From assembly GCA_903888395.1 (NCBI GenBank), contig CAISTO010000257.1, positions 1 to 33,076 of the forward strand: a DNA stretch of 33,076 nt. Reading direction: 5' to 3'. The translations under genes and the position numbers were made by a program. Origin of the DNA: an uncultured Bacteroidota bacterium (GTDB taxonomy: Bacteria > Bacteroidota > Bacteroidia > UKL13-3). The notes below the pieces were generated by a model. The model was not told where the DNA came from, ran no database searches, and saw only the letters and a list, made by a program, of their open reading frames with translations. Positions 1 through 33,076 of this stretch are shown one piece after another (position 1 is the stretch's first letter; each line of letters starts with the position of its first letter).

Positions 1-1
1 G

Positions 2-76
2 TGGAGGCAACAGGATTCGAACCTGTGACCCTCTGCTTGTAAGGCAGATGCTCTGAACCAGCTGAGCTATGCCTCC
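2..76 (-). tRNA. tRNA-Val (anticodon TAC)
   Basis: Reverse complement reads GGAGGCA-TAGCTCAGCTGGTTCAGAGC-A-TCTGC-CTTACAA-GCAGA-GGGTC-ACAGG-TTCGAAT-CCTGT-TGCCTCC-A: 7-bp acceptor stem, D arm, anticodon loop CT-TAC-AA and TTCGAAT T loop. The window edge hides whether CCA is encoded. Confidence 0.97.
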
Positions 77-92
77 ATTGTTTTGGGGAGTG

Positions 93-122
93 CAAATATA
101 GATTTATGTTTAAAAAACGCAA
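93..122 (-). promoter_or_regulatory. Bacteroidota sigma-A-type promoter for tRNA-Val
   Basis: Minus-strand TATATTTG (93-100) matches the -7 consensus TAnnTTTG, with TTG about 19 nt upstream (120-122), just upstream of the tRNA 5' end. Confidence 0.6.
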
Positions 123-247
123 CATATATTTTGCTTTTTGTTAAAAAATGGGCTTTACTGCCTAATAATCTTAGTTATAAAATATGCTACACATTTAAAT
201 TTATGTTTATTGAACCTTGTTTTCTATATAAAATATAAGTTGCAAAT

Positions 248-2779
248 TTGCGTTTATCTATCACCGTGAAATCAATTTATAAAATAATACTAGCAAGCTT
301 TTTAGTCATTCTATTGGCTTTAACCATTTTTGTAGGCTATTTAATTAGCAATAAGCGAGTTTTAACTGCCTATGTTCTTGAACAAATAAATAGTCATTTA
401 ACAGGACAATTAAAAGTTAATTCAAGTGATGTGACTGTTTTTAAGAACTTTCCAAACGTAAGTTTGGATTTAATTGGCGTTTCTGTTAGCAAGTCGGATT
501 CCATCATTTTAAATGCCCAACATGTGTATTTGGGATTTAATATTAAAGATATTTTCAATAAAAAATATAAAATTCAAATTATTACCATTGACAGCGCTGC
601 TGTTAATTTAGTGATTTATAAAAATGGTGAAAATAATTTTGATATCATAAAAAAGGGTACTGAAGCACAAAATGGTGATGATAATTTTTTACTTGATTTA
701 GAAAAAGTAAAACTTCGAAGTATTGACTTCAGCTTTATTGATTTGCAAAGCACACAAAATTACAACACACAAATTCATGAGTTAGAAATGGATGGAAAAT
801 TCAAAAACAATGAGTTTGCATTAAATATTTTTACCAATGCTTATGTGAAAAATATTTCAAGTAATGAAATTGCGTTTTTAAGCAATAAAAATTTAATAAT
901 AAAAGCAAATATTGATGTAAATAATTCAAAAAAAGTTTACCAATTTAAAAATGCACAAATTAAATTGAATGAACTAGATTTATTATTAAATGGGAATATA
1001 AAAAACAAACCCAATGGGAATGAATTAGCCATTGATTTTGATTCAAAAAAGATAAGCATTACTTCACTTTTAAGCTTACTTCCTGTTAAAATACCCCAAG
1101 AGGTTTTGGCTTATAAAAGCAATGGTAATGTATTTTTTAAAGGAAATATAAACGGTTTAATTGGGCCTAAAAATAATCCCAAAATAGCTGTCGATTTTGG
1201 AATAAGTAATGGAAGTATTCACAATGATAAGCTGAATATTGACTTAAAAAATATATCGTTAATAGGAAAGTTTAATAATGGCGATCAGCAAGACCTGGCA
1301 AGCAGTAAATTGACTTTAAATAATTTTAAAGCCACCCTTGAAAACGATGAAATTAGTGGTGATATCAATTTAGAAAACTTGTTGAATCCAAAAATTGATT
1401 TAGCACTTTTAGGCACTGTAAATTTGGAAAATTTAGTAAAAATATTCCCTGTTTCTAGTATTGAGAAAATAAAAGGTTCGCTTCAATTTGACACCAAAAT
1501 TAAAGCGGATTTGGCCAATAATGATCATGCAAGTATTTGGAAACAAAATGGAAATTACGGTAAGTTTAATTTGCTCATTAGTGATTTTAAAATAAAAAAC
1601 TTTAATAAAACCATTGATAACTTAGCGGCTGATTTTACTTTAAATGGCGCTGACTTATTAGTCCAAAAATGCAATATAAATTTAAATCAATCGGATATAA
1701 ATATTCAAGGAAATTTAAACAATATTTTAGGCTATTTATTTACAAAAAATGAAACATTGAAAGCTAAAATTTCCTATAAAAGTAATTTTGTAGATTTGGC
1801 ACATGTAGTATTTATGCCAGAAGCAAATGCCAATGATAAAAAAGAGTCAAAATATAATTTACCACAAAACATAGAATTGCAATTAAATGCAAGCATTGAA
1901 AAATTAAAATTTAATAATTTTATTGCTAATAATGTGGAGTGTGCCTTACAGGTTTTGCCCATGCAAATTATCATTAGTCAGGCAAAACTAAAAGCATTTA
2001 ATGGCAACTTATTATTTAATGCTAAAGTGCTAAATAGTGAACAAGGCAATTATTTTATTGAAAGTAAAATTGATTTGAAAAATGTAAATATTACTGATGC
2101 ATTTCAACAATGCAATAACTTTGGTCAAGAAAATATTACAGATAAAAATATCAAAGGAATTTATAATGGAAGTATTGATTTTGCTGGTGTTTGGGATAAT
2201 CAATTGAATTGTAAAACAGATAAAATATTTGCTCAAATAAAAGCTCAAATTTTAAATGGAGAGCTTATAAACTATAAGCCATTAAACGCATTAAGTAAAT
2301 TTATTAGTTTAAATGATTTGCAAAATTTAAAATTTGCTACATTAAATAATACCATTGAAATCAGTAAAAAAACAATTACCATTCCTAAAATGCAAATTGA
2401 AAACAATGCCGCAAATATTACATTAAGTGGAAGCCAAAATTTTGATAATTTTATTGATTATAATTTAAAAGTAAACTTAAGTGATATTCTTAGGAAAAAA
2501 TTAAGCGCAAAAGACAATGCCTTTGGGGAAGAAGATGAAAAAAGAAAAGGACTCAATTTATTCATCAATATGCGAGGGCCCATTGATGATTTGAAGTTTA
2601 AATACAGTAAAAAAGAAGCAGGCCAAAACATCAAAGAAGGCTTGAAAAAAGAAACTGAATCAATCAAAGATATATTGAAAAAAGAGTTTGGAATTAAACC
2701 AACAGATGGTAAACAAAACACGAATAAACCAAAGGAAAAACAGAATGAAACGGATGAATTGGAATTTGAAAAAGACTAA
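248..2779 (+). CDS. AsmA-like family protein (N-terminal membrane anchor, repeated beta-rich body, AsmA-like C-terminal region)
   Basis: 843 aa with one N-terminal TM helix, 'FKNFPNVSL' and 'GENNFDI' N-terminal motifs and a C-terminal 'LSGSQNFDNFIDYNLKVNL'. The start is TTG 248 or in-frame GTG 266. Confidence 0.8.
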   Translation: MRLSITVKSIYKIILASFLVILLALTIFVGYLISNKRVLTAYVLEQINSHLTGQLKVNSSDVTVFKNFPNVSLDLIGVSVSKSDSIILNAQHVYLGFNIKDIFNKKYKIQIITIDSAAVNLVIYKNGENNFDIIKKGTEAQNGDDNFLLDLEKVKLRSIDFSFIDLQSTQNYNTQIHELEMDGKFKNNEFALNIFTNAYVKNISSNEIAFLSNKNLIIKANIDVNNSKKVYQFKNAQIKLNELDLLLNGNIKNKPNGNELAIDFDSKKISITSLLSLLPVKIPQEVLAYKSNGNVFFKGNINGLIGPKNNPKIAVDFGISNGSIHNDKLNIDLKNISLIGKFNNGDQQDLASSKLTLNNFKATLENDEISGDINLENLLNPKIDLALLGTVNLENLVKIFPVSSIEKIKGSLQFDTKIKADLANNDHASIWKQNGNYGKFNLLISDFKIKNFNKTIDNLAADFTLNGADLLVQKCNINLNQSDINIQGNLNNILGYLFTKNETLKAKISYKSNFVDLAHVVFMPEANANDKKESKYNLPQNIELQLNASIEKLKFNNFIANNVECALQVLPMQIIISQAKLKAFNGNLLFNAKVLNSEQGNYFIESKIDLKNVNITDAFQQCNNFGQENITDKNIKGIYNGSIDFAGVWDNQLNCKTDKIFAQIKAQILNGELINYKPLNALSKFISLNDLQNLKFATLNNTIEISKKTITIPKMQIENNAANITLSGSQNFDNFIDYNLKVNLSDILRKKLSAKDNAFGEEDEKRKGLNLFINMRGPIDDLKFKYSKKEAGQNIKEGLKKETESIKDILKKEFGIKPTDGKQNTNKPKEKQNETDELEFEKD

Positions 2780-3554
2780 TATTTTTATACTAATTTTATT
2801 AACTTATAGCCATTGCTTTGCACAAAAAAATACCATTAGCAGGATTAATTTTTATGCAACTATCGGTTCTGTTTTTAATGGTTCAATAAACTCATCAACA
2901 ATTGATAAATTAGCTAAGTACCAAGATTCAATTGCTAGCAGTGAAACATGGCGATTAACATTTAGTCCTCAAATTGGAATAATTTATAAATTAAGCAGAG
3001 ACCTAGATTTTCAATTTGGATTAGGTTATATTGTTTTAGGTCATCAAAGAACATTAGCTAATTTAAAATATAAAGATGTGACTTTTCCTGGAATTGGCAG
3101 TGGCCTTGGCAATGGTAAAATTATTGATAACACCAATGGTGAAAGAAGTATAAATTTAAACTATCGTTATCATTATTTACAAGTTCCATTAATTTTAAAT
3201 TATCATTTAAATTTTAGATCACTTACCCCGAAAGTTAAAATTGCACTTTCGGGTGGAATAGGATTAAATGTATTGCTAAAACATGATATCAATGCAGTGT
3301 TAAGCACTGGTTTTAAAATAGATGAAAAAAGTAGCTTTTCTCTTGATAGTACAGGGTATTCGGCAAGTGTTTTTACACCAAATTTGATGCTTGGAACCAT
3401 GGTAGATTATAATTATTCAAAACAAATAAAATTTGTTTTACAACCTATGTTAGGTTACTATCCATTATCGGTAACCAATAAAGATTTAGCAGCTAAACCA
3501 TGGTTTGTGAATTTTAACCTTGGCGTAATTTACACACTTGATGTGTTGAAATAA
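2745..3554 (+). CDS. Outer-membrane beta-barrel protein (porin/PorT-like family)
   Basis: Signal peptide ending 'CFA-Q', alternating beta-strands, 'YHYLQVPLILNY' and terminal 'FNLGVIY'. ATG 2745 (or 2754) is more plausible than TTG 2688 and overlaps the AsmA stop. Confidence 0.7.
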   Translation: MKRMNWNLKKTNIFILILLTYSHCFAQKNTISRINFYATIGSVFNGSINSSTIDKLAKYQDSIASSETWRLTFSPQIGIIYKLSRDLDFQFGLGYIVLGHQRTLANLKYKDVTFPGIGSGLGNGKIIDNTNGERSINLNYRYHYLQVPLILNYHLNFRSLTPKVKIALSGGIGLNVLLKHDINAVLSTGFKIDEKSSFSLDSTGYSASVFTPNLMLGTMVDYNYSKQIKFVLQPMLGYYPLSVTNKDLAAKPWFVNFNLGVIYTLDVLK

Positions 3555-3588
3555 AAAAAAATCCCATTCAAAAATTTGAATAGGATTT
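3553..3588 (-). terminator. Rho-independent terminator of hutU (possibly bidirectional)
   Basis: Minus strand aaatcctattcaaa-tt-tttgaatgggattt followed by a T run; the single mismatch is a G-U pair on this strand. It lies between convergent genes. Confidence 0.75.
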
Positions 3589-3606
3589 CTAAGTTTATAA
3601 TCTGAA

Positions 3607-5292
3607 TTAATAACCAGGTTTATCTTCTTTGTCTTTCAGTCTTTCCTTGATATCTAACCTATGTTTTCTAGCGGTATCAATGGCAATATCGTAACCTGCA
3701 TCAGCATGACGAATAACTCCCATTGCAGGATCGTTATGTAACACACGTTTTAGTCTGCGGGCTGCATCTTCTGTACCATCGGCTAAAATAACCATTCCAG
3801 CATGAATAGAATAACCCATTCCCACTCCACCACCATGATGAACAGAAACCCAACTTGCACCACCAGCCGTATTAATTAACGCATTTAAAATTGGCCAATC
3901 AGCTACTGCATCACTGCCATCTTTCATGGCTTCTGTTTCGCGGTTCGGACTAGCTACCGAGCCAGTATCCAAATGGTCACGACCAATAACAATTGGACCT
4001 TTTACTTGTCCAGTTCTTACCAATTCGTTAAATGCCAAAGCAGCTTTTTCCCTATCACCTTGTCCAATCCAACAAATACGTGCAGGCAAACCTTGGAACG
4101 CAATGCGTTCTTGAGCCATGTCTAACCAACGGTGTAAAGAAGTATTTTCAGGAAATAATTCTTTCATTACGCGGTCGGTTACATATATATCATTAGGGTC
4201 GCCACTTAAGGCTACCCAACGGAAAGGGCCTTTTCCCTCACAGAATAAAGGACGAATATAAGCAGGCACAAAACCGGGAAAAGCAAATGCATTTTCAACA
4301 CCACGTTGGTCTTTTGCTTGTCCGCGTAAATTATTTCCATAATCAAAAGTAATGGCACCTTTGCTCTGCAAATCAATCATTAATTTTACATGATGAGCCA
4401 TGGTATCTAAGGATTTTGATACATACTTTTCTGGTTCAGATTTACGCATGTGGTCGGCTACTTCTTCCACAATTCCTTCCGGATAATAGCCGTTCAAGGG
4501 ATCGTGTGCCGAAGTTTGATCAGTTAGTAAATCAGGAATTATATTGCGTTCAATTAAACGCTCTAATAAATCAATTACATTACAAACCACACCAATTGAT
4601 AGTCTTTGACCAGCAGCTTTTGCTTTTAAGGCCATGTCAATTGCTTGGTCAATATCTCGGCTCATTACATCTAAATAACGGGTTTCAATGCGTTTTTTTA
4701 TTCTCCATTCTACCATTTCGGCAGCCAAACAAACACCATCGCACATGGTAACGGCTAAGGGTTGTGCGCCACCCATTCCGCCTAATCCGGCAGTAACAGT
4801 TAAAGTTCCTTTTAAAGTTCCACCAAAATGCTGGCGAGCAGCTTCAGCAAAAGTTTCATAAGTGCCTTGAACAATTCCTTGTGAGCCAATGTATATCCAA
4901 CTTCCAGCCGTCATTTGGCCATACATCATCAAACCTTTTTTGTCAAGTTCATGAAAAGTTTCCCAATTAGCCCAACGTGGAACCAACATGCTATTGGAAA
5001 TGATTACACGAGGCGCATCTTTATGAGTTGGTAAAATTCCAACTGGCTTTCCACTTTGAATCAAAAGGGTTTCATCGTCTTCCAAATCTTGTAGCGCTTT
5101 TACGATTAAGTCAAAACTTTCCCAATTTCTGGCGGCTTTTCCAATTCCACCATATACCACTAAATCGTCTGGACGTTCGGCCACATCAGGATCTAAATTA
5201 TTATGTAGCATGCGCAATGCAGCTTCTTGCACCCAACCTTTGCAGCTTAATGTATTGCCAGTTGCGGCATGTAAATCAGTATGTTTAGTCAT
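3607..5292 (-). CDS. hutU: Urocanate hydratase
   Basis: Conserved motifs '[20 protein letters not shown]', '[10 protein letters not shown]', 'TDQTSAHDP', 'FDYGNN', 'GRDHLD' and 'HHGGGVGMG'. Start placed at ATG 5292 because the track's TTG 5331 lies inside a promoter motif. Confidence 0.97.
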
Positions 5293-5328
5293 TTTATATG
5301 TTGTATTTTTATTATAAAAAGGAATTTT

Positions 5329-5336
5329 CAAAAGTA
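5329..5336 (-). promoter_or_regulatory. Putative -7 promoter element of hutU
   Basis: Minus-strand TACTTTTG matches TAnnTTTG 36 nt upstream of ATG 5292. No well-spaced -33 element was found. Confidence 0.5.
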
Positions 5337-5457
5337 TTGTTTTGAAACTTAAAATTTTACTACAATAAATGATTTTTGGTAGTTCACTTTCACCCGATTA
5401 TTTTTAATAAAAATGATAGTTGAATAGTTGTTATTTTGTGGCTTAAAATAAAAACCA

Positions 5458-6882
5458 ATGGAATTTCCCAAAACACCCATTATTATTTCAATATTGATAG
5501 TTACTATTTTTAATTGGTCGTGTAAAACAGTAAAAATTGAAGTACCAAAACCTAAAAGTTTTATTGGCGTTCAGCCACCAAAACCTACATCTATTATTGG
5601 TTTGCCAATAAATATTAATACGGAAGGTTTAACAAAGTCGTTGAACAAAAAGTTTACCAATCAGCTTTACAAAGATTCAAGTTTTGAGGATAATGATGGA
5701 GATAATTTAAAGTTAACGGTTGTAAAAAGAGGTGACTTTATTGTTTCAACAGAAAATAATGGATTGGACATATCAGCACCTTTGCACATTGATTTTATTT
5801 ATTTGTTAAGCCTTTTAGGTGGTTCACAGCAAATCAATAAAGGAGTAAATTTAACAGTAAATTTTACTTCAAACCCTTCCATAGACCGAGATTGGAATTT
5901 AATATTAAACAGCAAAGGCAAAATTACTTGGGACGATTTGCCGGTGATTGATTTAGGAATTACCAAGCTCGATTTACCAAGTATTTTCGGTGGTTTAATT
6001 CAAAAATTAGTCAACAAAATGGCAAAGAAAATTGATGTGGAAGTACCCAAATCTTTGAATATTAAAAAACAAATTGCTGATGCTTGGCTGACTTTAGAAA
6101 AACCAATTTTATTAGATTCAGTTAATAATGCTTGGTTAATGGTAAATCCTAAAAACATATTTATTACACCTATTACTTATACAAAAAATCAAATGCAAAT
6201 AAAGCTAGGTTTGTCAAGTGTCATTGAATTGGCATCTGGTTATAAACCAGTAAATGATTCGTTTGCTAAGCGATTACCACCATTACGTCAGGTCAATAAT
6301 TTTGAAGAAAATGTAAGACTGAATTTAGGCGCATCGGTTACATTTAACCAAATAAATGATGGATTAGCTAAACAATTTGCTAGCAATCCCATGGCATTTG
6401 AAAGTTATGATTACAAGATAAAAATTAACGATGCAAAAGCATTTAATTACGGAAACAAGGTAATGATAGCGCTTGACATAGATGGAAAAGTTAGAACTGG
6501 AATAGTTGGGAAAAATATAAAAGGAGTTATTTATGCTACTGGAGTTCCAATTTATAATGCAAAAAATAAAACAATTGAAATTAAGCAATTTGATTTTGAA
6601 ATAAAAACACGCGATTTATTATTGAAAGCAGGTACTTGGTTATTGTACTCGGCTGCCTTTAAACAAAGCATTGAAAAGCAATTGGTATATTCAATAGCCG
6701 ATCAATTGAATCAAGCCAGGTTAAGTGCAAATGATGCAGTTAATAAAAAAATGATTGAAACCGTGGATATAAAAGGTTATGTAAAAAACTTAGAGCCAGG
6801 CGAAATATTTGTTACTTCAAATGCCATTAGAATCAACATAATTACTGATGGAAATATTGAAGTAAATTTAAATGGATTTTAA
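5458..6882 (+). CDS. DUF4403-like lipoprotein
   Basis: Lipobox-like 'FNWSC' after a hydrophobic stretch, a Pro-rich linker then 'SIIGLPINI', 'AWLMVNP' and 'GVIYATGVPIYN'. Length 474 aa fits the family. Confidence 0.65.
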   Translation: MEFPKTPIIISILIVTIFNWSCKTVKIEVPKPKSFIGVQPPKPTSIIGLPININTEGLTKSLNKKFTNQLYKDSSFEDNDGDNLKLTVVKRGDFIVSTENNGLDISAPLHIDFIYLLSLLGGSQQINKGVNLTVNFTSNPSIDRDWNLILNSKGKITWDDLPVIDLGITKLDLPSIFGGLIQKLVNKMAKKIDVEVPKSLNIKKQIADAWLTLEKPILLDSVNNAWLMVNPKNIFITPITYTKNQMQIKLGLSSVIELASGYKPVNDSFAKRLPPLRQVNNFEENVRLNLGASVTFNQINDGLAKQFASNPMAFESYDYKIKINDAKAFNYGNKVMIALDIDGKVRTGIVGKNIKGVIYATGVPIYNAKNKTIEIKQFDFEIKTRDLLLKAGTWLLYSAAFKQSIEKQLVYSIADQLNQARLSANDAVNKKMIETVDIKGYVKNLEPGEIFVTSNAIRINIITDGNIEVNLNGF

Positions 6883-6894
6883 AACATTTTGATC

Positions 6895-6940
6895 AATAAA
6901 AAAGCCTATTTCAAAACGAATGAAATAGGCTTTTTTTATT
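6895..6940. terminator. Bidirectional Rho-independent terminator
   Basis: aaaaaagcctatttca-aaacgaa-tgaaataggctttttt, with A and T tails on either side, between convergent genes. Confidence 0.88.
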
Positions 6941-6952
6941 TAGAAATAAACT

Positions 6953-9900
6953 TTATTGTTTTACAATTTTCATTGTTTTTACAACACCGTTAATACTAAT
7001 TTTTACTAAGTAAATACCAGCTGCCAAATTGCTTGTATTGCTTAATTTGATTGTACTTAAGCCAATAGTAACAGCTTCAGTTTGGCTCATTAAAATTCTA
7101 CCACTGATGTCAATTATTTGAACAGTACTGATTGTATTTTCAGTATTTAAAGTTTCAATATTTAATTCATTGCTAAACGGATTAGGATAAATGCTAATAC
7201 CATCACCAATTGCATCGTTAATTGAAACTTCTTTTATTGGCGATAAAGTAGATTTACCATCAAAATCTATTTGATTTAAACGATAATACAATTTTTGAAC
7301 TTGATTAATTGCAAATGGATTTTCATCAATAGAACTATAAATTACATTGTTATTTGAATTTCCTTCGCCTTTAACAAATGCAATTGTTTCAAATGTTTTT
7401 CCATTAACTGAGCGTTGAACGTCAAAGCCTTTGTTATTGATTTCGCTTGAAGTAATCCAAACTAATTTAACATCATCATTTACTTTTTTAGCTTCAAAAT
7501 AGCTTAGTTTAACTGGTAAAGTTGTTGTGTTATTTGAGGTAACTGAAGTAAATGCATTGTGCATATATTTACCATTGTATTCGTATACATCAAAAGTGTA
7601 GTTAGTAGCCATTGTTAAACCTGTAACCGCAACAGTATTTCCCGTTCCATTATAAATTACAAAGTTTCCAACACCAGTGGTATCACCCAATGAATAAATT
7701 GCGCTAGCATTATACAATTTATTATTAGTTGGAGCAACCGCAGAAGATGAGGTTAATCGAGCAACAATTAAACGTCTTTGTCCGTTACCAATTGTGCAAC
7801 TAACAGTAGCCGTAGTATTTGTAACTGACGAAATGGTAACAGCTGTAGCAGTAGAACTTGGTGTAGCAATATTTACTACTTCAATATCATCTATAGCCCA
7901 ACCTTCATCTACTACATAAGTATCAGATATAAAGCGGAAACGTACGCGAACATTAGATTGACTAGCAGCACCAGTTAAACGGAAAGCACTTTCAATCCAT
8001 CCGCTCACTTGGCTACCAAATACTGAACCTGAACCCATATCGGTTGAGAAATAAGGAGGAGCTAAAACGCCACCACTTGAAACATAGTTTACATTATCGT
8101 TATACCAAGCATAACTGTTTGTAGTATTAAAGTTAGCGCCTGTTCCAACTATGCTATCCAAACGGTTCCAGAAACCACCATTGATAGAAATTTCAACAAT
8201 TAAACCATCCCAATCAGTTTCAGCTTTAAATTTATGGCTAAAACGAACAATTGGATCAGCAGTATAAGAAGTAAAATCAAATTGCGGAGAAACGATTGAT
8301 GCATCGTGATCAATATCGTAAGTTCCTGTTAATTTAGTAGCCCAAGCTTTAGTTCCACTATGCGCACCACTTAAGTATGTTTTAGCGGGCGTTCCTAAAA
8401 CCCAATTGTTATTGGTAGGGAAACCAACAATCCAGTTTACGCTTGTACTTGTAGAAGAAAGCATAGAATGCCATCCACCTGCACCCGTTTCAAAGTTTTG
8501 TGAATAAGGTAAAGTTGAAATGATTGGATCTGTAGTAAAACTATCTATTACACTATAAGCAGTGCCAATACCATTGGTAGCATATGCTTTAAAATAATAC
8601 TTAGTTGAATGTGTTAATCCAGCAGGGTTAATAGAAAAAATTCCTAATGAAACAACTGGACTTGTAGTTGAGTCAATAGCACTACTTGAAACTGTTAATG
8701 GAGTAATAGAAGTATTATAAACTATACCACTTGCAGTTACTGTACTTCCGCCATCAGAGGTTATATTTCCACCGACTGTAGCAGTTGTTGAAGTTAAATT
8801 TGTAGCTGCAATTTTTAAAATAGTGGGAATTACTGCTGTAGAATTTGTGGTAAATGTACTATCAGCACCATAAGAAGTATCTACAGCATTAATTGCATAA
8901 GCTCTGTAATAATATAATGTAGAAATAGATAAACCAGTTGTGCCTTTTGTAAATGAACCAATAATTACTAATGGATTTGTAGTTGAATCAACTACTCCAA
9001 AAGCACCAAGTACGGGGGCAGAAGTTGTACTATAAACTATTCCACTTTTAGTAATTGTTGAATTTCCATTGCTAGTAATTGTACCAGTTAAATCGGCAGA
9101 GCTAGTAGTTAAATTTGTTTTTGTACCGGTAAATACTATTGGAGCTGTAGGTGCTACAACTTCAATATTATCAACTGCCACGCCTTCATCTGTTCCGCTT
9201 CCATCTGAACCAAAACGAATTCTAAACTTCACGTTTGACTGTCCAGCAGCACCGGTTAAAACTGTTTGACTTTGAATCCAATTTGAAACATTGCTTGAAA
9301 ACAAACTACTATTATCTGACCACTTATTAGCAGATATTGGTCCAGCAGTACTACTACTATTATACCAACTTAAGCTATTTGTGGTATTATAGTTTGAACC
9401 AGTTCCTAAAGTGTTATCAAGTTTAGTCCAAGTTCCACCATTAATAGATATTTCTAAAACACTTGCATCCCAACCAGTTTCAGTTGCAAAATTATGTCTG
9501 AATTTAACAATAGGATTTGCAGCATAACTTGTAAAATCAAATTGAGGAGAAACAAGCGCACCATCATGGTTATCAGAATAATTTGCTGCGGTAGAAGTAA
9601 ACCAACATTTTGGTGAACTATACGAACCACTTAATTGACTTTTTGCGGGAGTTCCAAGTACCCATTCATTTATACCACCAGTAGCTATTGAGTTCCATCC
9701 TGTTGTTCCAATACTATCAAAATTTTGAAAATAAGGTAAAACAGAAACTACGGGAGCAGTAGTAAAACTATCCAAACTACTATAAGCTGTTCCTATACTA
9801 TTTGTGGCATAAGCTTTAAAATAATATTTTGTAGAGTGAGTTAAACCTGAAGTAGAAAACGAATATGTGCCTATTGTAACTAAAGGGTTTGTAGTTGAAT

Positions 9901-12358
9901 CCGTAACCCCAGTTCCAAATAATAATGGATTAGTAGTAGTTGCATAAACAATACCACTTGAAGTAACAGTACTACCACCATCAGAAGTAATATTGCCTCC
10001 AAAAGTAGCAGTTAACGCAGTAATATTACTTGCGGCAATTCTTAAAACTGTAGGAATAACAGCACTTGCATTTGTTGTAATTGTACTGTCGGCACCGTAA
10101 GCAGTACCTACACTATTTATCGCGTAAGCTCTGTAATGATAAGTAGTAGAAAGGGATAAACCAGTTATGTTTCTTGTATAATTTCCAATAACCACTAAAG
10201 GATTTGTAGTTGAATCAACCACTCCTGTAGCACCTAAAACTGGAGTTGAAGCTAAGCTATAAACAATTCCACTTTTAGTAATTGTTGAGTTTCCATTGCT
10301 AGTAATTGAACCTAATAAATCAGCGGAGGCTGTGGTAACATTTGTTTTAGAACCTGTAACTACAATTGGTACAGTAGCAGGAAAAACTTCTACATTATCA
10401 AAAGCCCAACCTTCATCAGTACCGCCATAAGGATTTCCATCAAAGCGGAATCTAAATTTAACATTTGCTTGTCCAGCTGCTCCAGTTAAACGAGTAGTTG
10501 TTTGAATCCAGCCATTACTTTGTGAAGAATAAGCGGAGCTGTACCCAGTAAAAATACCACCTGATGATATCCAATTTGGACCATTATACCAAGCTATACT
10601 TCCATTTGAAGAATTAAAGTTTGTACCTGTTCCAAAATTATTATCTAATTTAGTCCAAGTTCCACCATTAATTGAAATTTCGATTGTAGCTGCATCATAA
10701 CCAGCTCCAAAAGGACTTAACCTGAATTTTTGTTGAAAACGTAAAACTGGATCTCCAACATGTGTTGTAAAATCAAACTGAGGAGAAGCAACAGCTGCAT
10801 TATTTGGCGAAATATTTGTATAATTACCACTGGTTTTAGTAACCCATGCATTTGGTGAACTAAATGCTGCACTTATGTTTGTTTTTGATGGTGTTCCAAC
10901 AACCCAATCGTTTGTAGCACCAGAAACTATATTACTTTTAAATCCTGAGTTTGTTAATGAATCAAAATTTTGGAAATAAGGCATAGCTGATACAATTGGA
11001 TCTGTAGTAAAACTATCTTGAACACTGTATGCTGTTCCAATACCATTGGTTGCATAAGCTTTATAATAGTATTTAGTGGAATGAACTAAACTAGCTGGAT
11101 TTACAGTTAAATTTCCTAATAAAACAGCTGGGGAAGTTGTAGAATCTATTACACTTGTTCCAAACAATAATGGATTTGTAATGGTTGAATAAACAAAACC
11201 ACTAGCTGTTACAGTAGAACCACCATCACTTGAAATATTGGCGTTTAAAGTAGCAGTTGTTGCTTGTAAATTTGTTAATGGTAATTTATTAACAGTGGGA
11301 ATAACTGCTGATGAATTAGTAGTAAATGTACTATCGGCACCATAAGAAGTTCCAACGCTATTGATTGCATAAGTTCTATAATAGTACAAAGTAGAGTTTG
11401 ATAAACCTGCAATATTTTTGGTAAATGAACCAGTTGTAATTACAGGATTTGTAGTTGAATCAATAACACCTGAACCTCCAATTATAGGATTTGCAGATGT
11501 ACCCACAATAATTCCACTTGTGGTAACAACTGGGTATTGGTTAATTGCTATTGAACCAGCTAATGTTACAGTATTTGTAGTAATATTTGTTTTAGTTCCA
11601 GTAAAAACTGTTGGTGCCGCTGGTGGCGGTGGTGTGTATGTAAATGTTAATCCATTAGTAGGTAAAATTGTATTTGTAAGTGATAAAGTACTAGAGTTAG
11701 CAGTTCCAGCGGTTGAAGTTATCCAACTTGTAGTGCTACTTCTATTCAAATAAATTGCACTTGAAGAACCTTTTATTCCAACTTGCACAGTATTTCCACC
11801 CGATGCTTTTACAAAACGACCATACATTATTTCTACTGTATTTGAAGTTTCGTTCAATCTAATTTGGAAATCAAATGAATCTAAACTGTTGGTTGAAGAA
11901 TTATACATTGCATAATTTTTCCATTGCATAACTAATGTTCTGTTAGGTGAACTTCCAATGGTATCAAAACGCATTTGACCTACAGTAGGCAATCCTTGTA
12001 AATCGGCATTTAAAGCAGAAATAATATTGTTTCCACCCGAACTGATTACAGAATAAGAAGAGTTTACAGTTGATCCTAAGGCTAAAAAACCATTTGAGTT
12101 TACACTAAAAGTAGTATAAGTTGCTCCACCATAAGTAAAGCTAAATCCTATTGGATTTGCGGGAAAACTACTGTCATCATTGGCAGCAACACCAAGCACT
12201 GTGCCTGTTGTTATAGGTGTGAAAGTTCCCGTGGTTTGGGAAAAAGAGTAAGTGTTTACTACTTGTGAGTTTGTGGTTTGAATAAAACCAACGCTCATAA
12301 GTAATAAAATAAAGAGTTTTGTAAAACTAGTAAATAGTTTTGTACTTGTTTTGTTCAT
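6953..12358 (-). CDS. Large T9SS type A cargo protein: N-terminal NIDO-like domain, 3x [FN3-FN3-MAM/InhA-like beta-sandwich], FN3, Ig-like, CTD
   Basis: Signal peptide, six 'YYxRAYAxNSxGTAYG'-type FN3 repeats, three 'PYFQNF...SPQFDFT...EISINGG...EGWAxDxxEV' modules, 'LPVKLSYFEA' and CTD 'IYPNPF...GIYLVKI...KIVKQ'. Confidence 0.85.
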   Translation of the reverse strand: MNKTSTKLFTSFTKLFILLLMSVGFIQTTNSQVVNTYSFSQTTGTFTPITTGTVLGVAANDDSSFPANPIGFSFTYGGATYTTFSVNSNGFLALGSTVNSSYSVISSGGNNIISALNADLQGLPTVGQMRFDTIGSSPNRTLVMQWKNYAMYNSSTNSLDSFDFQIRLNETSNTVEIMYGRFVKASGGNTVQVGIKGSSSAIYLNRSSTTSWITSTAGTANSSTLSLTNTILPTNGLTFTYTPPPPAAPTVFTGTKTNITTNTVTLAGSIAINQYPVVTTSGIIVGTSANPIIGGSGVIDSTTNPVITTGSFTKNIAGLSNSTLYYYRTYAINSVGTSYGADSTFTTNSSAVIPTVNKLPLTNLQATTATLNANISSDGGSTVTASGFVYSTITNPLLFGTSVIDSTTSPAVLLGNLTVNPASLVHSTKYYYKAYATNGIGTAYSVQDSFTTDPIVSAMPYFQNFDSLTNSGFKSNIVSGATNDWVVGTPSKTNISAAFSSPNAWVTKTSGNYTNISPNNAAVASPQFDFTTHVGDPVLRFQQKFRLSPFGAGYDAATIEISINGGTWTKLDNNFGTGTNFNSSNGSIAWYNGPNWISSGGIFTGYSSAYSSQSNGWIQTTTRLTGAAGQANVKFRFRFDGNPYGGTDEGWAFDNVEVFPATVPIVVTGSKTNVTTASADLLGSITSNGNSTITKSGIVYSLASTPVLGATGVVDSTTNPLVVIGNYTRNITGLSLSTTYHYRAYAINSVGTAYGADSTITTNASAVIPTVLRIAASNITALTATFGGNITSDGGSTVTSSGIVYATTTNPLLFGTGVTDSTTNPLVTIGTYSFSTSGLTHSTKYYFKAYATNSIGTAYSSLDSFTTAPVVSVLPYFQNFDSIGTTGWNSIATGGINEWVLGTPAKSQLSGSYSSPKCWFTSTAANYSDNHDGALVSPQFDFTSYAANPIVKFRHNFATETGWDASVLEISINGGTWTKLDNTLGTGSNYNTTNSLSWYNSSSTAGPISANKWSDNSSLFSSNVSNWIQSQTVLTGAAGQSNVKFRIRFGSDGSGTDEGVAVDNIEVVAPTAPIVFTGTKTNLTTSSADLTGTITSNGNSTITKSGIVYSTTSAPVLGAFGVVDSTTNPLVIIGSFTKGTTGLSISTLYYYRAYAINAVDTSYGADSTFTTNSTAVIPTILKIAATNLTSTTATVGGNITSDGGSTVTASGIVYNTSITPLTVSSSAIDSTTSPVVSLGIFSINPAGLTHSTKYYFKAYATNGIGTAYSVIDSFTTDPIISTLPYSQNFETGAGGWHSMLSSTSTSVNWIVGFPTNNNWVLGTPAKTYLSGAHSGTKAWATKLTGTYDIDHDASIVSPQFDFTSYTADPIVRFSHKFKAETDWDGLIVEISINGGFWNRLDSIVGTGANFNTTNSYAWYNDNVNYVSSGGVLAPPYFSTDMGSGSVFGSQVSGWIESAFRLTGAASQSNVRVRFRFISDTYVVDEGWAIDDIEVVNIATPSSTATAVTISSVTNTTATVSCTIGNGQRRLIVARLTSSSAVAPTNNKLYNASAIYSLGDTTGVGNFVIYNGTGNTVAVTGLTMATNYTFDVYEYNGKYMHNAFTSVTSNNTTTLPVKLSYFEAKKVNDDVKLVWITSSEINNKGFDVQRSVNGKTFETIAFVKGEGNSNNNVIYSSIDENPFAINQVQKLYYRLNQIDFDGKSTLSPIKEVSINDAIGDGISIYPNPFSNELNIETLNTENTISTVQIIDISGRILMSQTEAVTIGLSTIKLSNTSNLAAGIYLVKISINGVVKTMKIVKQ
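7880..11614 (-). repeat. Three intragenic tandem modules of about 1.23-1.25 kb
   Basis: Units begin near 11614 (PTVFTGTKTN), 10369 (PIVVTGSKTN) and 9142 (PIVFTGTKTN); spacings are 1245 and 1227 bp. DNA segments such as ggatttgtagttgaatcaac recur. Confidence 0.85.
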
Positions 12359-12674
12359 AATTTTATTTTATTAATGAAATGTAAATGTAAGCCTTAAAAA
12401 ATGAACTCTGTGTAATATTATTATTATTTAAAAAATGTTTTATTTTTTCAGTCGTAATCTGCTTATTAATAGCACTTAAAATCTAATTTTTAGCTTGTTG
12501 ATATAATTCATTAAAAAGCATGAGGAATGTCATTAGATTAAAACAAATTAAATAAAATCATACTGTAAATAAATGGATTCAATGTTTCAATTTTCATAAA
12601 TTCATGCTAATAATTTTTCTTTATTTATAATTCAATTACTAAAAAATTTATATTGCCAACCTTAACATACACAA

Positions 12675-14792
12675 ATGAAAAAATACCTATTACTTACTTT
12701 CACATTGATCTCCATTGGCTTATTTCAAAGCCACAAAATGGATGAAGGCATGTTTCCTTTATCGGAACTTAAAAACATTAACTTAAAAAAGGTTGGACTA
12801 AAAATAAAACCCATAGAATTATACAATCCAAATGGTGTAAGTATCATTGATGCCATTGTAAGAGTTGGTGGTTGTACAGGTAGTTTTGTGAGCAATGATG
12901 GATTAATTGTTACCAATCATCATTGTGCTTTTAGTTTTGTAGCTGCCATTAGCGACACGGTAAACGATTATATTAAAAAAGGTTATTTGGCCAGAACACA
13001 TGAGCAAGAAGCACCTGCTAAAGGTTTAGTTTGTAAAATAGCTGCAAGCTACGAAGACGTTTCGGTAAAAGTATTGCAAGGCACCCAAACCATCAGCGAT
13101 GCTGCCGAAAGATTGAAAACAATTGCTACTCATTTAAAAGCAATTACTGATGCTGAAAGCAAAGCAAATCCTACTTTAAGTTGCGAAATTTCTGAAATGT
13201 TTACCGGTAGAACTTATGTGCTTTTCCGTTATAAATTATTAAAAGATGTTCGTTTGGTTTATGTACCTGCACGCAGTATTGGCGAGTATGGTGGTGAAAA
13301 AGACAATTGGGTTTGGCCTCGCCATAGTGGCGATTTTGCTTTTTTAAGAGCATACGTTTCGCCCGATGGAAGTGCTGCTGAATACTCACTTAAAAATGTG
13401 CCTTATAAACCTGCAAAACATTTAGTAATTAACCAAAAAGGGGTAAACGAAAATGATTTTGTTTTTGTGTTAGGTTATCCAGGTAGAACATACCGCCACC
13501 AACCTGCAGCGTTTTATAAATACCATGAAAAATACATGCTTCAATACATTAGTAATATATACGATTGGCAAATAGAGGAAATGGAAAAACTGAGTAAAGG
13601 CAATCAGACGTTGGCTATAAAATATGCTTCAAGAATTAAACAATTAGCCAATACCACTAAGAATTTTAAAGGTAAATTACAAGGATTTAGAAGAACAGGT
13701 TTAACCAATAAAAAATACAATGACGAAGCTTTGTTGCAAGATTTTTTAAGTAAAGATGAAACTTTAAAAGCTACTTATAGCAATGTAATTCCTAGAATAA
13801 ATGTGCTATATGACGATATTTTAAAATTTGCACCTCGTAATTTATGGTACGATCAAATTTATAATGTAACACCTATGTTTTCAATGGCTGGTGCCATTGA
13901 TAATTATAAAAATGCGTATGCTCTTTTGAAATCAGATGCTGAAAGAACAGATTTTAAACTCAAACAAGGATTGCGTTTAAAGCAATTATTAGCAACTGCA
14001 TTTAGCAAATACGATGAACCTTTTGAAATAGCAGCTTTCAAAAAAATGCAAGCAGATGCTGCCACATTTAATAAAAATAACCAAGTAGATGCATTTGCCA
14101 AAAATATCAACGCAGATGAAATTTACAGCAAAACTATTTTTAAAGATACCAAAATGATTGAAAAATTAGCCAATGAAGACATTGAAAAGCTTTTTGCTTT
14201 GCAAGATCCTTTGCTTGATTTGGCAGCTAATTTAAATTTAGAAATCAATTTCTTTGATCAAGAAGATCAAAAACGTGAGGCGGAGTTGAACGCTTTAATG
14301 GCAAAATATGTAGATGCAAAATCGGTATTCCAAAACAAAAGTTTTGTACCTGATGCCAATGCAACTTTGCGTTTTACTTATGGTTATGTTAAAGGATACT
14401 CGCCCAACGATGCCGAATACCATGGTCCATTTACCACTTTGCGTGGTGTGGTAGAAAAAGAAGATGGCGTGGATTATGAATTAATGCCATTGATTAAAGA
14501 GTTGTATGCTGCAAAAGATTTTGGCGATTTGATGAAACCAAGTTTGGGCGATTTGCCTGTAAACTTTTTATATAATCTAGATACCACTGGTGGCAATAGC
14601 GGAAGTCCAGTTATGAACGCAAAAGGTGAATTAGTAGGTATTAATTTTGACCGTGCTTATACTGCTACCATTAACGATTATGCTTGGAACGAAAGTTACA
14701 GTAGGAGCGTGGCCGTAGACATTCGTTATGTTCTTTGGGTACTACAAAAAGTAGCCAAAGCCGATGAATTGAGTAAGGAGTTGAGTAATTAA
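12675..14792 (+). CDS. S46 family dipeptidyl peptidase (DPP11-like)
   Basis: 'DEGMF', 'GGCTGSFVS', catalytic His 'TNHHC', Asp 'RHSGDF', Ser 'TTGGNSGSPV', followed by 'GINFDR'. Confidence 0.93.
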   Translation: MKKYLLLTFTLISIGLFQSHKMDEGMFPLSELKNINLKKVGLKIKPIELYNPNGVSIIDAIVRVGGCTGSFVSNDGLIVTNHHCAFSFVAAISDTVNDYIKKGYLARTHEQEAPAKGLVCKIAASYEDVSVKVLQGTQTISDAAERLKTIATHLKAITDAESKANPTLSCEISEMFTGRTYVLFRYKLLKDVRLVYVPARSIGEYGGEKDNWVWPRHSGDFAFLRAYVSPDGSAAEYSLKNVPYKPAKHLVINQKGVNENDFVFVLGYPGRTYRHQPAAFYKYHEKYMLQYISNIYDWQIEEMEKLSKGNQTLAIKYASRIKQLANTTKNFKGKLQGFRRTGLTNKKYNDEALLQDFLSKDETLKATYSNVIPRINVLYDDILKFAPRNLWYDQIYNVTPMFSMAGAIDNYKNAYALLKSDAERTDFKLKQGLRLKQLLATAFSKYDEPFEIAAFKKMQADAATFNKNNQVDAFAKNINADEIYSKTIFKDTKMIEKLANEDIEKLFALQDPLLDLAANLNLEINFFDQEDQKREAELNALMAKYVDAKSVFQNKSFVPDANATLRFTYGYVKGYSPNDAEYHGPFTTLRGVVEKEDGVDYELMPLIKELYAAKDFGDLMKPSLGDLPVNFLYNLDTTGGNSGSPVMNAKGELVGINFDRAYTATINDYAWNESYSRSVAVDIRYVLWVLQKVAKADELSKELSN

Positions 14793-14827
14793 TAATTACT
14801 TTTAGCTGCTTGTATTACTGTTGTTGC

Positions 14828-14862
14828 TAAACCTGACAGGTCTTGAAGACCTGTCAGGTTTA
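14828..14862. repeat. REP-like palindrome related to those at the RAYT locus
   Basis: taaacctgacaggtctt-g-aagacctgtcaggttta: perfect 17-bp arms sharing the ACCTGACAGGT core with 27671, 28102 and 28432. Confidence 0.85.
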
Positions 14863-14906
14863 TAATTAGCGAAGAGCGTTACGAATTGTAAATGAAATGT
14901 AGTTTA

Positions 14907-15073
14907 AGCCGATTAGGATTTGCAATCCGAATCATTTATCCCGACTAATCGGGAAGGATTTACAATCTGTTTTTTACTATGCTAATCATGAAGCAAGTAT
15001 ATTTAGCTTCATGATTGTTTACGCATTACAAATGCTAATAATATGAAGTGCGGTTTACAAAACCGCACCGGCT
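14907..15073. repeat. REPIN/BIME-like composite element with several hairpins
   Basis: Ends agccg...cggct. Hairpins at 14911-14933, 14939-14954, 14956-14968, 14984-15016, 15023-15035 and 15048-15068 are arranged roughly symmetrically. Confidence 0.6.
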
Positions 15074-15081
15074 GCTTTTTT

Positions 15082-16497
15082 TTAATGATCAGTTAGTAAC
15101 AATTCATTTAAAAAAGTGGGATATACTTGCTCCCAAAATTTATTCAGCATGTTGTTATAAGCATCTTTGCTGGCATTTTCGGGCGTTAACTGAAATCCTT
15201 TGATATCTTTTAAGGCATCTTTATATATTTCTTGGTTGTTTTTAACATCTACAATACTAATGTTCATGTTAATATTTGCTTGCAGCATTTTACCCCACAT
15301 CACTCCTAAATCTATGGTATTTGCGATTACTTTAATTTCATAATCAGCATTTTTTCTATCTGTAACAAAATTACAACCGCTTTCTACTAATTTGCGTTTG
15401 AGTTGTGGTTCAATGATATTAAACTCTAAGTTTTTACTTAAAATTTGTTCTTTACAATTGGTATAAATTTTTATAGGTTCTACTGATAATCTAAAATTAG
15501 TACTTGGTGCATCTATATTGGTTAAAATGCTTTTTAGCAATCCGTTTAAACTATCACTTTTAATAATCGTAGCAATGTCAACTATAATTTTTACTTGCTG
15601 AATCGGGTCTTTGGCTTGAATTCTATTCAATGAAAAAGTAGCAATACCATTTTGGTCGGTTTCGGCACTATTGCCAAAATCAAATTTGGCTTGTGTGGCT
15701 TTTAAAGTTAAGGGAACAAAAGGAACAAAACTATTGTTTTCCTGCAATCTTACGGTAGCTGTAAATGGATTATTAATGGGTTTTCCAATTTTGCCTTTTA
15801 GTTCTACCACTTCAGTTTTTACTTGTAATTTGTATAATTGGTTTTGAATTTGACTCACAATTTCATTCACCAAATACACTTCATTTCCTTTGTAAACTGT
15901 AGCCACATCTTCATTCAAATAATTTTGTAATGCGCTTAATGCTTTGATTCGCAAACGCATCATTTGCATGTAATTATTTTGATAATTAAGTCGATCGGCA
16001 TTATCCAAAAAGTTAAGCGATTGCTCAATGGCAGCTTGTAATTTTCTGCGTTTGGCAGCTTCATATTCAGCTTTTGAAAGTTTGTAATAAATATAAAAAT
16101 CCGATTTGTTTTCCCAGCTGTCTACTACCTCAAAATCTTCTACCATGGCCTGCGCCATTACTTTAGTATCGGTAGCAAACATTTGGTTCAATACATTATT
16201 ATTTTGATTAAGCGAAAGTATAGAATTAGAAGAAACTACCACTTTTATTTCACCAATTAAGTCGTTTAAGGCACGCTTTTTTGCCATGGCTTGGTAATCG
16301 GCCGGATTTAACATTTTATTGGCATAGCCAACACCTACATAAAAATTATTATTTACAGGCCTTTGTTGCACCCAATCGGGCTGCTTACTCCTGTCTTTTC
16401 TGTTAATTCCGTTGTTTGTTGTGCCGCACGAAACCAATATTATTATTAAGAATAATGGGAATAGAATTTTTGATTTTATAAATGTATTTTTAAACAT
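15082..16497 (-). CDS. LPP20-like lipoprotein
   Basis: Lipobox 'LVSC', 'QPDWV...FYVGVG...AKKRALNDLIGEIKVVVSS' typical of an LPP20 N-terminus. ATG 16497 is preferred over TTG 16521. Confidence 0.7.
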   Translation of the reverse strand: MFKNTFIKSKILFPLFLIIILVSCGTTNNGINRKDRSKQPDWVQQRPVNNNFYVGVGYANKMLNPADYQAMAKKRALNDLIGEIKVVVSSNSILSLNQNNNVLNQMFATDTKVMAQAMVEDFEVVDSWENKSDFYIYYKLSKAEYEAAKRRKLQAAIEQSLNFLDNADRLNYQNNYMQMMRLRIKALSALQNYLNEDVATVYKGNEVYLVNEIVSQIQNQLYKLQVKTEVVELKGKIGKPINNPFTATVRLQENNSFVPFVPLTLKATQAKFDFGNSAETDQNGIATFSLNRIQAKDPIQQVKIIVDIATIIKSDSLNGLLKSILTNIDAPSTNFRLSVEPIKIYTNCKEQILSKNLEFNIIEPQLKRKLVESGCNFVTDRKNADYEIKVIANTIDLGVMWGKMLQANINMNISIVDVKNNQEIYKDALKDIKGFQLTPENASKDAYNNMLNKFWEQVYPTFLNELLLTDH

Positions 16498-16714
16498 GGA
16501 GCTATTTTCAGTATTAATCAAACATTATTCAAACTTTGTACCACTAAATTTGATGCTGATAAAGTTCGAAATTATCATTTGTTTTATTAAAAACAATAAA
16601 ACGAATTCCGTAATTTTAAATTAATTAATTTATGCTTCAAAATTTAACCCCTAATTATCATTTTCATTTACGAATTGCAATTGCTATTTTGCAACCTGAA
16701 AAAAGTACAATATT

Positions 16715-17431
16715 ATGGGAAGAGTATTTGAAAAACGTAAGCATAAAATGTTTGCTCGTTATGCTAAAATGAGTAGAACATTTACCAAAATAGGTAAAGA
16801 AATAGCAATTGCAATAAAAGCAGGTAATGGAAATGGGGATCCTGATAGCAATGCACGATTAAGAGCAGTTATTGGAAATGCAAAAGCAATCAATATGCCT
16901 AAAGTAAATATAGATGCAGCCATTTCGAGGGCAACTACCAAACAAGATAAAGACTTTGAAGAAGTAGTTTATGAAGGAAAAGGTCCGCATAATATTCCAA
17001 TGATTATAGAAACTGCTACCGATAATCCTACCAGAACTGTGGCTAATTTACGCATGTATTTTAATAAAAAAGGTGGTCAGTTAATGGTAAGTGGCTCTTT
17101 AGATTTTTTGTTTGAACGCAAAGGAATTTTCAGAATAAAAAATACTGGAATTGATATTGAAGAATTTGAATTTGAAATGATAGATGCTGGTTTGGAAGAA
17201 GTAGAAGATGATGGAGACGGGCATTTGGTATTAGCTGTAGCATTTACCGATTTTGGTAAAATGCAGCATGCTTTAGAAGAGAAAAAAATTGAAATTATAA
17301 ATGCTGAATTGCAACGCATACCAACTACTCCAGTGGAGTTAACCGAAGAGCAAGAAGCGGAATTCAACATTTTATTAGATATGATAGAGGAAGATGACGA
17401 TGTGGTAAAAGTTTATACTACATTGATGTAA
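16715..17431 (+). CDS. yebC: YebC/PmpR (TACO1) family protein
   Basis: 'MGRVFEKRK', 'DPDSNARLR', 'NMPKVNI', 'YEGKGP', 'TDNPTRT' and terminal 'EDDDVVKVY'. Confidence 0.93.
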   Translation: MGRVFEKRKHKMFARYAKMSRTFTKIGKEIAIAIKAGNGNGDPDSNARLRAVIGNAKAINMPKVNIDAAISRATTKQDKDFEEVVYEGKGPHNIPMIIETATDNPTRTVANLRMYFNKKGGQLMVSGSLDFLFERKGIFRIKNTGIDIEEFEFEMIDAGLEEVEDDGDGHLVLAVAFTDFGKMQHALEEKKIEIINAELQRIPTTPVELTEEQEAEFNILLDMIEEDDDVVKVYTTLM

Positions 17432-17447
17432 TTAGTTAAATCAAAAC

Positions 17448-17485
17448 ATAAAAAAAACCGATTCAATTTGAATCGGTTTTTTTAT
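17448..17485. terminator. Bidirectional Rho-independent terminator
   Basis: aaaaaaaccgattcaa-t-ttgaatcggttttttt between convergent yebC and susD. Confidence 0.88.
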
Positions 17486-17504
17486 GGATAAAATCCAATG
17501 TATT

Positions 17505-18848
17505 TTATTTGAATAATTCAACTGCATCAAATAAAGTTCCAGGAGCTGGAGTATTTGGATTTGAATTGATTTCTGATTGAGGATACAAGAATCTTCCAGG
17601 TAATGTAGTTCCATTATTGATAGGAATTCCAATTAAATTTTTGGTTCTTCTAATGTCATTAAATGCTTCAACTTGACCAAATAAAGAAACATATTTTTCA
17701 GTTAATATTTCTTTTAATAATTTAGCATTATCGCTTACTTGAGCATCGGTGCTTACATAATCTGAATATGCTCCAGGCCCAAACTTATCGTCATGCGCTT
17801 TACGAACCTTATTTAAATGTTCTAATGCTTTTGCATCATTGCTAGTTCTAGCATAACATTCAGCCAATATTAATTGATTTTCGTTATAGCTTGCTAAAGC
17901 AAAATTAGCTTGAGCGTCAAAAATTCCACCATACATGTTTGGATCAACTGGAGAATAATTATCTAGTAAAAAATAATAATCAAAACGCGCAGTTTCATCA
18001 GTTTTAGCATTTCTTTTGTTTTTAGTAGAAGCACTATCTAATAAAGCAAACATATGAGAACCCTCACAGCTCATGTAACCAGAACGGTTCCAATCTAAAA
18101 AGTCGTAATAGATATTCCATGCACCAGGTGCAGCAGTTTCATGTTTGGCATGAAAATCATTTCCAGCTGAAACACCATCAGTAGCTGCAGCAATGGCACC
18201 AGCATAATCTTTTTTGTGTAACAAAGCTCTTGCTTTTAAAGTATTGGCTACTTCTTTCCATGTAAATGTACCAGCATATGCAGTTGCATATTTGTTAGAA
18301 GTTCCCACTCTAGCAATGGCAGAATCTAATAAACCTATGCAATAGGTATAAACAACCGACATTTTATCATAAACAGGGGTATTAATACCTTCAACACAAG
18401 CTTGACTTGAAGGAACATCGCCCCATAATGAAGAAGTAGTTAGTAGTAAATTAGCTTCAGTTATCATAGCTACACCCTCCAAAACTTTATCATTGGCAGT
18501 GATTGCTTTTGCTCTTACTAGTTTACATTGGCCTACGCCTTTAGAATAAAGTTCTTCCCAAGGAGAATTAAAATCACCAGATGTCATGTTGTATTGACCA
18601 TAAGAAATGTACTGACGATCGTAACCAGTAAATTGACCTGCAAAAATACCAGCTAGTCTAGCTGCTTCACCCTCGTTAAGCATTACATTAGCTAACTGAG
18701 CGCCAGTAATCATTAATTTTGGATCTGAGTCGCTAAACTCATTTGGATTAATTTTATTGATATCATTGATATCTTTATTACATGATGTAATAAAAAATAG
18801 GGGAGCAAAAAGTATTCCCGCTAATATATATTTTATTGTTTTTTTCAT
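17505..18848 (-). CDS. SusD/RagB family lipoprotein
   Basis: Lipobox 'ITSC' then 'INPN', 'WGDVP', 'ENQLILAEC', 'EAFNDIRRT' and 'PGRFLYPQSE'. It lies 11 nt downstream of a SusC gene. Confidence 0.92.
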   Translation of the reverse strand: MKKTIKYILAGILFAPLFFITSCNKDINDINKINPNEFSDSDPKLMITGAQLANVMLNEGEAARLAGIFAGQFTGYDRQYISYGQYNMTSGDFNSPWEELYSKGVGQCKLVRAKAITANDKVLEGVAMITEANLLLTTSSLWGDVPSSQACVEGINTPVYDKMSVVYTYCIGLLDSAIARVGTSNKYATAYAGTFTWKEVANTLKARALLHKKDYAGAIAAATDGVSAGNDFHAKHETAAPGAWNIYYDFLDWNRSGYMSCEGSHMFALLDSASTKNKRNAKTDETARFDYYFLLDNYSPVDPNMYGGIFDAQANFALASYNENQLILAECYARTSNDAKALEHLNKVRKAHDDKFGPGAYSDYVSTDAQVSDNAKLLKEILTEKYVSLFGQVEAFNDIRRTKNLIGIPINNGTTLPGRFLYPQSEINSNPNTPAPGTLFDAVELFK

Positions 18849-18859
18849 GATTGTATTTT

Positions 18860-21800
18860 TTAGAAATTTAATTTTAAACTAAAAATAAGTGATTTAGTAC
18901 CAGGGTTTGTAAAGTAATCTAAACCTCTGCCATTAGATGTACCAGTTAAATTTAATTCAGGATCTACACCAGGGAATTCAGTCCATAACAATAAGTTTCT
19001 TCCTGTAAATCCTACGCTTGCTCCAGGGATGTGAAGTTTGCTTAACACTGCTTTAGGCAATTTATAATTAACGCTTAATTCACGTAATCTGAACCAAGAA
19101 GCATCTCTAATATAATCTTGTGAAACTGAACCAAATCCTCCACCTAAACCAGTGTACCAGCTTTCATCAAGTAATACTTTTCCTCCACCATAGTCAGCAA
19201 TGTTTCCTCTAATAGTATAACTACCATCAGTATTTGCAGTAGCAAGTTGGCTAATAGTTTGCCCTCTATAGTTTTTAATAGTAGCGGCTTCATCGGCAGT
19301 AACAGTAACTTCATTGGCAGTTTCAGGAGTAACCCCAAAATTATTTAACACACCATAAGTACCAGCCCACATTTGTCCACCTTGTGAAGTTTCAAATAAA
19401 ATATTTACATCAAAACCTTTCCAAGAAATAACACTTCCAATACCAGCACGGTATTTAGCATTTGGATCGCCCAAAACACCTTCGGTAGCAGCAGCTTTTT
19501 TGAAGCCATTGCCATCAAGTGCAAAAGAACCATCAGCATTTGTTTCCCATTTACCACCCCAGAAAACGCCTAGTGCTTGTCCAGCAACTGCTCTAGATGA
19601 AGTTCCTGTGAAACCAGCTAAGAAAATAGAATTTACGCCACTAATATCGTCTACATTGTTTTTATTTGAACTTACATTTCCATAAACGCTTAAAGTTAAT
19701 TTTGAATTATCAATAACTTTAAAGTTCAATTCAGCTTCCCATCCTCTATTAGAAATTGTTGCAGCATTATCCCATTTACTAGTAAACCCAGATGATGCAG
19801 GAACATCAACAGCAAAAATGGCACCTGTAGTTTTATTTTGATAATAAGTAGCTGATAAACCAATTCTGTTTTTCAAGAATTTTAAATCAGTTCCAATTTC
19901 AAATTCTGTTTTTTGCTCAGGTTTAATATTTGGATTTCCTTGAATTGAACTTCTATAAATAGAACCTCCAAATTGAGAACCGTCTAAAGTTTCGCCCCAT
20001 CCAGATGCTGATGAAGAATTAATATAATTAGTATTCCAAATATAAGCAGGTGGCTCTACACCAACTAATCCAGCCGAAGCTCTTAATTTACCATAACTTA
20101 AAACCTTATTGTTTTGAAGAATGTCTTTGGTAAATTCATAAGCTAAAGTAGCACTTGGATAATAAAATCTGCCTTTAAAAGTACTTGCTGCTTCTGAAGC
20201 TGCAGTTAATTGTAAAAACACTTTATCTTGATAATCGATATCAGCAATACCATAAACTCTATTATTTTCTAAGTTTTCAACGCTGTTAAATGGATTCATA
20301 TTAGCGGTGGTATAATTAATAAAAGCATTTCTATCTTGATTATTCAAAATAAATTGGCTAGCAGAACCACCAATAGTATAATAACTGCGGTTAGTATATA
20401 AAAATCCAACAGTAGTATTAATACTTAAATCCTTATTTACTTCAAAAGAATTTTTGTTATAAGCATGGAAACTAATTTCACTTTGTTTTAAAAACTGATC
20501 TGTAAATGCACCATTTGAAGCACTAGCAGCCGACAAATAAGGGAAATAAGTAATACGTCTATCGTTTGAAATATCGTATCCAGTTCTTACTGTTAAAATT
20601 GATTTCTTAGCCCATTCCCAACTTGCTTCAGGAGTAATAATTACACGTGTTACATCGCTAGTATTTGTTTGTTTGTTCAAAGTCCAACCTGGATTATTAT
20701 AAGTTGGTGCTGCACTTCCCATATAATTGCGGTATCCTCTATGTGAATTAAATACAGGAATTCCCGCTGCATTATAGTAGGTACCAATATAATCGGTATT
20801 ATTAAAATCGGGAGCAGTTCTTAAATATCCTAAATATAATCCATCTAAGTTTGAACCTTGTTGAATTCTATTAGAGAATATTTTTGATAAAAAAGTATTC
20901 AATGAAAATTTAAATTTATCATTTAAATTGTGAGTATAGTTTAAACGGCCAGTTGTTCTTCTGTAATCAGAATTTCCATTTAAAATACCTTGTTGGTTCC
21001 AATCAGACAAATTAAAATAGATAGCACTTTTTTCGTTACCAGATGAAATAGAAATATTGTTATTATAAGTAACACCTGTTCTAAATACTTGATCTCTGTT
21101 TGCAGTATTATATTCTTTATTATCTCCTTTTTTAAGAATTGGGTTGTAAACAGTTCCGTTTTCAGCCACAAATTTTGGTCCGCTTAAATTTAAAGAATCA
21201 GCTCCTGAACGTAAAGCAATTTTATCGCCCCAACTTCCACCAGCATTAGCTTTCCATTTTCCGCCAGTACCTTGTCCATAAGTACCTTGTTTTTCATATT
21301 CTTTATTAATAAAATCAAGCGCTAAAGAAGAGCTAACTTCTACATTGATATTGTTTTTTTTGCTACTTCTTGAACCTCTTTTTGTAGTAACAATAATAAC
21401 ACCATTTGAAGCTCTTGTTCCCCAAACAGCGGCAGCAGCAGCACCTTTTAGCACTTCCACATTTGCAATGTCTTCAGGGTTAATGTCATTTAAGCGGGAT
21501 TGTTGAACCACTCCGTCAACACCTCCACCAATACTTGAATTACTCATTGGCACACCATCAATAACAATGAGCGGTTGTAAATTACCAGTAATGGTACTTT
21601 GACCTCTAATTTGAATAAATGCACCAGCACCCGGATCACCAGAATTTTTGGTAATTGCTAAGTTTGAAACTTTACCCGACAAACCTTGAATTACACCAGA
21701 TTCACCAGATGAAGCAACTGATTTTCCTTGAATTTGAGAAGTGGAATAACCAATTTTACGCAAACTTTTTTGTTCACCAATGGCAGTTACCCTTACTTCA

Positions 21801-22114
21801 TCAAGCATTAATGGATCTTTTACAAGAGTAATGTTTAAACCAGTAGTAGGTGAATTTTGGTCTACAACAATTTCTTTAACTGTCATACCCAAAAAGCGGA
21901 TTTTCAAAGTAGCCCCAGCTTCAGGAATATTTATACTGAATTTACCATTTTCATCGGTGGTAGTTCCAGTAGTAGATCCTTTAACGGCTACTGTAGCGCC
22001 AATAATTGGTTCGCTACCATCAGTCACAAGGCCTGTTACAGTCCTATTTTGTGACCAAACTGTTAGTATGGAAATCATCCATACAAACAAAAAACTTAAC
22101 AATTTTCTCTTCAT
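18860..22114 (-). CDS. SusC/RagA family TonB-dependent transporter
   Basis: Carboxypeptidase-like N-domain, plug 'PLIVIDGVP...DINPEDIANVEVLKGAAAAAVWGTRASNGVIIVTTKRG', 'GNPNIKPE', 'DASWFRLRE' and a terminal Phe. Confidence 0.96.
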   Translation of the reverse strand: MKRKLLSFLFVWMISILTVWSQNRTVTGLVTDGSEPIIGATVAVKGSTTGTTTDENGKFSINIPEAGATLKIRFLGMTVKEIVVDQNSPTTGLNITLVKDPLMLDEVRVTAIGEQKSLRKIGYSTSQIQGKSVASSGESGVIQGLSGKVSNLAITKNSGDPGAGAFIQIRGQSTITGNLQPLIVIDGVPMSNSSIGGGVDGVVQQSRLNDINPEDIANVEVLKGAAAAAVWGTRASNGVIIVTTKRGSRSSKKNNINVEVSSSLALDFINKEYEKQGTYGQGTGGKWKANAGGSWGDKIALRSGADSLNLSGPKFVAENGTVYNPILKKGDNKEYNTANRDQVFRTGVTYNNNISISSGNEKSAIYFNLSDWNQQGILNGNSDYRRTTGRLNYTHNLNDKFKFSLNTFLSKIFSNRIQQGSNLDGLYLGYLRTAPDFNNTDYIGTYYNAAGIPVFNSHRGYRNYMGSAAPTYNNPGWTLNKQTNTSDVTRVIITPEASWEWAKKSILTVRTGYDISNDRRITYFPYLSAASASNGAFTDQFLKQSEISFHAYNKNSFEVNKDLSINTTVGFLYTNRSYYTIGGSASQFILNNQDRNAFINYTTANMNPFNSVENLENNRVYGIADIDYQDKVFLQLTAASEAASTFKGRFYYPSATLAYEFTKDILQNNKVLSYGKLRASAGLVGVEPPAYIWNTNYINSSSASGWGETLDGSQFGGSIYRSSIQGNPNIKPEQKTEFEIGTDLKFLKNRIGLSATYYQNKTTGAIFAVDVPASSGFTSKWDNAATISNRGWEAELNFKVIDNSKLTLSVYGNVSSNKNNVDDISGVNSIFLAGFTGTSSRAVAGQALGVFWGGKWETNADGSFALDGNGFKKAAATEGVLGDPNAKYRAGIGSVISWKGFDVNILFETSQGGQMWAGTYGVLNNFGVTPETANEVTVTADEAATIKNYRGQTISQLATANTDGSYTIRGNIADYGGGKVLLDESWYTGLGGGFGSVSQDYIRDASWFRLRELSVNYKLPKAVLSKLHIPGASVGFTGRNLLLWTEFPGVDPELNLTGTSNGRGLDYFTNPGTKSLIFSLKLNF

Positions 22115-22558
22115 ATTTTTTTAAATTATCAAAATTCAAATTGGAAAACTTATAGCACAAATACTATAAAAAAAATTAAAAATTTAAAATGATTATGATT
22201 TTCAGGCAATTAAAAAATCCACTTTTCCACTTATCATAAATATATTTCTCAAAAATCAAGATTTTTAGCACCCTTCATTTTGACCAAAGCCTATTTTTTT
22301 TATAAATTTTATCATAAGTTTTTAATGTTTAACATTAACATAATATGATTTTTTTCCAAACTACTTCATCAGGTGTATTTTAGTATAAATATTTTAGCAT
22401 TTTTAATTGATAATTTTTTTCTTTTTTATTTAAATGTTATCAAGTATTATTTAATTATAAAATATGAAAAATTGTTTCAAACATTGTATTTGCTTAATGT
22501 TGTAATCTTTATAATTAAGTTTATAAGTTTAATTTTAAAAATAATTCAAAGTATAATC

Positions 22559-22855
22559 ATGATCGAATTTGCCAATAAGTTAGAAGATTACCGAAACCAA
22601 CTTTCACATTTAGACAATAAAATTATTGAATTATTGAGCCAAAGGGCTTTGATATCGAAAGAAATTGGAATTTTAAAAACAAATAATAAAATTGAAATTT
22701 ATCAAAATGATTTTTGGGAAAAATCGCAATTAATTAGAAGTAAAACTATTGAATCTACTAGTTTGAATGGTGCTATTTCGAATCAAATTTTTGATTTAAT
22801 ACACCAACAATCATTGCTAATTCAAGAAGACATTTTAAAACAAAAAAATGCATAA
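22559..22855 (+). CDS. Chorismate mutase type II (AroQ)-like protein
   Basis: 98 aa from ATG 22559: 'LEDYRNQLSHLDNKIIELLSQR...IGILK...IYQ...IHQQSLLIQ'. The upstream extension in the ORF track is AT-rich noise. Confidence 0.8.
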   Translation: MIEFANKLEDYRNQLSHLDNKIIELLSQRALISKEIGILKTNNKIEIYQNDFWEKSQLIRSKTIESTSLNGAISNQIFDLIHQQSLLIQEDILKQKNA

Positions 22856-24089
22856 TAATTTGGAATTACTTTCTCCCGCAGGTTCTTACGAATCGTTGAT
22901 GGCGGCTATTCATGCTGGCTGTAATTCAATATATTTTGGAATAGAACAACTGAATATGCGTGCGCGTTCAAATATCAATTTTACCATTGAAGACTTAGGA
23001 AAGATTTCAAAAATTTGTAAGGAAAATAATATCAAATCGTATTTAACTTTAAATACCGTTGTTTTTGATCACGATATTTCGTTAATGAAACGAATTGTAG
23101 ATGCCGCTAAAGCAAATGGCATTAGCGCAATCATAGCAACAGATTTGTCGGTTTTGAATTATGCCAAAAAAGTGCAAATGAATGTTCATATTTCTACCCA
23201 ATCAAATATCACAAATATTGACACCGTTGAATTTTTCTCTGTTTATTCCGATGTAATGGTTTTGGCGCGAGAACTTAGTTTAACGCAAGTAGGTGAAATT
23301 ACCAATGAAATAAAAAGACGTGATATTACTGGACCTTCGGGTGAGTTAGTAAAAATTGAAATATTTGGTCACGGAGCATTGTGCATGGCAGTTTCGGGTA
23401 AATGTTATTTAAGTTTACATTCTAATTATGCCTCGGCAAATAGAGGTGCTTGTATTCAAAATTGCCGCAAAAGTTATGTAGTAATTGACAAAGAAGATGG
23501 CGTGGAATTAGAAATTGACAACGAATATATTATGTCGGCTAAGGATTTATGCACCATTGATTTTATGGATCAAATTATTCAGTCAGGAGTTGCTGTATTA
23601 AAAATTGAGGGTAGAGGAAGAAGTGCTGATTATGTTTCTACTGTTACCAAATGCTACCGTGAGGCCATTGATTCGTACTATAATAACTCATTTACAAATG
23701 AAAAAATAGTAGCATGGAGAAACCAATTATCTACAGTTTATAACAGAGGTTTTTGGGATGGATATTATCTTGGAAAAACAATGGGTGAATGGAGCAATGA
23801 ATATGGTTCAAAAGCTACCAAACGAAAGGTAATGATCGGCAAGGGAATTCGGTATTTTAAAGAAGCTAAAGTGGGCGAATTCCAGTTAGAAGCTCAAACA
23901 CTTTCTGTAGGTGATGAAATTTTAATTACTGGTCCAACTACCGGTGTGGTTCAAACTTTTGTAAAAGAAATGCGTTTGGATAATATCAATATCATTAAAG
24001 TAAATAAAGGAGATTCGTTTACCATTCAATTAGATGAATTGATAAGACCATCAGACAAATTATTTAAACTGGTTCCCACCAATGATTAG
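22848..24089 (+). CDS. Peptidase U32 family Fe-S protein, TrhP-like
   Basis: 'ELLSPAGS', 'LARELSL', Cys cluster 'EIFGHGALCMAVSGKCYLS...NRGACIQNCR', 'KDLC', 'LKIEGR' and a short beta-barrel C-domain. It has no long RlhA-type extension. Confidence 0.9.
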   Translation: MHNNLELLSPAGSYESLMAAIHAGCNSIYFGIEQLNMRARSNINFTIEDLGKISKICKENNIKSYLTLNTVVFDHDISLMKRIVDAAKANGISAIIATDLSVLNYAKKVQMNVHISTQSNITNIDTVEFFSVYSDVMVLARELSLTQVGEITNEIKRRDITGPSGELVKIEIFGHGALCMAVSGKCYLSLHSNYASANRGACIQNCRKSYVVIDKEDGVELEIDNEYIMSAKDLCTIDFMDQIIQSGVAVLKIEGRGRSADYVSTVTKCYREAIDSYYNNSFTNEKIVAWRNQLSTVYNRGFWDGYYLGKTMGEWSNEYGSKATKRKVMIGKGIRYFKEAKVGEFQLEAQTLSVGDEILITGPTTGVVQTFVKEMRLDNINIIKVNKGDSFTIQLDELIRPSDKLFKLVPTND

Positions 24090-24309
24090 AATAGTTCAGC
24101 AACGGGCTAAATGTATAGGTTGTAATATATGTGAGGAAGCCGCACCTTACCGCTGGCGAATGTCAAAGAAAGATGGAAAATGCACGTTAATAGGTGGAAC
24201 AGAGAAGAAAGGTTTTTTTTCTATATCTGTTGGCGATGACGAATGGGACGACCAAGTTAAAGCAGCCAAACATTGCCCTGTGAATATTATAAAAATAGGG
24301 AAGTTTTAA
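24082..24309 (+). CDS. Single-cluster ferredoxin
   Basis: CxxCxxC ('CIGCNIC') plus distal 'CP'; 75 aa; 8-bp overlap with the U32 stop. Confidence 0.85.
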   Translation: MIRIVQQRAKCIGCNICEEAAPYRWRMSKKDGKCTLIGGTEKKGFFSISVGDDEWDDQVKAAKHCPVNIIKIGKF

Positions 24310-24313
24310 CTAC

Positions 24314-25747
24314 CTAAAAATACATTTTACAAACAAATATTCCTGCAATTACACAAACAAAATCTACCAAAAGCATAATGCTTAAAGTATAGCGACTGTC
24401 TTTAATATTTACCGAGCCAAAATACAATGCCACTACATAAAAAGTAGTTTCTGCAGCGCCTTGAAACAAGCAAGACAATTGGCCTGTAAGGCTATCGGGG
24501 CCATAAGTTTTCATGGCATCAAGCATAAATCCACGGGAACCGCCTGCGCTAAACGGACGCATAATAGCAACAGGAATGGCATTTATAATTTGAGGATCTA
24601 CTTTAAAAATATTCATTACAGAAGTAATTCCTCCCATTACAATATTCATTAATCCTGAATTGCGAAAAATACTCAATGCCACTAACATGGCAATCATATA
24701 AGGCAACACACGAACTCCAGTTGTAAATCCATCTTTAGCACCGTTTACAAACGAGTCGAAAATATTGGTATTATTGGCTTTAAAAACTTTTTCGTGCAAA
24801 ATTCCGTAGCCAATAATTCCTAAAATGATGAATAATAAAACAGCATTACTTAAGTTGCCAGTAAAATGAAATTTTTCAATTCCATCTAATTTATTTACAT
24901 AAAATAATACTAATCCAATTAGTGCACTTACGGCAGTTACAAATCCTAAAACCACTAAGTTTATCAAATTAATTCTTTGCTTTATACTCACAAATATGAG
25001 TGCTGCCAAGGTTCCTACAAATGAAGTAATAATGGTTGGAAGCATAATATCGGAGGGATTGGTAGCATTTTGCGCAGCTCTGTAACCAATAATAGAAGTT
25101 GGAATTAAAGTTAAGCCTGCTGCATGCAAACACAAAAACATAATTTGACTATTGGAGGCCTTCTCTTTATCGGTATTTACATCCTGCATGCTTTCCATGG
25201 CTTTAAGACCAAAAGGGGTGGCAGCATTGTCTAATCCTAAAAAATTTGCAGCAAAATTCATCGTCATAAAACCATAGGCAGCATGCCCTTTGGGCAATTC
25301 CGGGAAAATACGCGCAAAGAAAGGTGTTAACACTTTTGCCAATTTGGTAATGGCATTGGAGTCGTTTAACAAATGCAATAAACCACAGAAAAAAGTGAGG
25401 TAACCAATTAGTGGCAACCAAATATCAATGATAGTATTTTTACAAGTAACAAATATGCCATCGGCCGATTGTTTGCCTTTGCAAACTTCTACAATTCCAT
25501 TGTCTAATAACTTGTAAACAGTATCGTTTTGGGTAAATCCAGTTGCTTTATTCAACACCATATTTGCATACAAAATAGAATCACTATTTTGAAAAAAAGT
25601 AGCTTGATGCTCCGCAATGACTAAAGCATCGTTTTGCTTTCCGTTAACCATTTGGCCAAGGTTATAAAGCTGATTGCTGCCAAGCATATAAAAAATAAAT
25701 AGGATGCTTAACGCAATGATATAAGACCAAAATCTGCTTAATGCCAT
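24314..25747 (-). CDS. SpmA/SpmB fusion membrane protein (nucleoside-recognition Gate domains)
   Basis: 'ANFLGLDNAATPFGLKAM', 'MRPFSAGGSRG' and 'ETTFYVVALYFGSV'; multiple TM helices. Confidence 0.88.
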   Translation of the reverse strand: MALSRFWSYIIALSILFIFYMLGSNQLYNLGQMVNGKQNDALVIAEHQATFFQNSDSILYANMVLNKATGFTQNDTVYKLLDNGIVEVCKGKQSADGIFVTCKNTIIDIWLPLIGYLTFFCGLLHLLNDSNAITKLAKVLTPFFARIFPELPKGHAAYGFMTMNFAANFLGLDNAATPFGLKAMESMQDVNTDKEKASNSQIMFLCLHAAGLTLIPTSIIGYRAAQNATNPSDIMLPTIITSFVGTLAALIFVSIKQRINLINLVVLGFVTAVSALIGLVLFYVNKLDGIEKFHFTGNLSNAVLLFIILGIIGYGILHEKVFKANNTNIFDSFVNGAKDGFTTGVRVLPYMIAMLVALSIFRNSGLMNIVMGGITSVMNIFKVDPQIINAIPVAIMRPFSAGGSRGFMLDAMKTYGPDSLTGQLSCLFQGAAETTFYVVALYFGSVNIKDSRYTLSIMLLVDFVCVIAGIFVCKMYF

Positions 25748-25870
25748 GTTTTTAATGATGAATGATGAATGTTTGATAAAAAATTAAAGCCGAATGATAG
25801 ATTTTTTATTTTAAATATCTAAAATTTTTTATTCAACAAATGTGATTTATACTTAAATATACATTTGAAA

Positions 25871-27652
25871 TTACTCAATTTTATTTACCTTCAATTTATT
25901 GCGGTAACTAGAAAAAATACTTGATTTTGATACAAAACCAACATATTTACCATTTTTAATTACTGGTAAATTCCATGCGCCTGTTTCATCAAAAAGTTTC
26001 ATCACATTTTCCATACTTTCATTTTCAATGATTATTGCAGGAGCATTCGTCATTAAGTCGCTAACAAATACATTGTCGTAAAGCTCAGTTTTGAACATAA
26101 TTTCTCTAATATTATCTAATAAAATAACGCCAAGAAGCTTGTATTCATTATCAATAACAGGGAAAATATTTCGCTTAGATTTAGCAATTAACTCCACCAT
26201 ATTTCCTAAACTATTGGTAGAATAAATGGTTTGAAAATTAGTTTCTATTAAGTTAGAAGTAGAGATGGTAGCCAATATATTTTGGTCTTTATCGTTGGTA
26301 AAAACATCGCCACTCATGGCCAACTTTTTTACATCCATTGAATAAGGTTCAAAATATTTTGAAATGGCAAAACTGATGGAAGAAACAATCATTAAAGGAA
26401 TCATTAAGTTATAACCACCGGTAATTTCAGCAATTAAAAATATAGCCGTTAATGGAGCATGATATATTCCACTTAAAATTCCTGCCATCCCTACTAAAGT
26501 AAAATTGCTAATGGGTAAATTTGTTAAATTGAGCAGATTTAAAACTTTTGAAAAAAAGTATCCTAAATAAGCTCCCACAAATAACGAAGGCGCGAAATTT
26601 CCCCCATTTCCTCCACTTCCCAAAGTAATGGCGGTAGCTATTGATTTTAAAAAAATCAACATACCAACTGCTGCCAAAACCAACCATTCATTGTTTTGAT
26701 AATTGTGAAAAATACTTCCATCTAAAATATTTTCTGGTTGCAACATTGAAAGCGATTTGATACTTTGATATCCTTCACCAAAAAGTGATGGAAAAATAAA
26801 AATAAGTGCTGCCAGTAATATTCCGCCAATAATTACATTTAAATAAACTTTACTTTTTCTTCTGCTAAAAAGTGCTTCTATTTTCGAAAAAGTGCGAGAG
26901 TGATAAACAGAAATTAAGCCCGCAAATATTCCAAGTATTATATAAAAAGGAACGTTATTATAGTCAAATGGCTGCTGAAGTTGAAATGATAAAAGTATAT
27001 CATCTTGTAAAATTATTTTAGAAATCAATGCGCCAGTTGCTGCCGCAATAATGAGTGGTGTAAAAGCAGAAATACTAATATCAACCAAAAGTACTTCTAA
27101 AGCAAATAAAACACCTGCAATTGGAGCGTTAAAAGTGGCTCCAATTCCTGCGGCTATTCCACATGCTAAAAGTAAAGTTCGCTCATTATAACTTAGTTTA
27201 TATGTTTTTGCATAGTTACTTCCAAAAGCCGCACCTGTAATTACAATTGGCGCTTCTAATCCTGCCGATCCTCCAAAGCCAACCGTTAAAGAACTTGTTA
27301 AAACCTGCGCAAACATTTGCTCTTTTGGCATAAAACTCGATTTTTTAGCTATTCCATAATGTATGTGTGAAAGTCCTTTTTCGATTTTTCCTTTCAGTAA
27401 TTTTTTCACAATATAAACCGTTAAAAAAATGCCAATAATGGGTAAAAAAAGAAATAAATATTTATAGTTTCCTAGCTCTTTGTAGGTAGCCGCTAAATAT
27501 ATAAAATGAACAGCTGTTTTTAAAACAATGGCAGCCAAACCAACCGTTAATCCAACCAACACACTCGATAAAAGTATGAATTGCTTAGCGGAAAGTCGAT
27601 TTTGAATCCATTTTATTACAGATTGTAATTTTTGAACAAGTGTAAATTTCAT
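25871..27652 (-). CDS. ClC family chloride channel/transporter with tandem CBS domains
   Basis: 'GGSAGLEAP', 'FNAPIAGVLFALE', 'GGNFAP', 'APLTAIFLIAEITG' and two C-terminal CBS domains. Confidence 0.93.
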   Translation of the reverse strand: MKFTLVQKLQSVIKWIQNRLSAKQFILLSSVLVGLTVGLAAIVLKTAVHFIYLAATYKELGNYKYLFLFLPIIGIFLTVYIVKKLLKGKIEKGLSHIHYGIAKKSSFMPKEQMFAQVLTSSLTVGFGGSAGLEAPIVITGAAFGSNYAKTYKLSYNERTLLLACGIAAGIGATFNAPIAGVLFALEVLLVDISISAFTPLIIAAATGALISKIILQDDILLSFQLQQPFDYNNVPFYIILGIFAGLISVYHSRTFSKIEALFSRRKSKVYLNVIIGGILLAALIFIFPSLFGEGYQSIKSLSMLQPENILDGSIFHNYQNNEWLVLAAVGMLIFLKSIATAITLGSGGNGGNFAPSLFVGAYLGYFFSKVLNLLNLTNLPISNFTLVGMAGILSGIYHAPLTAIFLIAEITGGYNLMIPLMIVSSISFAISKYFEPYSMDVKKLAMSGDVFTNDKDQNILATISTSNLIETNFQTIYSTNSLGNMVELIAKSKRNIFPVIDNEYKLLGVILLDNIREIMFKTELYDNVFVSDLMTNAPAIIIENESMENVMKLFDETGAWNLPVIKNGKYVGFVSKSSIFSSYRNKLKVNKIE

Positions 27653-27670
27653 GTTTTTATTTTTGCTATC

Positions 27671-27703
27671 AGACCTGACAGGTTTTTAAAACCTGTCAGG
27701 TCT
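27671..27703. repeat. REP palindrome downstream of RAYT
   Basis: agacctgacaggtttt-t-aaaacctgtcaggtct: perfect 16-bp arms, 10 nt beyond the RAYT stop. Confidence 0.92.
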
Positions 27704-27713
27704 TTCGTTACGT

Positions 27714-28415
27714 TTAATATTCAATAGTTAAATGGTTGAGGTTTTCTTCACTATGAATTGATCTATGAAACTTTTCATATTCATTCTTACTTCCAAACCA
27801 TTCCATTACTTGGTGTTTGGATAGTTTACTTGATTTATTGGACATATGTCCATGGTATGATGAGTGAGCATAATCTTTAAAATCATTTACAAATCCATGC
27901 TTTTGTGGATTGAAATGTATGTACCAAATTAGTTGGGTAAAATATGTTTCCGAATTAACCAGTTTTCTTTTAAAAGGTGTTTCAAAAAGGCCACCGGTTC
28001 TACTTTGAGATTTATTTATACTTTTGGTGTAAGAGTTAAACAAATCAGAAAATTTTTTACTAACTAATCTATCTGGTGAGTGTAAACCTTTATTTGCATA
28101 TAGACCTGACAGGTTTTTAAAACCTGTCAGGTCTTTGCTGTTTTTAAAACTTGTCAGGTCATCGCTACTTTTAAAATTTGTTAGGTCCTCGTTAATCTCA
28201 AAACCAGACATTTCTTTTACTCGTACCAATAAATGAAAATGATTTCCTAACAAACAATACGCAAATGTCTCCAAAACTTCATCCATATAAAAAGAGTATT
28301 TTTGTAAGAAATACAAATAATTCCTTTCCTCAAAAAACAAATTAGTTCCATTTATACCTCTATTGTATATATGATAATACTTTCCTAGTTCTAATGGGCT
28401 TTCATTTGTTTTCAT
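27714..28415 (-). CDS. REP-associated tyrosine transposase (RAYT / IS200-like Y1 HUH nuclease)
   Basis: 'YYHIYNRG', HUH motif 'YCLLGNHFHLL', 'RTGGLF', catalytic-Tyr region 'YIHFNPQKHG' and 'SSY'. Flanked by palindromes; no TnpB partner. Confidence 0.88.
   Translation of the reverse strand: MKTNESPLELGKYYHIYNRGINGTNLFFEERNYLYFLQKYSFYMDEVLETFAYCLLGNHFHLLVRVKEMSGFEINEDLTNFKSSDDLTSFKNSKDLTGFKNLSGLYANKGLHSPDRLVSKKFSDLFNSYTKSINKSQSRTGGLFETPFKRKLVNSETYFTQLIWYIHFNPQKHGFVNDFKDYAHSSYHGHMSNKSSKLSKHQVMEWFGSKNEYEKFHRSIHSEENLNHLTIEY
28102..28214. repeat. Intragenic REP palindrome plus in-frame 27-bp tandem half-repeats
   Basis: Full palindrome 28102-28134 is identical to 27671-27703. Units start at 28114, 28141, 28168 and (degenerate) 28195, encoding 'KEMSGFEIN-EDLTNFKSS-DDLTSFKNS-KDLTGFKNL-SGL'. 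Confidence 0.9.
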
Positions 28416-28431
28416 GTTTTTTCTGTTTATC

Positions 28432-28521
28432 AGACCTGACAGGTTTTAAAAACCTGTCAGGTCTTTGTATTTTAAAACCTGTCAGGTCTTTGTATTTAAA
28501 ACCTGTCAGGTCTTTGTATCT
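28432..28521. repeat. REP palindrome plus tandem half-repeats upstream of RAYT
   Basis: Palindrome 28432-28464 (centre a), with aaaacctgtcaggtctttgtat units at 28449, 28474 and 28498 (25/24/24 bp) running into the upstream gene's stop codon. Confidence 0.92.
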
Positions 28522-31027
28522 AAAACTTCATTTGTAACCTCACATTCAATCTGCGAGATGTTAAATAGTTTGGAACTGCCCAAGTTTGTGCTGTGGCGTC
28601 TTGTAGCCAGGTATAACTAATGGTATTGTCAACGCCTAACATATTAAATACTTCCACAGCAATATTTGCATATTTGATATTTTTTTTAAAGAAAGTATTT
28701 CTTTGTTTTGGCTTTAAATTGATGGCTATTAAATCTTTTGTAAAACCAATATCAACCCTGCGGTAACTAGGCATGGTATTGATATCGTTATACCTATTTT
28801 GGTCAGGAATTCCAAATGGAAAACCACTTCCATAAACTAACATTAAGTTTACTTTATAACTTGGATTGTTTGGAAAATAATCTTGAAATAATATGGCAAA
28901 TTGTAATGCTTGATTGGTTAAACGAGGAATGAATCTTTCAGTTTCTAAAACTCCCGCTTTAGTATATTGACCACTAATTATTTCTTGTGTGTTCATTAAA
29001 CTTAAACTTGCCCAACTTTCAGTTCCACGAACAAATTCTCCATTTACCCTTAAGTCTATACCAGTGGCGTACCCACGTGATATATTATCAGCAAAATAAC
29101 GAATGCGAACATTGTCAATTTCATAAGGAATGAGGTTACTTAAATCTTTATAATAAGCTTCTGCAGTAAATTTAAATGGTCGGTTCCAAGCTTTAAAATT
29201 CATTTCAGCACCTAATACATAATGAATAGATTTTTGCGATTTAATATTGGAATTTAAAGTGCCATCAAAGCCACGTAATTCTCTATAAAAAGGTGTTTGA
29301 TAATACCAACCATAAGATGCTTTTATAATCCAATTTTTGCGCATTTTACTGCTCCAATTTGAATCTGTTTTATTGGTTTCAAATATTTGTTTATTGTGTT
29401 TTTTGTTGGGTTCAAATGAAAACTGAAACCTAGGACTGATAACATTTTCGTTGGTAAAACTCCACCAATTGCTGCGTATTCCGTAAGTTAAAACCATGTT
29501 GTTTTGGCTGTTTAAAACCCGAGTATTTTGAACATAAGCATTCAGTCTAAATGTATTTAATGAAATACTGGTTCTTAAATAATCCAGTAAGGTTAAATTA
29601 CCATTTGAATCCAAAGTAGGTTGCGCAAAACCCGCGCTATCTCTATAATTCCATTCCTTTAATTTGTCGTTTATATTTTCAGTTTGAACAAATGTACCCC
29701 ATTGAATATTGTTTTTCCCTTTGTTATAACTTCCTCTATGACCAATGTTTATAACAGTTGCTTCTATTCCATTTCTGGCATTATTGATAAAATAACCAAC
29801 TCCTTTTAACGATTTTGCCCTTCCAAAATTTGCACTTCCTTGATCTGTTTCTAATTCGCTTAAACGGTATGCACCTTCTATGGTAAAAAGTTCGTTTTCA
29901 TTGCTGTAAAACATGGAGCTTATCAACTTCAATTGTAACCTTCGGGTTGGATTGTATACCAAACTTGCGGCTGAAGTTGTGGTTCTATATTCCATTAAAT
30001 CAGCGCCATCAAAATATACATTTAATTGCAAAGCTTGTTTCACAGTTCCAAAAGTAGTTTGCCTATCGGTTGGCACTAAAAAATACCTATTTTGAGCATA
30101 ACTGCTCAGTATACTAAAACTTAAATCAGAACGAAGATGATAAGTTAATAAAGCTTGAACATCGGTAAATGATGGCTGATAATCGCCTTTGGTATCTAGG
30201 GTTGAAACAACATATTTATTACTCCAATATCGTGCGCCAATTAAATAGGTAAATCGTAAATTTTTACTAGCACCTTCGGTTGATGCTTGAACACCTAACA
30301 AACCAACATTTAGGGAAGATGCCGTCTTTTTAGGATCTTTATATTTAATGTCTAAAACAGAACTCATTTTATCGCCATATTTGGCTTCAAATCCTCCTGC
30401 ACTAAATTTAATACTTTTTACTAAATCAGAATGAATAAAACTTAATCCTTCTTGCTGCCCACTTCTGGGTAAAAAGGGCCTGTAAATTTCAATATCATTT
30501 ACGTAAACCAAATTTTCGTCAAAGTTTCCACCACGCACATTATACTGAGCGCTCAATTCATTATTGGATGAAACACCTGGTAACGTTTTTAAAATTTGTT
30601 CTACCCCAGGAATTGGAGTTGGATTTATACTTAATTGTTTTGCATCAATGGTAAATGAACTGATTTGTTCCCTGTATCTTTCTTCTTTTATTTCAACTGC
30701 ACTTAAAACTAAACCAATATTTAGGTTTACATTTAACTCATATTTTTCCTTTGGTTTCAATGCCGGAATGTCAAAATTTTCACCTTTACTTCCAAAATAG
30801 TTAAAGCGTAATTTTATTGCATTGTTTGCATTTACAGTTATTTTATAATAACCATTTTCATTCGTTAAGCCAACAATATTTTCATTGATAACCGATACTG
30901 TAACGCCATCCATTAATTGGCCCAAACTATCGCGAACCAAACCACTAATACTTGCTTTTTCGTTTTGGGCTATTGCAAAATTATTTGCACCAATTAAAAG
31001 CAATAAAAAACAAAAGAATCTTTGCAT
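28520..31027 (-). CDS. TonB-dependent outer-membrane receptor
   Basis: Signal peptide, carboxypeptidase-like domain, plug 'LPGVSSNNELSAQYNVRGGNFDENLVYVNDIEIYRP', 'GGFEAKYGDKMSSVLDI' and a terminal Phe. Confidence 0.92.
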   Translation of the reverse strand: MQRFFCFLLLLIGANNFAIAQNEKASISGLVRDSLGQLMDGVTVSVINENIVGLTNENGYYKITVNANNAIKLRFNYFGSKGENFDIPALKPKEKYELNVNLNIGLVLSAVEIKEERYREQISSFTIDAKQLSINPTPIPGVEQILKTLPGVSSNNELSAQYNVRGGNFDENLVYVNDIEIYRPFLPRSGQQEGLSFIHSDLVKSIKFSAGGFEAKYGDKMSSVLDIKYKDPKKTASSLNVGLLGVQASTEGASKNLRFTYLIGARYWSNKYVVSTLDTKGDYQPSFTDVQALLTYHLRSDLSFSILSSYAQNRYFLVPTDRQTTFGTVKQALQLNVYFDGADLMEYRTTTSAASLVYNPTRRLQLKLISSMFYSNENELFTIEGAYRLSELETDQGSANFGRAKSLKGVGYFINNARNGIEATVINIGHRGSYNKGKNNIQWGTFVQTENINDKLKEWNYRDSAGFAQPTLDSNGNLTLLDYLRTSISLNTFRLNAYVQNTRVLNSQNNMVLTYGIRSNWWSFTNENVISPRFQFSFEPNKKHNKQIFETNKTDSNWSSKMRKNWIIKASYGWYYQTPFYRELRGFDGTLNSNIKSQKSIHYVLGAEMNFKAWNRPFKFTAEAYYKDLSNLIPYEIDNVRIRYFADNISRGYATGIDLRVNGEFVRGTESWASLSLMNTQEIISGQYTKAGVLETERFIPRLTNQALQFAILFQDYFPNNPSYKVNLMLVYGSGFPFGIPDQNRYNDINTMPSYRRVDIGFTKDLIAINLKPKQRNTFFKKNIKYANIAVEVFNMLGVDNTISYTWLQDATAQTWAVPNYLTSRRLNVRLQMKF

Positions 31028-31184
31028 CAAATAATTTAAAAAGTTGAGTATAGTTTTTTCTATTGCTTTGGGTTTTTGGAGAACAAAGGCAATAATAACT
31101 TTTTTAGTATAATTTTTTTTGTAAAGTTTAGTTTACCAAAACAATTTCAAAAACAACGTTCAATATAATGGTAAAGTATATTCA

Positions 31185-31217
31185 TAAAAAAAGCCGAAGT
31201 TTTTAACTTCGACTTTT
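31185..31217 (-). terminator. Rho-independent terminator
   Basis: Minus strand aaaagtcgaagtt-aaa-aacttcggctttt plus a T run (one G-U pair), about 20 nt after the stop at 31240. Confidence 0.8.
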
Positions 31218-31239
31218 AAATATTTTAAAATGCAAAATG

Positions 31240-31944
31240 CTATTGTTTGATGATTTTTTGAACTACTAAACCTTTGTCACTTAAAGCATTGATCATATAC
31301 ATGCCAGCTGGCAACGATTCAATATTTATTTCATTGCTAGGTGTATTTTGGGTTAATACTACTTTGCCCATTAAATCCAATACTTGAATATTACTGATAT
31401 TTACACCTGAAATAAAAATATTGCCGCTACTAGGATTTGGGTAAATGGTAAAATTACTTTTATCAACTCTAGGAACGCCAATTTGACTTCCATTATAATC
31501 TATAATTATTGTTATAAATTGGTGTCCAAATGCTAAGTTGCTAGCTGTAAAACCTTCGTAAACAGTAAGATTTAATCTAAATGCTCTCTGCCCCCAAAAA
31601 ACGTTGTCAGCTACAGGATTTATTTTAATTAATTTTTCGTTTCTAAATCCTATTTGACCAGGAGCAAATTCAACTTTTTGTTGGGCAGGAGTAATGCTAA
31701 AATGAACTCCGTTTACTGCATTTAATGAGAGGTCAGAACTTTTGTCTTCAACTGAAAGTATAGCTGAATATGCTTGCAAAGTGCTATCTTGTTTGGAATT
31801 ATATAAAGCAATTATTACAGATGAATTAGCATCTTTATTAGAAAAACTTTGGTAGTTTTCCTTGTAATCAAAACCATAAGATATTTGTGCTTTAGCACCA
31901 ACAAATAGCAATGTGCAAATTAATGATAAGTATATTTTTTTCAT
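31240..31944 (-). CDS. Small T9SS type A cargo protein with a degenerate Calx-beta-like domain
   Basis: Signal peptide 'AKA-Q', 'AVNGVHF...VEFAPGQ...IKINPVADN...FRLNL' and CTD 'IYPNPS...DLMGK...LPAGMY...KIIKQ'. Confidence 0.75.
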   Translation of the reverse strand: MKKIYLSLICTLLFVGAKAQISYGFDYKENYQSFSNKDANSSVIIALYNSKQDSTLQAYSAILSVEDKSSDLSLNAVNGVHFSITPAQQKVEFAPGQIGFRNEKLIKINPVADNVFWGQRAFRLNLTVYEGFTASNLAFGHQFITIIIDYNGSQIGVPRVDKSNFTIYPNPSSGNIFISGVNISNIQVLDLMGKVVLTQNTPSNEINIESLPAGMYMINALSDKGLVVQKIIKQ

Positions 31945-32036
31945 AATAGTAGTATTCGTTTCGGATTACAATAATAACGATTTGATTGATTTAAGCAAAT
32001 CAAAAATAGTTGCTTTTACTTTAAAAATAAAATATT

Positions 32037-33076
32037 TTAACGAATTCTTATTTTTTCGCCCACTTTTATTAGGTTCAAATTCCCATTATTTAACTGCCTT
32101 AAATTAGTTACAGGCACATTGAATTTTCTGCTGATTGCAAATAGTGTTTCTCCTTTTCCTACTTGATAATAATAGGGATCATTGGTATCAAGTTGCGGTT
32201 TATTTTCAGCTATCATTGAGTTTTTAACAGGTACAATTATCAATCTTTGGTCTATTTTAATGTCATTATTTTCAATGGTATTGATAGCTTTTAAATCGGA
32301 TACAGATATATTATACATTTTAGAAATTGCAAAAAGCGTTTCTCCATGTCTAACGATGTGATAACCTGGAACTGGTTGTGGTTCCTTGGTATCGGCACTT
32401 GGTAAATTAGGATTTACAATTAATTTTTGGCCAATTTCAATATTATTATTTTTCAAGGCATTTAAAAATTGCAAAGCTTCTACTTTTACGTTGTATTTTT
32501 TTGCTATTCCATATAAAGTTTCACCTGCTTGTACGGTATGAAAAAATGATAATTCAGATTTTTTTTCTTCCAAAGTGTCAAAATAACTCAATGTATTTTC
32601 ATTTATAGGATACATTGTTTCTATATTTTTCATTGGGTCTTCGTAAACTGTTTCATTTAAAACAATGGTATCAATTTTAATTACATTAGGTGAAATTTCA
32701 GTTTTTATTATTTCAACTGAATCTTTTTGAATGGTATTATCAGCTATAATAATTGCTTGTTTTCTATTATTGTTTAAATAAATTAATTGTCCAACGGCTG
32801 GTTGTTGGCTTAAAATTAAATTGTTTCTTGAAAGAATTCTTTCTATTTTTATACCAAAACGCTGAGAAATACTGTGAATATTATCTCCTTTTGCAAAAGT
32901 ATAAGTTTCAATTTCAGCTTTATTTTTTTTATGTTTTAGGTAAATGGTATCACCGGCTTTACATTCATCGTCTTTTTGTAAATCGTTGAATTTATAAATA
33001 TTGAAAACTTTAATATCATAATTTAAAGCTATTTGAGCGTAGCTTTCATTGGCTTTTGCAGTAATAGCCGGCACAC
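32037..33076 (-). CDS. Multi-LysM peptidoglycan-binding protein (5'-truncated by the window)
   Basis: Five LysM-like repeats, e.g. 'HTVQAGETLYGIAKKYNV', 'HIVRHGETLFAISKMYNI' and 'YQVGKGETLFAISRKFNV'. The frame is open to the window edge, so any N-terminal catalytic domain cannot be seen. Confidence 0.88.
   Translation of the reverse strand, partial: VPAITAKANESYAQIALNYDIKVFNIYKFNDLQKDDECKAGDTIYLKHKKNKAEIETYTFAKGDNIHSISQRFGIKIERILSRNNLILSQQPAVGQLIYLNNNRKQAIIIADNTIQKDSVEIIKTEISPNVIKIDTIVLNETVYEDPMKNIETMYPINENTLSYFDTLEEKKSELSFFHTVQAGETLYGIAKKYNVKVEALQFLNALKNNNIEIGQKLIVNPNLPSADTKEPQPVPGYHIVRHGETLFAISKMYNISVSDLKAINTIENNDIKIDQRLIIVPVKNSMIAENKPQLDTNDPYYYQVGKGETLFAISRKFNVPVTNLRQLNNGNLNLIKVGEKIRIR

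Follow-up and report, generated by a model that had tools for sequence, protein, structure and literature searches.

A chorismate mutase-U32-ferredoxin operon of an uncultured Bacteroidota bacterium as a candidate prephenate-dependent hydroxylase module

A three-gene operon and its U32 protein

The window, by which we mean the whole stretch of 33,076 nucleotides analyzed, carries an operon of three plus-strand ORFs: a chorismate mutase (CM) gene of the AroQ class (22559..22855; 98 aa, ATG at 22559), a U32 gene (22848..24089; 413 aa) and a ferredoxin gene (24082..24309; 75 aa). The CM and U32 genes share 8 bp, ATGCATAA at 22848-22855, and the U32 and ferredoxin genes share another 8 bp, ATGATTAG at 24082-24089, so that at either junction the ATG of the next gene and the stop codon of the preceding one fall within the same eight bases. 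A preliminary description of the locus had reported three genes joined by two 8-bp start/stop overlaps with no aromatic amino acid genes nearby, and both statements are borne out: the ORFs and overlap strings are confirmed, and there are no aromatic amino acid genes within the 33-kb window. Its other genes include a SusC/SusD pair and those for a Gate-domain transporter, a ClC channel, a urocanase, an S46 peptidase and a YebC-like protein. Between the start of a divergent SusC-like gene (22114) and the CM start lies a 444-bp intergenic region (22115..22558, plus strand) of 17% G+C. Bacteroidota promoters differ from the sigma-70 type and have the -7 consensus TAnnTTTG, a motif absent from this region.

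The U32 protein matches the Pfam Peptidase_U32 family (PF01136) at 213.7 bits against a cut-off of 22.4. It contains an exact CX6CX15CX3C motif (23382..23465, plus strand; aa 179-206), described as the [4Fe-4S] motif of U32 hydroxylases (PMC11574389), which is found in 84 of 86 alignment rows, including all 81 orthologues as well as E. coli TrhP and RlhA. Orthologues across 80 loci share 57-94% identity. The AF2 model (pLDDT 80.3) consists of a TIM barrel and a beta barrel, the latter forming a C-terminal domain at 23820..24077 (plus strand; aa ~325-410). Sequence and profile searches gave no match among solved structures, and Foldseek mainly ranked generic TIM barrels, the U32 structure 5D88 coming 20th.

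To place the protein among U32 enzymes, equivalog models, domains and a phylogenetic tree were compared. The best NCBIfam match is TrhP (NF011996), with 186.3 bits against a cut-off of 534, whereas E. coli TrhP itself scores 875.4 bits; UbiU (NF047963) is second best, with 160 bits against 440, and UbiV (NF047965) reaches 45.5 bits against 275. The Pfam U32_C domain (PF16325) gave no match in the window protein at E <= 1 and matched 18 of 43 orthologues weakly (best E, 3.9e-4), and an hhalign comparison of the C-terminal domain with the E. coli TrhP C terminus is weak (probability, 0.8%). Nor did the phylogeny proposed in the preliminary description join the protein to TrhP, as the window clade stands apart from E. 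coli TrhP in a U32 tree where very long and unresolved branches lead to the E. coli reference paralogues. A YegQ-type TrhP orthologue was thus considered and rejected, on the score of 186 bits against 534 and the undetected U32_C; Sakai et al. (2019), in the part of that work bearing on the question, likewise do not count Bacteroidota proteins as trhP orthologues. RlhA (E. coli YdcP), the 23S rRNA ho5C2501 synthase of a prephenate-dependent family, shares the U32 domain and Cys motif but differs in its DUF3656 domain (PF12392), which is absent from the window protein. The same genome encodes a separate RlhA-type paralogue on another contig (L001:1279-3138), with U32 and DUF3656 domains (DUF3656, 82.4 bits), that groups with E. 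coli RlhA (SH-aLRT, 96).

The U32 superfamily has been divided into 12 subfamilies, mostly uncharacterized, and in Table S2 of the same study Bacteroidetes are listed with a single RlhA1 and a single PepU32#4 protein (Kimura et al. 2017). The reference members of PepU32#4 are PRTC1_PORGI, A5FLH8_FLAJ1 and Q8A383_BACTN, such that Porphyromonas gingivalis PrtC sits with the non-RlhA U32 proteins of F. johnsoniae and B. thetaiotaomicron (Kimura et al. 2017). The genome studied here has the same pattern, one U32 plus DUF3656 protein and the window U32, which by this two-paralogue pattern probably belongs to the PrtC/PepU32#4 subfamily. No hydroxylase role for PrtC was found in the literature consulted.

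The U32-ferredoxin pair, the C-terminal barrel and the substrate

The window ferredoxin has a single [4Fe-4S] cluster and matches Pfam Fer4_15 at 39.1 bits (cut-off, 22.4) and Fer4_13 at 31.6 bits; all 76 sequences compared retain the CxxCxxC...CP ligand residues C11, C14, C17, C65 and P66 without exception. A ferredoxin gene lies directly 3' of U32 in 75 of the 80 loci, which span Bacteroidota, Balneolota, Ignavibacteriota and Chlorobiota, while the other neighbors vary. U32 proteins from other Bacteroidota families that are 35-52% identical to the window's have no adjacent ferredoxin. The conserved unit is U32-ferredoxin, with CM an accessory beside it, and the 75-aa ferredoxin appears to be a dedicated U32 partner and putative electron carrier. 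YfhL, which the preliminary description had linked to the TrhP route, is in comparison a two-cluster ferredoxin; no paper treating yfhL together with yegQ or ho5U was found in the literature searched. In up to six loci the ferredoxin is followed 3' by a PNPOx-like flavoprotein-type gene, with Pfam evidence in four.

A closer look at the C-terminal barrel shows a relationship to TrhO. An hhalign comparison of A2 with the TrhO C-terminal extension of L079 gives a probability of 99.4% (E, 8.3e-22; 39% identity over 85 columns), and tblastn with the long TrhO of L110 finds a match at positions 23832-24074 of the window. By these alignments, the U32 barrel and the additional domain at the C terminus of long-form TrhO from Flavobacterium and relatives are homologous, and the barrel is likely a substrate-recognition module. 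The catalytic fold of TrhO (YceA/YbfQ) is, in contrast, a rhodanese unrelated to U32, and the enzyme uses O2. In two genomes, L079 (with 1-bp overlaps) and L110, TrhO lies immediately upstream in TrhO-U32-ferredoxin clusters; the gene adjoins U32 in 1 of the 80 loci, the second genome having been found later. The barrel held in common with long-form TrhO and the existence of these clusters point to a tRNA U34 target, which we favor as the most likely one for the window U32. The preliminary description had argued for a TrhP-like tRNA target from size and C-terminal domain; the tRNA target gains support from the barrel and the clusters, while TrhP orthology does not (186 versus 534 bits).

The resemblance to TrhP (E. 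coli YegQ; TrhP1/TrhP2, that is YrrO/YrrN, in Bacillus subtilis), which performs prephenate-dependent tRNA U34 hydroxylation, extends to the Peptidase_U32 TIM barrel, the CX6CX15CX3C motif and a beta barrel that follows the U32 domain at the C terminus. It also includes probable coexistence with TrhO as a second ho5U route: TrhO is detected in the same genome at 254.9 bits (cut-off, 170), in an ORF that runs off its contig. The two differ in that the window U32 falls below the equivalog cut-off, has a C-terminal domain that Pfam does not recognize as U32_C, belongs to a separate clade, and has a dedicated single-cluster ferredoxin and its own CM gene, with no trmR adjacent. A Methyltransf_3 protein is present in the genome, CmoA was not found there, and no TrmR-like gene lies within 3 kb of U32 in any of the 80 loci. 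A 2026 review lists only TrhP and TrhO for ho5U in the part that covers it (PMC13602947), and no paper on xo5U in Bacteroidota tRNAs was found in the literature.

The alternative that survives best, though we consider it rather unlikely, is a prephenate-dependent hydroxylase with a substrate other than tRNA U34, be it another RNA position, a quinone or a small aromatic molecule. Consistent with such a substrate, the window U32 is no TrhP equivalog and has UbiU as its second-best NCBIfam match, its subfamily is without a characterized substrate, like most of the 12 (Kimura et al. 2017), its neighbors are mostly unrelated to tRNA, and the PNPOx-like gene follows the ferredoxin in several loci. 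UbiU-UbiV, which act with UbiT as O2-independent ubiquinone hydroxylases, are also U32 Fe-S proteins that use prephenate as oxygen donor (PMC10990095), but they work as a heterodimeric pair, joined by a lipid-carrier partner, and have variant Cys spacing. Arguing for U34 instead are the barrel in common with long-form TrhO, a family of tRNA U34 hydroxylases, and the TrhO-U32-ferredoxin clusters; in addition, orthologues that stay 57-94% identical in several phyla are in keeping with a macromolecular substrate of a housekeeping kind, and the known rRNA site is already served by the RlhA-type paralogue.

The small chorismate mutase and its link to U32 enzymes

The CM protein matches Pfam CM_2 (PF01817) at 45.8 bits (cut-off, 27) over profile positions 1-80 of 80, and it falls below the cut-offs of all NCBIfam CM equivalog models. 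The longest ORF in its frame begins with a GTG at 22373, adding 62 AT-rich, low-complexity residues; L004, with a U32 protein 94% identical to the window's, encodes a 99-aa CM from the corresponding ATG. Residues R12, R29, K40, Q49, H82 and Q89 are invariant across U32-linked CMs and the CM domains fused to DAHP synthase (DAHPS) in Bacteroidota. The active site of E. coli CM comprises R11, R28, K39, D48, R51, E52, S84 and Q88. In E. coli PheA numbering, R11, R28 and K39 are invariant and S84 and Q88 are kept, while at positions 48, 51 and 52 the window CM has Q, F and W, and Bacteroidota DAHPS-fused domains have Q, H/R and W. The window CM is thus without the R51 and E52 of the E. coli enzyme. 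A loss of catalytic residues was considered and rejected, as the same Q..W variant is found in the DAHPS-fused domains.

The nearest known relatives in this respect are the CM-linked DAH7P synthases of Prevotella nigrescens and P. gingivalis, which share with the window CM both the Q..W variant and the unchanging R, R, K and Q. There, CM is fused to DAH7P synthase, whereas here it is a free-standing 98-aa protein and the DAHP synthase of the genome is unfused. CM activity has been measured for the DAHPS-CM architecture of P. nigrescens, DAHPS-fused CM domains are reported as the sole CM source in such organisms, and the CM site of C-terminal CM-linked DAH7PS doubles as an allosteric prephenate site (PMC8408635). 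None of 167 candidates proved to be a longer protein with the window-type CM fused into it, which is weak evidence, and co-folding of U32 with two CM copies scored 0.00, which gives no support and is neutral either way.

Of 81 genomes compared, 8 have a CM_2 gene next to U32-ferredoxin. The CM-U32-ferredoxin order recurs in L004, L014, L030, G482, G497 and G531, and the CM-U32 order in G503, where gene calling found no ferredoxin; this recurrence in relatives indicates more than chance juxtaposition. Three placements are seen: CM may precede U32 in the same orientation, it may follow the ferredoxin gene, or a divergent gene may encode a ~250-270-aa protein with a C-terminal CM domain. On the U32 tree the adjacency requires at least five changes or places. 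The CM-U32-ferredoxin neighborhood thus recurs, in three arrangements, but broad conservation belongs to U32-ferredoxin (75/80) and not to CM (8/81). In seven of the eight CM-adjacent genomes the adjoining CM is the only CM_2 found, and neither prephenate dehydratase (PDT) nor PDH_N was found in any of the eight. In most relatives, the sole CM is a domain fused to DAHP synthase and encoded at another place in the genome. The relation of CM adjacency to PDT loss comprises just four to five independent pairs on the tree, too few for phylogenetic control. In the CM_2 search of 401 genomes, the best 150 matches were listed and weak U32-linked CMs lay below them, and the tallies and the list of CM_2-less genomes were used. 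Two genomes outside the window's family, G300 (99% complete) and G520 (97% complete), have U32 with no CM_2 found.

The association is clearest in the window's own family, sampled with 37 genomes, most of them 96-100% complete. PDT was found in none of the 37, and PDH_N in none of five CM-positive members nor in the window's own genome (G000), whereas chorismate synthase is present in five of five CM-negative members and in G000. In the latter, which is 88% complete, a Pfam profile search found the window CM as the sole CM_2 match. By raw counts, with kinship ignored, CM_2 occurs in 9 of the 37 genomes, all 9 with a U32 gene; U32 occurs in 10, the single one without CM being 77% complete, and 27 have neither. 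As CM is confined to U32-bearing genomes of a family with no PDT found, it is most likely retained for the single purpose of supplying U32 enzymes with prephenate, and the functional tie of CM to U32 enzymes put forward in the preliminary description is strongly backed by comparative genomics. A CM private to the neighboring U32 was rejected, since G483, of the same genus, has CM in conserved synteny but no U32-ferredoxin beside it, and still carries an RlhA-type U32. The idea that the operon packages donor supply, hydroxylase and carrier together accordingly stands for the three-gene join and falls for an exclusive CM.

It is quite improbable that the small CM is non-catalytic and serves U32 as a chorismate- or prephenate-binding subunit for delivery or regulation. 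The low CM_2 scores of such proteins (37-53 bits, versus 62-92 bits in fused domains), Q, F and W at E. coli positions 48, 51 and 52, and the precedent of the allosteric prephenate site (PMC8408635) would fit such a role. However, the Q..W variant is also that of DAHPS-fused domains reported active (PMC8408635), CM persists in G483 without an adjacent U32, and the small CM is the sole CM_2 in seven genomes, so that no other prephenate source was found there. Still less credible is a housekeeping Phe/Tyr enzyme incidentally adjacent to U32: although CM_2 domains are standard in amino acid biosynthesis and the window's genome is just 88% complete, PDT was found in none of the 37 mostly near-complete family genomes and PDH_N in none of five CM-positive members nor in G000, CM occurs in the family only alongside U32, and the adjacency, here with two 8-bp overlaps, recurs in three arrangements. 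Equally hard to sustain is a collagenase-type peptidase, as PrtC was first described, with CM and ferredoxin as unrelated neighbors, since despite relatives annotated "putative protease" or "U32 family peptidase" and the position of PrtC in PepU32#4 (Kimura et al. 2017), the protein has the invariant Fe-S motif of U32 hydroxylases, an N terminus (MHNNLELLSPAG) that reads as free of a signal peptide, a ferredoxin coupled directly 3' in 75 of 80 loci, co-occurrence with CM and a domain in common with TrhO.

A proposed prephenate-dependent hydroxylase module

We therefore return to the reading that we hold to be probable, though by a modest measure of confidence, in which the operon is an O2-independent, prephenate-dependent hydroxylase module with tRNA U34 as its most likely substrate. 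Genetic evidence shows that TrhP, RlhA and UbiU/V need prephenate, which is the oxygen donor in ubiquinone synthesis (PMC6599085, PMC5727448, PMC10990095). From the observed gene order, domains, motifs, co-occurrence and domain sharing, we infer the catalytic steps, the substrate and the way in which electrons flow as follows. CM would convert chorismate, still made in this genome, to prephenate. The U32 TIM barrel, with a [4Fe-4S] cluster on CX6CX15CX3C, would use the C4-hydroxyl of prephenate as oxygen donor, and the two electrons of the reaction would be removed or passed on by the [4Fe-4S] ferredoxin. tRNA U34 would become ho5U and then probably mo5U via a TrmR-like methyltransferase, making the module an anaerobic counterpart of the TrhO in the same genome. 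The U32-ferredoxin pair would be ancestral, with CM placed beside it in lineages, including this one, that lost the fused DAHP synthase-CM together with the entire Phe/Tyr branch; in such lineages, prephenate would have one known use, by U32 enzymes, here the window U32 and the RlhA-type paralogue.

A broader version of this proposal can be offered only tentatively. CM-U32-ferredoxin might be a complete portable machine needing chorismate and an electron sink, the ferredoxin the long-missing U32 electron acceptor and the barrel a movable module for tRNA-anticodon recognition, with prephenate serving Phe/Tyr-auxotrophic Bacteroidota in a cofactor-like way, solely for RNA hydroxylation. We found no description of a CM-U32-ferredoxin module in the literature. 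In the passages of two 2024 papers that address the point, U32 hydroxylases have no in vitro reconstitution and their electron acceptor is called unidentified (PMC10990095, PMC11574389), as it is for UbiU-UbiV specifically (PMC10990095). A U32 subfamily with its own ferredoxin and its own prephenate source names candidate partners for such reconstitution. In family genomes without the Phe/Tyr branch, CM survives only where a U32 gene survives, a co-occurrence that offers independent evidence, from natural history, for a dependence of the whole class of U32 enzymes on prephenate. If the proposal is true, it would assign a role to the Bacteroidota "collagenase" family of PrtC and predict xo5U-type wobble modification by two routes in this phylum. 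In keeping with a tRNA target, genes for wobble-base enzymes (TadA-like, MnmC-like and QueD) also neighbor U32 in a few loci.

The operon and its conserved core

The chorismate mutase (CM) gene encodes a 98-aa AroQ protein (22559-22855; CM_2, 45.8 bits against a cut-off of 27) and is followed on the same strand by genes for a 413-aa Peptidase_U32 Fe-S protein, hereafter U32 (22848-24089; Peptidase_U32, 213.7 bits), and a 75-aa ferredoxin (24082-24309; Fer4_15, 39.1 bits; Fer4_13, 31.6 bits). As a string check on the window sequence finds ATGCATAA at 22848-22855 and ATGATTAG at 24082-24089, the CM/U32 and U32/ferredoxin junctions are 8-base start/stop overlaps. ORF positions and junction strings thus bear out the overlaps reported in the preliminary description, and the three genes form a real operon. 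The same description placed no aromatic amino acid genes nearby, and indeed none of the other genes in the 33-kb window has to do with aromatic amino acids; among them are a SusC/SusD pair, a Gate-domain transporter, a ClC channel, urocanase and an S46 peptidase. Elsewhere in the window, positions 6953-12358 (-) encode a predicted secreted protein of 1801 aa with MAM-like and reelin-like repeats and a type IX secretion C-terminal sorting domain. For a 233-aa ORF at 27714-28415 (-), Pfam gives nothing at E <= 1e-5; the protein contains in its interior a series of short, similar segments (DLTNFKSS, DLTSFKNS, DLTGFKNL), and its N-terminal part looks like a REP-associated/IS200-type transposase.

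To survey U32, one genome per species was scanned, yielding 80 loci from Bacteroidota, Balneolota, Ignavibacteriota and Chlorobiota whose orthologues are 57-94% identical to the window U32. The linkage of all three genes suggested earlier holds in part: a ferredoxin homologue lies directly downstream of U32 in 75 of the 80 loci (the exceptions being L054, L067, L069, L077 and L083), but a CM_2 gene adjoins the pair in only 8 of 81 genomes. All other neighbours of U32 are variable, and the conserved unit is U32-ferredoxin. Residues C11, C14, C17, C65 and P66 of the ferredoxin are invariant in 76/76 sequences. Likewise, CX6CX15CX3C (aa 179-206), the motif given for U32 "oxidases" (PMC11574389), is found in 81/81 window-U32 orthologues, as well as in E. 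coli TrhP and RlhA. Where U32 proteins of other Bacteroidota families share just 35-52% identity with the window U32, no ferredoxin adjoins them.

In six loci, a protein of ~145-160 aa, forming one BLAST cluster, follows the ferredoxin (L010:4418-4900, L013:4457-4918, L015:4457-4903, L049:1764-2237, L056:4468-4896 and L057). Four of the five scanned proteins weakly match PNPOx_N, an FMN-binding split barrel (E 1.7e-6 to 4e-3); that of L056 gave no match. This PNPOx-like protein could be a further redox partner.

The preliminary description favored a TrhP-like tRNA target for U32. TrhP is the best NCBIfam model, but its 186 bits fall below the cut-off of 534, and UbiU comes second (160 bits, below its cut-off of 440). 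A quick maximum-likelihood tree groups the 81 window-U32 orthologues together (SH-aLRT 92). The second U32 of the window's genome has DUF3656, which makes it RlhA-type, and it pairs with E. coli RlhA (SH-aLRT 96). In this phylogeny, of the kind proposed earlier, the branches of E. coli TrhP, UbiU and UbiV are very long and unresolved. Bacteroidetes are listed with one RlhA1 and one PepU32#4 protein, P. gingivalis PrtC belonging to the latter (Kimura et al. 2017, Table S2 for the distribution). As our genome has the same two-gene pattern, the window U32 is probably PepU32#4, an assignment made from this pattern. Orthologues of trhP are found chiefly among beta- and gammaproteobacteria and in some deltaproteobacteria, with trhP1/trhP2 in Firmicutes; other PepU32 subfamilies have been proposed as functional stand-ins, #4 not being discussed in the part of that paper available to us (Sakai et al. 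2019).

Chorismate mutase and its association with U32

An alignment of E. coli PheA and TyrA with 15 Bacteroidota-group sequences shows R11, L25, R28 and K39 to be invariant, and U32-linked CMs and those fused to DAHP synthase all keep R12, R29, K40, Q49, H82 and Q89 (window numbering). The window CM has Q, F and W at the sites of E. coli CM D48, R51 and E52. The DAHP synthase-fused domains have Q, H/R and W at E. coli sites 48/51/52, which speaks for a lineage variant rather than decay of the active site. CM activity has been measured for the C-terminal CM-linked DAH7PS of Prevotella nigrescens, and fusions of this kind are described as frequently the sole source of CM where they occur (PMC8408635).

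The eight adjacencies differ in arrangement and require at least five changes on the U32 protein tree. CM lies upstream on the same strand in the window, L004, L014 and L030, and downstream of the ferredoxin in L053; in L032, L042 and L058 a divergently transcribed protein of ~250-270 aa has a C-terminal CM domain. These longer proteins, with a ~160-aa N-terminal region lacking a Pfam match before CM_2, are encoded at L032:2184-2921 (-), L042:2182-2919 (-), L058:2204-3001 (-), L116:2776-3537 (+) and L119:33-809 (+); G501 and G525 have one without an adjacent U32.

All 80 genomes of the U32 survey have a CM_2 domain. In the 73 without adjacency, it lies in a long frame (>=349 aa) with four exceptions: G005, which looks like a frameshifted fusion, and G030, G040 and G045, each with an ordinary free-standing CM and prephenate dehydratase (PDT). 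Three long frames that were read through are DAHP synthases with a C-terminal CM, and other long frames also contain PDT or prephenate dehydrogenase matches. The adjoining CM is the sole CM_2 found in seven of the eight adjacency genomes, and PDT and the prephenate dehydrogenase domain PDH_N are absent from all eight. PDT and PDH_N each occur in 34/80 survey genomes; about 44 of the 80 (G001-G080) have neither, CM_2 being kept, mostly fused to DAHP synthase.

Within the window's own family (36 relatives plus its own genome, 37 in all), CM_2 occurs in nine genomes, the same count by Pfam and by a U32-linked CM profile, and any U32 gene in ten. All nine CM carriers also carry U32, and the one U32 carrier without CM is an assembly of 77% completeness; the 27 genomes with neither are mostly 96-100% complete. 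The chance of such nesting is ~8e-8, a figure that ignores kinship, so that its true weight is lower. PDT is found in 0/37 family genomes, and PDH_N in none of five high-quality CM-positive members nor in the window's genome, whose DAHP synthase has no CM domain. Chorismate synthase is present in 5/5 CM-negative members and in the window's genome.

The U32 types are mixed, with only the RlhA type in G483, G496 and G501 and only the window type in G497, G503 and G509. In G483, from the same genus, the window synteny of SusC-like gene, CM, Gate transporter and ClC channel is kept (L114, G483:C2:23500-29500), U32-ferredoxin is missing between CM and the transporter, and an RlhA-type U32 lies elsewhere. 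G483 and the mixed types indicate that CM is tied to U32 enzymes in general, beyond its neighbor. Outside the family, any U32 occurs in 1/20 CM_2-less genomes (eight of them from one family) versus 14/41 CM_2-positive genomes sampled at one per family, or 15/61 overall. Two genomes, G300 (99% complete) and G520 (97%, with PDT), have a window-type U32 and no CM_2 match; a CM of a different type or a gap in the assembly may account for this. The comparative evidence for a CM-U32 dependency is unusually clean.

Proposed chemistry and candidate substrate

CM would convert chorismate to prephenate. U32 would then withdraw two electrons from the substrate base and capture the hydroxyl released on prephenate decarboxylation, as has been proposed for UbiU/V (PMC10990095). 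Electrons would pass from the U32 cluster to ferredoxin and a further sink, and the PNPOx-like protein, encoded after the ferredoxin in as many as six loci and recognized by Pfam in four of them, may sit on this path. We found no published description of a CM-U32-ferredoxin module or of a function for the window-U32 subfamily in a search of largely open-access literature, nor in the accessible portions of reviews of the field. The operon would represent a new form of the prephenate-dependent U32 hydroxylase theme.

An AF2 model of the window U32 (pLDDT 80.3) shows a TIM barrel and, C-terminal to it, a beta barrel at residues ~325-410. The latter is homologous to the ~90 C-terminal residues of a 452-aa long form of TrhO (hhalign probability 99.4%, E 8.3e-22, 39% identity over 85 columns), and tblastn with long-form TrhO gives a match at window positions 23832-24074. 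The barrel is common to 619 database proteins at E <= 1e-5; the best 120 of these all have TrhO-type Pfam domains and many, where named, are from Flavobacterium. TrhO is an O2-dependent tRNA U34 hydroxylase (PMC6599085). Long forms of ~450-475 aa with the C-terminal barrel are encoded immediately upstream of U32-ferredoxin in L079:1900-3258 (+), with 1-bp overlaps, and L110:3387-4745 (-), and also at G107:C2:220594-221880, in a genome where no U32 gene was found. As TrhO and U32 have unrelated catalytic folds, their shared accessory domain and occasional shared cluster are best explained by a common substrate.

Besides TrhO (NF001133, 254.9 bits, cut-off 170), the window's genome encodes a Methyltransf_3 protein of 216 aa, a possible TrmR, and lacks CmoA. 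Against U34 count the rarity of TrhO beside U32 (1/80 loci), the lack of a TrmR-like gene within 3 kb of U32 (0/80), a weak hhalign match between the U32 C-terminal domain and the E. coli TrhP C terminus, and a literature search that found no report of xo5U in Bacteroidota tRNA. Judged from sequence comparison, the case for tRNA U34 as the putative U32 substrate is good but indirect. Weaker hints of a tRNA target are Pfam U32_C matches in 18/43 window-U32 orthologues and TadA-like, MnmC-like, QueD and TsaE genes adjoining U32 in a few loci. A TadA-like deaminase follows U32-ferredoxin in L068 and L074, and an MnmC-type methyltransferase domain (Methyltransf_30) precedes it in L068; these genes are a small wobble-base modification cluster.

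Follow-up and report, generated by a model that had tools for sequence, protein, structure and literature searches.

The window, i.e. the entire 33,076-nt stretch of DNA analysed here, was found to contain a predicted RAYT/TnpAREP-like transposase gene that carries an exact copy of its own flanking REP palindrome, in frame, within a variable loop, together with an in-frame array of decaying half-REP units. Our preferred explanation, to which a probability of roughly 0.7 is assigned as a whole, is that of a RAYT gene with the arrangement known from RAYT subclass 2.4, into whose loop a REP was transferred and whose array was subsequently extended by slippage. The features concerned are the following, with the basis for each given in brackets.

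27714-28415, minus strand: predicted RAYT/TnpAREP-like gene, 233 aa (ORF listing together with profile, model and Foldseek)
28233-28241, minus strand: HUH motif HFH, residues 59-61, H59-F-H61 (sequence reading and alignment)
27906-27923, minus strand: catalytic-tyrosine motif YIHFNP, Y165...N169-P170 (sequence reading and alignment)
28086-28214, minus strand: variable loop, residues 68-110, running from the HUH strand to the next long helix (pLDDT and homologue lengths)
28102-28134, unstranded: intragenic 33-nt REP palindrome, translated as (K)DLTGFKNLSGL (inverted repeat, hairpin energy)
28135-28214, minus strand: three decaying half-REP units with a 27-nt period, DLTSFKNSK, DLTNFKSSD and GFEINE (Tandem Repeats Finder, mismatch ladder, codon view)
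27671-27703, unstranded: downstream flanking REP palindrome (inverted repeat; hairpin -16.5 kcal/mol)
28432-28464, unstranded: upstream flanking REP palindrome with its central base flipped (inverted repeat; hairpin -16.5 kcal/mol)
28465-28526, unstranded: upstream intergenic half-REP array, period 24/25, with the same polarity as the intragenic array (Tandem Repeats Finder and spacing)

The arrangement itself had been treated as new in the first-pass annotation, although it had already been described in 2018 as characteristic of one RAYT subclass. Quentin, Siguier, Chandler and Fichant (2018, BMC Genomics 19:475; PMC6006769) described subclass 2.4 TnpAREP/RAYT proteins, equated with Bertels group 4, as possessing intragenic REPs, located in a β3-αC insertion modelled as peripheral, whose length and sequence vary strongly and in which short DNA repeats are found. 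The window gene resembles this subclass in being a HuH-Y1 gene flanked by REP hairpins, in its occurrence in Bacteroidetes and in the presence of an in-frame REP copy within the variable β3-αC insertion (PMC6006769). With respect to the subclass motifs NH[IFV]H, WQ and YIxNNP (Table 1 of PMC6006769), the NHFH of the window protein fits, its YIHFNP is one position off YIxNNP (a paralogue on contig C82 of the same genome reads YIHNNP), and the WQ position reads FE, as judged from a weak alignment to 4er8. Group 4 RAYTs were reported to have few associated repeats (Bertels et al. 2017; PMC5581495), and the cellular role of widespread RAYTs and REPs is described as unsettled (PMC6006769). The main text of PMC6006769 gives no account of unit-number polymorphism, a decay gradient, polarity or arrays outside the ORF, and a full-text literature search returned no further publication dealing with intragenic REPs of RAYTs and none on 9-aa steps, a decay gradient or outside half-REP arrays. 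New in the present analysis are the 9-aa copy-number steps, the decay gradient and a matching upstream half-REP array whose periods are not divisible by three, as well as a quantified cognate match over 154 loci and evidence of repeated gain and loss.

The assignment of the ORF at 27714-28415 as a gene for a RAYT/TnpAREP-like HUH tyrosine transposase is a prediction from sequence comparison and modelling, in which the defining catalytic features are present and curated sequence thresholds are missed. No Pfam family matched at E ≤ 0.01, nor did any related one, the Y1 transposase included, at E ≤ 10, while the NCBIfam model NF047646 (REP_Tyr_transpos) matched in two stretches split by the loop with 49 bits, short of its cutoff of 80. 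The sole match in a phmmer comparison with the PDB was E. coli TnpAREP (4er8), and this match was weak. An AlphaFold model built on 32 homologues (pLDDT 87.1, pTM 0.82) retrieved 4er8_A, TnpAREP bound to a REP hairpin, as the best Foldseek match in the PDB (E 2.1e-07, probability 1.00, TM 0.73 on the target), followed by the TnpA proteins of IS608 and ISDra2. Both an HUH motif and a single tyrosine in a Y-x3-N-P context are present (NHFH at 58-61 and YIHFNP at 165-170), the YIHFNP stretch aligns with the Y-motif region of E. coli TnpAREP, and residues N58, H59, H61, Y165, H167 and N169 do not vary across the 32 aligned homologues (A2). The initial designation of the gene as RAYT-like is upheld by these intact HUH and Tyr motifs and by the match of the model to 4ER8.

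The genome from which the window derives (G000; 484 contigs, 88% complete) contains 13 palindromic sites of the cognate REP type, ten of which lie away from the gene, so that the flanking hairpins recur elsewhere in the genome, as in a REPtron. Two further RAYT paralogues were identified in this genome, at C82:2993-3610 (L002) and C7:1453-1935 (L004), with up to 63% and up to 40% identity, respectively, in the matched stretches; the repeat families flanking them consist of ACTTTGTCAAAGT-type palindromes and of 63-nt units containing CGTCTGACG. Among C82-type paralogues, the signal of a decayed REP was suggestive in the loop of L002 (1/300 shuffles reached its score), weak in those of L009 and L020 (11 and 13/300, respectively) and absent from the C82-type loop of L011 (75/300 shuffles reached its score). 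The C82 loop may keep a decayed copy of its REP, at most as a trace. An autonomous IS200/IS605 insertion sequence, which would be expected in several copies, with different subterminal hairpins at its left and right ends and often accompanied by tnpB, was considered as an identity for the window locus and rejected, as the gene occurs as a single copy in G000, its locus holds a fixed, syntenic position in five congeners, no tnpB-like ORF adjoins it and the paralogues carry other hairpin families.

The intragenic palindrome (AGACCTGACAGGTTTTTAAAACCTGTCAGGTCT) consists of two 16-nt arms which are 100% complementary and are separated by one central base. An identical 33-mer is located downstream of the stop codon of the RAYT-like gene, which bears out the earlier claim that the palindrome within the ORF represents the REP of that same gene; the copy upstream of (5' to) the start codon differs from this 33-mer solely in its central base. 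A 13-nt arm was found to occur 13 times in the window (at up to two mismatches) against an expectation of 0.30, a number that was reached in 0/100 shuffles. As DNA, the intragenic hairpin has a folding energy of -16.8 kcal/mol (z -7.7), with all three hairpins falling between -16.5 and -16.8 kcal/mol (z -7.7 to -9.3).

Tandem Repeats Finder delimited the intragenic array at 28113-28204, with a period of 27, 2.9-3.2 copies and no indels. In register 28114, with 20 nt compared per unit, mismatches to the intact arm amounted to 0, 1, 4 and 7, followed by 15 (background 14.5 ± 2.0; 0.06% of window positions display seven mismatches or fewer), a ladder which depends on the register, slight shifts elsewhere yielding, for example, 0, 2, 4, 6. 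The in-frame 27-bp period and the series 0, 1, 4, 7 given in the first-pass annotation were thus reproduced exactly; the monotonic 1, 4, 7 ladder represents one array, which is common to the window and its orthologue L006 by descent, and is by itself not significant. In coding-strand order, the array reads (S)GFEINE / DLTNFKSSD / DLTSFKNSK / DLTGFKNLSGL, such that the degenerate left-arm copies come first and the intact palindrome last, with the HUH motif situated 5' of the array in protein order. The upstream intergenic array was delimited at 28449-28526 (period 24, 3.2 copies, 96% matches), its units being spaced by 25 and 24 nt.

Contigs from public sequencing runs cover the intragenic array and its surroundings at 28113-28461 (X1, record 5) and 28113-28459 (X4, record 19), with 0 gaps and one differing letter. 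These contigs derive from two studies, of which X1 may represent the source sample, and because both span the array ungapped, the array is not an artefact of one assembly. No 27-nt indel variant was seen in the four public runs examined, but their contigs, which break at every palindrome, would not reveal heterogeneity in unit number.

The RAYT gene was also seen to be bracketed by a direct repeat of approximately 57 nt (27647-27705 and 28410-28466, 84-88% alike). The stretches between REP and start codon are alike at the RAYT gene and at a neighbouring chloride-channel-like gene (25871-27652), and an identical 12-mer, TTTCATGTTTTT, lies over the start codons of both; the direct-repeat bracketing of the RAYT cassette is due to the similarity of these two REP-to-start stretches.

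Comparison with close relatives revealed that the loop varies in unit number. The closest database relatives (84-92% identity) have lengths of 242, 242, 233, 233, 233 and 271 aa, and orthologue core lengths of 215, 224, 233 and 242 aa were observed. In the alignment, length differences among orthologues fall in the loop and comprise whole 9-aa units, in agreement with the variation in 9-aa steps that had been anticipated. Relative to the window protein, P0001 and P0002 possess an extra DLTGFKNSE unit adjoining the palindrome, which may represent either a gain or a loss, while P0006 has one unit fewer, its additional length being due to an extended N terminus translated across the upstream REP array. 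Four orthologous loci have the same neighbouring genes as the window, and their half-units number three in L006 (as in the window), one in L113, i.e. two units fewer than in the window, and none in L007 and L021. A metagenome scan for close relatives returned L113 as the single locus with at least 79% identity.

A comparable expansion was observed outside the gene. The upstream intergenic REP of the window carries two extra tag-plus-left-arm units of 24/25 nt with the polarity of the intragenic array, and this upstream array is absent from the orthologues L006, L113 and L021. The upstream REP of L007 carries two 28-nt units that have arisen independently. The upstream units of the window lie between two 8-nt GTTTTAAA repeats, which are already 24 nt apart in the unexpanded L006. 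Contraction was recorded in L066: compared with its sister L139, it has undergone a deletion of exactly 18 nt running between two quasi-identical arms, which reduces the palindrome to one arm and DLTGFQNLSGL to DLSGL. Since each arm is palindromic in its own right (CCTGnCAGG), the two arms serve as nearly identical direct repeats. L114 and L146 bear additional right arms on the opposite side of the palindrome, and L007 also extends 3', while P0200, P0260 and P0166 contain block duplications which are not monotonic. In the cases that were dissected (the upstream array of the window, L066/L139 and L114/L146), slippage is sufficient to account for array growth.

The stem of the intragenic palindrome also varies between these loci. 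Uncompensated changes were identified in L113 (three), L007 (one) and L021 (one), and the left arm of L008 has decayed; the flanking REPs of these four loci include perfect copies. In the window and in L006, the intragenic palindrome is perfect.

In the AlphaFold model, the loop is the sole low-confidence part, with a pLDDT of 51-56 (residues 71-110) vs >90 in the core. The expectation that structure prediction would place it as a surface loop was borne out to the extent that it is modelled as a low-confidence surface segment, and the model fits a flexible segment that carries a tolerated passenger. One of the three reading frames of the palindrome is stop-free, the others being closed by TGA and TAA, and the central base likewise permits a stop-free reading in a single orientation. 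Since the half-REP arrays outside the ORF have periods of 24/25 and 28, which are not multiples of three, the intragenic 27-nt period is best read as the survivor of frame selection, and the frame filter suggested by the first-pass annotation is thus plausible. Across loci, repeat periods that are a multiple of three were obtained for 15/16 repeats in loops vs 53/94 in flanks, a comparison which is contaminated by palindromes scoring as period 9 or 18, because palindrome arms behave as near-identical direct repeats, and in which only periods >18 are informative and available for few loci.

The correspondence between loop and REP was then assessed across the family. A total of 192 loci was collected, of which 182 had gene models (obtained by tblastn anchoring), representing 172 distinct proteins; 154 loci were kept after omission of 10 without a gene model, 10 exact protein duplicates and 18 with short flanks or with loops shorter than 10 aa. 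An exact word of at least 14 nt was common to the loop (mean length 81 nt) and its own 300-nt flanks in 53/154 loci, a lower bound given that many loci scored as negative still show REP-like loop peptides. By the same criterion, the rest of the gene (mean length 549 nt) shared such a word with the flanks in 2/154 loci, one of these being a 59-nt duplication. The longest word shared by the loop averaged 12.8 nt for cognate flanks vs 8.8 nt for 30 random non-cognate flanks. The rest of the same gene and this non-cognate mean served as controls; the non-cognate maximum was discarded as a control, since it reached 37 nt owing to the many loci that have the same REP type.

More than ten distinct stem sequences were represented among the loop/flank matches. 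Locus L016 possesses a different flanking palindrome, with core TTTCCGAAAG, and the same palindrome was present in its loop, where it is read as SAFRKFETFGKL; the loops of L013 and L028 likewise contain the CCCTGACAGGG variants of these loci, and L056 has an intragenic arm variant that differs from its flanking REP. The predicted match between the loop and a relative's own REP therefore persists where the REP sequence differs, as in L016 and among the 53/154 loci. Where the palindrome could be delimited, its centre was in codon phase 0 in 33/46 cases and in other phases in 13/46. On a tree of the 154 genes built without the loop, the loop-copy trait required at least 28 state changes, compared with 44.3 ± 2.7 for shuffled labels (500 shuffles, minimum 36), which is evidence for repeated gain and loss of the REP loop copy. 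Whole clades were found to have short, REP-free loops.

The wider family comprises 12,138 clusters at E up to 0.001. Within it, P0166, P0176, P0200 and P0260 have loops of 120-172 aa with four to six tandem REP-like peptide units, some of them arranged in higher-order blocks, and P0166 reaches 390 aa. Each of the loops of L092, L177 and L173 contains two REP-type palindromes in a different reading frame (NPDRFEKPCQV, DPSGFSKPDGV); hairpins of this type have therefore entered the loop in different codon phases across lineages. RAYT-type relatives outside the Bacteroidota (L036-L112) were encountered in MAGs labelled Anaerolineae/Chloroflexi, Thiomargarita, Ignavibacteriaceae and Balneolaceae, a spread that fits the patchy distribution reported for the family.

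On the basis of these observations, we infer the following course of events. The copy of the gene's own REP hairpin that sits in frame in the variable loop, and is translated there as a flexible surface segment, would have reached the loop, and be renewed in it, by DNA-level transfer from surrounding REPs, either through insertion or through conversion. Copies would survive solely in the single frame and orientation devoid of stops, and the encoded peptide would be neutral, so that the loop copy would then decay as ordinary loop sequence. The 27-nt array corresponds to the tag, left arm and part of the loop of the hairpin, tandemly duplicated 5' of the palindrome, and its gain and loss of whole 9-aa units would most likely proceed through slipped-strand mispairing or unequal exchange between short direct repeats supplied by the hairpin. 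As a component of the intact hairpin, the unit nearest the palindrome would remain fresh. Slippage within a disordered loop is accordingly regarded as the most likely cause of the array.

In G000, tight half-REP arrays (24-28 nt) occur at 2/3 RAYT-associated palindromes vs 0/10 palindromes elsewhere, and in five congeners (G016, G018, G010, G001 and G006; 16-25 arm matches per genome at up to one mismatch) a single non-RAYT half-REP array was detected, an 18-nt case on G001:C37. In G016, 3/4 perfect palindromes lie at the RAYT locus. The near-confinement of half-REP arrays to RAYT loci, based on small counts from kin genomes, hints at a local, enzyme-linked process, and it counts against pure slippage because slippage alone does not predict it.

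Such confinement agrees with self-targeting by the enzyme, as proposed in the first-pass annotation: the RAYT protein would act preferentially in cis, nicking and rejoining single-stranded DNA at the hairpins inside and beside its own gene, with each event adding a tag-plus-left-arm unit beside the palindrome and the array thereby constituting a time-ordered record of activity. This explanation is considered unlikely, even though several observations agree with it: the HUH and Tyr motifs are intact, the newest-looking unit adjoins the palindrome both in the window ladder and in P0001/P0002, the upstream array and, independently, L007 share the polarity and unit make-up of the intragenic array, and the tiny REP family is concentrated at the gene (as in G016), consistent with local action. 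However, neither a cleavage site nor a strand-transfer junction was identified at the arrays, and the pre-existing 8-nt direct repeats account for the junctions found in the upstream array. Extension on the 3' side in L114, L146 and L007, together with the non-monotonic blocks of P0200, P0260 and P0166, departs from one-ended growth, the 18-nt collapse in L066 is a classical direct-repeat deletion, and the published texts that were retrieved contain no biochemistry for this subclass. An extended version, in which the RAYT acts mainly in cis, each cycle adds a unit to a growing and decaying in-frame ledger, and the longer loop and cleavable hairpin possibly provide negative feedback, is less probable still; if true, REP-RAYT turnover would be readable directly from sequence.

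Ranking below even that version is the possibility, also raised in the first-pass annotation, that the intragenic REP is a selected regulatory hairpin, bound by the RAYT protein as mRNA or single-stranded DNA and limiting its own expression or activity, with the REP match reflecting co-evolution of enzyme and site. The hairpin is indeed strong, both as DNA (-16.8 kcal/mol) and as RNA, for which a 141-nt intragenic context folds with -39.7 vs -21.6 ± 3.3 kcal/mol in shuffles. Over many REP types, the sequence of the loop copy tracks that of the cognate REP, the palindrome of the window and L006 is perfect, and coupled C>T / G>A changes leave the stem of the L013 loop copy intact, although paired changes can also come from the copying of a variant REP. 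Against this, the uncompensated stem changes in L113, L007 and L021 and the decayed arm of L008 occur next to perfect flanking REPs, 101/154 family members are without a loop copy by the 14-nt criterion (several of these still with REP-like peptides), whole clades have only short REP-free loops and the C82 paralogue keeps at most a decayed trace. Stem decay, and the lack of a loop copy in so many members, speak against an essential regulatory function of the site. An assembly or gene-calling artefact, in which repeats were misassembled and the gene is really interrupted, can practically be dismissed: although the assembly is fragmented (484 contigs, 88% complete) and the Logan contigs of four public runs break at each palindrome, contigs of two studies span 28113-28460 without gaps, which disposes of the artefact raised in the first-pass annotation, and the same architecture, with the frame open in all, recurs in the independent genomes or metagenomes of L006, L113 and P0001-P0006.

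Transfer of a REP followed by slippage, i.e. the preferred explanation, can be set beside several known systems. Coding minisatellites and contingency-type repeats gain and lose units in frame by slippage, and their end units are more degenerate. The window array differs from these in being seeded by a transposase target hairpin and in that no phase-variable phenotype is indicated. E. coli TnpAREP (YafM/RayT, REP/BIME, PDB 4ER8) shares the fold, the HUH and Tyr-x3-N-P chemistry and the hairpin-flanked gene, but has 14% identity to the window protein and lacks a REP inside its gene. The REP family of E. coli is high-copy and possesses a GTAG tag (PMC3733652), whereas approximately 13 palindromes per genome are present here. 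Translation of REPs inside other genes was described by Di Nocera et al. (2013; PMC3733652), and Rickettsia palindromic elements (Ogata et al., cited in PMC3733652) are likewise palindromic repeats that occur in frame in protein genes and are tolerated in loops, with RPE/REP clusters inside genes encoding 20-82 aa (PMC3733652). The hosts of Rickettsia palindromic elements are unrelated housekeeping genes, while the host in the present case is a transposase thought to act on the repeat.

A RAYT gene with its own target in a tolerant loop represents a natural reporter of the rate and locality of REP renewal, both of which can be read from its copy-number steps, its decay gradient and the agreement of loop and flanks. 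The lake Bacteroidota lineage analysed here offers a compact case and, because its close relatives differ by single units, is suited to a comparison of slippage with enzyme-driven growth.

Two minor observations were made on related sequences. A variant REP with swapped stem ends, AACCTGACAGGTCTTGAAGACCTGTCAGGTT, is located at 14830-14860 of the window, between the convergent ORFs 12675-14792 (plus strand) and 15082-16521 (minus strand); when read in frame, it yields NLTGLEDLSGL, a peptide which is present in the loops of the more distant RAYTs P0011, P0014 and P0018. Contigs from a metatranscriptome library (run X17), in which DNA carry-over is possible, match 27868-28039 and 28128-28359 with no differences, and a second X17 contig, covering 28169-28359 with 17 differences, is indicative of a related strain.
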